Below are positions 1 to 64,000 of a stretch of 64,000 nt of DNA, piece after piece. The stretch comes from Botryllus schlosseri (Eukaryota), in assembly GCA_051294905.1 (NCBI GenBank), contig CM119372.1, positions 19,964,001 to 20,028,000 of the forward strand. Direction: 5' to 3'. A program made the translations under genes and the position numbers. Under the pieces are notes generated by a model that ran no database searches, was not told the origin of the DNA, and was given only the letters and a program-made list of their open reading frames with translations. Position 1 is the first letter of the stretch. Every line of letters begins with the position of its first letter.

Positions 1-2103
1 ATTCAAATCAAGTCGAAATACAAGCAATCTCCTCTAAATGAATACTAGTCAGCCTTCATGATCACCGGACCACGACCTAACATATCGACTCGCCTTCCGC
101 CACATGCCACCTCATTTTGTCGCTTGCCTTTTATATTCTCTGCTTTACTTTTCATTCAGTGTTCAACTGCGTATGCCTCTTCTCTACTTCGCCTACCTAG
201 GCCAAAGTGGGTGTCTGATCTCAAAGATATCAATGAAAATATCGGAAGGTGCCGAAGCGACTTGGAGTAGTCTATGGAATCAGACACCCAGCTTGGCCTG
301 GGCGATGTAAAGAGGAGGCATGCACATTGCACAGTTGCACACTGATGAACTTTCCGTACTCAAATGTCTTTATTCTTAATCTTCTCGCAAATATCGCAAA
401 GGTTACTTTTCCAAAGCTCTAGTTGAAAGCCGAATGCCATTGATTGCACCAAGTTATTTCTTTAGTAAATTCAAACTCGAAATATATACCCCAGATACGG
501 ATTGCCGCCCATACCTTCCATTTTATGACCGCTAGAAGGCGCTGGAAGTATATGTTTGAAAATATTATGCTAATCTCATAAATGGCGATTGCGTGCATGC
601 CGGAGCGTTCATAATAATCGTCGATGAGAAAGGTGATGTGCAATATGAGTCGGGATATCAAGATGTTCTGGATATCCCTGGATATTACTAAGTCACAGCT
701 GTTTATAAAAGCATTGTCTGCCAAGAATAGAAACTTGTTAATACTGGCTCGGACAAGTTGTCAACATTACCCATCCACTCGCCAATTTTTATTCAGATGC
801 ATTCGTCGTCCTACGTATTGTATTCCCTTGCTAGAAACACGCCTTCGCTGTTCAATGTGGGCAGTCGTATTCTTTCGCTCTTATCGTGTTTTTTCTCGCG
901 TCTATGAATTAATCCCAGAGCTTTACTGTTCGGACACATTTCATGCCCGACAATCACGTGTATCAAACAGGAAAATAAAATAATAGTACGAACACGGAAC
1001 TTAAAGAATTCCATTGCAGTAATAACGGAAAGTAACTAGATATAAATATTAACTATAAAATGAGTTGCACGAGTATCATCATAAAGTAAAGAAGGTGGCC
1101 TAACATAAACGCTAAACAGTTTGCTGTCTTTTCTCGCCTGGTAGTTCAGTAAAAGAAGTAGATTCAGCCGATGAAATGCTTTCAGTGTAATACCTTTTCT
1201 TTCCTTCTTTCAGCATTTTCCTGATGAAGATGAAAGTGAATGGTTTAGCAAATTAGTCGCATTAGACACCGCATATCCCACTTGAGGGAGCATAAGTGAA
1301 TCTGATAGCCTCTATTGCTAGTCGTCTCATTGAACTGGGAGGGTTTTTATGAGTTATATTTTATCGGGTAATGCATTACCCGTCTGAGAGAACATAAATC
1401 GACAATTCAATGATCGTTGCTTGACAAATCCTGCAAGCCACAGGAATGATTGGAGATGTATAAGGCGACTTACTTCGCCGTCTCTCTTGGAAACTCAATT
1501 ATAATATCTACATATCAGGAAAATATCACTAGTCATCAATGTCAATTTCCGTTATAGACATGTCACAGCGAATGGATGCACTGAATTCGCACTCGGTCTT
1601 ATTGAAGCTTTTGTCCCCAAGGGCGTAGTCGGGCTGTCGGATTTTGATTAATAGCACACTCTACGTTGTCACGAAATTGGAGAATTTATTTGGCCTTGTC
1701 TCTCTTCCTTCGTCAACGCTTTTTAAGCGTTATATATGTCAACAAATTTCACTCCGACTGCTCTATAGGCATAGAGCAGTATGAATAGTGTATAATGCGG
1801 GTAAATTACAATGTCCGCACAGCGCGGACGGCTGCAAATTCACGCAGTTGCGATGTAAAAGCTCCGTTTGATGACAAATGTTGATTTATTTGCGGGATAT
1901 ACTTCGGGACGGAGTGAGACGGAAATATTTTCTAAAAAACACTGTCTATATAGGCATGTCAGCGGCAAACGTACCGGCGTTTCTTCACGATAAGTAAAAT
2001 GATGAATATCAGCAACGATATTACACTGACCACGAGAATGCCGACTTTCATTCTGAAATCATCTGAAAAGTGGAATCGGTTATAGTTCGTAGAGTGGTCA
2101 AGT

Positions 2104-2301
2104 CACTGTTCCCCCTAAGCTGCACGCGTGCGCAATTGCGCAGTGCTGACACAGTCTCTGCTGCGCACAAAAAAATCTAAAGTGCGCACAAAAAAGCCGA
2201 AAAGATGACTTTTTTTGTAGTCGTTACGCACTGTTGTCCAAAGGACGGTGCAGTGAGTTGGTGAGTGTGCGCAGACTCGTGAAAAATTTGAGGGAACATT
2301 G
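2104..2301. mobile_element. MITE of the cactgttccc/gggaacattg family, inserted into another hAT MITE fragment
   Basis: Collinear with 50153-50337; followed by the aacccgtggcccg motif also found at 60983. Confidence 0.75.
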
Positions 2302-5300
2302 TGATCAACCCGTGGCCCGTGAGAAGGTTCCGAGTGGCCCGCAAGGTCATTTTCGAAATTGCTTGGCATTGATAAATTTTTCGTTAGTTAACAAAAAGTG
2401 GAGTATTTCAGACAAATGTATCGAACTTGAGATTTTTCTTCGCTCCACGCGAGATTTTACATTTTACATTTAGTGGACTATATTCCTTACTCTCGATGAG
2501 GTTATCCACCTCGTGAAACAAATGAAACGAATTCATATTTTACTGAATTGAGTATAACGATGTCACGTCATAAAAACATGCTTTAACTAAGTAATTAATA
2601 ACAAGGGACCCAACCGGAAGCAAACTCGCGATATCTTGATAAATAGTCATTAACCGCGTATCATGGGTGCTACACATTTTCGAAGACACCAATTCTATCA
2701 GCTCTACCTGTAAATCTGATCACGTATGCAAGTGCCAATATTTCGCCATCTCATCCGTGGAAACGGTGTCTTATCAAAAAAAGGAAGTGCGCCTTGCTAC
2801 AAGCCGGCAGCTACGGAATAAAAATGAAGGAAATTGACCTGGTGTAAATGACCATAGTAATCTACAAAACACCAGGAATACTTCTTAAAGTTTAAAGTTT
2901 GTTTAAGACTTGGACAAACAATTGCCAATATTACTGCCCTAATTTACTCAATAACTTTCAACATTTTTCGCTATTCGCGTGACTACTATATATACGCACG
3001 ATGAATTTTCTAAACATGAATATTAGCGGTTTAGTTGCGTAGAGAGACGATTGATTTATACATATAATTATAAGTATTGCGCATAACTGCAGCTGCAGTG
3101 TAGTTCCCTTGACAGATAAGTTCATCAGCAATGAAGTGGCCCGCGCAGTCATTCGTACACCGCCATTGTGGCCTTTTTATCTAAAAAGGTTGGACGTTCT
3201 AGGATATTCGGTTCGGTATTGCTCACTTCAACGGTTTGTCCAGTGGAATAGTCATGATTAGTGTTTTTTTTTTAATAAAAAAAAACGTTGTATAATTAAG
3301 CCATAATTGTATAAGTAGGCCTGCCTTCGAAAAAACATGTAACATAAGCCTACGAACGATTTGCATCCAGCATGTTTGTTTTAAATTGATTTTTGTTTGT
3401 AACTGCAACCGCATTAATTATTATCAACACCAGCTAGCTATGGCAGCTGATGGCAAATAGCATGCTACCGTAGATCTTTTACAAAGAGAAAAGTCAACGC
3501 TCATATCACATGATAAATGCCAGATTCATTATAAATGTAATCGGCTCAAGTCTTGCAATTTTACAATTCACATGAAGGCACATCTTTCAGGATTAGAAAT
3601 TTGTGGTGTCGACAGTCGGTCTTTCTTTCTCACATTTAGAACGTAATCGAAGGATGAAGAAGGACCTACGATTCTATGGGGTACGTGAGTTCGTAGCAAC
3701 AAGTTAAGAGTGCATCGCACCAAAAAAGTTTCAGCTATAAAGAACCTATATGTTATAGGATATATAGGATATATCTACGTGAGTATCGGAGGTTTATCTA
3801 TGGCAGTGGATCTCAAACTGGGGTCCGCGGTCCTTTCGGGATCCTCGGAACCATTTTTTAGGGCTGCGAAGCACATTCCGAAAATTTCACATGATCCAGA
3901 AAAATAATTCGGAACATAAAAAATGTCAGACCACTATTTTTAAAGCAAACTCGAATGTGGCTCGACAGTACATCGTTAATCAGCATAAAGTAGAGTATTT
4001 TGATGCAGAATTATTCAATTTTAAATTTCAGTCGCGTTTTAGTCTCACTAAATATTTCTTGATCTTATTGTATGCGTATGCGCTCCCGGACAAAATAGGC
4101 AAAGTTTTACAGAAATATGTCTACCTGTATTCGCAATCATGATAGCATCGCTTGGGGCCATTAGGATGCTTTAGTCTGAGGGTACCCAACCTGCGGGTGC
4201 ATCATCGACATTTCGGCGCTGGGCCTTTCCGCGCTAGGACACACCAAGTAAGGAAGGTTTGGCCAACATATGCGACTTCACAGGAAGTGCGCTGTCGAAA
4301 AGATCACCAGCAATAAAGCCGTGGTTCAAAATCATCACCCGCATGGTGGCCGGATCCATCGTTATTGATATGTCGAGGCCCCGAAACATGCACCAAGGAA
4401 ATGCGAATTGAAAAGGAATTTTTCCTAGTTTAGTCTGGTACGTGCGAGCGATTCCGAAATTTCTTCGGAGTAGAGACAATGGTTGTATTCTTGTATTGTA
4501 TTGATTTTGTAAGGGACCGTGAGCGTCATTTAAAAAATTGCCGAAGGACCGTTTCGTGAATTTTATTGAAAAGTTTGAGAAACACTGATCTATAGGCTGC
4601 TCGTCATCCAATCCGAATATGCGGTGTCTTACAAAAACCCTATAGATAGAAATTAGGCCGCGCTAAAAGTAGGCAATTCGGGGATTATAATAAGCAATCT
4701 CGGTATATACCTTGAATTTCAAACTATTCATGAATCGATAAAGATTTCCGATATATCGTTGGCCAGTATTTATTGGAAGTCGAAAATAAGCAATGAAAAT
4801 ATATACAATCTGTTTGCTTACTCTGAATGCTTTGCATTCACGTCGATTTGCACAAGGGACTTATAAATCTTTATTCTTCTTCCTACTTCCAGTATACTTC
4901 CTCAAATATATAAAATTACGCGTGATCGTTGAATATTAGTTTTGAAAGATAACTGAAACTCACATTCACAGCCTAACTGACCTCGTTCAACGATCAATTC
5001 GAGAAGATACTCCTAATTACACTCGATCGTAGCTTTCACAACACCAAATAACATTGTTAGCAAATGATATAGATATAGTGTACATATCCACTAGATAGAA
5101 ACCGAAATTGAAGATCTGTATTGGCAAAAATAAATAGCCGGCCGTAACCCATTCATTTTTGGATATGCAACTCGGGAACAGAGTCCTGTCCAAATCATGT
5201 CCCGGTTTAAGATTCAAATTCGGAATATCTTTTCAGTCACGGCGAAATTCAAAATCAACTCCAATGATATGATTAACATCCATTCAAATATCGCACAAAA

Positions 5301-7701
5301 ATTTTTGATATCTCATGTCCAAATCCAAATCCAAATGCGGCTAAAATAAATTCCTAAATCTTTATCCAATCCAAATCCGGCTACTTTACACATCCCCGCT
5401 GATGTATAGTAAGGAATTTAAAAATGCCATCGACTTACGTGACTTCCCTTCCTTTATTATGTCCATTAACTCATCGCTTGCGTCCTCAGTCGGTATATTG
5501 GGATGTTCGTTTTCCACCATATCTGCATTCGCGAAATAAGAATTATCTTCAGCGTCGCATTACGAACGCTGGTACCAGCTTTATATATATATGTCCAAAA
5601 ATCCGCAGGTAATGATTAAAGTTATAACTCGTACTCACTTTGATCCATTGTCCTTCTCTATTCTTTCATGTCAGATCTATTCAGCATGGAGCCTTTTACT
5701 GGCAAGGATATATTACGTCTGCAAGTCAAACAGATAATGGTTGATGAACAAATTTAACGGCGGGAAAGTCAATGGATCCAGATTTTTTTGCGGCGGCACT
5801 GCTTTTACTACTCGACCTGAAGGCTCTTGACCCCAACGCAAACAAATACGTTTTGATCTTTGTTGATGAAATCGTTGTTTTCCTATAGAATTACTGTGAC
5901 TGAATCTCGCAACTATTCAACAGCATATTGTGAAGTACGAGTTAAAGTAGAATGCACTCACTCATACCAATATTCCACATCACCTTTCGCATTCAGAGCA
6001 CAAACATCTATCATATTTTTACTACAGGTACACTCGACTGTTAAATTTCTTTATATAGTTAATACTGATACGACTCACAAAGACTGCCGAAAGCCTAGTA
6101 GCTATGCTGTCGGAAGGGGAGGCCAGCGATAGTATATCTCGGTCTGGTCTCACCAAATACTTCAACACGGGTATTAAATATTTCGTCAGTCGGATCTTAG
6201 CAGAGATGGGAGTTGAGGATAGAATTAATTGCTCATGTGGCAATAAGAAATAAGATAGGTAACAGCAGTTAATTCGCTATAAGCTACAAACAATGTCAGC
6301 TAGATGTCTGGACGCCACTTTTCGCCTAGCTTGTCTTGCGTGAAAGACATGTGGTAACTGGACTCTTGCCACGAACGATATTTTTGCTCGAATGGCACAT
6401 GACTTGTAGTTTTCAATCGAATTGGTAAACCGCAACAGCATCTTAGTACACTTCACTGGGCGTGTTTTTGACTCATTTCATTGACTTCTGCATGTTTGTA
6501 AAGAACATATGGACGTTGATAATGGCTTTATTATCTCTTGAGAATAATGAAATAAATCAATATTACATAGGAATGTAGATTGCAGATCTATTTTTGTAGA
6601 AGGGTTAGCGGTAATGAGTCGTTGTGACCTCAATCTCACAAAATACGTAAGTTCGGATTGAAAAGAAGTTAAGCTGCACACAGTGTACGGTGTACAGTAC
6701 AGTTCAGTTACGGCTGATATCGGGTATTGCGGTCGAGTCTCTCTATATATGTAAAACTTCTCTCATGACGACATGACTACGAACTGCTTTGAACTGTTAG
6801 CAAAATGTCTTACAAAGTATACACTTAGTCACAAATCATTTGACCAACCTAATTTCAATGATTCAGAAAACAACGTGGCGAGATGACCTTCACCTCTTTT
6901 AAATATTTCGTCGTTAGTTTCGTGATAAATTATCCAATGTTTGCAGTTTACGCCATGCGACGCGAAAATGAATTTTTTTTAAGCTTTGTGGCCGACGAGT
7001 GTCGTCGGCAAACGTTGCGTGGGAGCTTATCGACTAAAGTTCATTGACCGCTTCGTCGATGACGTAACGCATCAGCGATGCGTGTCTGAGATATTCTTGG
7101 CTTTGTTTTATGGAGCATCAGAAGTCGAAGAACGCATCTTTCTGGGAGATCTTCGACAGAGATCGTAGAAATTTCAGAATTCTTGTGAACTGTGATCGTC
7201 AGATCATGAGGAATTATATGATCATTTTAACAATACGGCCGGCAGGTCATTGTGTGTTCGTGCTATTGTTGGGCTTTATTTGCATAAGCCTTGGTAGACA
7301 GTGGTGTTGTGCTATAGCTCGCTCATTCCCGTGATAGTGAATGTGAGTAGAACTTGGGCGATACTGTTAAAAGGTTAGCTCAAAAAGACGCCGTAGGCTC
7401 TTGATAGCTAAAGCGTTGAGCAATCAGCTTTGCCAAGACCGCATCGCTGTCGTAACCAAAGATAGCTTGATAGTGTTGTTTTGTTATTATCGCAGGCGAG
7501 TGACGTACTAACTATAGATGTAAGAAGAAAGTCAACAGTCTGGGTACCATCGTATCGTAAAAAGTAGAGCATGTTACATTCCGGTAATGTTGTATATATA
7601 CGTATGTGCAGACTGTCCTATGTAGGCATATCGTGTAGTCTGACCTTCTGAGCGGTATCTCCTCGAATAAAAACCTTCCGAGAGTCGGACATCCTGGAAA
7701 C

Positions 7702-7767
7702 ATGAATGATAGCTTAGGGACGAACGAATTTAGTGGAAATGGGAGACAAGTGGAAATTTTGTCCGAG
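7702..7767 (+). CDS. SLC51A: OST-alpha-like exon 1 (MNDSLGTNEFSGNGRQVEILSE)
   Basis: ATG at 7702; phase-0 donor GAG|gtgatt matches the phase of exon 2. Little homology support, so this is the least certain exon. Confidence 0.6.
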
Positions 7768-10700
7768 GTGATTACTTTAATTCAGTGATTCGAATCGCAT
7801 GCACTTTGGTTACCCGCTTAACCCACTCTGGTTTCTGACAGAACACCACAGTGGACTTGAATTTGCAGATATTCCGAAAACAATGCGCCGGAGACCCTCC
7901 ATCTGCGTTGGAAATAGTGACAAGTAAGACGCTTTCTGTGTTATATTCTCATCAAAGAAGCTCTATTCACTAGAAAATCAAAACCGACTTAGAACAACAG
8001 CACTATCTCTATTTCCGTAATGACTGCAATATTGAAAACTGTACCCACAACGCGCATTAAGCTATGAAAAGCTGGCTGGGAAACGATTCCACTAAATTCA
8101 CTCTGCTGGCGCAAAATATATTACTATTGTAATAACCATTCAAAACCATACGTATAGCGACAAAGCAAACATATGCTTCGAGGATTATGATGACGCGATA
8201 TCCTTCCGATTTAATGATATCGAATCGAAATGCTTAATTGAACATAGTTTATGTATGTCATGCTGTACGATGTGATTTTACGCAGCTATCCAATTGAGTT
8301 CCGAATTATTTCGTGAATACAATAACTACACGAGTTAACTGACTAGGTGTCTGTCTAATGACATTAAATACAACCTTTCGCCCTGAGCGTGGATTCATTC
8401 GTAACCTTGGTTTCGCAAAATGATTTATATTCTCCTGAATCTTATATGCTGCAAGGACTGCGTTGTCAATTTATTTCCACGTAAATATCAACGCCGAGAT
8501 GTCACACTAGTACAACTTAAATACTCAGAGTAAAGTTTCCTACACAGTCTATCCACCTGAATGCATGATCGGCGAAGACATCTCTGTCGACACTGTAGCC
8601 TATCTGGACATTGGACAACTATTGTCAGCCACCCTGCCTTTCGAAAGAAGATGCTTTTCTTTTATATGGTCCCGCGCCGTTTGGGAATCACTGTGCTCAA
8701 AGTGCAATGCACAAGAAAGGACGTATTTTTGTTATGTCTTCGTGCAGTCGAAAATAACGATGTACAACATACTTCAGCTTATCAGCGAAACAAATAATGG
8801 ATACTGCAATGCCTGTTTATTTTTCGTATCATGCAAACTATAGAGGCAGAGCAACATTTAAACTATCCAGCCTTTGAATATTTTGTTATACTGACTTAGA
8901 ATTAGCTATGACTGAATTAGCTATGTTGGACATTTGTGCCATCTTAGCGTCCTTTATGGCGTGGGCACAAGCAAATCTCACTGTTCACTGCGATTGGTCT
9001 ACGTCACTATTTTCATTTGGCCAAAGGCAATTGACGGTGATTTTTGACCGACTTGCCGAGCTCGAAAAATCATAAGATTGGTATCAATCGAAAGGTATCG
9101 GGGTCAAATGGAAAGTGTGACGTGGATCAATCGTAGTGAGCCGTGTGATTTGCTTGTGTTCACACCATATAGAACACTATGGTGCCACGGTTACGGACGT
9201 ACATTGCCCACGTCAAGTTTGCGGTTAGTATATCCTATTTTAAATGTGAAAATGTGTACTTCATCGATTTGAAAAAAAAATGCCGTCTCATACGTGATCT
9301 TTGTGGTGTACCCAGTGCGAGGCAAAAGGTGTTTTCCCTCTAATCAGAGATGACCGTGGATTTTGATTCGATAAATCCAGATTTTATGATTTGGGCCGGA
9401 TTATATCGGATTTAGATTTACGATTGTTTGGAGGCTGGATTTGAATTTAGACTTTTCCATTTTCATGCGACTTTTGGATTGGAAAATACTAAATACGCTC
9501 ATCTCTGCCTGTTAGCTATTGAGTTTTAGGCACTGTGGAATCGAATTACTGCGCTCAAGTATGCGAACCTATACCGAACGAAAAAAAGGTATATGACTTT
9601 GGCGATGGATTGTGTATAAGTTACGATCAGTGGCCTTTTTGACAGGGTGGAGCAATGCATAACTAGGGTATAATACTGTCCGCGACTTCATCCAAGCTAC
9701 AGAATTGACCCGTCACCACTTTTGTGTTTGAGAACCCTCGTCAAGACTGTATACGAGTAAAGTCAATGGCTATTTTATTATCATATAAAGCTAGTTATGT
9801 CGTAGGAAGTTCAAGTCAATTACTTAATTTCGAACATATCGCTACACTCTTTCCAGTTGTGTTTTGACATTCGATGAGTTCAAGGCGGCCCGATCCTTAG
9901 CACGTTCGATTAATCCATCCATATCATAATTTTCGACCTTTTTCTCGGCCTGTCTGCGAGGCTTTACTCAATTACGATAAAGGCAACGTGCATCATAAGT
10001 TTACAACACTGACTTTTTCCAGAGACCACGCCTACATCATAATTACAAGGGAGTAAATCAAAATGACTCGGCTTGATGCAATTCACTAATCATAAACCGG
10101 AAGCTGATAGTCGGAATCGGGAACAAGCATGTACTCTACTGTCGTATTGCATTGTTCTGTCCGATATCCAATGATTTTTCTGTACCTGAAGTGACCTATG
10201 ACCACCGAGCATGAGTGAAGTAGGTCAAGCTGTGTACCAACCTTTATGATATGAATTGAGACTTTTCATAAATTGCTATAGTCACGGGAGCTTTGGCGAT
10301 TGCATTATTATTAATGTCTTACGACACTCTTATACTGTGCAAGAATTGAGTAGTACCAGATTTGTGAAATATTCCATAAAATGCCCTTACTGGATAGCAG
10401 TCACGTATGGTGAACAATTCATCGTTTATATTTGTCAAATTACTGTTATTAGTCGAAAACCCTAGTTGAAATGTATGTCAAATTCTAATATCGTCAGAAA
10501 ATATCGTCGCTAACGGAAAAAATATATTATATCGGTGGTCGCCAGACATTCGAGCATGCCACACAATGAAAAACGACAGCTGCGCCAATGAGCAATGCTC
10601 ATTGAGCATGCGACACTTTCTATTATGTCGCATGGTCAATGTTCATTGTTCATATGTCCTCGGACCGGTCAATATCAAAATTCGGATATAGGTCAGGCTC

Positions 10701-13700
10701 TAATTTCATTGGCGTGGTCGACGCTATTTTGTCGCAGGCCTAAACGTGTTTATCATATTTCTATTCTTCCAGATTTGGATTCCACGAACCTCATCATTCA
10801 CCTCATATTGATAGTAATGGCCTTCACAACTGTCGCAATATTTGTGGAAGAAATTTTCTATTTGCGAAGTAAAATCCGTCGGAATTACAGAAGACGGCGA
10901 ATGTCTGTTCTTCAGGTAATTACTAATCAAATAAAGTTCCAACGATAGCGAAAATACTCGTAAAACGAGCGTAAATCGACCGCTTTATAACCTCATTTAG
11001 TGTCAACAGCCTACGGTATTCTCACTACAATACAGTCGCCGGCGTCCAGTAAGGATTGTAAACGCGGTACACGATTGTTGTGAGTTAAGCTGGGGAGAAA
11101 CTATAGCTTTACGATTTGAACACTGATAATGTTCCTAAAATTTTACCACCCCGTCATTGCGACGGTAAAGATGTATAGTTGATTGGTAGATTTAATCACT
11201 TGTCGAAAATTAAAACATCCTTTGATGCCGTCACAATATGTAGGTGAAGGGTCATCACGTAATGAGAAAAGAGATACGAGAAGTAACGTCGTAACACGAT
11301 AATGCTTCAGGCAATAGAACATGGATTATTACCTATTTCGTCGCGGTTTTTAATTAATTGACTAACCTTTCACCTACTTTTGTATGTCGCGTGACATGTT
11401 CAACTACGCTGATGACGTAAATGGGTGAAAACGTGGAATCAACCCGAAATACGCTTGGTAATGTGTGACATAAATGTAAATGTAAATGTGTGTGTAAATG
11501 TAAACGGATGGATGTAGCATCAATTTCCTATACTTTACCAGGTGGGATATAGCCTAGCTGAGACATCGTCAAAAAAATAATATTTTATTACAGAAGTTTT
11601 TTTTGCCACTTTAACATTTAGTCGATCGACTCGTCCAAGTCACTCATCAATCTAAGATACCAAGTTCTAAACCGGTGGTTCTCAATCTCTGGTCCCAGTT
11701 AAATTTCCGGCCAGTGCGCCAAATATATTACAATATTATTGTCAATGGCAAAATGTAGTAAGTTGAAGGCTTGTCTAGTAATTAGAAAAATAAAACACCA
11801 AATTTTGAACAGATTTTGAAATTTGGAACGTATATACTTGAGAACGCTCTTCGGGGTGATATAGAGTAGGCCTACAAGGTCTACCTTCGGATTCTTTGTT
11901 TTGGGCTGCATACTTTTGTAGTATTTACTTTTGTTTTGAAGTTTTACCCGTCCTCGAACTGAAACGGTTCAGATTCACTGTTCTAGACAAGGGGTGGGTA
12001 ACCTGCGGCCGTAGAAGAAAATTTCTGCGGCCGCGGACTCGTAATTCAATTCTTATATGTTGGCGGCCGTCGACAGGAAAATGGAATTTACGAATTGACT
12101 CCCGAATTTTTGGAAGATTTAATTGATCTTGAAATTTGGCGCGATTCAGCGCGACTTTTTCGTAGCGCCCTTTGCAATCATAGCCTCAGAGTACTGATGC
12201 GAACAGCGGAAAAAAAGCGATGCATATATGGAAATATATAAATATGGAAATACCAAATTGGAATTGTGTGCTTGTTTCTGGTACGTTTGGAATTTGTTTC
12301 TGGTACGTTTGGGAGATTCCAATATCTTACCATTGTACCGACAATCCTGATGGGGGCTCAAGAAATAACAGCATGCAACAAAGTGACTAATATAACAATT
12401 AGTCCACCTGAATATGCATCATCATTTACAACTTGCCCTAAATTTTCGAAATCACTTCATCCATCAACTCTCTCTACCCGTGAATCTGATCACATAGGCT
12501 GAGAAAGGATATATATTTGACAGTAATATGTGAAACTACTACTACTACTTCTACTACTACTAATATTAATGACGAAATTCATCCGTGAATCTAAAAGAAT
12601 TATCGCGTCTTGCGCGACGAAAACCGCTCCGATTACATGACCACTAGCGATTTCGATGCGTATAATAAGACGATATGAAAAGGTAGATTAGTCTGGAGTT
12701 CACCGGAAAGAGGCATGGATAGTTTAACATGGGTATTTGGTGTCCAGTTTGTTCATTGCGACTATGACCTGGAATGCGGCCGTAGACTACATAAGTAATC
12801 GAAATGCGGCCGTGAATAGCGAAAAGGTTGCCCACCCCTGTTCTAGACCATGCTTTCATCCTTTACTACCAGTTCCAAAATGTTTTTCGCAAATAACGAA
12901 ACAGCAGAAAATAATTGATTATAATTATCGGTCTGGTTATACCGTGCCATACTAAATTGTGACATTTACACAGATGTAGTCACAAAGCAGTCACCGCTGA
13001 TGATTGTCTTGCTGCTGTTGTTTTTTGGTAATCTTGGTATTTCGACTATTATGGTCATTTACACCAGGTCGATATTCCTTATTCTGGTTCCCGATCCGTC
13101 GACTTGTAGCAAAAGCTACTTGACTAGAAGTACTTCGTTTCTCATTACGTCTGCATGCGCATTTATGGAATGAGAAGTGATTCGACGATGCCTATACCAC
13201 AAAATATCATGTTTTTTATGCACGTTATAAACTATCGTGTAGTCTTTTAACAGTAAATCGTTCTGTACTATTAGGCTGGAATTCCACCCACATTTGCGTT
13301 GACCGCTGCGGTCGGTACCTTTTTTCCGCGCGGAAACCTCATGATCGATTTCGTATGTTCAGTGTGAGTATCGCCTTATCTTTTCCGGAATAACAACATA
13401 ACATCACTATCCATCACGTTGACGTAGGTATTTCGGTTTTGCGATGCACGCGCTGCTGAACTTGATGGTGAACTACTACGGGGGTATCTCGGCGATGTTG
13501 CAAAGGCTCGACGGTGTGAAGGTTAGACTGAGCACGCCCCCGCTATGCTGCTGTTGTCGGTGTTTACCGATGGTGCCGATGACGAGGTTGGTACGAACCT
13601 GCGTCATAGAAACGCAAAGTGAACCTGAAATTTACAGACTATCACGCAGCTCAGCCAGTGGTGGTCAGTAATACAATCCCTGTGTTTCCCTACTTGCATT

Positions 13701-16700
13701 ATTTACTAGAGCGATTACGTTTTCAGAATGCTTCCACTTCTCCTTGAGCATATTTCTCGACAAACTGGTTTCTTTTTACAATTCGAACTGGGAAAAGTAA
13801 ATAGTAGTTTGGGGATAAGTTTCCATCACTTCTCCGGGTGAAATTGTCACGAGAACCGCGTGAAACATCCACTCTTTCATGGTTATTGAATACGTTTTCG
13901 TAGTTTGAATCTACTCATAGCGTCATCAGTAGGGCGATTTTTTATGACAAAAAAGTCAAAATTTTGTCAAAATTGTGGAGTTAGGTCAAAAAATGTCAAA
14001 ATTGTTTACAAAGTCAAAGTTTTTTTGCAGCGTGCAGTTCATTTGTATCGTTAATTTTGCACTGTCAGTGAACTTATCATTTGACATTTTACAGCTTGTA
14101 GCCTACTTTATAGGCCTACCGTTGTAGACGGCCCATTGTCTGCTCATTGTGAATCATACATATTCAAATGAAACAAATAGGTTGACATGGGGTTATGCTC
14201 AATATCCTAACTGAAGCAAGACTGCTTGGGCATTGTATGTTTCTTATATCAAGAAGCGCGTGATAAAAATTGTGATGTCGATACCATTGCGCTAGTCATC
14301 GGTCGTTTTGAGCTTGTCGCGAAGATACATCCTGCAATTTCGAACGTATAGCCGTCTCGGATTAACTGATGGATGTGTGCGACCCTGTCCTTGTGCTAAA
14401 TCCATATAAAGCAGTGTTCCCCAAACTTTTTTCCATGTTTTTCACAGCGTTCGCCTACCTTCGTACCACCTAAATTGTACCAGACTATAACAGTGTTTCA
14501 AACTCGACAACAATGAAAGGCGACTCTTCTTCCCGTGTTAAATACCGTAATTTCCCGAGTATAGTACGCCCCCATGTATAATACGCACCCTTAAAATGGC
14601 ATGCAAATTCTGGGAAAAATGATGCATAACATTCGGCTATAAATGTGCATTATCCGGTGATAATAAGGTTTTGATGTTGGTATTGAGTGGAATCTGAATT
14701 TGAAAGTGACTGCTCGGCGCAAAGTAACGTGTAGTCACTAATTGCAGCCTGACCAATGATAGAGTTCTAGAATATGGGGATATATGACCTTTGTCCGACA
14801 TCCTAGTATACCTAATAAGCCCATAGTTATACCTGATTGATGACTGATGCCTTCATATTAAGTACAAATCCAGCTTCATCAAATTGTAAAATTCTTTAAT
14901 TTCTCGATCCGCCGAAGCTTCTTGCGTATCACTGAGAGAGTCTCGCGTACCACAGTTTGGGAACCACTCCACTGCTATCAGGCTTGGTGCATTTGATTCA
15001 TTTTCGCCTGTCAGAATGGGTGTTAAAGTACCAATTTGGTACTTTAGTATGCTGTTCACCGGATTTTCACCCTACGCTATTGTGGAAATATTGTAAATAC
15101 TATACACCTACTTTCCCCCATGTATTCACAGTAGGGTTGTAACGGCTATACTATGAGATGTGTTGGATATATTGTGATCTCAAATTTCGATCATTTCGCA
15201 GGAACACATTCAAATTTCTGTACTGTTTGACGTTCCAAGCAGCAGCCGGGAGGCCTGTAGTATTGTTCTTCCGCGGGGTCTTTGTACTCGACCCCACGTT
15301 TTCGGTCAACGAGGTAAGTCCCGCGTTATTGAGATTGTATAGCAGGGACTGGTCATCCAATCTGACTTCTCTTGCAGTTGATCTTCACTGTCATACTTGC
15401 GGCGTCCATGCTGACCGGCATGTGGGCTCTAATCATATTGAGAGGCCTTTCAAGTAAAGTGTTGAAACATTTTAATATCACGGCAAAGTTTTTCTGTTTT
15501 CAAGTGAGTATGAGATGCGTTAGTAGTTTGTTTCGGCAGTGTCGTCGATAGAATCCGAAATAGATTCGTACAGTCGATTGTTCGCTTGATAAATGACTAA
15601 TCTCAGCATGATAGAATTAAATTGACATTGATAATTTACTTTCGGGGCATTTCTTTGTACGCTATCATTGACCCTGGTGCAAAAGACCAACAGGTGATAA
15701 TCACCTGATTTCTGTGTAATAAACAATAAGTTTCGTTGCAAGGCACGAATATGCTATTCAGCTATTTTGTGATGCCTTAATGTACCCATAATCCTGATCT
15801 ATGTTTCAACATTAGAAGGTCTATTTATAACGGAACGAGCCTACGTTGGCGAATATTTGCTGCGTTATCACTATACTTGATAGCGGTCGAACATTGCAAT
15901 TGCAGTCGTCTTAATTTTATCAAAATAGTAGCTTATGCGCAAATCTTGACCGGTATGATCCTGAAGGGGTCGATGAAATAACTATCGGATTTTATAGTCA
16001 CGACAAATGCAGAGGGTTTATTTCTTTTATTTTTTATTCCGTTGTCACATCATCATCGCAACGATGTTGTAACGCATATTATTCAAAACTAGGAAAGGTT
16101 AAAGCTCCATCTCGCCACATCTTTAATTCGAGGGAGCAAGATTGACATCGTTCGCACCTAACTTAACTACACAGTGCACACTGCACAGTATCTTGAGCAT
16201 AGTCATCGGATCCGCAAATTTCGTAGAAGGGGGGCGATATCACCGCCAAATGGGCCTTCATGATATACGGTCCTTGATTGTGTTTTCTCGTGGTGCTCAG
16301 GTATTTTTTTCGTGCAACAAGTTTTTGTATACCATATTGTTGCAGAACTGTAACCACTCTGCGATGGAAATCGTATGTTGTAAAAACTATAACTGTAGCA
16401 GTACTTTTGCACTGGACCCATCTGAGACAGTCGTATTACCGCCTCAATGAACACCACTTGCTTAGTGCCAAGCTTGCAGAACCTAGATCACATTTTACGG
16501 TCTTCGCTTCGACCACTGACATGGCATTGGTCTGTGGTCGCTCGTACTAATATCGCAGGTGTGAAATTCGCAAGAAATCCATCGATTTGGGTTATCGTGC
16601 ACATATCGGAGGTAGAGTAGTTGTAATCGTAAGCAATTGTTAGTAATTACAATTTTTAGCCCTTACTCTATAAGAAAGTAATTGCAATATTATGATCAGT

Positions 16701-19250
16701 AGCAGCAGTAAAATCATGATAGTGCCGCTTATCACATCAGAAGTTTTGTGCGCCACGCTAATAAGATTTATTACACGGAATTGTATTACTAGCTGTAATA
16801 TTACTTAGATTGTCCAGTATCGCATGTCGCATTTGAATAATGTCACTCGAGTCCAATGTACACGTCATTAGCAATTACAAAGTCGAAAATCAACAGTCAT
16901 TATGTTGCCATACTTTGTAAAGCAATTGAAATGTAGTTGGATTGTAAAAGTTCTAGCTAGACTGCAGGGGTTCTCAACCTGGGGGGCGCGAAGAAGCGGT
17001 CACCTGAAAAAAAATTTCGCGCTCCGCGCGATTTACCTCCAAGGCACGCGTGTTTCTCTCTATATAGGCCAAATTTCATGTATTTTTATTCTGTCATCAA
17101 CATTTATAACCGACCATACCACCAAACAACATGTTGGGGTTGCTAGCATCCCAGTTGGATTTTGTGATATGACGATAAGGGGGGCGCGAAATTTTTCACC
17201 ATCAAAAAGGGGGGCGTGTCTAAAAAAAGGTTGAGAACCACTGAGCTAGAGCAATTGTAATAGGATTCGAATTTTGATTTGACTGCAAACATGTAGAGTG
17301 ATTTTAATTACTGACATGTGAAGTAATTATAAGTAAAATCGTGTAATTTTTGCCAAATCTGGCACATATACGATAGCGTCTGGCCACTACAATCTACACC
17401 CAACGTTAGATACTTCATCAAAGCAAATTCCGCTCGATCATGTACATAATTTTCTCCATGAATAGGCTTATTCACGATTGCGCCATTGCCTTCAGGCTGT
17501 TCTCCTCATTTCCAACATACAACCTTTCATACTGAAGCTGGCGCAGTTGCCTTGCGTGCCACCATACACGACGCGGGGTCGCATCATCACGGTGAATTAC
17601 CAAATTATGGTAAGTATGCGACGTTTGACTTTGATAGTGTCCGTGTTTACGGATGCGTTACATATCGCAAAACAGCCATTGACAGTGTAATACACGGTAT
17701 TGCAGATCGTCGAGTTTTTTCTTATATCTCTTTTGATGCGGTGTTTGTACCGGACCAAATCCGACGCTGAGGAGCTGGAGGATGTTGAGAGGAGACAAGA
17801 AAGGTAATTTCCGCCCACATCACGACATATGTGGCCTCGTTTACATACTCATTACATAATATCGACGGTATCGTAATTGTATATAGATCGCGAGTACACA
17901 TACGTACACTCCACGGGTGAGGTTTGTTTAAACCTTATCCTATTCAACGTTAATGACATGGCCTCGGTGGGTCGCGCTATTTCTCGTTCTGCTTTAATGT
18001 AATCGTGATCGCCTTGAACGCGAAGCACGCCATCTTTGTGACAGGTCCACGATTAACCGACACGACCATTACGCTTGTGATTCGTGACGTTATTATATCG
18101 CTCACAACTTCTATCCATGCCTGTCACCATAAGGGAAGCTAGGCTATGGCTTAGTTCGGCGCTAATATTGGTATCTTCTCCTCTGCATCAATACGTCATA
18201 CCCGGGAGCTGTGGCAGGCAATTGAATCCTTGTATACAAATGCGTGATAATCTAATGTTACGAGTACTTGGTAAAATTGGGTTCGCCCAAATATAGACAT
18301 AAACGGTTCCGATAGATTGGCTGCTTGAATAATTGAGTCGAAATCCATATCTTGATCCTGCTAAAGTCACAATGGTAGTGTAAAGTCAAGTTCATCCCTT
18401 CATTAGTTTGCCAATATTTCCTTAGACTCGTAACACCACAAGTCTGTGTTGCATTGAAAAGACAGGAAGGATCGGAAATGACTTGAAATAGCCTATTAAT
18501 CCCCCCACCTTGGCCAATAGGTAGTAATAATAGGGTCGATAGGTTAATAATGAGGCATGCGTAGTTATAAACTTGTTGAGTTGTTGAAAAATAACAAGTC
18601 ACGAATATGAAGAGGATTGCATCGTTAACATGTGCAGTGTACACGGTATAGGCGGAGTTGATGTGTCCAATCCTGATCGTATGCTCAAGTCTGAATTCAC
18701 AATGTTACACTCGCCTGTGTAGATTGGATACTGAGCGAGCCTATGTTATATTTAATTTGCAGACGCGAATATCTGGCCCCATCACTCGCGACAATCTTCA
18801 AATCCTGCGAATGCGATAATTATTTGGCTCGGTTTATGTATAGTATAGATTGTGTATATAGAATGTTTAGCAACCAGTAATTCGATTTGGAAATGGTATG
18901 TATTATGTCGGGTGAAACCGAAAGACACTTTTGTCTCAGTCCACACTTACTGTAATCTCACGACGCGGAGCATATGGCCACTCTGCGATGATTACTATCG
19001 TTATCATTCGATAATGTTATTCGTTGAAAATGTAACGTGCATTTTCTCTTTTTTCGCTAATTTGTGCCGATCCTAAATACTTATTGTAGCTAGCTCGTTA
19101 CAGCATCATGATCTCATTTCTCGTCGCAGCAAAATGAAGCAGAGCGATACCAAAACGCCATTAGTCGAAAGCGAAGACACGTCCATAGAACTCGAAGCGA
19201 TAAAGCCGACTACCAGCGTGAACGGCACAAGAGTCGTCGAAGATGTATAA
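7702..19250 (+). CDS. SLC51A: Organic solute transporter subunit alpha-like (OST-alpha / SLC51A, Solute_trans_a family), 10 coding exons, 372 aa
   Basis: Exons assembled by hand: 7702-7767, 7869-7923, 10773-10915, 13275-13363, 13428-13586, 15202-15313, 15378-15503, 17496-17609, 17706-17803, 19094-19250. All introns are GT..AG, phases are consistent and the total is 1119 nt. The peptide is collinear with vertebrate OST-alpha as I recall it: QCAGDPPSALE; AIFVEEIFYL; FFPRG; NYYGG..TPPLCCCCRCLP; TAKFFCFQAVLLISNIQP..PCVPPY; IVEFFLISLLMRCLYR. Confidence 0.9.
7869..7923 (+). CDS. SLC51A: OST-alpha-like exon 2 (IFRKQCAGDPPSALEIVT)
   Basis: tttgcag acceptor, A|gtaaga donor; matches the OST-alpha C-x-x-x-PP motif. 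Confidence 0.8.
9345..9507. mobile_element. Short cagagatga-TIR MITE with ggattt repeats (OST-alpha intron 2)
   Basis: TIRs cagagatga / tcatctctg; same family as 52383-52821; no clear TSD. Confidence 0.6.
10773..10915 (+). CDS. SLC51A: OST-alpha-like exon 3 (TM1; LDSTNLIIHLILIVMAFTTVAIFVEEIFYLRSKIRRNYRRRRMSVLQ)
   Basis: ttcttccag acceptor, CAG|gtaatt donor; hydrophobic helix followed by the AIFxEE motif. Confidence 0.88.
11989..12840. mobile_element. Non-autonomous hAT (Charlie-like) element in OST-alpha intron 3
   Basis: TIRs (c/a)aggggtgggNaacct; perfect 8-bp TSD TTCTAGAC on both sides, matching the NTCTAGAN Charlie target. Confidence 0.85.
13275..13363 (+). CDS. SLC51A: OST-alpha-like exon 4 (AGIPPTFALTAAVGTFFPRGNLMIDFVCSV)
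   Basis: ttag acceptor, GT|gtgagt donor; PR motif. Confidence 0.88.
13428..13586 (+). CDS. SLC51A: OST-alpha-like exon 5 (YFGFAMHALLNLMVNYYGG...PPLCCCCRCLPMVPMT)
   Basis: Follows a 64-nt intron; contains the cysteine cluster diagnostic of OST-alpha. Confidence 0.92.
14545..14620 (+). mobile_element. Tc1/mariner (Tc2/pogo-like) TIR fragment
   Basis: ta|ccgtaatttcccgagtatagtacgcccccatgtataatacgcacc resembles Tc2-type termini. Confidence 0.55.
15202..15313 (+). CDS. SLC51A: OST-alpha-like exon 6 (NTFKFLYCLTFQAAAGRPVVLFFRGVFVLDPTFSVNE)
   Basis: tttcgcag acceptor, GAG|gtaagt donor. Confidence 0.88.
15378..15503 (+). CDS. SLC51A: OST-alpha-like exon 7 (LIFTVILAASMLTGMWALIILRGLSSKVLKHFNITAKFFCFQ)
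   Basis: cttctcttgcag acceptor after a 64-nt intron, CAA|gtgagt donor; W..AKF..FQ motif. Confidence 0.9.
16965..17243. mobile_element. hAT MITE in OST-alpha intron 7
   Basis: TIRs caggggttctcaacct / aggttgagaaccactg; flanks agctagac(tg) and agctagag resemble an offset TSD. Confidence 0.7.
17496..17609 (+). CDS. SLC51A: OST-alpha-like exon 8 (AVLLISNIQPFILKLAQLPCVPPYTTRGRIITVNYQIM)
   Basis: ttcag acceptor, ATG|gtaagt donor; QP and CxPPY motifs. Confidence 0.9.
17706..17803 (+). CDS. SLC51A: OST-alpha-like exon 9 (IVEFFLISLLMRCLYRTKSDAEELEDVERRQE)
   Basis: ttgcag acceptor, AG|gtaatt donor; last TM helix with the E..F..L.R..YR motif. Confidence 0.9.
19094..19250 (+). CDS. SLC51A: OST-alpha-like terminal exon 10 (SLQHHDLISRRSKMKQSDTKTPLVESEDTSIELEAIKPTTSVNGTRVVEDV*)
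   Basis: Phase-compatible acceptor (ttgtagctag|C) and an acidic cytoplasmic tail ending in TAA. Supported by phase and composition rather than homology. Confidence 0.65.
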
Positions 19251-20944
19251 CACGATGTAAACCAACACAGTATCAAAAGCCTACGAGAAACATCGTGTTT
19301 CATCGAATTTACAAATACCGCGCCGACAGTCGGCCGTCCACTCAATCACAAACTTTAAGTACCACTCACGGCAGAGTTGAGTGGTGACGTCAATGGCGAC
19401 TCAACAAAATATTGCAAACTATCCAGTATCGACTTGGTTCAAGCCTGAATGATTAGAGGAATTTATTTGAGGTAAATGTGTTTTGCACTTGTGTACTTCT
19501 GTGAGCACCCAATGCTGCAGTACACGGTCAGAAATGTGGTTTCAGCCAGCGGTATCGGCAGTATTATATTATTTAAGTCGTAGAAACTTATGCATCAGTA
19601 GGGCATTCCAATGTAGGATGGACATCATAATCTTTGCTTTTGAGATTGTCCCAAACCGAAACCATCAAGATAGCAACGATATTTAGGAAATATGTGATTT
19701 CGCAGCTTCGCCATGACATCCCAATCTTCAAAATTCATTCTGTTTCCACGAATACATCCTTTTCCTTCGTCTGGGTATCTTGATAGCCCTGGTGTAACCG
19801 CACTTATCATTAGTACTATGTTATGAGACAGCAATCCGCAACATTCTCTATTGGCGACACAATCTGCATTTACCACTTGGATTTCTGATGACCGCGCTAT
19901 GCAGTAACTACTGCTTCTTTGGCGCTATTGATAATTCGGCATCATGCAGTCTGAATTTGTGACTCACATTGCTCGTAATTCATATTCACTTGTTCCCTTT
20001 TCATTTATTTCGTTTTTCACGCGCATTTAATATATAATATATTTTGTCGCACAGAGTTGCCATCAGAATAAACACTTTTGAGCAAGATCACATCTTCCTG
20101 GGTAACGAATCATATAAAGAAACCAGCGTTTACGAAAGTCTGCTCTTTTGAGTGGTAAACCGTATAGTTTCATCGGAAATACCCTCTGAAAGTTTTACCG
20201 CGCTGCCGTACTGAGGCATTGAACTCATATTGATCAAGTATTAGTATATGAACAAGAGGATGAATCAGTTAGCGTCTGAGAATTTCTTGCTTCGATGCCC
20301 GGTACTGATGCTCTATAGCGGGGTCCTTTTCGGCATCGGGATTGCAAGGTCTTTGGTGAAGTTTTCAACGCACAAGTCCTTACAAATACTTTTGGTTAGG
20401 GGTTACGGTTGGGCGAGTGGTCGGATACGTGGTTTGGGTAAGCGGCTCGATGTGCAATACATCACTATAGCGTTCGTCAACAAAACGTTTCCCCGAGTTT
20501 AAAAGAATAATGAAGTAATCTACTAGCAAGTTTTACATTTAGGCCCTACAGCATTCGCGGTTTAGTACTGTATTATCGCGGCCGTTGGAATGAAAAAAAT
20601 CGATTATAACTTAGGGTAACCATACGTCCTCCTTTTCAGGTTTTTTAAAATGTCCTCCCAGGACGCCTAAATGTATTCCTTTTTGGCAATTCGTCCTCTT
20701 TTACAGCTTTTAGAGCTAAGATGATGGATAGATTCGTGTGAAAATGGGCATGAATTACGCTAAACGGGAAATTTGTGGTTCGAACGTAGGCGAAGACCTT
20801 TTTTCTTAGTCAACCAACGGAAAATATTAAAGACAAACTGTATTTCAGGAGTTGAGTCGACTTTTATCAAAATTCAAAGTACACCAACCCAAACTCTGTC
20901 AACAAAAGGAGGTAGTGTAACACCTAAAAATAGTACATTGAACG

Positions 20945-21110
20945 CTCTCTCATTCGAAATTTCATGTTGGTGACGTCATATATTGTGATACGATTTTTGA
21001 TATACAAAGTTATTTCCAATTCTCTACTAGTTGCTGACGATTACCCCTGACTAGTGTCAGCCGAAGATATTCGGGTTCATTTCAATATGAATATACTATT
21101 CAATTGTATA
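20945..21110 (+). mobile_element. Solo, diverged PLE pseudo-LTR fragment with a degenerate hammerhead (21043-21076)
   Basis: Homologous to the reverse complement of ~62640-62780 (tgacgtcata...ttgctgacga...ccctgacNagNgtcagccgaa...ttcggg...aatatgaatat...ttcaa). Confidence 0.7.
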
Positions 21111-24100
21111 TTAAAGACCCATCAGCGATCAGTGAACGATATTCCGAGGTATGCAATCAATTTGACAAATCGAAAGTAGGACTTTTGTCATGGTTTTGGC
21201 TAAACGGCCAAAGTATGGAAAGTTCCGTACCATACCATACCTGTACATTTCCATATTCCATACAAATAACTTTTGTTCCATAACATTTCATGTCATTCGC
21301 CCTGGATTTCTGGATGGGATATCTTTTATGATTTAAGTGATATCCCCACCTAGCGAGTGAAATTTCTCAATCACCACAGCTCAGTGGTGGGCACTGCGCA
21401 GTGCGATGTGCAGCACATTTGGTGCAACCGGCGGCCAGCAATGAATAGATTTCTGCCTCCAAAGAAGTGTCAATTTTTAATGGTATACGGCCCGCGAATT
21501 GGGTTCGTCTAGCAAGCCTACGTTTGGCCACGCTCGAATGGGCTAAAACACTAAAGTCACGGCTCGGGGCCTATGATATTACACTGCTTGCATGTAACAG
21601 TAGGCGTGGGATCGGTAGGTAACTGGTGGAGAGGATCCGATGTGACGGGGTTTTGGTTCGGAAAATGCGGGTGGTTGGGCGGTGGGCTCTCCTTTCTGGA
21701 ACAGATATCAGCTCTAGAAAATGTTAGCATACAGAGAGTGCGTGGATATCATCTCTGGAATATGTCTGACTTGGTCAAGTCCGGATTCAACTTGGCGTTA
21801 TTTGATGAGTGCAAGGGAACTAAAGAGTGTTTGTTTTAATCAGCACTTTTTCAGTTACCGCTACTCCTAAACAATGGTCTTAGGCGCCATAGTGAGGCTT
21901 GATATGACTTCTGGGGGCTTCGTCCCACATACCATCTATTAGTCCAGGGGTTCTTTAAGTATGGGTCGCGACCGTAGCAGAGCGATCTTTAAATATTTAT
22001 ATAATATTTGCTTCGCACGACCTCCTTTAGATGTTATTTAATGTTCAAAGTCGCTGTGTTGGGTAGGCTACTACAGCCAATAAGCGAGACACGAAATGTG
22101 GTTACGATAATACGGTTTGATAATGAAAATGTGCCGACCTTTATATTACACAAGTTGCTTTGTTCCTACAGCATAAGGTTTGTCTGACATTGGCTCCTCA
22201 GGAAAGCGCGGTAATACTAGGGCAGGGACGAGGGAGGGAAAGAGCGGGGTCGTTACTGCCGCACCCTATACAATTTTTTACACGCCTCATTTTCAGAAAT
22301 GGATCAAATTATTTGTGAAAAAACGTTTTATTGCTAGCAGTTGCGATGCCTTATTCTGGAGTGTGCAACATGAGGGAGCGATACTATCAGAGACGGGTAT
22401 TTCGGTACCGATCCCTTCTGCGCTGGGACACTTGAAAACATCAAGGTTTGACCAACATACGGCTGGTAACGCGCGGTGTTGGGAAAAATAGCCGGCGATA
22501 AAACCGTATCCCAAATTAACATCGCTGATTGGTCATAAACAAGCGTTACCATATTTTTGTGGCTCAAATTTCAGACATTCTTTAGCGCCTACTAGCGGGT
22601 TTTACATTGAGGTATGAAGATGAACACATTGCCAGTTAATATAGCGTCATACTAGCAAGCTTCGCCTATCGAATGTATACAGAAGTGGAGTGGGACATCA
22701 GTTCTGGGCCATCTTAATGTGAGCTCTGGTGATTGCTTCGGTCTACAACATATTTCTCCACGGTCCTGAATGGTCTGGCGGACCGCATTTGTGTTTGACA
22801 GCCCTGCTATACTGTTGGGTCGGTGCGGTTATCTGGATGTGTGTTATAACCAGGTCCGAAACAACAGTTTTCAGCTCCCCACTGATCTTGGGCATCCCGT
22901 GGTTTCCAACCTTTTGTGGTCACGACCTCATTTTCAATTCAAAAATGCTAAATGGTCGATCTCAAAAAATTATAGGCTGATTTCTAAGACAGGTCAGCTT
23001 GCCCAGACTTACTCACGGCCTATTTTGAAGCTGATAGCGACCAACATCTTCTCGATCTTGTCCACAAATCCACACTTCACGATTGTTCACCCATACCAAG
23101 TATTCGCGTGAATGAGGTGTATGGCATTACATGCAATGTGTCGGTATACAAACATTGGGGAATATGCCAGGCTTCGATCCACAGACAACATTATCGTTAC
23201 CAAATTACCAAATGTAAATACATGCAACTGACTCGCTCGGCCTCGGCCAATGGAAAAGAGATGGTTCGTTTTTGAAACCGTAACAAAGACCACATGTAAA
23301 TCGATACGATAAATTTCTAACCCCGTGCATTCAGTCATGTCGTGTCCATTTTAATACGGGTCCACAGGTATGACACAAACTAATATCGTAAACAGAAGTC
23401 GATTATTTTGATATAGACTAATAAAAATATTTCTTAACTACATGTTCAACTAAATCGGACTTCTTTGTTGTAGAAAGTAAATAATTTTATTGAGTTGTAT
23501 GTTCGATGAAAGTGATTGGTTACAAGTATGTTTTGGTGGGGAAAGAAAATATATTTTTCTGTATGTGACAGTTAGTGACAAAATAAAAATAGATTCTGGG
23601 TTTTAATTGAATTGAGATTGTGCTGTTTTAATGTATGCTTCAACATGGAGACTTGACGCTGAACAACAATTCGATTCACAAAACATTAGGCATGGTGTGA
23701 ACCCCTGAAAGGTTCAGGTTCGTGTAAACGCGAACGTGAACCTTATGACGTCACATGACGTCATGTTGCTAATTTCAACCCTACATTTCAGTGAAATGAT
23801 ATAATAATGTTATAAGCTACACAATACCTAGCGACGACTCAGGTCTGACTTTGCCAAATGCATCAACTCGACTGGAGCAATCAAATGCTATATTCATTCC
23901 ATAAAATCGATATCCTCCGTCGCATTGCCAACAATTTCGACGGGGACTTGCAAGGGAATAAAAGCTTACGCCGTAACGGTTTAGGCCAGACCGGATATTG
24001 TATTCGCCGTCTGAAACAGCTATTGAGCAGAGTGTAAAACTGGTTTCTATACTAGCTACCGATATTACCCCATAATCAAGTTATACAGTAGCCAGCACCT

Positions 24101-27100
24101 CAATTGCACGGATTTGATTTTTATGATACGATGACATATCAAATCAACATTAGACAACGACATATTATTTATATCAATTTCGTTGATTAATTGATTGGTT
24201 GAAGAAGCATCATCGTTGACTATACCTATACATGTAGCGTATTCAGTTCTTGATGTTGTATGATTGCGGGTAAAGCTCAGAGCAGAGAGTCACTAAATAT
24301 TCACAAAAGTAAAGCTGAATATTTAGAGTAAACTTTTGTAACAACGCGTGTAAAGTCGTTGAGATCGGGAAGGTACCTGCTCGTTTGGTATTGAATTTTT
24401 ATGCTGCCAGCGCCATACATAGAGTGGCCCTATAGTTGAAATGCAAAGAATTTTAACCAAAGATGTAATAATGGCGTGAAAACTGTAATATATGAAAAAG
24501 GTTCAGAGTGCAGAACCTACCAAGGTTCGTTTGCGAACTGGAATCTCTAAATTTCCGAGGTGAACACACAGAACGCGAACGTGAACCTCACGTTCATAAT
24601 ATCCCTACAAAACATATTCGTTGTATGATTTAGCGCGTGTGTGCAAAGGATAACGACCATTTTTGTATGATAGTATCTTTTAGCTGTGTTGTTGTGAAGA
24701 CAATCATCTGATGACTCAGCACTTTCCATCAGCGAAGTAGATTGTTTTGTGTGTAAGATTTGAGGGTCGTGACTAGAAATCATATGACTGGAGTAACTGG
24801 ATTATTGCTATGACATTGGTATATCCTTAAATCCGTGGTTGGAATTGTCTTACGAAAGATGACGCGACCCCGGTGCAATAAATTGTGTTAACCAAACTTA
24901 GATGGATACCAAGGCTGTGCAGGACTTACGCAGGGTAATCACATACTGTACAATGTACAGTGTACACGTACAAACTTTTGTGCAGAGAACTCTGATGTTT
25001 CTGTAAGTAATAGCTCTGTGTTGAACTATTTGAATATGATATACGGACATTCATTCATACAATAAAGTTCTTGAGATATCGAAACAGTTTGAAAGCGTAA
25101 CCGACCATTCTGTAGTATCGTAATATCAGAATAGCGAGTGACGTCGAATATTTCTCTCTCATTCGAATATTTCTGTGTGACGTAAATATCTTTCATATAC
25201 CTTCGGTAAGAAACGAGTTGTGTGGGATAATCATACACAACCTACAAAAGTAAAACGTGTCGCGTTTGATCACATACTTTTTATCGATGTCTTCGTGATA
25301 TTGAAAGACGGATGAGTTTCAATTTAAATGTAGTAAGCGGAGTAACTCAAGTAATAATTTTCCTCGTTTGAAAATCGAAAACAGACAAAACAAAATACTG
25401 ATCGATAGAGTAGCAGTGTCAATATGAGCGGTATGTAATTTTTCGGGATAGCAACCATTCTTCTAAAGATAACTTTTTCAAAGGTCAAGTGTCGTAGAGA
25501 AACCGGTTGTTACAAATTCGAAGTAAATGTACTTCGATTATCGCGATGACGGAAATTAAGATCAACGCAGTATTTCGAAAGTGGTTGTTTTTCATTTGGT
25601 ATGTTCACCAATCACTAAATGACGACGATATCAAATTGTGAATACAACTCGGTTAGTTGAACGATAAAGCTAATATCAATGTTCAAGCAGGCCGTGTGTA
25701 CGGCAAGAAATAAGAAAATCTGGGAAACACCTTACATCGACAAGAGATGGATACAGAACTCCGTAATAAGAAGACTCGAAAAAAGAAGCCGAAATCAGAA
25801 TGATGAAGAAACGGAAGAAATCTTAAGAGAAGATAACAGAACGAGCGCGAAAACTACGAAGCAACACGCGATAGGCTCAGGGGTTCTCAACCCGCGGCCC
25901 GCGACATCTTTCATTATAAATGCAATTGCTACTGGCACGATGTTACATATTAATTTAGCTACTTGGCTCTCTTATCGCACCGTCTATGTCTCGTTTTGTT
26001 ACTCATTCTTTGACGTATTTTGGTTTCTTGATATATGCTGGACTGTATATTGTTATTGTTTTGAATCGGTATTCCGCTGGACTCTGGTTCAAGAGAATTC
26101 CGTTGTGTACTACATTTTTAAAGAGTGTTTAACTCAGATACGAGAACAAGGATCGGGAAATTAAACGGCGGGAACTGGGTTTGTAACTCTCTCAAATTTT
26201 GAAGCTACAGTAGTCTGATTCAACCGTGACCAGAAGAGTAACAGCAATTTCAGTTGATCTTTCATCACATATTCTGAAATAGGCTACGTTGACGCTTAGA
26301 CTACTTTAGCCTAGCATCCGACGAATCCCCTGACTCCACAGACATTACATAGCTAATTAATTATCTGGATGCTATTCATCAGAGTAGAAATGCTGGCAGG
26401 GCAAACGCGGGTAGGGACCAGCGAAAAACATCAACTTAACAAAGCTCAATTCTATCTGTATTGGCCCAGGGCTCCTTCCATGGAAGGAGAGTAGGGTTGA
26501 TTGGTTTGTTCAGAAATGACCCGAACGCCAGACTTCTTCTTGTTTCTGCGCGGAAGTCTGAATCTTGCGCTGCCGATTATAGGCGCAGAAGCCTGTCTAT
26601 GGGGTTATCTACGGATGCTAATTCATACACGTGATCCATGACTTTAATAACACAATAGCACGCCCAACTTGATGATAGCTGACACTTAGCACAGTAACAG
26701 CAACATACGGCCGACGAACGTAACAGAATTAAGATTAACGTAAGCAAGTAACCAAAGTTAAATTTACAATTTATTTTGCGTCAACGTAAATAACCATCAA
26801 CTGCGGACGCTTTATGTAGCGGTAAGAACAGCCTATCCGAAAAGGCTTCATTACAAATGATTTCTAAAATCAAGATTAACGAATGAAGTTCCTAAGCGCA
26901 AACACTTCTCATATCACTGGGAGCTCAAAGTGATAACGGCCTCTGTAGCAAAAAAGTGACCGTAATTTTATACTTGCTCACCCACATATTGAAACAGAGA
27001 CTTCGGTTCATTTGTGGAAGGGTTTGAAGGTGCATCTATACCGACTTGGCAACTATTGCAATGCACGCTCAATGATGGGATATAGGCCTACTTGCGCCGC

Positions 27101-27650
27101 TGGAAGATAATATTTTCACAAAAAAAATACTGCAAACATACGAACTCTGTCCATTAATGCTTTAGAATGCATAAAATGGACTTAACGCCCGTATACGACT
27201 GCTAAGGCTGCAGTAGTCTAAATTTAATAGTAGCCCACGAATACATGGAAATAATGTTATGCGGCCCGCAGCGTCTTTTGCTGTTAAAATGCGGCCCGCT
27301 ATACAAGGGAAGTTGAGAACCCCTGGGCTAATGCATGCGAAACGAACGAACTACAATCATAACACGCATTGTCACGATTCCAAGCTATGACTGCTTTTGA
27401 AATGGTAACGTATATATTATGCATGCAACGCCAGGTGAAACTACAGAAGCAAATCATACCAGTGCAAATTTTGCCAACAGCCGAATGTTAATATAATCTT
27501 TTAGATGCATTCATTTCGCCATTCATTTCCATTGTGGAAATCTATATGCACATGCACACTTTTGAATGCAATAAAATCTTAAACGTAATTATAATATCAG
27601 GCACAATCAGGGTGTTCAGGTGTTGTCGGATGAACGGGTTATTCGAGGCC

Positions 27651-27792
27651 CTGTGGATATAAAGCTGTATCAGCTGTACCAGCTGCATCAGCTGTATCAG
27701 CTGTATCACTCTGTGGATATAAAGCTGTATCAGCTGTATCACTATGTGGATAAAAAACTGTATCAGCTGCATCACCCTGTGGATATAAAGCC
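27651..27792 (+). repeat. Composite tandem repeat: ctgtggatataaa alternating with (gctgtatca)n, n=5,2,2
   Basis: Read directly from the sequence. Confidence 0.95.
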
Positions 27793-28027
27793 GTTATTCG
27801 ATCATAGTCGCGCCAAAGTTGCATCCCCGCGAGAATGGCGAGATTTTCTAAAATGTTTTTAAGCTCGGGCTGACGTCATTGCGGATATTGCGACTGACCT
27901 TATTTTGTAGGCCACTGACCTTATTGTGCGTCATTGGATTGGATGCTGTTTTGCTTGTAGCGTACACTTGATCGCACCAACGCTGGTTATGGTTTTAGGC
28001 GAAAAAGTATATAGGGTTGGTGTGATT

Positions 28028-28210
28028 ACATGCAAAATAAGGTCATTCGCGACATGCAAAATGAGGTCAGTCACATGCAAAATAAGGTCAGTCACGACAT
28101 GCAAAATAAGGTCATTCGCGACATGCAAAATAAGGTCAGTCACATGCAAAATAAGGTCAGTCGCGACATGCAAAATAAGGTCATTCGCGACATGCAAAAT
28201 AAGGTTAGTC
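28028..28210 (+). repeat. Minisatellite, 8 units of acatgcaaaataaggtca(g/t)tc(gcg), 21/24 bp, with a 69-bp higher-order pattern
   Basis: Unit lengths 24-21-24-24-21-24-24; two inverted units at 27890-27930. Confidence 0.95.
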
Positions 28211-29539
28211 CGCGTACGACTTCTTCAGCGAAGGCTGTGCGAGTGTAAGGTTTCCGCATTGTAGGTGTAGCTTTATGAAGTGTATATGTGTAAATGGTGT
28301 GCTGTTTAATATCAGCTAGCGTCAAGTAAGTCTTTTGCTGTTTGATTTCACGCGTGATTAGCTAATAATACTGATAGCCTCTAAATCAGTCTGTTCTGTT
28401 GCAAATAGGGCTGAGCACATGAGCGATCCAATTCCGAATCCCGTATTGGTATTGTACTTCGAGAGTCGAGTATTCGAGAATTACTCGTCATTATGAGGTA
28501 TTAACGGTATGTCCAAATATGTTTCTTTTATACGTCCTCAAAGGATATAATGCCTGTTCTCCATCACATTGGAGATTTTTGGTGTTTTTCGACCATACCG
28601 ATTTCATTGCACTTAGTGACCTGTTATGGGTTGATAATGACTTGAGAAATATGTTATTACTCGTAACGTTGGTAGCTTTGTTGTGCCTTTGTACCATGTC
28701 AGTGGTTCTCAACATTTTTGTCTTCGCGGGCCCTCAAGCCTTAGTTCAAATTTTCTTCTATTATCGTGCAACCGTCATCTGTCTCGTGTAATTATTAACT
28801 GTAGGCTATTGATGAACAGCAATAAAATGACCGATCTTGAAAATAACATTTACTATTTATGTAGAAATTGGGAAGACTTCATTTTATTTCAAAGCGAATT
28901 CTGTAGCTGCATTTTATGAAATACTGGCCATATCTTGAAAAGACGCGCCATCAATTTGATGTAAACGAGTGCCTAAAATCCATTTCCACGAAAATGGGGA
29001 AGGCTAATGTAATAATGCATAACGTTTCCGACGACACATTTGGCTATGATCGCAACATACAACATACAGATCAATATAATGTCCAGCCTAGTTATTTCTA
29101 TGTAGCAGGTAGTAGCTCATCTTGAAGTTATTCGGGACTAACAGTAATGTTTCTCATAGGAGAATATGGATCTCTGTAAACAAATATTTTTCAAAACCTA
29201 ACACACCATCCCTAAACAGCAAAATGTTACAATGTTGGTATAAAATTAGGCTATTGGCAATTAAAATGAGTTCGCATAGTGGTATCTATCAACTCAGACG
29301 AACATTCTGGTTATAAGAGTCCTGAAGTTTTAGCAGAAAATGAAGCGAAAGTGGTTTATCATTTCTCCAATTTAAAGAAAATATGAATAAATAAGGTTAT
29401 TAACCATTTTGCAAAAACGATTAACATTGTACATCAACAATCGTATCTCAAGATATAGCGTCACCAGCATGAAATTTCGAATACGAGAGCGTTCAATGTA
29501 CTATTTTTAGATGGCACACAAACTCTTCTTGTTGACACA

Positions 29540-30049
29540 TAGGGCTGGGCAAATTCGAGTACCAGGGTGATTCGATTCTGAATCATGTATTATGCTTCGA
29601 GTCGAGTATCGAGTATCACTCATTATTACGTCATAACATAATGAAAGATGTCCAAGCTCAAATATGTATCTTTTATGCCACCACATAGCATATAATGCCT
29701 TGTTATGCATCAAATTTAAGATACTTTGGTACTTTTTAGACCATACCGATTTCGTTGCTTTTTGTGACAATGTTGTGGGATGATCAGGACTTCTGAAATG
29801 TGTTATGTCACGCAACGTTCGTGGCTTTGTACTATAAGTTTCGTACGTTGCGATAGTCCAATCAAGGTTTCAAGGCTCCCAGATTGGAAAATAGTATTGA
29901 AACTACAATTTTCGCTAATAAATTAACATGCAGTGGTGAGGAGCGTATAATTTGAGTACTCGAAAAATCGTATTTTACTACTCGACTCGAATCATTGAAG
30001 TTGATACTCGATTCAGATTCGAGTACTCGAATCATTGTGCCCAGCCCTA
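29540..30049. mobile_element. hAT MITE (TAGGGCTGGGCA TIRs)
   Basis: 12-bp TIRs, perfect 8-bp TSD TTGACACA, internal actcga repeats. Related copies at 44461-44969 (inverted), 28406-28690 and ~46179 (partial). Confidence 0.9.
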
Positions 30050-30650
30050 TTGACACAGCCTTGGCTGGTGTATTTTGATCAAAGTCAAATTTTAGGCGCA
30101 CAACAATAATAATATAAGTATAGGCCTACAAAGTATGCACTGAATACAACTGTCTTCGTATGTTATATGTCCTGTTGGTAAATCAGAAGTGATCAGATCG
30201 TTCCCCACGGATTCAAATTTACATCCTCAATTCGAATCTAAGAAACGACACAATCAACTTTTATCTTTAATTTTGCGAAACTGGTTATTGAGAATGACTA
30301 ACTAAAAAATTCTTGTCTGTGTTTTTGATGCGTGTACTTGTACGGTGTACGCTACCATTAAATTAGTGATTGGTATGTTTTGAAAATTTTATCTCCATTA
30401 TTTCCTTGGTCGCTATATAGTTGAATAAATATATTGCGTTTTCGCTAGTATTCTCACTTTAATATGGTGGATTCAGATGTTCACTGCAGCAAGCAAGCTA
30501 AAAAGTTTACCTGCCCCTGATATAGGGGCTGGGCCACATTGACAAAATCGACAGACCCGCTATGTGGATGCTCTTTGACTAATGTCCAGAGGGCTTGAAT
30601 TGACCATTGATTTTATTGCAGCACTTTACGCTATATGCTACAGTATAAGA

Positions 30651-31505
30651 ATGGGCTATAATTGTTGTGTTCCGGGATGTAGAACTGGTTATAAAAGGAA
30701 GAAAGGTGAACCGGAAAAGAGCCCTGTTCCTTGCTATAGATTTCCAAGTGATCCTAGCATGCAGGCGAGATGGATTAGAGCAATCGCGAGTGAAGGTTTG
30801 GTCGCTTCACATGGACGTAGAGTTTGCCAGCTACACTTTTCGGATGACGATTTCCAACAATTTTCAAGTGACAAGCAGTCAAGGCGCAAGAAACATCATG
30901 GTGGTGCAAAATTATCTAGACCACGTCTAAAACCTACTGCTGTTCCTCATATTTTCCCAACTTTGCAAACTTATCCAACGAGTTCCAATCCGAGGCCTCT
31001 AAATAACAGCATCTCCTTATCTGCTCGCCTTTCCAGCGAAGATGCACACAGAGAAGAATGCAAAGCGGAGTTTGTTCAGCAGGAATGTGTGGATGATCTC
31101 GACTCGTTGAAAGAAAAGTTTCTGAATGAGCTTCCTCCTGCCGGATACATCATTTCTGCTGACAATGAGACGTTGCAGTTCCATCTTATAAGTTCGACAA
31201 TAGACATTAATCACCCACCTATGCTCAAAGCTTCGGTGATAGTATTAAATGACATGAGGATTCATTCATTCATCAAGGGATCCCCTGTTCCGCCTTCGGT
31301 TTATGATGACTTGTTGGGTGCAAGTTACATTCAAACGACATCCGAATTGAAAAACATTCTTGATAGATGTAAATCATTGTCAAGCGATGACGAGAATTCC
31401 ACCCACATCGACTTTGCTCTATCTTTGTTGGAAAAGTACATAACTGTGCAGGTGCCATCTAAACAATCTGAAGTCTTCAGATCAGATTCGTTATTGAACA
31501 ATTGA
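30651..31505 (+). CDS. THAP-domain protein derived from a P-element/THAP9-like transposase, copy 1 (3' end frameshifted; 284 aa from the ATG)
   Basis: C2CH THAP signature CCVPGC..RFP..W..VCQLHF..PTAVP. Frameshift near 31470; downstream homology (IEQLTL, SPALYKQLL) continues out of frame to ~31830, with a TAA and an ~200-bp interruption. Confidence 0.85.
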   Translation: MGYNCCVPGCRTGYKRKKGEPEKSPVPCYRFPSDPSMQARWIRAIASEGLVASHGRRVCQLHFSDDDFQQFSSDKQSRRKKHHGGAKLSRPRLKPTAVPHIFPTLQTYPTSSNPRPLNNSISLSARLSSEDAHREECKAEFVQQECVDDLDSLKEKFLNELPPAGYIISADNETLQFHLISSTIDINHPPMLKASVIVLNDMRIHSFIKGSPVPPSVYDDLLGASYIQTTSELKNILDRCKSLSSDDENSTHIDFALSLLEKYITVQVPSKQSEVFRSDSLLNN

Positions 31506-32435
31506 CTCTTATCAAGTGCCCCTTTATCACCTGCAGATAATCTTCAGATTGCTTGTCCTTTATATGCTATCTTATATTGCTTTTCATTTAGTATTCCGTA
31601 CTTCACATCGTTTAGGCCCAGATTAGTGTCTGATTTCAAAGACTCCAAGTCGTTTTGTCCCCAGTCATTCTTTTAATTGCAAAACAATCTTGTGGTGTTT
31701 TTGAAAGGAAAAAATTATTAACACTAAACTCGACTCAATTTAGTACCTGATTGCAATCCCTTTCATGTAGAGATTGAATAGTCCCAGCTGTCTATAAGCA
31801 GCTGCTGGATATTTTTGTTTGGCCCTAAATTCATTACCTGGCCGTCAGTTATGATAAAGTAAGACGCAGTCACCGATTATAGATTGTCCTGCGGAGTTGA
31901 AATTTCACTAAATTTTCATTTAATGCATGTCAACAAGTTTTTGCGAGTCTTTGTGGTAGAATGGATCGACTCATATCTGTTATCAAGTGGCCCATTCTGG
32001 ATTTTTAGACATCCCTGCCGATTTTTAGATATCCCTGCCATGACGCAGTGGTGGGTCGTCCCATAGGGCAAGTGGGACATCGCCCCACCTATAAATCTGT
32101 GCAATGCCAATACATTATTTATAGACGTTTGTAAATGCCTAGCCAAGGCATTCATTTTCTTGCTTTAGTAATGCTCATAACTATTGTAGCTTTTATTGTC
32201 TAATCTCCCGAAAAGCCACTCACAATAGTTGAGTTTCTTTTTTGTCTTATTCGGCAAAATTAGTAACCACATTAGCAAATTTTGATTTTCCTGATTTTTT
32301 CTCGTAAAGCTATCACTCCCGTATTGTGTTGCTCTAACCCCAAAGAAATGTCACCAGATCACCCGTGTGGAAATAATTACCAACCAGTCAAGAACCTCTG
32401 TCTTAAAATTACATATAGCCTACTCGCTACTAAAA

Positions 32436-33548
32436 ATGGGTTATAGCTGTTGTGTTCCTGGATGTAGAACTGGCTATCGAAGAAGGAAAGATGAACCTAA
32501 AGACAGTGCTTCTGTGCCTCGTTTTGGTTTTCCACGTGATGCTGACATGCAGAAAAGGTGGCTCAAAGCTATCCCAAGAAATGATTTGACCGCTTCAGCC
32601 GGACTTAAAGTTTGCAGGCTTCACTTTTCAGATGACGATCTTGAACATATTTCGTGTGATGCTACGTCGAGACGCAGAAGGAAGCGCACATCTATGGAAT
32701 TGTCAAGATTACGTCTCAAATCAACTGCTGTCCCGCATATATTTCCGTCATTGCCGAAATATCTGACAAAGCCCAATCCGAAGCCTCGAAGTGGCAAGTG
32801 CTCCTCTTCTAGCCGCCTGTCCAGTGAAAATGCGCGCACAGAACACCGTAACGAGGAGTTGATTCGGCAGGAATTTGTACATGACCTCCAGTCTTTGAAA
32901 GAAAAGTTGAAGAAAGAGATTCTTCCGGATGGATATGTCTCAATTGCTGACCACGAAACATTACAGTTCCACCTGATATCTTCGGAAAAAGCTACTGAAA
33001 AGCAACCTATGCTCACATCTTCTGTAATTGTAGCTAAGGACATGACAATTCGGTCATTTGTTAAAGGCACCCTTGTTCCGTCTTCTATTTATGAAGACTT
33101 ATTGTCTGCAAATTGCGTGAAAAAGACATCCGACATAAACAATGTTCTTGCAAGATGCAAGGCATTGTCACTGTCTAGTGTGAATCCCATCAACTACATA
33201 GACTCGGCTGTCTCGCTGTTGAAGAAGTATCAATCTAGCAATCATTTGTCGTCTGCAAGATATGATGACATCAACCCTACGTTGATCGGATTCATTATTG
33301 AGCAATTGACGCTTTGTCAGGTGCCCCCTAAAGGTCGCAGATACTCTTCAGATATGATAGAAACTGCTTTGATGTGGAAATCGAATAGTCCAGCTCTCTA
33401 TAAGCAGCTGCTGAATGTTTTTGCTTTGCCTACAATATGTTCCCTCCATCGGTTATGTAAGGATAAGACACAGTCGCCAGTTGAAGTGGATATGGATTTT
33501 CCTGCTATTAATGACCCTGTTGTGAGATCCGTGGAATCGGAGTTATAA
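32436..33548 (+). CDS. THAP-domain protein derived from a P-element/THAP9-like transposase, copy 2 (370 aa, no catalytic domain)
   Basis: Intact THAP domain (CCVPGC..RFGFP..RW..VCRLHF..STAVPHIFP). Followed by KGRRYS..SPALYKQL..LPTICSLHRL, typical of the P-transposase N-terminal helical region, then a stop before any DDE/RNase H core. Confidence 0.9.
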   Translation: MGYSCCVPGCRTGYRRRKDEPKDSASVPRFGFPRDADMQKRWLKAIPRNDLTASAGLKVCRLHFSDDDLEHISCDATSRRRRKRTSMELSRLRLKSTAVPHIFPSLPKYLTKPNPKPRSGKCSSSSRLSSENARTEHRNEELIRQEFVHDLQSLKEKLKKEILPDGYVSIADHETLQFHLISSEKATEKQPMLTSSVIVAKDMTIRSFVKGTLVPSSIYEDLLSANCVKKTSDINNVLARCKALSLSSVNPINYIDSAVSLLKKYQSSNHLSSARYDDINPTLIGFIIEQLTLCQVPPKGRRYSSDMIETALMWKSNSPALYKQLLNVFALPTICSLHRLCKDKTQSPVEVDMDFPAINDPVVRSVESEL

Positions 33549-35378
33549 TGAACATACTTTAACACCACGTTGAAGTCTGAGGATTCGAGAGTCTGAGTCG
33601 GTTAACGAGTGGCCGATGCTGAAGTTTAAATATTCATGTGGTGACTTCATATGCTTATTAAAATAAATCACTTCAAGTTTTGAGGATGCTGAACTCTTCA
33701 TTCATCCATGCCAGACTGGATATGTTTCCCACATTGTGTGTTTCCGCATGTGCTTAATGAATGTATTTTTGCAGGTTGGGTCCCGTAGCTAGGACGTTTA
33801 AAAATGACCAGTCAGAAAAGTACTCGAGTGGTTTGAAGAACTGCGTTATGACCAGACTTCGCAGTCGTTTGTTAGTCAAGCACAATTGAGTGGATTCACA
33901 ACTGAAAGACGACATGACAAACAAAGTGACTGTTGCTTCAGATTAGTTCAAATTATGATCATTTACGGTATTGCATTCGAAAGCTACATCACGCCTATTT
34001 TCTATGTTGATTTTGAGTAATAAAAGTGATGCAAACCCATAGCAATACCAGAGGTGGTGGGTAAACAAGTACTTCTACTGTTTCGAAGTACTCAAAGTAG
34101 TTTCCCCTACTTTAAATACTTGCTCAAGTAAGTCTAATTTTCCACTAATTATACTTTGTCATATTTGGTGACTAATGTTTTGCTATTAAGGTTTGTCAAG
34201 TAGAAGTATTATGTTCTTCCAATGGTAGAGAAATTGAGATAGAGAAATTTTGTAGTAACTCTGCTAGATCACAACCATTGGATATGCCGCCTCGTAACAT
34301 AGCGATAACTGAGTATATATTTTTGCATTTCATTGTGCATGACTGGAGACTAGGATGGCCAAGACAGGCATTTCATTGTAACTTCAATGAATAGTGAAAT
34401 TACCACATTAATGGTATTTTGTCTATCAGTCCTAGTATTTGGAAAAGGGGGCCAGAAACTGGCGAGACTGAGGAAAATTACTATATTATGAATGCGAGTC
34501 CTGTTATCAGGCACTGTGGAGTTGAAATTTCAGTGAATTCATGTATTGAATATAAAAGCCATCATTTAAGGTTTTGCGAGTCTTGAGTTTGTGGTAAAAT
34601 GGATCGACTCCTCATTTATGTCTGTTATCAAGTGGCCCATCCTGGATTTTTAGATATCCCTGCCATGAAACCATGGTGGGTCGTCCCATAGGGCAAGCGG
34701 GACTTCGCACCACCGATAAATCTGTGCAATGCCAATACAACATTTATAGTCGCAGGTCAATAAAAATGGCGCAATTGTTGTGAAAATCGCTATACTTTAC
34801 TGTGCTTTCGTATGTAAATGCCTAGCCAAGCCATTCATTTTCTTGCCTTGGTACTGCTCATAACTACTGTAGGTTTTATTGCCTAATCTCCCACAAAGCC
34901 CCTCACAATAATGAAAGCAACAATTGGGTTCCTTTTTTGTCTTATTCGGCAAAATTAGTTACCAAATTAGCAAATTTTGATTTTCCTTACTTTTTCTCGT
35001 AAATCTATGATATAATCAAACATGTCTGTACCTGAAATTCTTGTGCAGTCTACAAAAAAAGCAAGTGACAACTAGTGATGTTTCAATTGCTCCAAACTGG
35101 CTAATCCTGTAAGGTGTTGCAAATCCGCTGACCCAACTTGAATACATGCGGGTTAGGGCTGTTCAAAAATAACTTTTTTTCCTGAATCTTGCTGGTTACT
35201 TGATTAAATCGTTAGGTTGCCTTAAAAAACGACGCATACCAAATTTGAATTCATTCCGACAAATATTCGCGGGTTACGTAGAGTTTGAAAATTTTGGATT
35301 TGCCCAAAAACGCAAAAAAAAATTTTTCTCAAATGTTTTTGCCAACCCCATGAAATTGTTGGGCTGTCTTCAAAAACT

Positions 35379-36269
35379 ATGCAAAACAAATTTGACTCAA
35401 TTCCAAGCCGTAGAAGCGGAGTTATTCCAGTTTTTCGGTCAACTGCTGTACCGCATATATTTCCGTCATTGCCTAAATATCTGACAAAACCCAATCCGAA
35501 ACCTCGAAGTGACAAGTGTTCCTCTTCTAGCCGCCTGTCCAGTGAAAATGCCCGCACAGAACAACGTAACGAGGAGTTGATTCGACAGGAACTTGCATAT
35601 GACCTACAGTCTTTGAAAGAAAAGCTGCAGAAAGAGATCCTTCCAGATGGATATGTCTCAATTAGTGACCATGAAACATTACAGTTCCACCTGATATCTT
35701 CGGAAAAAGCTACTGAAAAGCAACCTATGCTCACATCTTCAGTAATTGTAGCTAAGGATATGACGATTCGGTCATTTGTTAAAGGCACCCTTGTTCCGCC
35801 TTCTACTTATGAAGACCTTATGACTGCAAATTGTGTGAAAAAGACATCCGACATAAACAATGTTCTTGCAAGATGCAAGGCATTGTCAATGTCTAGTGTG
35901 AATCCCATCAACTATATAGACTCGGCTGTCTTGCTGTTAAAGAAGTATCAATCTAGCAATTACTTGTCGTCTGCAGGATCTGACGACATCAACGCCAATT
36001 TGATCGGATTTATTATTGAGCAATTGACGCTTTGTCAGGTGCCCCCTAAAGGTCGCAGATACTCTTCAGATATGATAGAAACTGCCTTCATGTGGAAATC
36101 GACTAGTCCTGCTCTCTATAAGCAGCTGCTGAATGTTTTTGCTTTGCCTGCGATACGTTCTCTCCATCGGTTATATAAAGATAAGACGCAGTCACCAGAC
36201 GAACTGGATATGGATTTTCCTGCTATTGATGACCCTGTTATGAGATCTGTGGAATCGGAATTACCATGA
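35379..36269 (+). CDS. THAP-less paralog, copy 3 (296 aa; first 20 codons come from a MITE)
   Basis: From 35439 collinear with copy 2 (STAVPHIFP...VESEL) with no indels. The ATG at 35379 lies in repeat sequence homologous to 37769-38231. Confidence 0.75.
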   Translation: MQNKFDSIPSRRSGVIPVFRSTAVPHIFPSLPKYLTKPNPKPRSDKCSSSSRLSSENARTEQRNEELIRQELAYDLQSLKEKLQKEILPDGYVSISDHETLQFHLISSEKATEKQPMLTSSVIVAKDMTIRSFVKGTLVPPSTYEDLMTANCVKKTSDINNVLARCKALSMSSVNPINYIDSAVLLLKKYQSSNYLSSAGSDDINANLIGFIIEQLTLCQVPPKGRRYSSDMIETAFMWKSTSPALYKQLLNVFALPAIRSLHRLYKDKTQSPDELDMDFPAIDDPVMRSVESELP

Positions 36270-37057
36270 TCATTCTTTAACTCCACATTGAATTTGAGGA
36301 TTCAGGAGTATGAGTCGGTTGACAAGTGGCCCGTGCTGCAGTTTTAGATATCCTCGCGAATGCTGCGATGACTTCAAATGATTTTTAAAATCAATCGCCT
36401 CAAGCTTGCTGAATACTTCATTCATCCATGCCAGACTGAAGATGTTTCTCGCACTGCAATTTTCTGCATGCGCCCACTTAATGTATTTTTGACGGTTGTG
36501 TCCTGTAGCTAATTGGTTGGTTAAAAATGAGCAGTCTGAATGAAAGCACTCGAGTGGTTTAAAAACTGGGTCATGACCAGACTTCACAGACTTCAATCGC
36601 AATTGAGTGCGTTCAAAACTGAACGATTACATGACCAATGCAGCGTGACTATTGCTTCGGATAGGTTGAAATGATGATCAGTTATTGCAATCGAAAGCTA
36701 CATCACGCCTATTTTCTATGTTGATCTGAGTAATAAGACAGATGCAAACCCATAGCAATACCAGAGGTGGTCGGTAACTAAGTACTTCTACTGTTTCGAA
36801 GTAATCGAGTAGTTTCCCCTACTTTCAGTACTTGCTAAAGTAAGTCTAATATTCCGCAACTTCACTATGTCATATTTTGTGACTTGCGTTTTGCTATGCA
36901 AGGTTTGTCAAGTAGAAGTAGCAAATTTTGATTTTCCTGAATTCTCGTAAATCTATGTAGTCAATCATGGCTGTACCTGAAATCCTTGTGCAGTCTACTA
37001 AAAGCAAGTGATAGTTTGTGAAGGTTCAATTGCGCCAGGCTCGCCAATCCTTTAAGG

Positions 37058-37719
37058 CAATGGTTCTTGACCTCGGGGGGTAATAACCCCCGAAAGGGTA
37101 TTTTTCCGATTTTGGGGGCGTAATTCAAATTATGTTTTTATATACTTATAACGCTGCACTGAAATATTTTCAAATGTAAATATGAATGTAGGCTAACATA
37201 TATCTTTGTGAGCTTGCATATATTTCGTTTCCTTGTTTCGTTTTACACCATGCCTGCTGTGATATCATAGTAACCGTTAGTGTTTATGCATAACAGGGTC
37301 GACTGTGGTTTAATATAGTGCTAGGTAAGTCCCATTTATTTTGCAGTATTGCGGATCATACATTGTTGCACATGCTGGCAAATTGAAAGACAACAAGGTG
37401 GTCTAAATTTAGCTTTACACCTATAATGTAGCAACAATATCGTAGAAATATGGTTGGTAGTAGTGAAGTGTAGTGGTCTAGTCTAGTCAGTAAAATTGAG
37501 TCTGAAATCATCAAAATGCCTTCAAAGAAACGAGGGGAAGATTTTAAAACATTTTGGGTTCGCCTTGAAAATGAATAATCAATCTTTGTCATATATCAAG
37601 TCATTAATTAAATGGCATTCAACTATCTGATTGAATTTCCTTCCTTTTCGAAAGGGGATAATTGCATCCTTTCATTTTCTTCTGGGGGGTAACGATATGA
37701 AAAAGGTTAAGAACCACTG
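37058..37719. mobile_element. hAT (Charlie-like) MITE inserted in THAP-array unit 4
   Basis: TIRs caatggttcttgacct / aggttaagaaccactg; TSD ctttaagg/ctgtaagg; the empty site (single ctgtaagg) is visible at ~35107 in the paralogous unit. Confidence 0.85.
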
Positions 37720-37768
37720 CTGTAAGGCGTTGCAAATCCGCTGATCTAATTTGAACACATGTGGGTTA

Positions 37769-38231
37769 GGGGTCTTTAAAAATTACTTTTTTTTCCCAAA
37801 TCCTACTGGCTACTTGATAAAATTGTTATGTTACCTCATTTAAACCCACACACCAAATTTGGTTTAATTCCAACCAGTAGCCGCATTGCTACAGGAGAAG
37901 AAAGTTTCTATTTATTATATAAAAATAAATAACAAAAAATTTGAAAATTTTCTTTTCACCCCATGAAAGTGTAAGGTTGTCTACAGGGACGATTTCACCA
38001 AATTTGGTTCAATTCCAACCAGAGGAAGCGGAGTTAATGACGTCGAAAAATTTGGATATGAATAAAATAGTATTTACGGTGGGCACCAGTATAATAAATA
38101 ATTGAAGAATTGGTCACCGTAAATACTATTTTATTCATAATCCAAATTGTGTAGGCTTAAATTAGGTAACCTAACAATTCAACATCAAGTAGCCAGTACG
38201 ATTTGAGAAAAAAGTCATTTTTGAAGACCCC
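37769..38231. mobile_element. Long-TIR MITE, probably PIF/Harbinger-type, with an internal ~100-bp palindrome (38049-38148)
   Basis: ~70-bp imperfect TIRs starting ggggtc / ending gacccc, flanked by tta / taa. A truncated copy sits at the same site in unit 3 (35156-35438). Confidence 0.65.
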
Positions 38232-38689
38232 TAAGGTGGGTGCACGTCTTGGAAGCAGGCAAATCGAGTTATTATCAGCCTTTGAGGAGTACTTCTAGCA
38301 CTCCCGTAATGTGTTTCTCTAACTCTACCCCTAAAGAAATGCCACCCGTGAGAGAGAGAGAGAGAAAATGTAACTACGTCATGTTGCGCATTGCATGGAC
38401 TGAAAGCTATCGTCGTTTGATTATTATAACAATGGCTTAGTTGAGCTAGTTTGATATGGAGGCTGTATAAGTTTTTAGTCCAGGCTGCAGCACATGATTC
38501 CGGCTGTTGACAGCCCATAAGGGCTTATTGTCACAACAACCTTCTTACTTAGTATCTGATTCTGCTTGAAGTGGCTTAGGGCTGCTTCCGAAACCGCTAT
38601 AATGTACTCGTGTTTGAGTAGAATTATGAAACAGTATTGTTGCGATTGCATGCACACAAAATTGACAGGACTGTCGCGTGCAAATTAAA

Positions 38690-38930
38690 GTTATTCAACG
38701 GCCGCAGCATGCAAATTATGGTCAGTTGCTATACAATGCAAAACGAGGTCGGTCGCCACGCACACAATAAGATCGGTCACTGCATGCAAAATAAGGTCAG
38801 TAGCTACATACAAAATAACGTCAGTCGCTACGTACGAAATATATACAGTCGTGACGAGCAAGATGAATACAGGCTTTCCGAGCACAGTAAGGTCAGTCGC
38901 TACATGCAAAATAAGTATAGTCGTCACGTG
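38690..38930 (+). repeat. Degenerate copy of the 21/24-bp minisatellite
   Basis: Repeated (c)atgcaaaataaggtcagtcgct-like units. Confidence 0.8.
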
Positions 38931-41760
38931 CACATCTCCACAATAATGGTAGAATTTAAGGCTTGGGTCATTATAGACAGGACCATAACTGCCGCACCCC
39001 AACCCCCAATTGGGAGGGGGGCAAAATTATTTTGCAAATCAATATAAATTATAGGGTACGGAGATTTGGTCCAACCTTAAAATTTTGTCCGCGCGATTTA
39101 GTGTAATTAAATGTATAATTTTTAATATGGAAAAATTACGCATCATTTCTAAACAAAATAGGTATTTCAGCGCCGCGGCCATTACCTCTCCATGATAAAC
39201 CAAGACTATACTGATGTAACTGATCACGTGGACTGGGAGGCGATGATAAATAATTAGCAATATATGCAATTACCAATAGGCATAATTCTAGGTTTACCAT
39301 ATTATGGAATCGGGAAAGGAGGACACTTTCAAATACCCTGCAACGGTCAAAGTGATTTTCTGTTAGCGGTACAAAGGACTGTCGGGAAGGGAGGTCTGGT
39401 GGCGCAGCCCCCCAGAGGTTTGGTTTGTGATCACATGCGGGTCAAGACCAACCACGTTTTGGGGGGGCTGCCGAAGTGCTGTTTCGGTCGTGATTATAGT
39501 GTAGGCCGGAAGGGGGTTAAGTGTCATTAAGGTTTGTATATGGCTTGAAGGCTACTGTTATTAGTAGGGCAGTAGTTTTTGCAACTTCTTTTTACAACTT
39601 CCTAGATTAGTTAGAATATCTGTAATATATGATGTTTTGAGCAGTTTGGAGGGATTTTATAGTGCAACTTTTCTCTATTTTTCATACCAATTTTTACTAC
39701 AACTTTTATCAAATATTGCGTAAGAATGTAAAAGAGTGATTTAAAATCAAGTCATAAACTATTTCTAGTGTGGTTGTATTCTCTTTGATTTGCATAACAA
39801 TGAGCTATATGATGGGTTAGGTGCATCCCATTGTTATTTACGACACAATGGCTTGTAAGCAAGAATCTCAACTACCCCTGCCAAGCACGACCGTAGCCGA
39901 ACAATATGTAAATAGATCGCTTTATTAATTCTGTCGTTTCAATTTGAGATAGTTTCCTATTTCACGAACACCCAGGCGAGACCGCCGAAAATTACATTAT
40001 CACTGGCGGGTCACATTATTCAGGCTATTACCTTTGTTAAATTCGCCAAGAGTTAAATTCTCCGTAGGTCAAGTTTGCAGACCTAGGGTATTTGCTGGGT
40101 GTGTTGTTTGACTTGTTGTATGGGAAGGGGGTTATCGCTACGCTGTTTGGCTTTTTGGGGAAATTATTCCCGCACCGCCTAATTTTCTTGTTGTGTACCG
40201 AAATAAAATGTAATTTTTGCCGGTCTCGCCAGAATGTCCGTGAAATAACAAAGTAACAAATTTAACAGCTCTGCACAGGAACTAGGTTATACAATGGAAC
40301 CTTTTGAGTATCTCATATCCTACTAATTCAACAAAAATTATAAATGGAACTTTTTACTGAAACTTTTATCAAAATAAAGGGCAACTTTCTCGCGATTTTA
40401 GTGCAAAAACTTGCCCTAGTTATTAGGGTTGGGGGTTATTACGAGAGAGAGAGAGAGATTTATTTTGTTAGCCGATGGCGCCACAATTGATAGAACGCCT
40501 ATAAGTATGTAGTATTTAACAAAACAAAGAACAGTGGTTTTATCGATATTGACTGGTACCGGCGATATGATAATGACGATCTTCAAGTAAACCGGAACCA
40601 TGGTTATTCAATTAAAATAATGCCATGATGAATAAACGAACCAGAATATATCGTACAAATGCAATAGTAGTACTCGCTGAGCAGTAAAACAAAAGAAGAT
40701 ATGAAACACTTAACAGCTACGTCACACACAATCATTGTGCACAAAGTACAAATATGTTGCATTGCATATTTAAATACTGAGAATGGACAGTTGTAGAGCC
40801 CTGGCTCTCTCTCGTACGTCACGTGATTTATGTCTTTCTTCTCGTACCACGTGACTTACCATTTATTATCCGTGTATTTGAATTATATGCTCTGAGGCCA
40901 GGGGTGTCAAACTCAACTTGCGTCGCGGGCCGGATTCAAACCTTCAAATCGCATGTGGGCCGGCCGCACCAGTAAAATAATTTCGAAATAATACCTTAAA
41001 ATTCATGCCCATGTTTTCATTTGAATACTTTATCATCAAGTCACAACAGTGCATTAGATTACGGATCATATGGGTTCTATTCTGGCTACACCATTATTCG
41101 CAAACAATGGAATTGGCAACAATACGGTAACTGGATTGGGCTGGCAAATACAGTCATAAACCGCAGAACAGTGGTTCTGACGATGTTGTCATATTTCTAT
41201 ACTCCCTTCGTTTTAGTCTTACGCTACCGTCAACGTTGCGTAGGCCCATGCGTTGCGACGATTACAAGATATTTATCTGTAGCCTAAACGAGGACGTTGG
41301 AACTTGCTTCATTGTTAAATCGCGATTCAGGTTTCTCTCGAGGCCGGAGACCTTTGCAGCAGTGCGACCACCGACATATAAAACTATGAACTCTGTACGC
41401 GCTTTTTGCCTTTTCGGAATTGGTTTCAATGTTAGCGAATTGTTCCTAATAGTGACTATAGTGAAACCAACTCACCGCTGTCGGATGGTTATAATGTGGC
41501 CTGTGAACATTTCTCTGCATTTGCTGTTTATGGGATGTGGCAGTATTTCTTACTAAAAATCCAAACATTTGTTAGAAATGTACTAGATAATACACGAATT
41601 TTCAATCAACTCATAATTGCCTCGCGAGCCGGATGAAATCGGATGGCCGGATAGTTTCTAGATATCCCTGGGTTTTTGTAGCAGATCCCAAACTATCATC
41701 CCATAGTAGGTGGGAATGTATGATAAAAAAAATAGAGAGTGCGGAGAAATGGTTTTAGAA

Positions 41761-43413
41761 TAGGGTTGCCATACGTCCGGAATTTCTCGGACATGTCCGG
41801 AATTTCACTGAAAAATCTGCGTCCGGGAGGAATTTGTAAAATATGCCTAAATGTCCGGAATTTTGAAGGCTTGAAGCAGGCTCAAAAGTTTTTCGTAAAT
41901 CAACATAAACAATATTATATTTTCATGCAGATTTATGGTATTCAAAATTGTTCTTGGCGCCGCGCGCGAGTTAATGCAACGTATAATTATAGAAATTAAA
42001 CATGGAACGGCAACGACCGATTTTGCAGCTTCGTTCCGCTTCGCAGAGGCTGGAGAGGAGTATTGTTTTGCGTAAGCGACAGTAGGATTTCTGGCAATGC
42101 AAAAGCTATCTTCCCGAGCGCAGAAATTATTGAATCTGGTCTTGATCGAAAGCTACTGTTGCACCGATTTCGAAAATATAAATTTAAATAATGATCAGGC
42201 ACTGATCCACCTAGAATCTGTCCTCCAAGTCTGAAATATCGGCATTGTTCAGAACAATCTGGTAACCGCAACACAATGACCATAACAATGACCCGTTGCG
42301 ACTCTCCGATTGTTCGAACAATGCCGATATTTCGACTTGGAGGACGGATTCTAGGTGGACCAGTGCCTGATCATTATTTTAATTTATATTTTCGAAATCG
42401 GTGCAACAGTGGCTTTCGATCAAGACCATATTCATTAATTTCTGTGCTCGGGAAGATAGCTTTTGGATTGCCAGAAATCCTACAGTCGCTTACGCAAAAC
42501 CACTCTCCACTCCAGCCTCGGCGAAGCGGAACGAAGCTGCAAAATCGGTCGTTGCCGTTCCATGTTTAATTTCTATAGTATAATGATATTAGTATGGCAG
42601 CAGGCACCACCCTCTCCAAAATGCAATCAAAAGTAATATAAATAACCATCATTTACTAAAATAAGTCTAATTGTAATCGCAATTATAAGCTAATGGTATA
42701 TTCCTGGAGCTGGTTAAGGTCGATTGGATGCTTCAATCACAAACAGTGGTTCCAAATCTTGGTGTCGTTCGCATTTATCTGGGGATCGCGATGATGTTGA
42801 GCTTTGCCACGGAACATTTTCAAGTGGAAAATGAGGTCGCGACCATAGAAGGTTGGAAATCGCCGGATGTGCAACATGCTGGTGCATTTTATAGTAGCCT
42901 AATATATGGAAGAATCAATATTATTGGCACAATTCATACGTAAAATTTAACAGCCAAATGTATATAGTAAGTGCCCAACAAGTTACATCGACTATCCTAT
43001 GGTGGGCCCAAGATCAGTGCTTTTTTGGGCGGAAGAGGGGGAGGAGAAAAATGTTGTTTCGGATATGATTAAAACACATATACAGATAGCCCACCGACCT
43101 AACAGTATAGCAGGACTGCCAAACACAATCCTGACAGGCCAGACACGGCCCTCCAGATGATTTCATCCGGCGCGTGGAGGAATCTACTGCAGACCCTAGC
43201 AAGTAGCAATCACCAGAGCTCACATTACAGATGGCCCAATTCATGACCTATGTTCCACTCCATCCCTGTATAGTGTATACAAAACAGTCGATGGACAATG
43301 CTTTTCCAGTGTGACGTCATATTGACGGTCAATGAGTTACAACTCATTTTAAAATCCGCCAGTGGGCGCTGAAGAGTGTCCGGAATTTGCTTCACCAAAA
43401 TATGGTAACCCTA
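41761..43413. mobile_element. Non-autonomous hAT element (1653 bp) with nested palindrome and cargo
   Basis: TIRs TAGGGTTGCCATA / TATGGTAACCCTA, subterminal gtccggaattt motifs, perfect 8-bp TSD TTTTAGAA. Confidence 0.9.
41988..42577. repeat. ~590-bp foldback inverted repeat (arms ~270 bp, ~94% identical by hand count)
   Basis: 41988-42259 is the reverse complement of 42308-42577; the outer ~56 bp match perfectly. Confidence 0.95.
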
Positions 43414-44460
43414 TTTTAGAACTATTCGGTTAAGCTTCCATAATACATCAATATTTCGTGACACTTCTGCGCATACATTGGTGATATACCTATGCCTCTA
43501 TATGAATTCTAAGGTACTAAATAGACTTGCAGAGCTAGTTGTTGTCCTGAAATTGCCAACACCCCTGCATATTTGGGATTTGATAACTCTGATTTGCAAT
43601 TTTTCCTGCATATTGTAATTGTACCTAGGGTTGGGATTGGTGTCATTAGGGTTCGGGTTTGATGTTTAGGATTGCCGTGGGGGTCATTAGGTTTGGAATC
43701 CTTCGCGTTGTCAAAGTCCTTGGGGCATAATTTCTATTGTGCACGCACTGTCCTTATTCCGCACCGCACGCGCGAATGTTCTTACTCTGCATGCAATCGC
43801 AGCAATAAACCTCAAATTTTATGTCGCTAGTTTTGCTGGAGTAGCTTTCTTGACTACTTGTACCACCGCTGAACAATATACTTGACAAACTTTTCAAATG
43901 TAGAGGTGTAAGTAGTCTGAATGATAACTACTTGACTACTTTTGAAAAGTAGAAGTACTTAATTGTTACCGCTGTCAATATTTCGCAAGTAGCTGCGGAT
44001 TCTATTGAAGCAATTTCCATTTTGGATATCTAACTCGGATTTGAAAATGATCATGGGAAGTGAATTTACAATTTGGATTTGCATAATGTAAATTTGATTT
44101 TGAGACGATGGGCAAAACTTTGAAATTAGGATCTGAAATACAGATTTGCATTTTGTAAGGGGGGAGTTTTTATTGTGCGGGTAACGACTTATTGACACAT
44201 CTTCAATATTGGGCTCTGAATCCAGATTGATATAGGGCATCTTGATTTGATTGTCGTTATGGAAAAAGGAATCTTGTTTTTTGGAATTACGATGTGCCAA
44301 ACCTGCAAACATTCCAATTGAAATACAGAACAGTATTTTTCAGGAACTTTCCATATTCTGAATTCGACTGACCTCATTGTGCATCAACCCTGCATAAAAT
44401 ATGACTATTATTGTTAGCTTATACTTTTATGGTAACGCATTAACCTCATGCCATAGTATA

Positions 44461-44969
44461 TAGGGCTGGGTACAATGATTCGAGTACTCGAATCTGGATC
44501 GAGTATAGATTGTAATGATTCGAGTCGAGTAGTAAAAGACGATTTTTTCGAGTGCTGAAATTATACGCTCCTCGGCACTGGAAGTTAATTTATGTACGAG
44601 AATAATAGTTTCGACAGTAATTTTCACTGCTGAAGCCTTGAAACCTTGATTGGCCGTATATAGTAGCATACGTAACAAGCTACGAACGTTACTGGAAATA
44701 GCACATGTCCGAAGTCATGATCGTCCCACAACATTGTCATCGAGTGCAATAAAATCGATATGGTCGAAAAAATACCTAAGTATCTTTAATGTGATGGATA
44801 ACAGACATTATATTCTTTGTGGTGACATAAAAGTTACGTATTTGAACCTTCACATATTACATTCCGTTGTGACTCCATAAAGAGCGATACTCGATTACTC
44901 GACTCGACTCGAACCATATTACGGGATTCAGAATCGAATCACTCAGGTACTCGATTTTGCCTAGCCCTA
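44461..44969. mobile_element. hAT MITE, inverted copy of the 29540-30049 family
   Basis: tagggctggg ... ctagcccta termini; internal sequence is the reverse complement of 29540-30049. Confidence 0.8.
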
Positions 44970-45018
44970 GTACTAGACCCCAAATTTCAGTTATATCATC
45001 AAGGCGTAAACAAGGTAT

Positions 45019-45283
45019 TGTAGCAGCCCTCGTGCGCCCGCTATGCGGGTCCGCTTTCGGTCATGCTCTGTCTATTCGGGGAGAGCATGAGCTGGTTTGC
45101 GTCTCTTGGGTTGCGTCGGCCGTGCTGGGCGGTCGACGGTATTTGTGGTCGGTTACTTGGTTCTTGGATCTGTATCGTCTGTCGGGTTGCATTATATTTT
45201 GTGTGCTGAATAAACCTCCATACTGGACAAAGGCCTCTACAGTATTCTCGACCGCAGTTCGTGTACGCTCAGTGATTCTAACA
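45019..45283 (+). mobile_element. Candidate solo LTR
   Basis: GC-rich 265-bp island bounded by TG...CA with an internal AATAAA; no matching TSD found. Confidence 0.35.
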
Positions 45284-48200
45284 CATACTCCGGACCTTTT
45301 CGGATATGACCTCTATCTAATTCAGATGGAAACATGATCCGTTTTCGACGAAGATAGCAATTTCATCGAAACAAATTGGATCCTGATGCAGAAGAGCTGC
45401 GATCCGTACATCCCAAGTGGGCACTGAGCTATACAACTGGTATATATGGGCGTTCACTTGAATTTCATGCTGTGTATTCCGCAGTCTGCACACTGCCGTG
45501 CCAATCAAACTATTGACCGAATTGACTCACTCCTGACGTCATTACAAATCAGAAATCATCAACGGAGCTACTGTTTGCATGATACTTGAAACCCTCTACC
45601 CTTTGTTGTTTCCAGTATACTAATTGTGGTCAGTATGATCTTAAATGGCCATCAGAGCGCACTTGAAGGAATCGGGCAGTTGAGGCGTTTTCGCGTATGA
45701 TACGATCCAATATTCGATGTATCAATCAGACTTTGATGTTTCGTAGAATGTTGCCGGGACGATTAATTTCTTTTGTAATGTCCTGCTGTGGAATTGGTTA
45801 CATAACCGCTATGAACAAACAGCATTAAAAAGGACCCTGTATCCTTGGCAAGCAAAGCCTTGTTTGCTCAGAAAGTTTGCGTAGCATCCATATTATGTTA
45901 TGATTTCCAAGGCTATTGTTGTGAATCGAATAAATCGACTATCTTGGAATGGTTGAATGGGTCTCGAAGCTGTACGGCTAGGTCTCAAGAGGCAGACACA
46001 ATATTTATGACAATGAAATTTTCATGGAGCGGTATATAGGAATACACAACATACGTGTGTAGAAGGCGGATTGGTAAATTCGCTGCCAGCTATCTACTGT
46101 GTTTACCTGTTAGTGTGGAAGATATATTGGAATGAGGATGAGTATCAGCATTTATCGTGGAATTGGCGTTCTTATAGGTAGGGCTGAGCACAATTATTCC
46201 AGTATACGTTCTAATGATTCGAGTCGCGTAATGAGAGGTGACTTTTTCGACTACAAAAATTGTATGATCCTATAGTCACTAAGAGTTACTTGATCATCAA
46301 GAATTATAGTGGCGATACTATTTCCACTGTTGAAGTCTTAAGACGTCTATTTGTCATCGCCCAGCAGAGGAAACGTGGTAAAAGCTACGCTCGATAGCAT
46401 TTCCTTTTCCGTTAAATCGCTATCGATCCCCAGCATTTTCCTGAAGTGGAATGAAATAGATTTGGTCGAAATATCCCAAATTATATGTAATGTGATGCAA
46501 AACTGGCATTGTATTCTTAGTCAGTCACATAAAGCCTGGTGCATATTTGAACTTTCCCCGTCGTTCAAACTGTCGTGGCGTCACACGGGCGATACTCGAA
46601 TAGCCTATGCGACTCTAAGTTACTACCTGTAATTTGGTAAACCACTTGAACGTCTTGAAGTAGGCGAGGAGGTAGACTAAATTTGCTACGGATTAATCTG
46701 TGAAAATATGGCTGGATATGACTGTGACAAATTTTATGCCTGCGTACAAGCATTACGAAAAAAGGCTAGCGCCAGAGCGTGCCTCGCCCTATTATCTTGT
46801 AGGTCTGTGTGTTGTGCGAGCCCTTCATAGAGAAATATTATTTCAGGTATTCAGAGCTAGCAGAACATATGACTATGAGTGCCGGTTTGGTTCGTGGCTT
46901 GAATATATTTGCGATATGTAACTTCGCGACCAACGAGAAATGACTTGCTCCAAATAGCTGGGTTATAAGTCATCGGGACTCTATCAGGCACTCTCTCGCG
47001 CAAAAGTGATGAAAATCCATCCTAGACTACTTTCTACTCGGCAATATTTGAGAAAGAATCAAGTATTACACTGCCGTAAAGTTACGATAATATGCTACTT
47101 CAAAAACCATTCTAAACCTCTGATCCACACAGAAAAGTGCATGACCACGCCATCAATACTAATTCTATTTAGCGCTATGTCTTTTGGATTTACGTTTACC
47201 TTCATTTACGTCCATTAGCGGCGACAGCGCATAAGACGAAACAATTTCAGCAACTCAGTTGTAACTCAGTTGTTCTTAACCGGTGTTGAATAAAACACTA
47301 CGGGTTTCGCGATCCAGTCTTCGGGGTTCCGCTGGAGGTCAAGACAAACACTGAAGCCTTTCATATGATTTGCAATGATACGCCCGTCTTGCAGTGATGA
47401 TCAGATATTGCTTCTGAGAATCCGAATCCGTCCGACAGCTCGAGTGTCTGAGGAACCATCCGTCCGCATCCGAACAATGTCAACCAAAAATCCATGCGAA
47501 TACGAATAATTCCGTCCAGAATCCGAAAAATCCGAATCGAATAACTTTTCCAAAGAATCCTGCTGCGCTGCGAGTAGTTTTTAGGTTAGGGTTAGATGAT
47601 ATATATTTGCTTGAACCATTGACAGAACAACTTAAGAGTGTCGCCAGTCTTATCAGAACGTGTCGAGCTGATGATTTTTTTCTTTTGGCATGAATTCACG
47701 TCAAGCCTGGTCAGAACTATCAATAATATTCGAAGCTGAAGTTACAACTGTCTCAAAATTGCGCAAAATCCGATCCGAATCCTATCCGACTCCGTCCGAT
47801 GCAGATCACTGCCGTCTTGGTAATCATATGCCGACCAGTAGTTGAATTGTGATTGTTCTGGTGGTATACGTCGTGTGCTGTTGCGAACGCGGGGGAGGTT
47901 GGGGTTCGAAATCGAAACCCAGTCTTGAAATGCAAATTCCAACTCCAATATCGGAAATCTCGTTTGTAATTAGGCGAAGCAATTGGTATCACGCTGTTGC
48001 GTTTCGACCCAACAGTGTGATGACACTTTTAACGTGAAGCTTCGCATTTCTGAACCGTTTTCTGGAAGGGAACAGCAGAAGTCGCAATGATTTGCAATAT
48101 ATATTCATTTTTATGTTTTCGTTTTGCTGAAAATTTTATACAATCTCATTGTTCTTCTAACAATTTGTTGATGCAGCAGTTCAGTCTGTGTACCAGTACT

Positions 48201-48469
48201 CCGAAGAAAGGCAGAAGTAATTACATACATCATTGCACAATGGCACGTATACACACTACACAGCTGCTAATGGTCTTTTGCAGCATGTCTTTTTATGTAA
48301 CTTTATTCTAGATAGCCTATATTGCTAAATATAATTATACTCAATCGTTCGTTCGTTTATTGAAAACACTACAAGACTGTGACAGAATTACGGCGTCGAA
48401 ACGAACAGTGGTTCCTTTTTGACCTACGCTATGTCATTGTTCGGCCCCACATTCTGGTACTAGTACTAC

Positions 48470-48860
48470 TACTTCGTAGAGCGATGTGTTTTCACGTAAT
48501 TTGTGCTGTACTCATTGTAGTTGGACCATGAGGTCGCGTGTGTGCTGGTGAAGGCCTTAGGAGCTCTAGATTCCGAGGTGAGGAAGTCCTTGAATTTTGC
48601 GCAGCAGTGACCACAGTAGAACTAATGTATAAACTTCGCAATTTCTGGCTTCCTCAAATCTTCTATGTCTAGAAAACTAAATAGTTTGAGTAGAAAATTG
48701 TTGGTTGCACATTCAGGCCCGTTTGACGCCCTGTTGGCGATGATATGGAGTGTCCGATGCTGTAGTAATTGCAGCTGATCGCGTTCATTCTTACTCGCGG
48801 GAGTCAGGTATGCCATATTGTAAGCTTGATTGGACTAAAGTCTATATAAGAGAGAGTATC
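48470..48860 (-). mobile_element. Degenerate L2/Crack/CR1-type LINE 3' ORF2 fragment
   Basis: Translates to LVQSSLQYGI..QLQLLQHRTLHII..LDIEDLRKPEIAKFIH, matching the post-RT region of CR1/L2-group LINEs; contains stops and frameshifts. Confidence 0.65.
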
Positions 48861-49055
48861 ATCAGAATCTAAAGCGGTAGGAAGTGTCATAAAACCGATA
48901 TTTTAGTCTACGTGATAATAGCACGAATCAATTGTTTAGCGGTATAGTTCTACTTCGTTCCTGAGCTGAACTTTGTTATGTTCCCGAACTACAGATGCGC
49001 GCTTTATTGATATCTATAATCTCCCGATTTTGAATCAGACTGACATGCTCCAAGG

Positions 49056-50904
49056 CAGTGGTTCTTAACCTTTTTTCCTCCAGCGCCCCCTTTCAAAAAT
49101 TATCGTGCTCCAGCGCCCCCCAACCTCATATTGTAAGGAATGTAATAAAGACAATGAGTAAGAGGGAGGGCCGTAACAGCACTTCGTCAACCCCCCTAAA
49201 AACGATTGCCTTGCGCACCTATAGCATGAGAAACCAAACTTCTGATGGCTTCGCTCCCAAGAACCCCGTAGCGTGATTTCGATGGTCAGCAAAGTTTGTG
49301 TGGCCTGGTCGCCCTAGGTACCAAAATTTTCTATAATGCATGAATGAATAGCTGGTAATTACATATATAAGTCGCTATAAACTTTTTATCCTCTCAGCCC
49401 ACGTAATCAGATTTACCAGTAACGCTGAGTGAGCTGTTGTATGGGAAAATAAAGGCCACGTAATTAATAATTAAACATATTCGGGCGTGCCCGTAGGTAC
49501 AATTAATTCGTTACCAGGGCCGTAACAGCACTTCATCACCCCCCCCCCCCAAAAAAAAAAACGTTGGTCTTGGGCCATCGGGCGATAAGCCAAACTTTCG
49601 GTGAGCTTCGCCTCCAGACCCCCCTTTGGCAAACCGCTATTTGCTGATACTAGTCATCTACATTCGGTGTCCATTTACTGAGCCAGCTATTCTCACCTAG
49701 ACGCGCCAAGCGCGAAAAATTTCAATTATTAATGATTGAATTGGTCAATATGAACGGGAATTGCATGTATACTGATATTAATTTTTATCCTCTCTCTGCT
49801 CACGTAAACAGATTTACGGGTAGAGCTGAGTGATGTGTGATTGAAAAGGTAGGACACCTCAATAATAATTATACATCTTCGGGCGTATACCCGTTGGCAG
49901 GAACGAAACGGCAATTCGTCAGGGCCCCGAAAAAAACTTGGGTCTTCGGCTCCCATAGGGTGATAAACCGACCCATCACGTTGTTCGCTTTTGCCACGAA
50001 ATCAGCTGTACTGTTTAGCGAGCCAGTGCGAAAACTTTCGATAATTCATGATAAAATCGGTCAGTAAGATTGGGAATTGCATATATATTGCTATCAATTT
50101 CTTGTCCTCTCTGCTCACGTTACCAGATTTACCGGTAGAGCTGAGTGAGGTGCAATGTTCCCTCTAAGCTGCGCACGTGCGCAGTGCTGACACGGTCTCT
50201 GCGCACAGAAAATCTACGTTACGCACAACAAATCCGAAGTTATCACCTTTTTTTAGTCGTTACGCACTTTTGTTCAAGGGTCTGCGCAGTGAGTTAGTGA
50301 GTGTGCGCAGATTCGTCAAAACGTAAAGGGAACATTGTGAGGTGTCTTGGAAACTGTAGGGACCGTAACTAATAATTAAACATATTCGGGCGGGCGGACC
50401 CGTTGGTATGACTTCGTTGCATAATGTTATTTCGTGACCTCCTGTCTGCTATATCAAAAAATACAGAATCACCAACAGGGATATCTAGTTCTATATATCC
50501 CTGCCGCCCAATCGTACTAAACTAAAAGACGCACACGATTTCAAATTGGTATTTCTTCACTGGCATATAATTTTTCCCAGCCAGATGGAATTCGTCTTCT
50601 GAGGTTCAGATTGCCAAGACAGAAACATTCGGTGCCAGTCATTTATAGGCGCCCATGGACAATTACACGTATATGTCTTTTGTAGGCTATATATAACGAA
50701 GTTTTCAGTGTTAATTCGCTCTGAATACTCATTAAGGATATGTCCTACCACCACATCCTCTACTGCGAAGCCATTTTTCTCCAGCGCTCCCCATACCGCC
50801 CCCTGAGCCCAGCGCCCCCCCATATCGCCCACTGAGCGTTTCCGCCCCCTTCAAAATCGCCAGCGCCTCTTGGGGGGCGCTGGAGGCAAGGTTAAGAACC
50901 ACTG
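49056..50904. mobile_element. 1.85-kb non-autonomous hAT element with an internal tandem triplication and a nested MITE
   Basis: 17-bp TIRs cagtggttcttaacctt / aaggttaagaaccactg; subterminal ctccagcgcccc repeats at both ends; TSD ctccaagg/ctctaagg. Confidence 0.85.
50153..50337. mobile_element. 185-bp MITE (caatgttccct TIRs) with an apparent 7-bp TSD
   Basis: TGAGGTG on both sides; the paralogous repeat at ~49825 has a single site. A second copy lies at 2104-2301. Confidence 0.85.
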
Positions 50905-51182
50905 CTCTAAGGCCATACCGTGTTCAGCTATCTCTCGTATCAGCAAACTATGCTTACATGTTCTTAAATCGGTAACGCTCATATCTATATGTGTTTGTTT
51001 ATGCCCCTATTACTTGTAACTACCGAACAAACCCGAATGAAATAGCACGGGGCATGTATAGGATAAAGGTCACAGTTCGTTCGCTTATTTCGTTAACTAT
51101 GCTAATGTTATTCAATTCCGGCCCTGTATCAAATTTAAGTGTTTTTGACAGATTCTTACAGTAGTTTTATAAATATTATATA

Positions 51183-51550
51183 ATGGAGGAGGATCTCATG
51201 AAGATTGCTGACGACACCGAGATGGTATTGCGAGAGTGTATGCTCCTCGTTATTAGACTCGACACGAATATGAATGCCGAGCAAGCAAGGTCCAAACTTC
51301 GACAAGACTTCTCAAAAATCCAACCCATACCAACGAGTTTCTATCGGTAATGAAAGTTCTGAGTTCTTCTAAATAACTTTAGCTCGCGCTTCTGTAATTG
51401 TAGATCTACCTGACAAATTATGTAGCCTACACATTGTGTACCATTGGGAATACAAAAATGCTAGCCACAATTTAACGAGAACACAGAGGCTGCTGGGTTC
51501 CCGCTGATGCAATTATCAGCCTACTCAAGACACGTCACTTCATTTTAATC
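51183..51550 (+). pseudogene. Possible decayed death-fold domain coding fragments
   Basis: MEEDLMKIADDTEMVLRECMLLVIRLDTNMNAEQARSKLRQDF, then DLPDKLCSLHIVYHWEYK and, after frameshifts, EAAGF-ADAIISLLK. The helical pattern and Trp position resemble Death domains; no search was run. Confidence 0.3.
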
Positions 51551-52382
51551 GCATTTGAAAAAATCGTCCAGGTTTCATAAAGTTGCCAATGCATATGGTA
51601 ATGCAGGCATATTACATAAATATGGTGTATTAATAGAGTAAATTTATCAGCTTTATTTATAGGTTTATTTTATCAATTCAAGACGACACCACAAGATTGT
51701 GATACAATATAACGATAGGAGTCCGAACGACTAGCTGTAGAATATTTTTTTAATCAGACACCCATCGGGGTCTACGATAACTGGCTCTCCTTGGGCTAGA
51801 ACAGGGGTGTCCAATCTTTTTGCTATTCATGACCGCATTTGATTACTTCTATAGCGCACGGCTGCATGTCAGCAGACAGTCGTAAGGACCTCCTGAACGC
51901 AAACGAATGTAAAATTGGCTATCGATTCGCCCTTGAGCTTTCTGCGCCATCACTTCCTGCTTATAAAATATTTTGCGCATGACAGTTTCTAATTGTAGAA
52001 GCAGACTGCAAAGCCCCTTTCCACTGTGGGCCATTTCATCGCTGACCTTATGCATACCATTCGCCAAAATCCACACACGTCATCCGCAGCGCAAACAAAT
52101 CCGGAACGATCCCGGAATACATGCAATATGCAACGGCTTACTATAGGCACCGAAATCGCAAGTATTAATGTTATGAAAAGTCAGTGTGCATTCATTGTCT
52201 AGTCACGCAATGCGTGATTAAAAAAAAAAGTAATGAATGGATTTTCATACTCTATTAGCCCACGTGATCAGATTTACCGGTAGAGGTGATCGAGGTGCTG
52301 TCATCGATAATTGAGGAACGTAATTACTAATTTATGCACCTCCTGGTGAGCCGGTGGTTATATATTTACCTGATGTATGTTG

Positions 52383-52821
52383 CAGAGATGAGCAATTGAG
52401 CATGGATTAGGATTAGGTTTTGAAAAAACAGGATTTGTGAAATTTTGTCGGATTTGGATTGGATTTGGATTAGACATTTTTTTCAGAACGGATTAGGATT
52501 TGGATTGGATTTACCGATTTTCTGGGAGATTGAAATGTCGTGTGGCGAATGGCGACAAACTTTATTCAGATCAGTTATTAATGTACTTATGGTTACTAAG
52601 TTATCTTGAATCAAGTGAATCGCTGGTTGTGAAAGAAAATTTTCGAATCCCTCCATTGCATAAATTAGTATTTTTTCTGAATTTACAGTTGGAATCGGAT
52701 TAGGATTGGACATGCATGGACTTGAATATAAAAAAGTTATGGATTAGGATTTGGATTTGGATTTGAAGGTTCGGATTTGGATTGGATTAGGACATAGAAT
52801 TTTCAAATCCGCTCATCTCTA
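52383..52821. mobile_element. hAT MITE with ggatt-rich interior
   Basis: TIRs cagagatgagc / gctcatctcta; perfect 8-bp TSD GTATGTTG. Confidence 0.9.
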
Positions 52822-53466
52822 GTATGTTGTTATTTCGTGACTCCCGTAAGGACTGTCGCTAGGCAACAGATATTGGAATGATGGAATCACCTATAGGGTT
52901 GCATGTAAAACAAAACTCAATTTAAAACAATCATGTTTAAAACAAGGTCCTTGTTTAAAACATGTTTTTTAAAGCCATGACATCACGAATATTCGATTGT
53001 GATGTCATAGTGGGTTGACACTGACGATTGAAAATATAGGGTAGAAAAAATAGGCTTCCAACCCCTGTTTTATACGGGCCAAAAATATCTTTAACCAGCA
53101 GGACTACATCGTCATGTATCATTTTTACGGTCGGCGGTCATCGTCATCAGAACAATCATTCCGTTCCAATGATCGATTTCTACGTAATATAGCTGCTGAA
53201 CCGGCTATTTCGAGGGTTTCAACCATCCCATATCGTATACATCTGCTATATCGGGTGGTAGTCATCAGTAGGTTCATACAACATGTTCTTTGGAAAGTAT
53301 TTATACAATTATGGCATAATTATACAATTTAAAAAATCAACAATTTTTTTTAAAAGGCCTTTGTTCAAAACGAAGTGTGCATGTGCAATGCATGACCTAG
53401 AACAACGGCGATCGACCTGTGGTCGTCGACAAACATTTGTGCAGTTATTCGGTCGTAATTCAATAA

Positions 53467-53585
53467 CCCTGCTGTGTTATAGCCGCCGCGAATACGAATG
53501 TACGAATTGGCCTGCCATTCCTTGGACAATTTTATTCGTGCTACGAGTGAGATTGTGTCAGAGTCAGGTATTCACCAGCTTTCCA
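53467..53585 (+). pseudogene. Possible pepsin-family aspartic protease C-terminal relic
   Basis: CVIAAANTNVRIGLPFLGQFYSCYE*DCVRVRYSPA aligns by eye to the ILGDxFLxxFYxVFDxxxxRVGFA motif; in-frame TGA at 53548. Confidence 0.35.
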
Positions 53586-55094
53586 ATCGCTACCTTTGAT
53601 CAAGCTCAAGCCCATAACTGCCAATGGCATGATTGTAGGTCAGCATCGTTGCAGTCAGTATGGAACGATGTGGTAGGCCTATACTCAGCTTTGTTAGTTT
53701 TATGTTTCTTAAAGGTGTTTTTCCAACAGCTCGTGGTCCTGTAGTGCCGACCTGAATTTACTCTCAATAGTATTACGTTTCGTCAGCGTATTTTATCAGC
53801 TATGTCGTTGCCATATCGAATTATTCTAATTGCGCACATTTTAGTAGAGATGGAAATATATAGAATTTGGAGGTCTGCAGTATCTGAGGCAATACCTCAG
53901 GAAATCTTTATAGAAAGGAGAAGGATGATGATTCTCACAAACGGAGATGCCAAAAATTGTCGGGAGTTTTTGTGACCGAGAAAGACGCCGACCTGTTTCT
54001 GAAATGGAGCATTCTGCTTTTATAATTAGAATCTGCCGTTTCACTAGCAAGCAGAAACCACAAGACCTGTCCGCGACGTGAAATATCACTCAGCAGACAA
54101 CTTAACATGGGTATTCAGTATTGTTGTGGTTGTTTATTAAATAAAAAGATTTGGTGCTTATCACTTGACGGACCTTTTCACCACGGTCAATAACATTGTA
54201 CGGGAATAATGATGAAATATAGCGGAATAAAGTGGAAACACTCAGATCATAACAGGCGGTTTCACAAGAACGCGATGTTGAAGCGGTTACACAAAAACAC
54301 AAATCAAATATCATCATAGTATGATAAACTCAAGTTACAAATTGCGGTTGCACGATAACACAAATTCAACAACATAAGGAGTTATTTGAGAATCAAGGAG
54401 TAAATCGGTAATACAAAAATTCACTTTCAACTGAGCACATTTATCGATAAGAAATTTCCGATGAAAATCATATTCTGGACAACTGATTATAAAGTGGTCC
54501 ACGGTTTCAGGGCATAGGCGCCGAGTTACGGGTGGCGGGGTGGCGCGGCCACCCCATACAATAAGATTAAACGCCCGCCGTATATGATTTCAAATCATCA
54601 GCGCTGTCAATTATCGAGTCCGTGATAGCGTGTAAATACCAACCATTTACCATTAACCGATACGCGCGCGAATAATTGCATACGCAGCTTCGTTGGGGAC
54701 GACGAACTAGTGCTTTAAACGCCCCAATAGATTGTAATCCGTGATTAGTAATCAGTACGGCGTTTTTTTTTACCTAAAAAATCAAAATTTTGACTTTTTT
54801 TAACCTAAACAAACTGAATTTTGACCAAATTTTGACCTAACGTATGCAAATTAGGTGTTTTCCCACATAATGTTAAAATTTTACCAGTTATCTTCATTTC
54901 TGGTTGGAACTGGCTGTCCTAACGCAGTAGTTTGGCCTGAAAAAACGATTTTGGCTCAGAAACAGGCAACTTTTCACATGAAAAAGCAATATTTTAACGA
55001 AATCTGGCCCTATGAAGAATTCCAGTGGTTACAATATGTATTATGGTAGAAATAATAAAAAAAATTGTAGTGCAACGAGAGATACTTTCCTACA

Positions 55095-55275
55095 TTCTGG
55101 TGTAGAAAGTGCATGCCCTTACTAAGAAGCTTGCAAAAGACGTTCAACAGCAGCAGTTGGCTGACAGCACTCAAATTGTGCTACACTGCTGGTGAAACAC
55201 CGTGTTGTTTCATTCTGACAATGTTGTCAACATCACAATTTTTCATCATGCGCTTCTTAATGTCAGAATGATGCA
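55095..55275 (-). mobile_element. hAT transposase C-terminal (dimerisation-domain) relic
   Basis: With one frameshift it reads KKRMMKNCDVDNIVRMKQHGVSPAV-AQFECCQPTAAVERLL; the PT.AAVER motif is typical of the hAT C-terminus. Confidence 0.55.
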
Positions 55276-58200
55276 ATGCCGAAGAAGTCTTTCTTCAGTT
55301 CGGATATTGCGGTACGTTGACCATAACACCATGACCACCTATTTGTTTTATTTGACACGTTATGATTCACAATGAGCAGACAATTAGCCGTTTACAACGG
55401 TAGGCCTATAACATAGGCTACAAGCTGTAAAATACCAAATGATAAGTTCTTTGACAGCGCAAAATCTACGATATAAACGAAATGCAGACGTCAAAAAAAT
55501 TTTGACTTCATGAAAAATTTTGACAAATTTTGACCTAACACTACAATTTTGACGAAATTTTGACATGTCAAAATAAAACCTCTCTAGTAATCAGTGATTA
55601 GTAATCACTGATTGCTAATCAGTCAATCGAAGCAACCTCGTTTACGGCGTCGATTTCGACACCCTTGCGCTGAGAAACACCATCTTCTCTCTCGACCAGA
55701 CGGGCGAATTCCCGTTCTCCTTCTCCTAATTAAATTGTATTTGCGCCCATATTCATTTACAAAATATTTTTCAGTTAGTTCCGTGATAGTCTCTTTAATT
55801 GGAGGCTTGGAGCGCGAAATAGGACGGTGTGCTTGTGTATGCCTGCGAATTGAAAGTCATTCCTGAGCTAAGTGGGCATATTCTTTACTCTAACAAGGCT
55901 TGCCAGCTTTTATCGCGAAATGAAACAATGCAGTTCAAACGTCGTTATAATGAGCAAACAATTGTCGCGATGTCAGACTCGGAACCCCATTATGCCGTAT
56001 GCAAGTTGAGGAATTACTGATTAGATGCGCGCGTTCTCGTTTGCTATCATCTGTAGGTTACTGATTCTTGTCTGCTCCATACACTCGTATTCCCTCGGTG
56101 TCACTTGTCAGTGTTTGATTTGTTATTAATATTGCGCATTGTGCAGTGCACCACGTTGAATTACGTTGTCAAATATTGATAAAACACGAGATTCTCGGTG
56201 GCGCAAATTCTGAATGTATTCGATTAGTGTGAACGGGAATCTTCTATGCTCCAATATACTTCATTGCTGGATGGACTCTATCGAGCGCAAGCATATCGCG
56301 GATCGAATTTCAAACCTTTGGGATTTGTATTTTTATTGGTAAAATCGCGGCATGCACCCATATTGCTCTTACTGCAGTAACACGTGGACAATTAAAAGCG
56401 CACCATTTTACGATCAAATTCGACTGGCTGATCGGGGCCTACGTAGGCCGTAGGCCCCGGGCTGATATTAAACAGCTCGTTGTCGGCAATAAAACCCCAG
56501 GTGCGTAGCCAGGTATTTTCTCATTTATAACTAGAAATCCCGTCCTTTTTAAATGCCAATTCAGTAATTCATATTATCGATACTGCGTACTGCAAATTAG
56601 CGCGAATCAGTTGTATGCGAAATAAGTCATCGCTATCTCATGTGCAATATCGTCGGTGTTTTGATTTCGCGCGTCCGCTTGCAGGCCTGCTACCGTCCGC
56701 AGAAACACTTTCGCCAAACAGTAACAATCTCTGAATGCAATATTGTTTGTGTTTATGTATCTTTTTGATTAAAACTTATGCCCGCGTCTGAACAAATTGT
56801 GCTCGTTGCCATTGCCGAATTGGGGTATTTAGGTATGACTAGAGCACCATGTAATTGTAATTATTGCGGGTTTGCGTCATGTTTGCAATTTCGTTATCAG
56901 CGCAACCTTGTCGTCCGATTGTACAGTCCGATAAAATTGATCACTGCTATGTATTTCGCACCGCGTACTGATGCTGATTTCAGCAAACAAACGACCTTAT
57001 TAGATGTGCAGATTCAACCTCATCGTTAGAAACGTAGATTTCATCGCGCGCTCTGAGAAACACCATCTCCTATCGCGATTTGACGACCAAATATACTTTT
57101 ACCTTCTACAAATTAAAGTGCATTATTTGCATCGATGAGGGCCGCAAGCCGAGTTCCAATTATTCTTTGCGAAAGTAAATCGGGAAATGCAGCAATGCAG
57201 TCAAAATCGATGTTTTAATCAGCAACCGATTGTCGCGATGCGAGCTACTCAATACTAAGTAAAATCCATTGTGTTGGCGGTCAGGAATAATTACCGATTG
57301 GCCGCGCGCGTTTGTCATCATAATTCTTGTCATGTCTTTCGTGTTCCAGAATTGTCGCACCGTGTTACTGCTCAGTCCAGCGACGAATGCCGAGTGCGCG
57401 GCAATCAATGACCTAATTTCGCAATCATCTCAGCGGTTGATCGCGTCGCGTTACATCGTGCGATATGCGTGCACAGACGAATCTCGCTAATTGGTCGCGG
57501 CCCCGCGTAACGCTGATAATACGACTTGTAGAATTGCAACTGACTATTAGCGTCAGAATGGTCATTGCAAAAGGAGGGAGTTAGGCGTTTCAAAAAAAGG
57601 GGGTTTCGACACCCCTGGCTACGCGCCTGCCGCCACCCCATGCAAAATGCAATGTTCAGATTTCAAGCGAAACAGGATGCCATCTATGAGCCGATTTTTA
57701 TTCAGTATTCATGGCGGTCAGGTGGTCTCTAATGGCGGTCCGCTGGGATGCGGTCGTACGCTATAGAAGTAATTGAAATAGTCCGTGAATATCGAAATGG
57801 CTGGCTGCCCCTAGCCTAGAAGATGTAAATGACAAGTAAGGTTGCACACTGAATTATATGCAACTAAAGATAACATAAATGGACATTGGACAGGCGGTGA
57901 AAATGAAGTGGCATGGCATGTGTCGATAGCCGAGGTCGTATGTCAGATCGGTGTCTTCCTCAAGTCCGCCATCAGGTATTGATACGGTCTCCGGTTCATG
58001 TGCGTTAGATGTCTTACTGATTAAGCGCAAATTAAAGCATGAATAAATGATCCATTTCGATTATCTTTTATGCCCGAGTGATTATTGCGCACGTTACAAG
58101 ACCGCAGATCTCGTATTGCTGTCATACGTTATCGTGGTTTGAGATGGAAAATGATTTTTCGAGTCACGCTCGAAACCGCATCGGATGAATTTTGCTATGT

Positions 58201-58449
58201 CCTGTAGTTGCGTGTGGTCGAAAAATACTGACGATCCGTGTTTCTTACTCTTTTCATCTCTTATATGTCTCATGGGAAAGGCTTGTGGTCGGTCTGTTTT
58301 CCAGAAAAACCCATTAGGAGCACAACATGTTTTGCACTTCCAGCTGGGATTCGCGAAATGCTTAAATATATATAGAAAGCTGTCAATTGTTTATTACACA
58401 GTAATACTAGTACTTTTCCTGTAGATGGATCAAACCTATATATGAGTAG

Positions 58450-58960
58450 GGAAGAAAAATCATTTCTCCGTGATATATATAAATGATCTCCCTAGTGACT
58501 GAACCCATTTAAGAATTGATTACGTTTTGGTATTTTGCCACTTTCGACTCGCTTTTGTTATCATTACTCATATATATGAATAACTCTACGGCGTGATATT
58601 GGTCTGTTTACCATTCTATCACAATGAACTCGATCTAGTAGCCTGCCGGGGGCATCCGACCCCGAGATAATGGAGAGCAATGCGGCGTTAAGTCCAATAG
58701 GCCTACTGCCATGGCGTATTATCTACTGTAACAAAGCACGGGAAATGCCCAATACATTCGATCTTTTTTCGGACAATGCATCCTTTGGACATGGCTGATG
58801 CTGTGTTAATTCTCCTCTACCACAAAATGTTCCTTCGGCCTTACCTCGAAAATCATACATCGAAACGTTGCAGGTACAGAGCGGCAGCCGCGTTTTTTCT
58901 GAAGCATTGCACCGAGTTATGGAATGATTTGAAGCAATTGGCGAAAAAAGAATCCGAAGC
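58450..58960 (+). mobile_element. Highly decayed CR1/L2-type LINE fragment
   Basis: IYINDLP (RT motif) near 58475 and FFLKHCTELWNDL (typical ORF2 end) near 58900. Confidence 0.45.
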
Positions 58961-59698
58961 ACAGGTCAGTGCGACCTATACTTTAATCGTTTATATCCAA
59001 GTATATTCATCCGATATTGAGATTATTCAAGTAATTTTGCAGCCCCAGATGACGTGCATTTCCAGCGAATCACTGTTGCATACATAGGCTTTCATTGCTA
59101 CCACGCCCACAGTGCAGATGACATGAACGTGTTATTGCGAGATCTATTTCTCTGTTATCTGTAATCACTACTCAGAATGCACGAATTTGATATCATCCAC
59201 AAGCCACGACTATTTTAGTGTATATGATTCACCGTAATATGATTTATGCCCCGCAGTTTAGCTAAAATGGGACTCAAAACGGGAGTGGTCCTACTGTCAT
59301 GCTATTCAGCAGTCTTCGATCTTTCTGAACATAACACGTTGAAATTTTACGATAATGATTCTACTATTTTATCTACAGTGCTTCTATGTTCCAAACAAAT
59401 CATGTAATAATATATATAGCCTATGCCTACAATATAAACTATATTTACTATTGGTAATGTTTAACATTAGGCGGAATTTAGCATGAATTTTAAGTACTCG
59501 GAGACGGAGTCAGAATCAAGGGCATTTTAACAGACTCCGACTCCAATCATTTGTGTTTCTGCACCTCCGACTCCGAAGAGTGTTACGAGCTTTCGCTGAC
59601 GACATCAAGAGATGATTTACTTGAACTCCGACTCCATATAGTACCGTGTTAGTTATTCACGAATTCAAACTGCTCAACTAAAGTAACAGCATAAAATC

Positions 59699-60329
59699 CA
59701 GAGGTTCTTAAACTGGGGCCCGTGAAAGGGTCATACGTAATCAGTAGGACGTTTTTTTTCACCTAAAAAACGGAAGGTTTTGACCTAAAAAATCAAAATT
59801 TTTACATTTTCTGACCCTAAAAATATTAATTTTGACCGAATTTGACCTAATGTATGCAAATTAGGTGTTTCTCCAGATAATGTTAGAATTGTACTACTTA
59901 TCCTCATTTCTGGCTGGAACTGTCTGGTCTTACGAAATAGTTTGGCCTGAAAAAAAGTTTTTTGCCTCAAAAACTGACAAATTTTTACATGGGAAAACTT
60001 TATTTTACCGAAATCTGGCCCTGTAAATAATTCCAGTAGGTACATTACGCATTACGGTAGAGATAATTTAAAAAGTTTTACCTTTGTAAAAAGTTTGACA
60101 TTTTTTGACCCAACGCTACAATTTTTACCTAATTTTGACTTTATTTTTTTAGTCAACTCACGAATATTTAGCTGTAAAAATGTAATTTCACTGTCGAGCT
60201 GTAAAGTTGAGTTTGTTTTAGTCAACTCGCCGGTGATTACAGTTTATATGCCCATTTTTCTTTGGGGGACGATGATCGATGTGAAGCTTGAAAAGGGGGC
60301 GATGAGTCGAGAAAGGTTGGGAACCACTG
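59699..60329. mobile_element. Composite hAT MITE; its internal cagtagggcg/ttttgac-rich segment is shared with 54755-55030 and ~13925-14030
   Basis: cagaggttcttaaactgggg ... ggttgggaaccactg termini; 59740-60030 aligns with 54755-55030. Confidence 0.65.
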
Positions 60330-60982
60330 GCCTAAATGGAGTTCATCTTGAATTTATGGCCTTTAAGTAATCATCTACTGAAATTTTGGAGGTACCCGCA
60401 ACCGCCCACAACACTTGAAGGAGTCCGCAATCAAAAAGCTTTACGAACCCCAGATAATCGAATCATGTATCAACCAAGCCATCAACAATGTTTTGTTGTG
60501 TTTGTCCTGGTCAAAGATCTTCTTTGGTCCGTTTAAGGCAGGGGCCGAGAACTATATTCTCCCTACATTTTCAATTCAAATCCCAGGGAGTCATTTTACA
60601 TGGTCAACAAACAGTGACGTCAAAATGGAGGATTCCTGGCGCTATGTATACATTGTATAGGCCCAAAATTGAGGCTCAATACTTGGGATTCGACGTGTGC
60701 GTCATGTTTTATGGGTTTGTTGGTTACACTGCATCCTCCATAAGTCTGTATTGACATTATAAAAGATTTAGTATAGGTATACTCTTGGCAATGAACGCTT
60801 GGCTTGGGCAGACTAGCACTCTGAAATCGCAAAGCCTACTAATTACATAAAATCCAATCATTACTGAGGAGAATGAATAAAATTATCGATGAAATCAGTG
60901 AACTCGAAGACATACCGAATTAAATAAAAGGCGTGGTCCGTGTTTTAGACGCGTTTGTTTCAAATTAATATTTGCTTTAAAT

Positions 60983-61962
60983 CAGGCCCGGCCAACCCGT
61001 GGCCCGCGAGAAGGTTTTGAGTGGCCCGCGAGGTAATTTCCGGAATTTCTAATATAATCAAAAATGGATTGCGCAGATTGTGAACTTGTAAGACCAACAA
61101 AAAATTTGATTAGTCTGGCCGCAACACTTGAGATGTCATGACTAAAATATCACTGCCAACGCATTGACAGATCCATCAGCCATTCTGCCATTGGTATATC
61201 TTCGTACACTACAATAAAGCTTGGCGAGATAGCGTAGTGGTCTAATCCGCGGCTGCAACACCAATGGGTTGCGGTCTCGAGTCCGACCGAGGTCGACTTC
61301 CGATTTCCTATACAAAAGTGTTGGAGCTTTATCTGGGCTCCTTCTCGCCACATCATCCGCGTAAGCGGTGTCTTACCAAAAGCCTAGACGTAGGCCGTGC
61401 TAAGTCGACAGTCACGGAATAATAAAAAAAATATACATATCGGCCTGGTGTAAATGACCATAGTAGTCGACAAACACCATGAATACCACAAACGATAACA
61501 ACTACTATAAAGCAGAATAATTTGCGATAGATTTATTAATAGTAGCGCAACATGCTGTCACTCGATTTTTTGTTTTTAATATTGTTGCCTTTTTGTGAAA
61601 AGGGAAGAATACGTAATGTATCAGATTGAGTCTAATTATATTCGCGACTACGGGAAAAAGTGTCGTTCAACATATGCGACCTTGCGTTTCCGCTTGCAGT
61701 AAGACCATCAACTATGAAACCTAGGCACGAAATGATTGACGCATGTTGGTCACAGTTTTCGATATCGATATATCCATGCGCCGAATAGCCCAGTCCTCGC
61801 AAACTTAGACAAGCGATATACAGCAGGCCCGCAATATAGTCAAGTGACAACATTATTGACCAATGAACTTCAAAAAAATTTCGCGCTTGGCGCGGTTAGT
61901 GGCCCGCGCAATAGTTCGTCAATCGAATGTGGCCCTTTGGCTGAAAAGGTTGGCCAGCCCTG
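60983..61962. mobile_element. hAT non-autonomous element (980 bp) containing a nested SINE
   Basis: TIRs caggcccggccaacc / ggttggccagccctg; perfect 8-bp TSD CTTTAAAT. Confidence 0.88.
61223..61500 (+). mobile_element. tRNA-derived SINE
   Basis: Pol III A box (tagcgtagtgg) and degenerate B box (gtctcgagtcc) in a tRNA-like head. A body fragment recurs at ~4615-4680, and the 3' tail cctggtgtaaatgaccatagta recurs at ~2838 (+) and ~13045 (-). Confidence 0.7.
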
Positions 61963-62660
61963 CTTTAAATGCAACCCTAGCAATGAAGGTTTGACCAGTA
62001 TTGACATTATTAATCCGTCAAGGGAATAGTGACCGGTTGTATAATTTTACAAAACATATTGATGCAGCCTAGTAGCCTGAAAGTTGAGATTATTCACTGT
62101 TATTTGCATGTGATGATACTGTTGATATAGATATTAAATACGCTCTCATAAATAAGATGAGTAATTACAGCGATCGATCCGCAGAGACTTCTTATAAAAT
62201 TATGTGGACTGGATAACACTATTTAACACTTTACGAGTCATCATTTCGGATTCGATTCGGATGGTAATATAAAATTGGCTCGTCATAGGCTAAACAACAC
62301 CTTTCAATCCATCAGACTAATTTACAACAGCTATATGCATTTTTAATAACCACACAGCGACTTATAAATTTAGCTTTTGCGCTTTATTTGTGCAACGCTC
62401 CCTTACACCGCAAAAGATTATTCCTATTGCAGATGTAAAAGGCAACAGCTACATTTAGGAATCGTCCTGAGAATATGCAATCCGTAACCTTCATTATGGT
62501 GACTGGATGGACAAATACCGTGTGGCGAAATCAGTGTGTCGAAACACTACATAATGGATGAATATCCTCATTAATTTTACAGATCTCATGTATGCACCGT
62601 CTATAAACCGCGTGTGAAGCAGAGAACTTCATGACACATTTGAATAAAATATTCATTTTA

Positions 62661-62696
62661 TTCCCGAAGCTTTTCGGCTGACCCTCGTCAGGGGAA
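62661..62696 (-). ncRNA. Minimal type I hammerhead ribozyme in the PLE 3' pseudo-LTR
   Basis: Minus strand reads UUCCC-CUGACGA-GGGUCAGCC-GAA-AAGCUU-C-GGGAA: stem I, CUGANGA core, short stem II, GAAA, palindromic stem III AAGCUU and a UUC cleavage triplet (cut between 62666 and 62665). AAUAAA follows immediately. Confidence 0.85.
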
Positions 62697-62840
62697 TATC
62701 GTCAGCAATAATGCGAGGATTCGAATAACTATGTTCAGCAACAATATATATCGCTAATTATGACGTCACACAGAAAATATACAAAGTTAGGAAAACGAGA
62801 GAACTGAAGCGTTGGCATGGAGATAGCGAAGCAAAACAAG

Positions 62841-64000
62841 TTAATGCGCGATTTTCAAATGATACACAAATTCTTTCTGTTGGCATAGACTAGGTTTGCT
62901 CATAGTGATGATGGTGGACTCAAGAACAGACAAATGAAATAAATTGCGACCCTTAGCCAATATAGAGAACATGTCCTCGTGATAGTTAGCAGCACACGTA
63001 TGATTTTCTAGTAAATGTTTGCCTATAGAAGATTTTTGACCCATGGCCTGGTTATGTTCAAGAACAAGCGGATTGTTAAGCTGCGAATTTGAGATATAAG
63101 ATTTGACAGATGGTGGAATGTGTTCTTTGATACGGTCCTGCAACCGTTTGGAAGTTCTCCCTACGTACCGACAATCGCAGTGGCACTTGAATTCATAAAT
63201 TACGTTGCTTTGTTTTATAGCCGGGAGAACGTCCTTTCGGGTTGCAGGAAACATTGGTATCGTGGTAAAAACAACATTGGTTTTCACCGCTGGATAACAG
63301 CGGTAGACTGCTGAAGTTATCTGTGTCTCAAATCGATAAGAAACCGGGCCAATCCAAGGAAGATGAATGTACACATCCCTATTTTCACGAGAAATTACTT
63401 CGGGGGTTTCTTCTGGTTTGGTATCATTCCAATGACTTAACTTTTTACTTATTGTCCGCTTAATAACATACTCTGGGTATCCGTTGTCAATGAAAATTTT
63501 ACGGATGTAGTCAAGTTCATTATTCAATTTGACCTCGGAACAAATCATCAACGCCCGGTGAACCAAGGTGCCGATTAAATTGATTTTACGACTTTTTGGG
63601 CTGAAAGAGCTCCATCGAAGGTAATGACCCGAAAATGTGGGCTTCCTATAAACGGAGGTAAGGAATTTTCCATCCCGTTTCTCCACAAGAACGTCAAGGA
63701 ATGCCAGGCGATTGTTAATTTCTTTTTCCGACGTGAATTGCAATGCTGGATGTAGTTTGTTTAAATTTTCCAGGAAAGTATCACAGTCAGATTCATTATC
63801 GAATATCACGAACGTGTCATCGACATAGCGATGGTATGATAAGGGCGGTTTAATAGAAGAAGAGAAGATCTTATCTTCATGAAATCCTACAAATATATTG
63901 GCTAGAATAGGACCCAATGGTGATCCCATTGCTACACCATCAGATTGTCGGAACATGATATTGTTGAAACTAAATTCAACAGAACACACAGCGTTTCTCA
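62841..64000 (-). mobile_element. Penelope-like element ORF (reverse transcriptase + GIY-YIG endonuclease), 5'-truncated by the window edge
   Basis: RT motifs QSDGVAMGSPLGPILANIF and RYVDD; TSVYRKPT; C-terminal VIYEFKCHCDCRYVGRTSKRLQDRIKEH (GIY-YIG). No stops over >380 codons. Confidence 0.95.

What the first reader, a model, noticed from the sequence alone, without database searches (positions are those of the whole stretch)
30651..36269. Tandem cluster of catalytically truncated P-element transposase genes: candidate domesticated P-neogene/repressor locus
Seen: three tandem ORFs with a THAP C2CH finger (copies 1 and 2) and the P-transposase helical region (KGRRYS..SPALYKQL..LP). Copies 2 and 3 end at the same position before any catalytic domain. 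They keep ~830 bp of open, indel-free coding sequence while the duplicated non-coding flanks carry many indels. I found no TIRs or TSD around the units. Known: THAP is the P-transposase DNA-binding domain, and in Drosophila TIR-less, tandemly repeated P-neogenes encode repressor-like truncated transposases. Inference: an independent domestication and amplification of a P-transposase N-terminus, acting as a host transcription factor or a P-element repressor.
Basis: partly seen in the sequence, partly recalled or inferred. Interest (0 to 1): 0.75.

Follow-up and report, generated by a model that had tools for sequence, protein, structure and literature searches.

The report
Immobilised truncated P-transposase gene cluster
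Three neighbouring leftovers of internally deleted P transposons sit here. At least one (copy 2) is an expressed gene kept by selection for a DNA-binding transposase head with no cutting domain, much like the P repressors and P-neogenes of fruit flies, in a genome that still carries intact P elements.

Summary
The observation mostly holds. Copies 1 and 2 have a THAP finger. Copies 2 and 3 share 825 bp with no indel and stop one codon apart, where the RNase H domain of full-length P transposases from the same genome begins. No catalytic sequence lies in the window or within 10 kb either side.

Each copy is followed by a decayed P 3' end with a recognisable terminal inverted repeat. The units therefore began as internally deleted, KP-like P elements. 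No 5' repeat or target duplication remains.

Copies 2 and 3 are in-place duplicates. Their dN/dS is 0.23-0.37 and dS matches flank divergence. They differ at 27 residues against 43 expected under neutrality, and show 0 indels against about 17 expected.

RNA reads cover copies 2 and 3 but not the spacers. Six reads join the end of a published chordate spliced leader 21 nt before copy 2's ATG. Intact P elements with repeats and 8-bp duplications coexist in the genome.

Copy 1 is decayed and, by synonymous distance, comes from another P lineage. Copy 3 lacks the zinc finger.

Verdict: a stationary, selected truncated-transposase locus, probably a repressor. It is a new member of a known kind. The scan has no report of this on other DNA.

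The parts
28261..28360 (+). Fragment of a P-element 5' UTR (matches positions 295-394 of mobile element PelA). It is probably the detached 5' UTR of copy 1, separated from it by about 2.25 kb of inserted DNA.
   Evidence: blastn 71% over 100 bp, E 2e-7. Local alignment score 55 against a shuffle maximum of 26.
30610..31874 (+). Copy 1, the P-homologous body. The CDS runs 30651-31505 (285 aa from MGYNCC) with THAP at 30663-30956. The frame breaks after residue 284, and an out-of-frame SPAVYKQL remnant lies at 31784-31840.
   Evidence: It is 65% identical to residues 3-284 of FL961.
31877..32037 (+). P 3' end of copy 1, with the TIR at 31987-32017 and a 20-bp duplication of the TIR tip at 32018-32037. 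The duplication is absent from two other individuals' contigs.
   Evidence: About 24 of 30 positions match the PelB TIR (my count). The 20-bp indel is, table 4.
32038..32435 (+). Spacer and upstream region of copy 2. It holds a dispersed 90-bp repeat at 32038-32127, then locus-specific sequence with no similarity to the P 5' end. RNA reads carry the spliced-leader junction at 32415.
   Evidence: Loose end at 32415; leader identity.
32436..33548 (+). Copy 2, an intact 370-aa CDS. THAP C2CH is at 32448-32744, followed by a long helix, a small beta domain and a helical HTH-like region. The last 15 residues are encoded by P 3'-end sequence.
33501..33640 (+). Decayed P 3' end fused to the copy 2 coding sequence by the internal deletion. 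The degenerate TIR lies at about 33600-33640.
   Evidence: Alignments A1 and A3; sequence.
33641..34499 (+). Downstream region of copy 2. It is duplicated after copy 3 as far as 34208 and contains a high-copy repeat from about 34050.
   Evidence: (contig depth 100-485).
34500..35008 (+). A second P 3' end (TIR at 34632-34662) plus a copy of the repeat and spacer found after copy 1. This marks the start of the duplicated unit that carries copy 3.
35009..35438 (+). Unrelated sequence X that replaces the promoter-proximal region and the THAP zinc-finger codons in copy 3. Its core, 35155-35437, is a high-copy repeat. It supplies the ATG at 35379.
   Evidence: (depth 276-1276, loose ends at 35155 and 35437).
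35439..36269 (+). Copy 3. The P-homologous coding body runs from the AVPHIF motif to the stop (the ORF is 35379-36269, 296 aa). It has no zinc finger and is otherwise open and indel-free relative to copy 2.
36219..36356 (+). Decayed P 3' end of copy 3, with a recognisable TIR at 36312-36356. About 35 of 47 positions match the 34618-34664 copy (my count).
   Evidence: (family D9).
36916..38036 (+). Partial fourth unit: the spacer end plus a second copy of X (36916-37057 and 37720-38036, split by about 660 bp). No coding body follows.

Best explanation
The locus is a stationary array of internally deleted P-element derivatives.

An internal deletion removed everything from the start of the RNase H domain to about 140 bp from the 3' end. 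What remained was an ORF for THAP, a helix, a small beta domain and the HTH-like region, fused to a short tail read from the 3' end.

The copy 2 lineage then lost its 5' end, including the TIR and 5' UTR, and its 3' TIR decayed, so it can no longer move. A 2.6-2.7 kb segment containing it was duplicated in tandem, which produced copy 3. In copy 3 the zinc-finger exon was later replaced by unrelated repeat DNA.

Since that duplication both coding bodies have been held by purifying selection. Copy 2 is made into a spliced-leader-capped mRNA. I infer that copy 2 encodes a working sequence-specific DNA-binding protein without nuclease activity.

The most likely role is a repressor of the autonomous P elements still present in this genome. 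It could occupy their ends or co-assemble with full-length transposase, as the KP and 66-kDa proteins do in Drosophila.

Copy 3, which has no THAP, might act only through protein-protein contacts, or it may have been disabled recently. Copy 1 is a decaying neighbour from a different P lineage.

Shown: anatomy, origin, immobility, selection, transcription.
Inferred: protein function and target.
For: P origin and truncation:
- THAP hits.
- 59-65% identity to residues 1-360 of same-genome transposases. These carry THAP, TNP-like RNaseH_N and GBD domains and match Drosophila P transposase 6p5a at E 1.8e-13.
- No catalytic homology in 84 kb.

Deletion-derivative origin:
- The tail and the following 140 bp align to P 3' ends, including the TIR.

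Immobility:
- No 5' TIR, and the upstream region is unrelated to the P 5' end.
- No copy above 60% identity elsewhere in the genome.
- The flanks are co-duplicated.

Selection:
- dN/dS is 0.23-0.37 and dS (0.15-0.20) is about equal to flank divergence.
- 27 residue differences against 42.9 +/- 3.4 in neutral simulation, with 0 of 20000 simulations as low. Zero indels against 16.7 expected.
- The signal persists outside the antisense ORF.
- The two lineages show similar non-synonymous counts.

Expression:
- RNA reads cover copies 2 and 3 but not the spacers, and they carry locus-specific variants.
- A leader junction lies 21 nt before the ATG.

Presence in the population: 19 runs from 6 studies hold the stretch.

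Targets exist: P elements with 31-bp TIRs and 8-bp TSDs, copies 97-99% alike, and an uninterrupted 956-aa ORF.

Precedent: truncated THAP-bearing P proteins repress transposition (PMC7776569).
Against: - Only one of the three copies is intact. Copy 3 lacks the zinc finger and copy 1 is broken.
- Expression is low, roughly 30 reads over copy 2 in 12.9 million read, and the library is unstranded.
- The leader junction rests on 6 reads from 2 start points. The reference shows AT, not AG, just before 32415.
- An oligo-dT primer junction at 33515 suggests a polyadenylated minus-strand RNA as well.
- No orthologue could be examined. The best outside protein is 43% identical.
- No binding or repression data exist.
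- A selected protein could equally be a host transcription factor unrelated to P control.
Confidence: 0.6

Rival explanations
1. These are ordinary dead, internally deleted P copies that were caught up in a segmental duplication. The ORFs are open by chance and have no function.
For: P 3' ends with TIR remnants follow every copy. Copy 1 is frame-broken and copy 3 is 5'-truncated. The genome holds more than 100 P fragments. Expression is low.
Against: Neutral decay since the copy 2/copy 3 duplication predicts about 43 residue changes and about 17 indels. The observed values are 27 and 0, with p below 1/20000 and about 5e-8 respectively. dS matches the flank divergence, so gene conversion does not explain the difference. 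Only 15% of neutral simulations stay free of stop codons.
Confidence: 0.1
2. Copy 2 is a domesticated host transcription factor of the THAP type that regulates cellular genes and has nothing to do with P-element control.
For: The selection, expression and immobility evidence is the same as for the main explanation. The new upstream region is unrelated to P. The copy 2/3 lineage is old relative to the mobile subfamilies (dS 0.82-0.88). THAP recruitment into host genes is recurrent (reference lists).
Against: The protein keeps the whole transposase N-terminal region up to the RNase H border, not just THAP. Autonomous relatives at about 60% identity are still present and recently active. No orthologue evidence for an old conserved host gene was found.
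Confidence: 0.2
3. The locus works at the RNA level, as a transposon-fragment trap or piRNA-type source that silences P elements. The protein is irrelevant.
For: The neighbourhood is dense in transposon fragments. Reads lie in both mate orientations, and a possible minus-strand polyadenylated end sits at 33515.
Against: RNA-level function does not predict a deficit of non-synonymous changes or the absence of indels. Nucleotide identity to the mobile elements is only 71-77%, which is poor for small-RNA targeting. The library is unstranded, so mate orientation says little.
Confidence: 0.07

Closest known systems
Drosophila P-neogenes (obscura and montium groups; Pinsker et al. 2001 and Quesneville et al. 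2005, seen only as references; details from my own knowledge)
   Same: These are stationary P derivatives without working TIRs. They encode a truncated, repressor-like transposase that keeps THAP. They are tandemly amplified in the obscura group and maintained by selection.
   Different: Here the truncation is much earlier, at the RNase H border (about residue 360 of 956), and arose by internal deletion that fused the ORF to the 3' end. 3' TIR remnants are still visible. Only one copy is fully intact. The host is not an insect; the spliced leader points to a chordate, probably a tunicate. Conservation across species is untested.
KP and 66-kDa repressors of the D. melanogaster P element (PMC7776569)
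   Same: They are N-terminal transposase fragments with THAP and a dimerisation region but no complete catalytic core. KP is likewise encoded by an internally deleted element. Autonomous elements coexist with them.
   Different: KP elements keep both TIRs and are mobile and multi-copy. Copies 2 and 3 have no 5' TIR, are unique to one locus and were duplicated together with their flanks. Repressor activity here is inferred, not shown.
Vertebrate THAP9 and other THAP-domain host genes
   Same: They are host-resident genes derived from P transposase, with THAP DNA binding.
   Different: THAP9 keeps the full RNase H, GBD and C-terminal domains and can still cut DNA. Copy 2 has none of these. The other THAP genes keep little beyond the THAP domain, whereas copy 2 keeps the entire pre-catalytic region.

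Membership tests
P-element (P superfamily) transposase | N-terminal THAP C2CH zinc finger with the AVPxIF motif | tested here: met
   Pfam THAP E 2.5e-15 for copy 2 and 2.6e-15 for copy 1. The Cys and His columns and the AVPHIF motif are conserved in alignment A2. Copy 3 keeps only AVPHIF.
P-element (P superfamily) transposase | Homology of the post-THAP region to bona fide P transposases | tested here: met
   59% identity over 357 aa to FL961, E 6e-123. FL961 matches Drosophila P transposase 6p5a at E 1.8e-13 and Pfam TNP-like domains.
P-element (P superfamily) transposase | Split RNase H catalytic domain with GTP-binding insertion and C-terminal domain | tested here: not met
   There is no homology beyond residue 360 in the window or in 10 kb on either side. 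Pfam finds no TNP-like domain in the copies. The copies are therefore not transposases.
Mobile P element (autonomous or non-autonomous) | Paired 31-bp terminal inverted repeats and an 8-bp target-site duplication | tested here: not met
   Mobile copies in this genome have both. The window units have only decayed 3' TIRs, no 5' TIR and no TSD.
Domesticated / stationary P-neogene | Purifying selection acting after immobilisation | tested here: met
   In-place duplicates copy 2 and copy 3: dN/dS 0.23-0.37, 0 indels against 16.7 expected.
Domesticated / stationary P-neogene | Transcription into a processed mRNA | tested here: inconclusive
   Low-depth RNA reads are confined to the copies, and 6 reads (2 start points) show a spliced-leader junction at 32415. 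The acceptor dinucleotide in the reference is not AG, and the library is unstranded.
Domesticated / stationary P-neogene | Orthologous conservation at the same locus in related species | not testable with these tools
   No relative's genome is available. The best outside proteins are 43% identical or less. Only presence in 19 runs from 6 studies of the same species is shown.
KP-type (type II) P repressor | Internally deleted element encoding THAP plus a dimerisation region | tested here: met
   The deletion junction fuses residue ~360 to the 3'-end sequence. The model shows the THAP fold followed by a long helix at 124-146.
KP-type (type II) P repressor | Binds P-element ends and inhibits transposition | not testable with these tools
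   This needs biochemical or genetic assays.

The most novel reading that the evidence does not exclude
A non-insect animal, probably a tunicate, has independently evolved a P-neogene-like defence locus. It would consist of a spliced-leader-capped, selected THAP-HTH repressor (copy 2) and a THAP-less paralogue (copy 3) that is also under selection and acts as a dominant-negative partner of the transposase. Together they would restrain P elements that are still active in the same genome.
Probability: 0.3. Interest if true: 0.65.

Novelty: new member of a known kind. Interest (0 to 1): 0.5.

Why it matters
Protein-based self-restraint of P elements and their conversion into host 'neogenes' are known mainly from Drosophila, and THAP9 from vertebrates. 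This is a second, independent case, in a genome where autonomous P elements are intact and recently active. The stationary gene still shows the scar of its origin: the deletion junction and a decaying 3' repeat.

That makes it a natural system for studying how a deletion derivative turns into a host gene. It could also show whether truncated transposases are a general answer to P invasions. The THAP-less but constrained paralogue poses a clear question about dominant-negative regulation.

The locus is one intact gene plus two damaged copies, and the function is inferred, so the interest is moderate.

Tried and rejected
- **Downstream catalytic exon.** tblastn with two full-length transposases over the window (E up to 10) and both 10-kb flanks found nothing. 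RNA reads show no splice joints.
- **Gene conversion as the cause of coding similarity.** Rejected, because dS equals flank divergence.
- **Antisense ORFs (32621-33070, 35222-35788) as the selected frame.** They have no Pfam hit. Their third codon positions coincide with those of the sense frame. dN/dS stays at 0.31 where no antisense ORF exists.
- **The 24-bp arrays at 28001-28234 and 38708-38946 as P subterminal or THAP-site arrays.** Rejected. They are a genome-wide satellite with more than 1180 matches, and none of the P loci fetched holds the motif.
- **A 5' TIR remnant near 27840-27880.** Not significant against shuffles.
- **Copies 1, 2 and 3 as one clade.** The tree places copy 1 with the mobile lineages (93/95), but the AU test does not reject monophyly (p 0.11). 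Synonymous distances favour separate lineages. The deletion junctions of copy 1 and copies 2/3 lie within tens of bp of each other. This remains unresolved.
- **Runs X1 and X2 as RNA evidence.** They have even depth across the spacers, so they behave like DNA and were used only for polymorphism.
- **Orthologue search.** No protein above 43% identity in either protein library.
- **Foldseek against PDB with the whole model.** Only THAP domains at weak E-values.
- **Polarising copy 2/copy 3 changes with outgroups.** Too saturated at silent sites to be useful.
Full report
**What is there.**
The window is part of a 495-Mb animal genome (contig C2). Three same-strand ORFs lie at 30582-31505, 32367-33548 and 35379-36269. 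Pfam finds a THAP domain in the first two (E 2.6e-15 and 2.5e-15) and none in the third.

A six-frame search of the same genome with copy 2 returns more than 100 matches. The best outside the window are only 60% identical, and some sit in open frames of 961-969 residues. I extracted two of these long proteins. They carry THAP, the TNP-like RNase H N-terminal domain (from residue 353) and the GTP-binding insertion domain. One of them, which I call FL961, matches the solved Drosophila P transposase 6p5a at E 1.8e-13. The family assignment is therefore sound.

With these proteins as tblastn queries, the window holds only residues 1-360 (copy 2), 3-284 (copy 1) and 86-360 (copy 3). Nothing from the catalytic two-thirds appears, even at E 10, nor in 10 kb on either side. 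The copies stop where the RNase H domain begins.

**Mobile relatives.**
Two young subfamilies are 97-99% identical within each. They are 3.57-3.76 kb long, with 31-bp terminal inverted repeats starting CAGGGATATCTAGAA and perfect 8-bp target duplications. Subfamily A has three short GT-AG introns and subfamily B at least one. The element holding the uninterrupted 956-aa ORF also has both repeats. Autonomous-looking P elements therefore coexist with the locus.

**Origin of the units.**
The 15-nt repeat core, allowing up to 3 mismatches, matches 10 times in the window against 1.6 expected. Four matches are on the minus strand just downstream of the copies.

Alignment shows that the 140 bp following each coding body is a decayed P 3' end. 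It is well preserved at 31987-32017 and 34632-34662 and more degenerate at 33600-33640 and 36312-36356. The last 15 residues of copies 2 and 3, and their stop codons, are read from this 3'-end sequence.

The units are therefore internal-deletion derivatives. The deletion runs from the RNase H border to about 140 bp from the 3' terminus. [quoted passage not shown]

No 5' repeat exists. The region upstream of copy 2 has no detectable similarity to the P 5' end or to the region upstream of copy 1. P homology starts 5 bp before the ATG. Copy 1 keeps about 40 bp of P 5' UTR, and a further 100-bp piece of that UTR lies 2.25 kb upstream at 28261-28360.

**Array structure.**
Self-comparison shows that 31889-32313 (the 3' end of copy 1, a dispersed 90-bp repeat and unique spacer) recurs at 34514-35008. 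The segment 32721-34208 (the body of copy 2 and its downstream region) recurs at 35439-36920 with a constant 2718-bp offset.

Copies 2 and 3 are thus products of a tandem segmental duplication, not of transposition. In copy 3 the 408 bp that should hold the upstream region and the zinc-finger codons are replaced by unrelated DNA (35009-35438). Its core is a high-copy repeat. The same spacer-to-repeat junction recurs at 36916-38036 without a coding body.

**Selection.**
Because the flanks were duplicated too, differences between copies 2 and 3 arose in place.
- Over 825 bp there are 63 substitutions, split 18/10/35 by codon position, and no indel.
- dN/dS is 0.23-0.37 by four methods.
- dS (0.15-0.20) equals the flank divergence (11-16%), so gene conversion is not needed to explain the pattern.
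- Placing 63 substitutions at random gives 42.9 +/- 3.4 residue changes. The observed number is 27, and 0 of 20000 simulations were as low.
- The flank indel rate predicts 16.7 indels where none is seen, and only 15% of simulations stay free of stop codons.
- The signal holds (0.31) in the part that has no antisense ORF.
- Both lineages carry similar numbers of non-synonymous changes.

Both bodies have therefore been constrained for most of the time since the duplication.

**Expression.**
One bulk RNA-seq run, with 6% of it read, places reads on copy 2 and its downstream region (32250-34050), on copy 3, and faintly on the front of copy 1. It places none on the spacers at 31250-32249 or 34650-35049. 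The reads carry the same variants as DNA contigs of other individuals, so they come from this locus. No splice joints appear.

Six reads (two start points) begin with 14 non-genomic letters joined to position 32415, which is 21 nt before the ATG of copy 2. That 14-mer is the 3' end of a published 25-nt chordate spliced leader (PMC3795323, Table 1). It occurs 508 times in this genome against 3 for a control word. In four of the six loci inspected, the next ten leader letters precede it.

This points to a sense-strand, trans-spliced mRNA and suggests the host is a tunicate. There are caveats. The reads are few, and the reference has AT rather than AG before 32415. An oligo-dT primer junction at 33515 hints at a minus-strand polyadenylated RNA as well. 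The two contig-only runs cover the spacers evenly and behave as DNA. Nineteen runs from six studies hold the stretch, so the locus is common or fixed in the species.

**Relations among the copies.**
Copies 2 and 3 form a 100/100 clade. Copy 1 groups with FL961 and the mobile subfamilies (93/95), although an AU test does not reject a single clade (p 0.11). Synonymous distances agree with the tree: copy 1 to the mobile lineages is 0.49-0.55, while copy 2 to everything, including copy 1, is 0.82-0.88. Yet the deletion junctions of copy 1 and copies 2/3 lie within tens of bp of each other. I leave this conflict unresolved.

Copy 1 is frame-broken after residue 284. It shows polymorphic indels in its decayed 3' part (31642, 31873), and a 20-bp indel in its TIR tip.

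**Protein.**
An AlphaFold model of copy 2 (mean pLDDT 73.8) shows a THAP fold, a long helix at 124-146, a small beta domain at 167-214, a helical region at 231-344 and a disordered tail. Foldseek returns THAP domains, including the Drosophila P THAP-DNA complex. This matches the THAP, dimerisation and HTH order of P transposase (PMC7776569).

**Comparison and verdict.**
The locus works like the KP and 66-kDa repressors and resembles the Drosophila P-neogenes: it is stationary, truncated, tandem and selected. It fails the tests for a transposase (no catalytic domains) and for a mobile element (no paired repeats, no target duplication). Orthologue conservation and repressor activity could not be tested. 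No protein above 43% identity exists in the libraries searched.

I rate it a new member of a known kind, of moderate interest. I put the probability at about 0.6 that copy 2 (and, at least until recently, copy 3) is a functional, host-retained truncated transposase, with P repression its most likely role.

Noticed in passing
window 32415 (RNA reads); genome-wide: RNA reads carry the last 14 nt of a published 25-nt chordate spliced leader. The 14-mer occurs 508 times dispersed in the genome with unrelated flanks, in 3 of the 6 loci inspected followed by GT. These could be leader RNA genes or retrocopied mRNA 5' ends. It suggests the host is a tunicate.
   Followed up: partly
window 28001-28234 and 38708-38946 (inverted copies at 27890-27930): Arrays of a 24-bp unit (core CATGCAAAATAAGGTCA) bracket the cluster in direct orientation. 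The unit is a genome-wide satellite with more than 1180 matches. Elsewhere it often forms paired arrays a few kb apart in opposite orientation, as if it were the subterminal repeat of another mobile element.
   Followed up: partly
L021:4458-8386 (G000 contig C9): A 3.9-kb P element with both TIRs and an uninterrupted, intronless 956-aa transposase ORF. The two abundant subfamilies carry one to three short GT-AG introns at the same places, so intron content differs between P lineages in one genome.
   Followed up: partly
window 666-680, 41656-41670, 50476-50503: Further P-type TIR cores outside the cluster. One matches perfectly. At 50476-50503 a plus-strand and a minus-strand copy overlap back to back. 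They may be solo ends or very short P-derived MITEs.
   Followed up: no
window 33515: Six RNA reads show the SMART oligo-dT primer and a T run abutting plus-strand sequence from 33515. This would mean a polyadenylated minus-strand RNA ending inside the 3' end of copy 2's coding region, or mispriming.
   Followed up: no
window 32038-32127 and 34663-34754: A dispersed repeat of about 90 bp (25 or more copies) starts exactly at the outer edge of the P 3' TIR, and starts at the same base in an unrelated locus (L038). This is either another element's terminus abutting the P end or a preferred P target.
   Followed up: partly
window 35155-35437 and 34050-34650: High-copy repeats (summed contig depth 100-1276 in two runs). 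The first replaces the zinc-finger codons of copy 3 and supplies its ATG.
   Followed up: no
window 32018-32037: A 20-bp tandem duplication of the TIR tip is present in the reference but missing from the contigs of two other individuals, so it is polymorphic.
   Followed up: no
window 62841-63989 (minus strand): A 382-aa ORF with a weak reverse-transcriptase hit (RVT_1, E 5.5e-6, below the Pfam cut-off). It lies next to the Penelope-type element noted by another first-stage finding.
   Followed up: no
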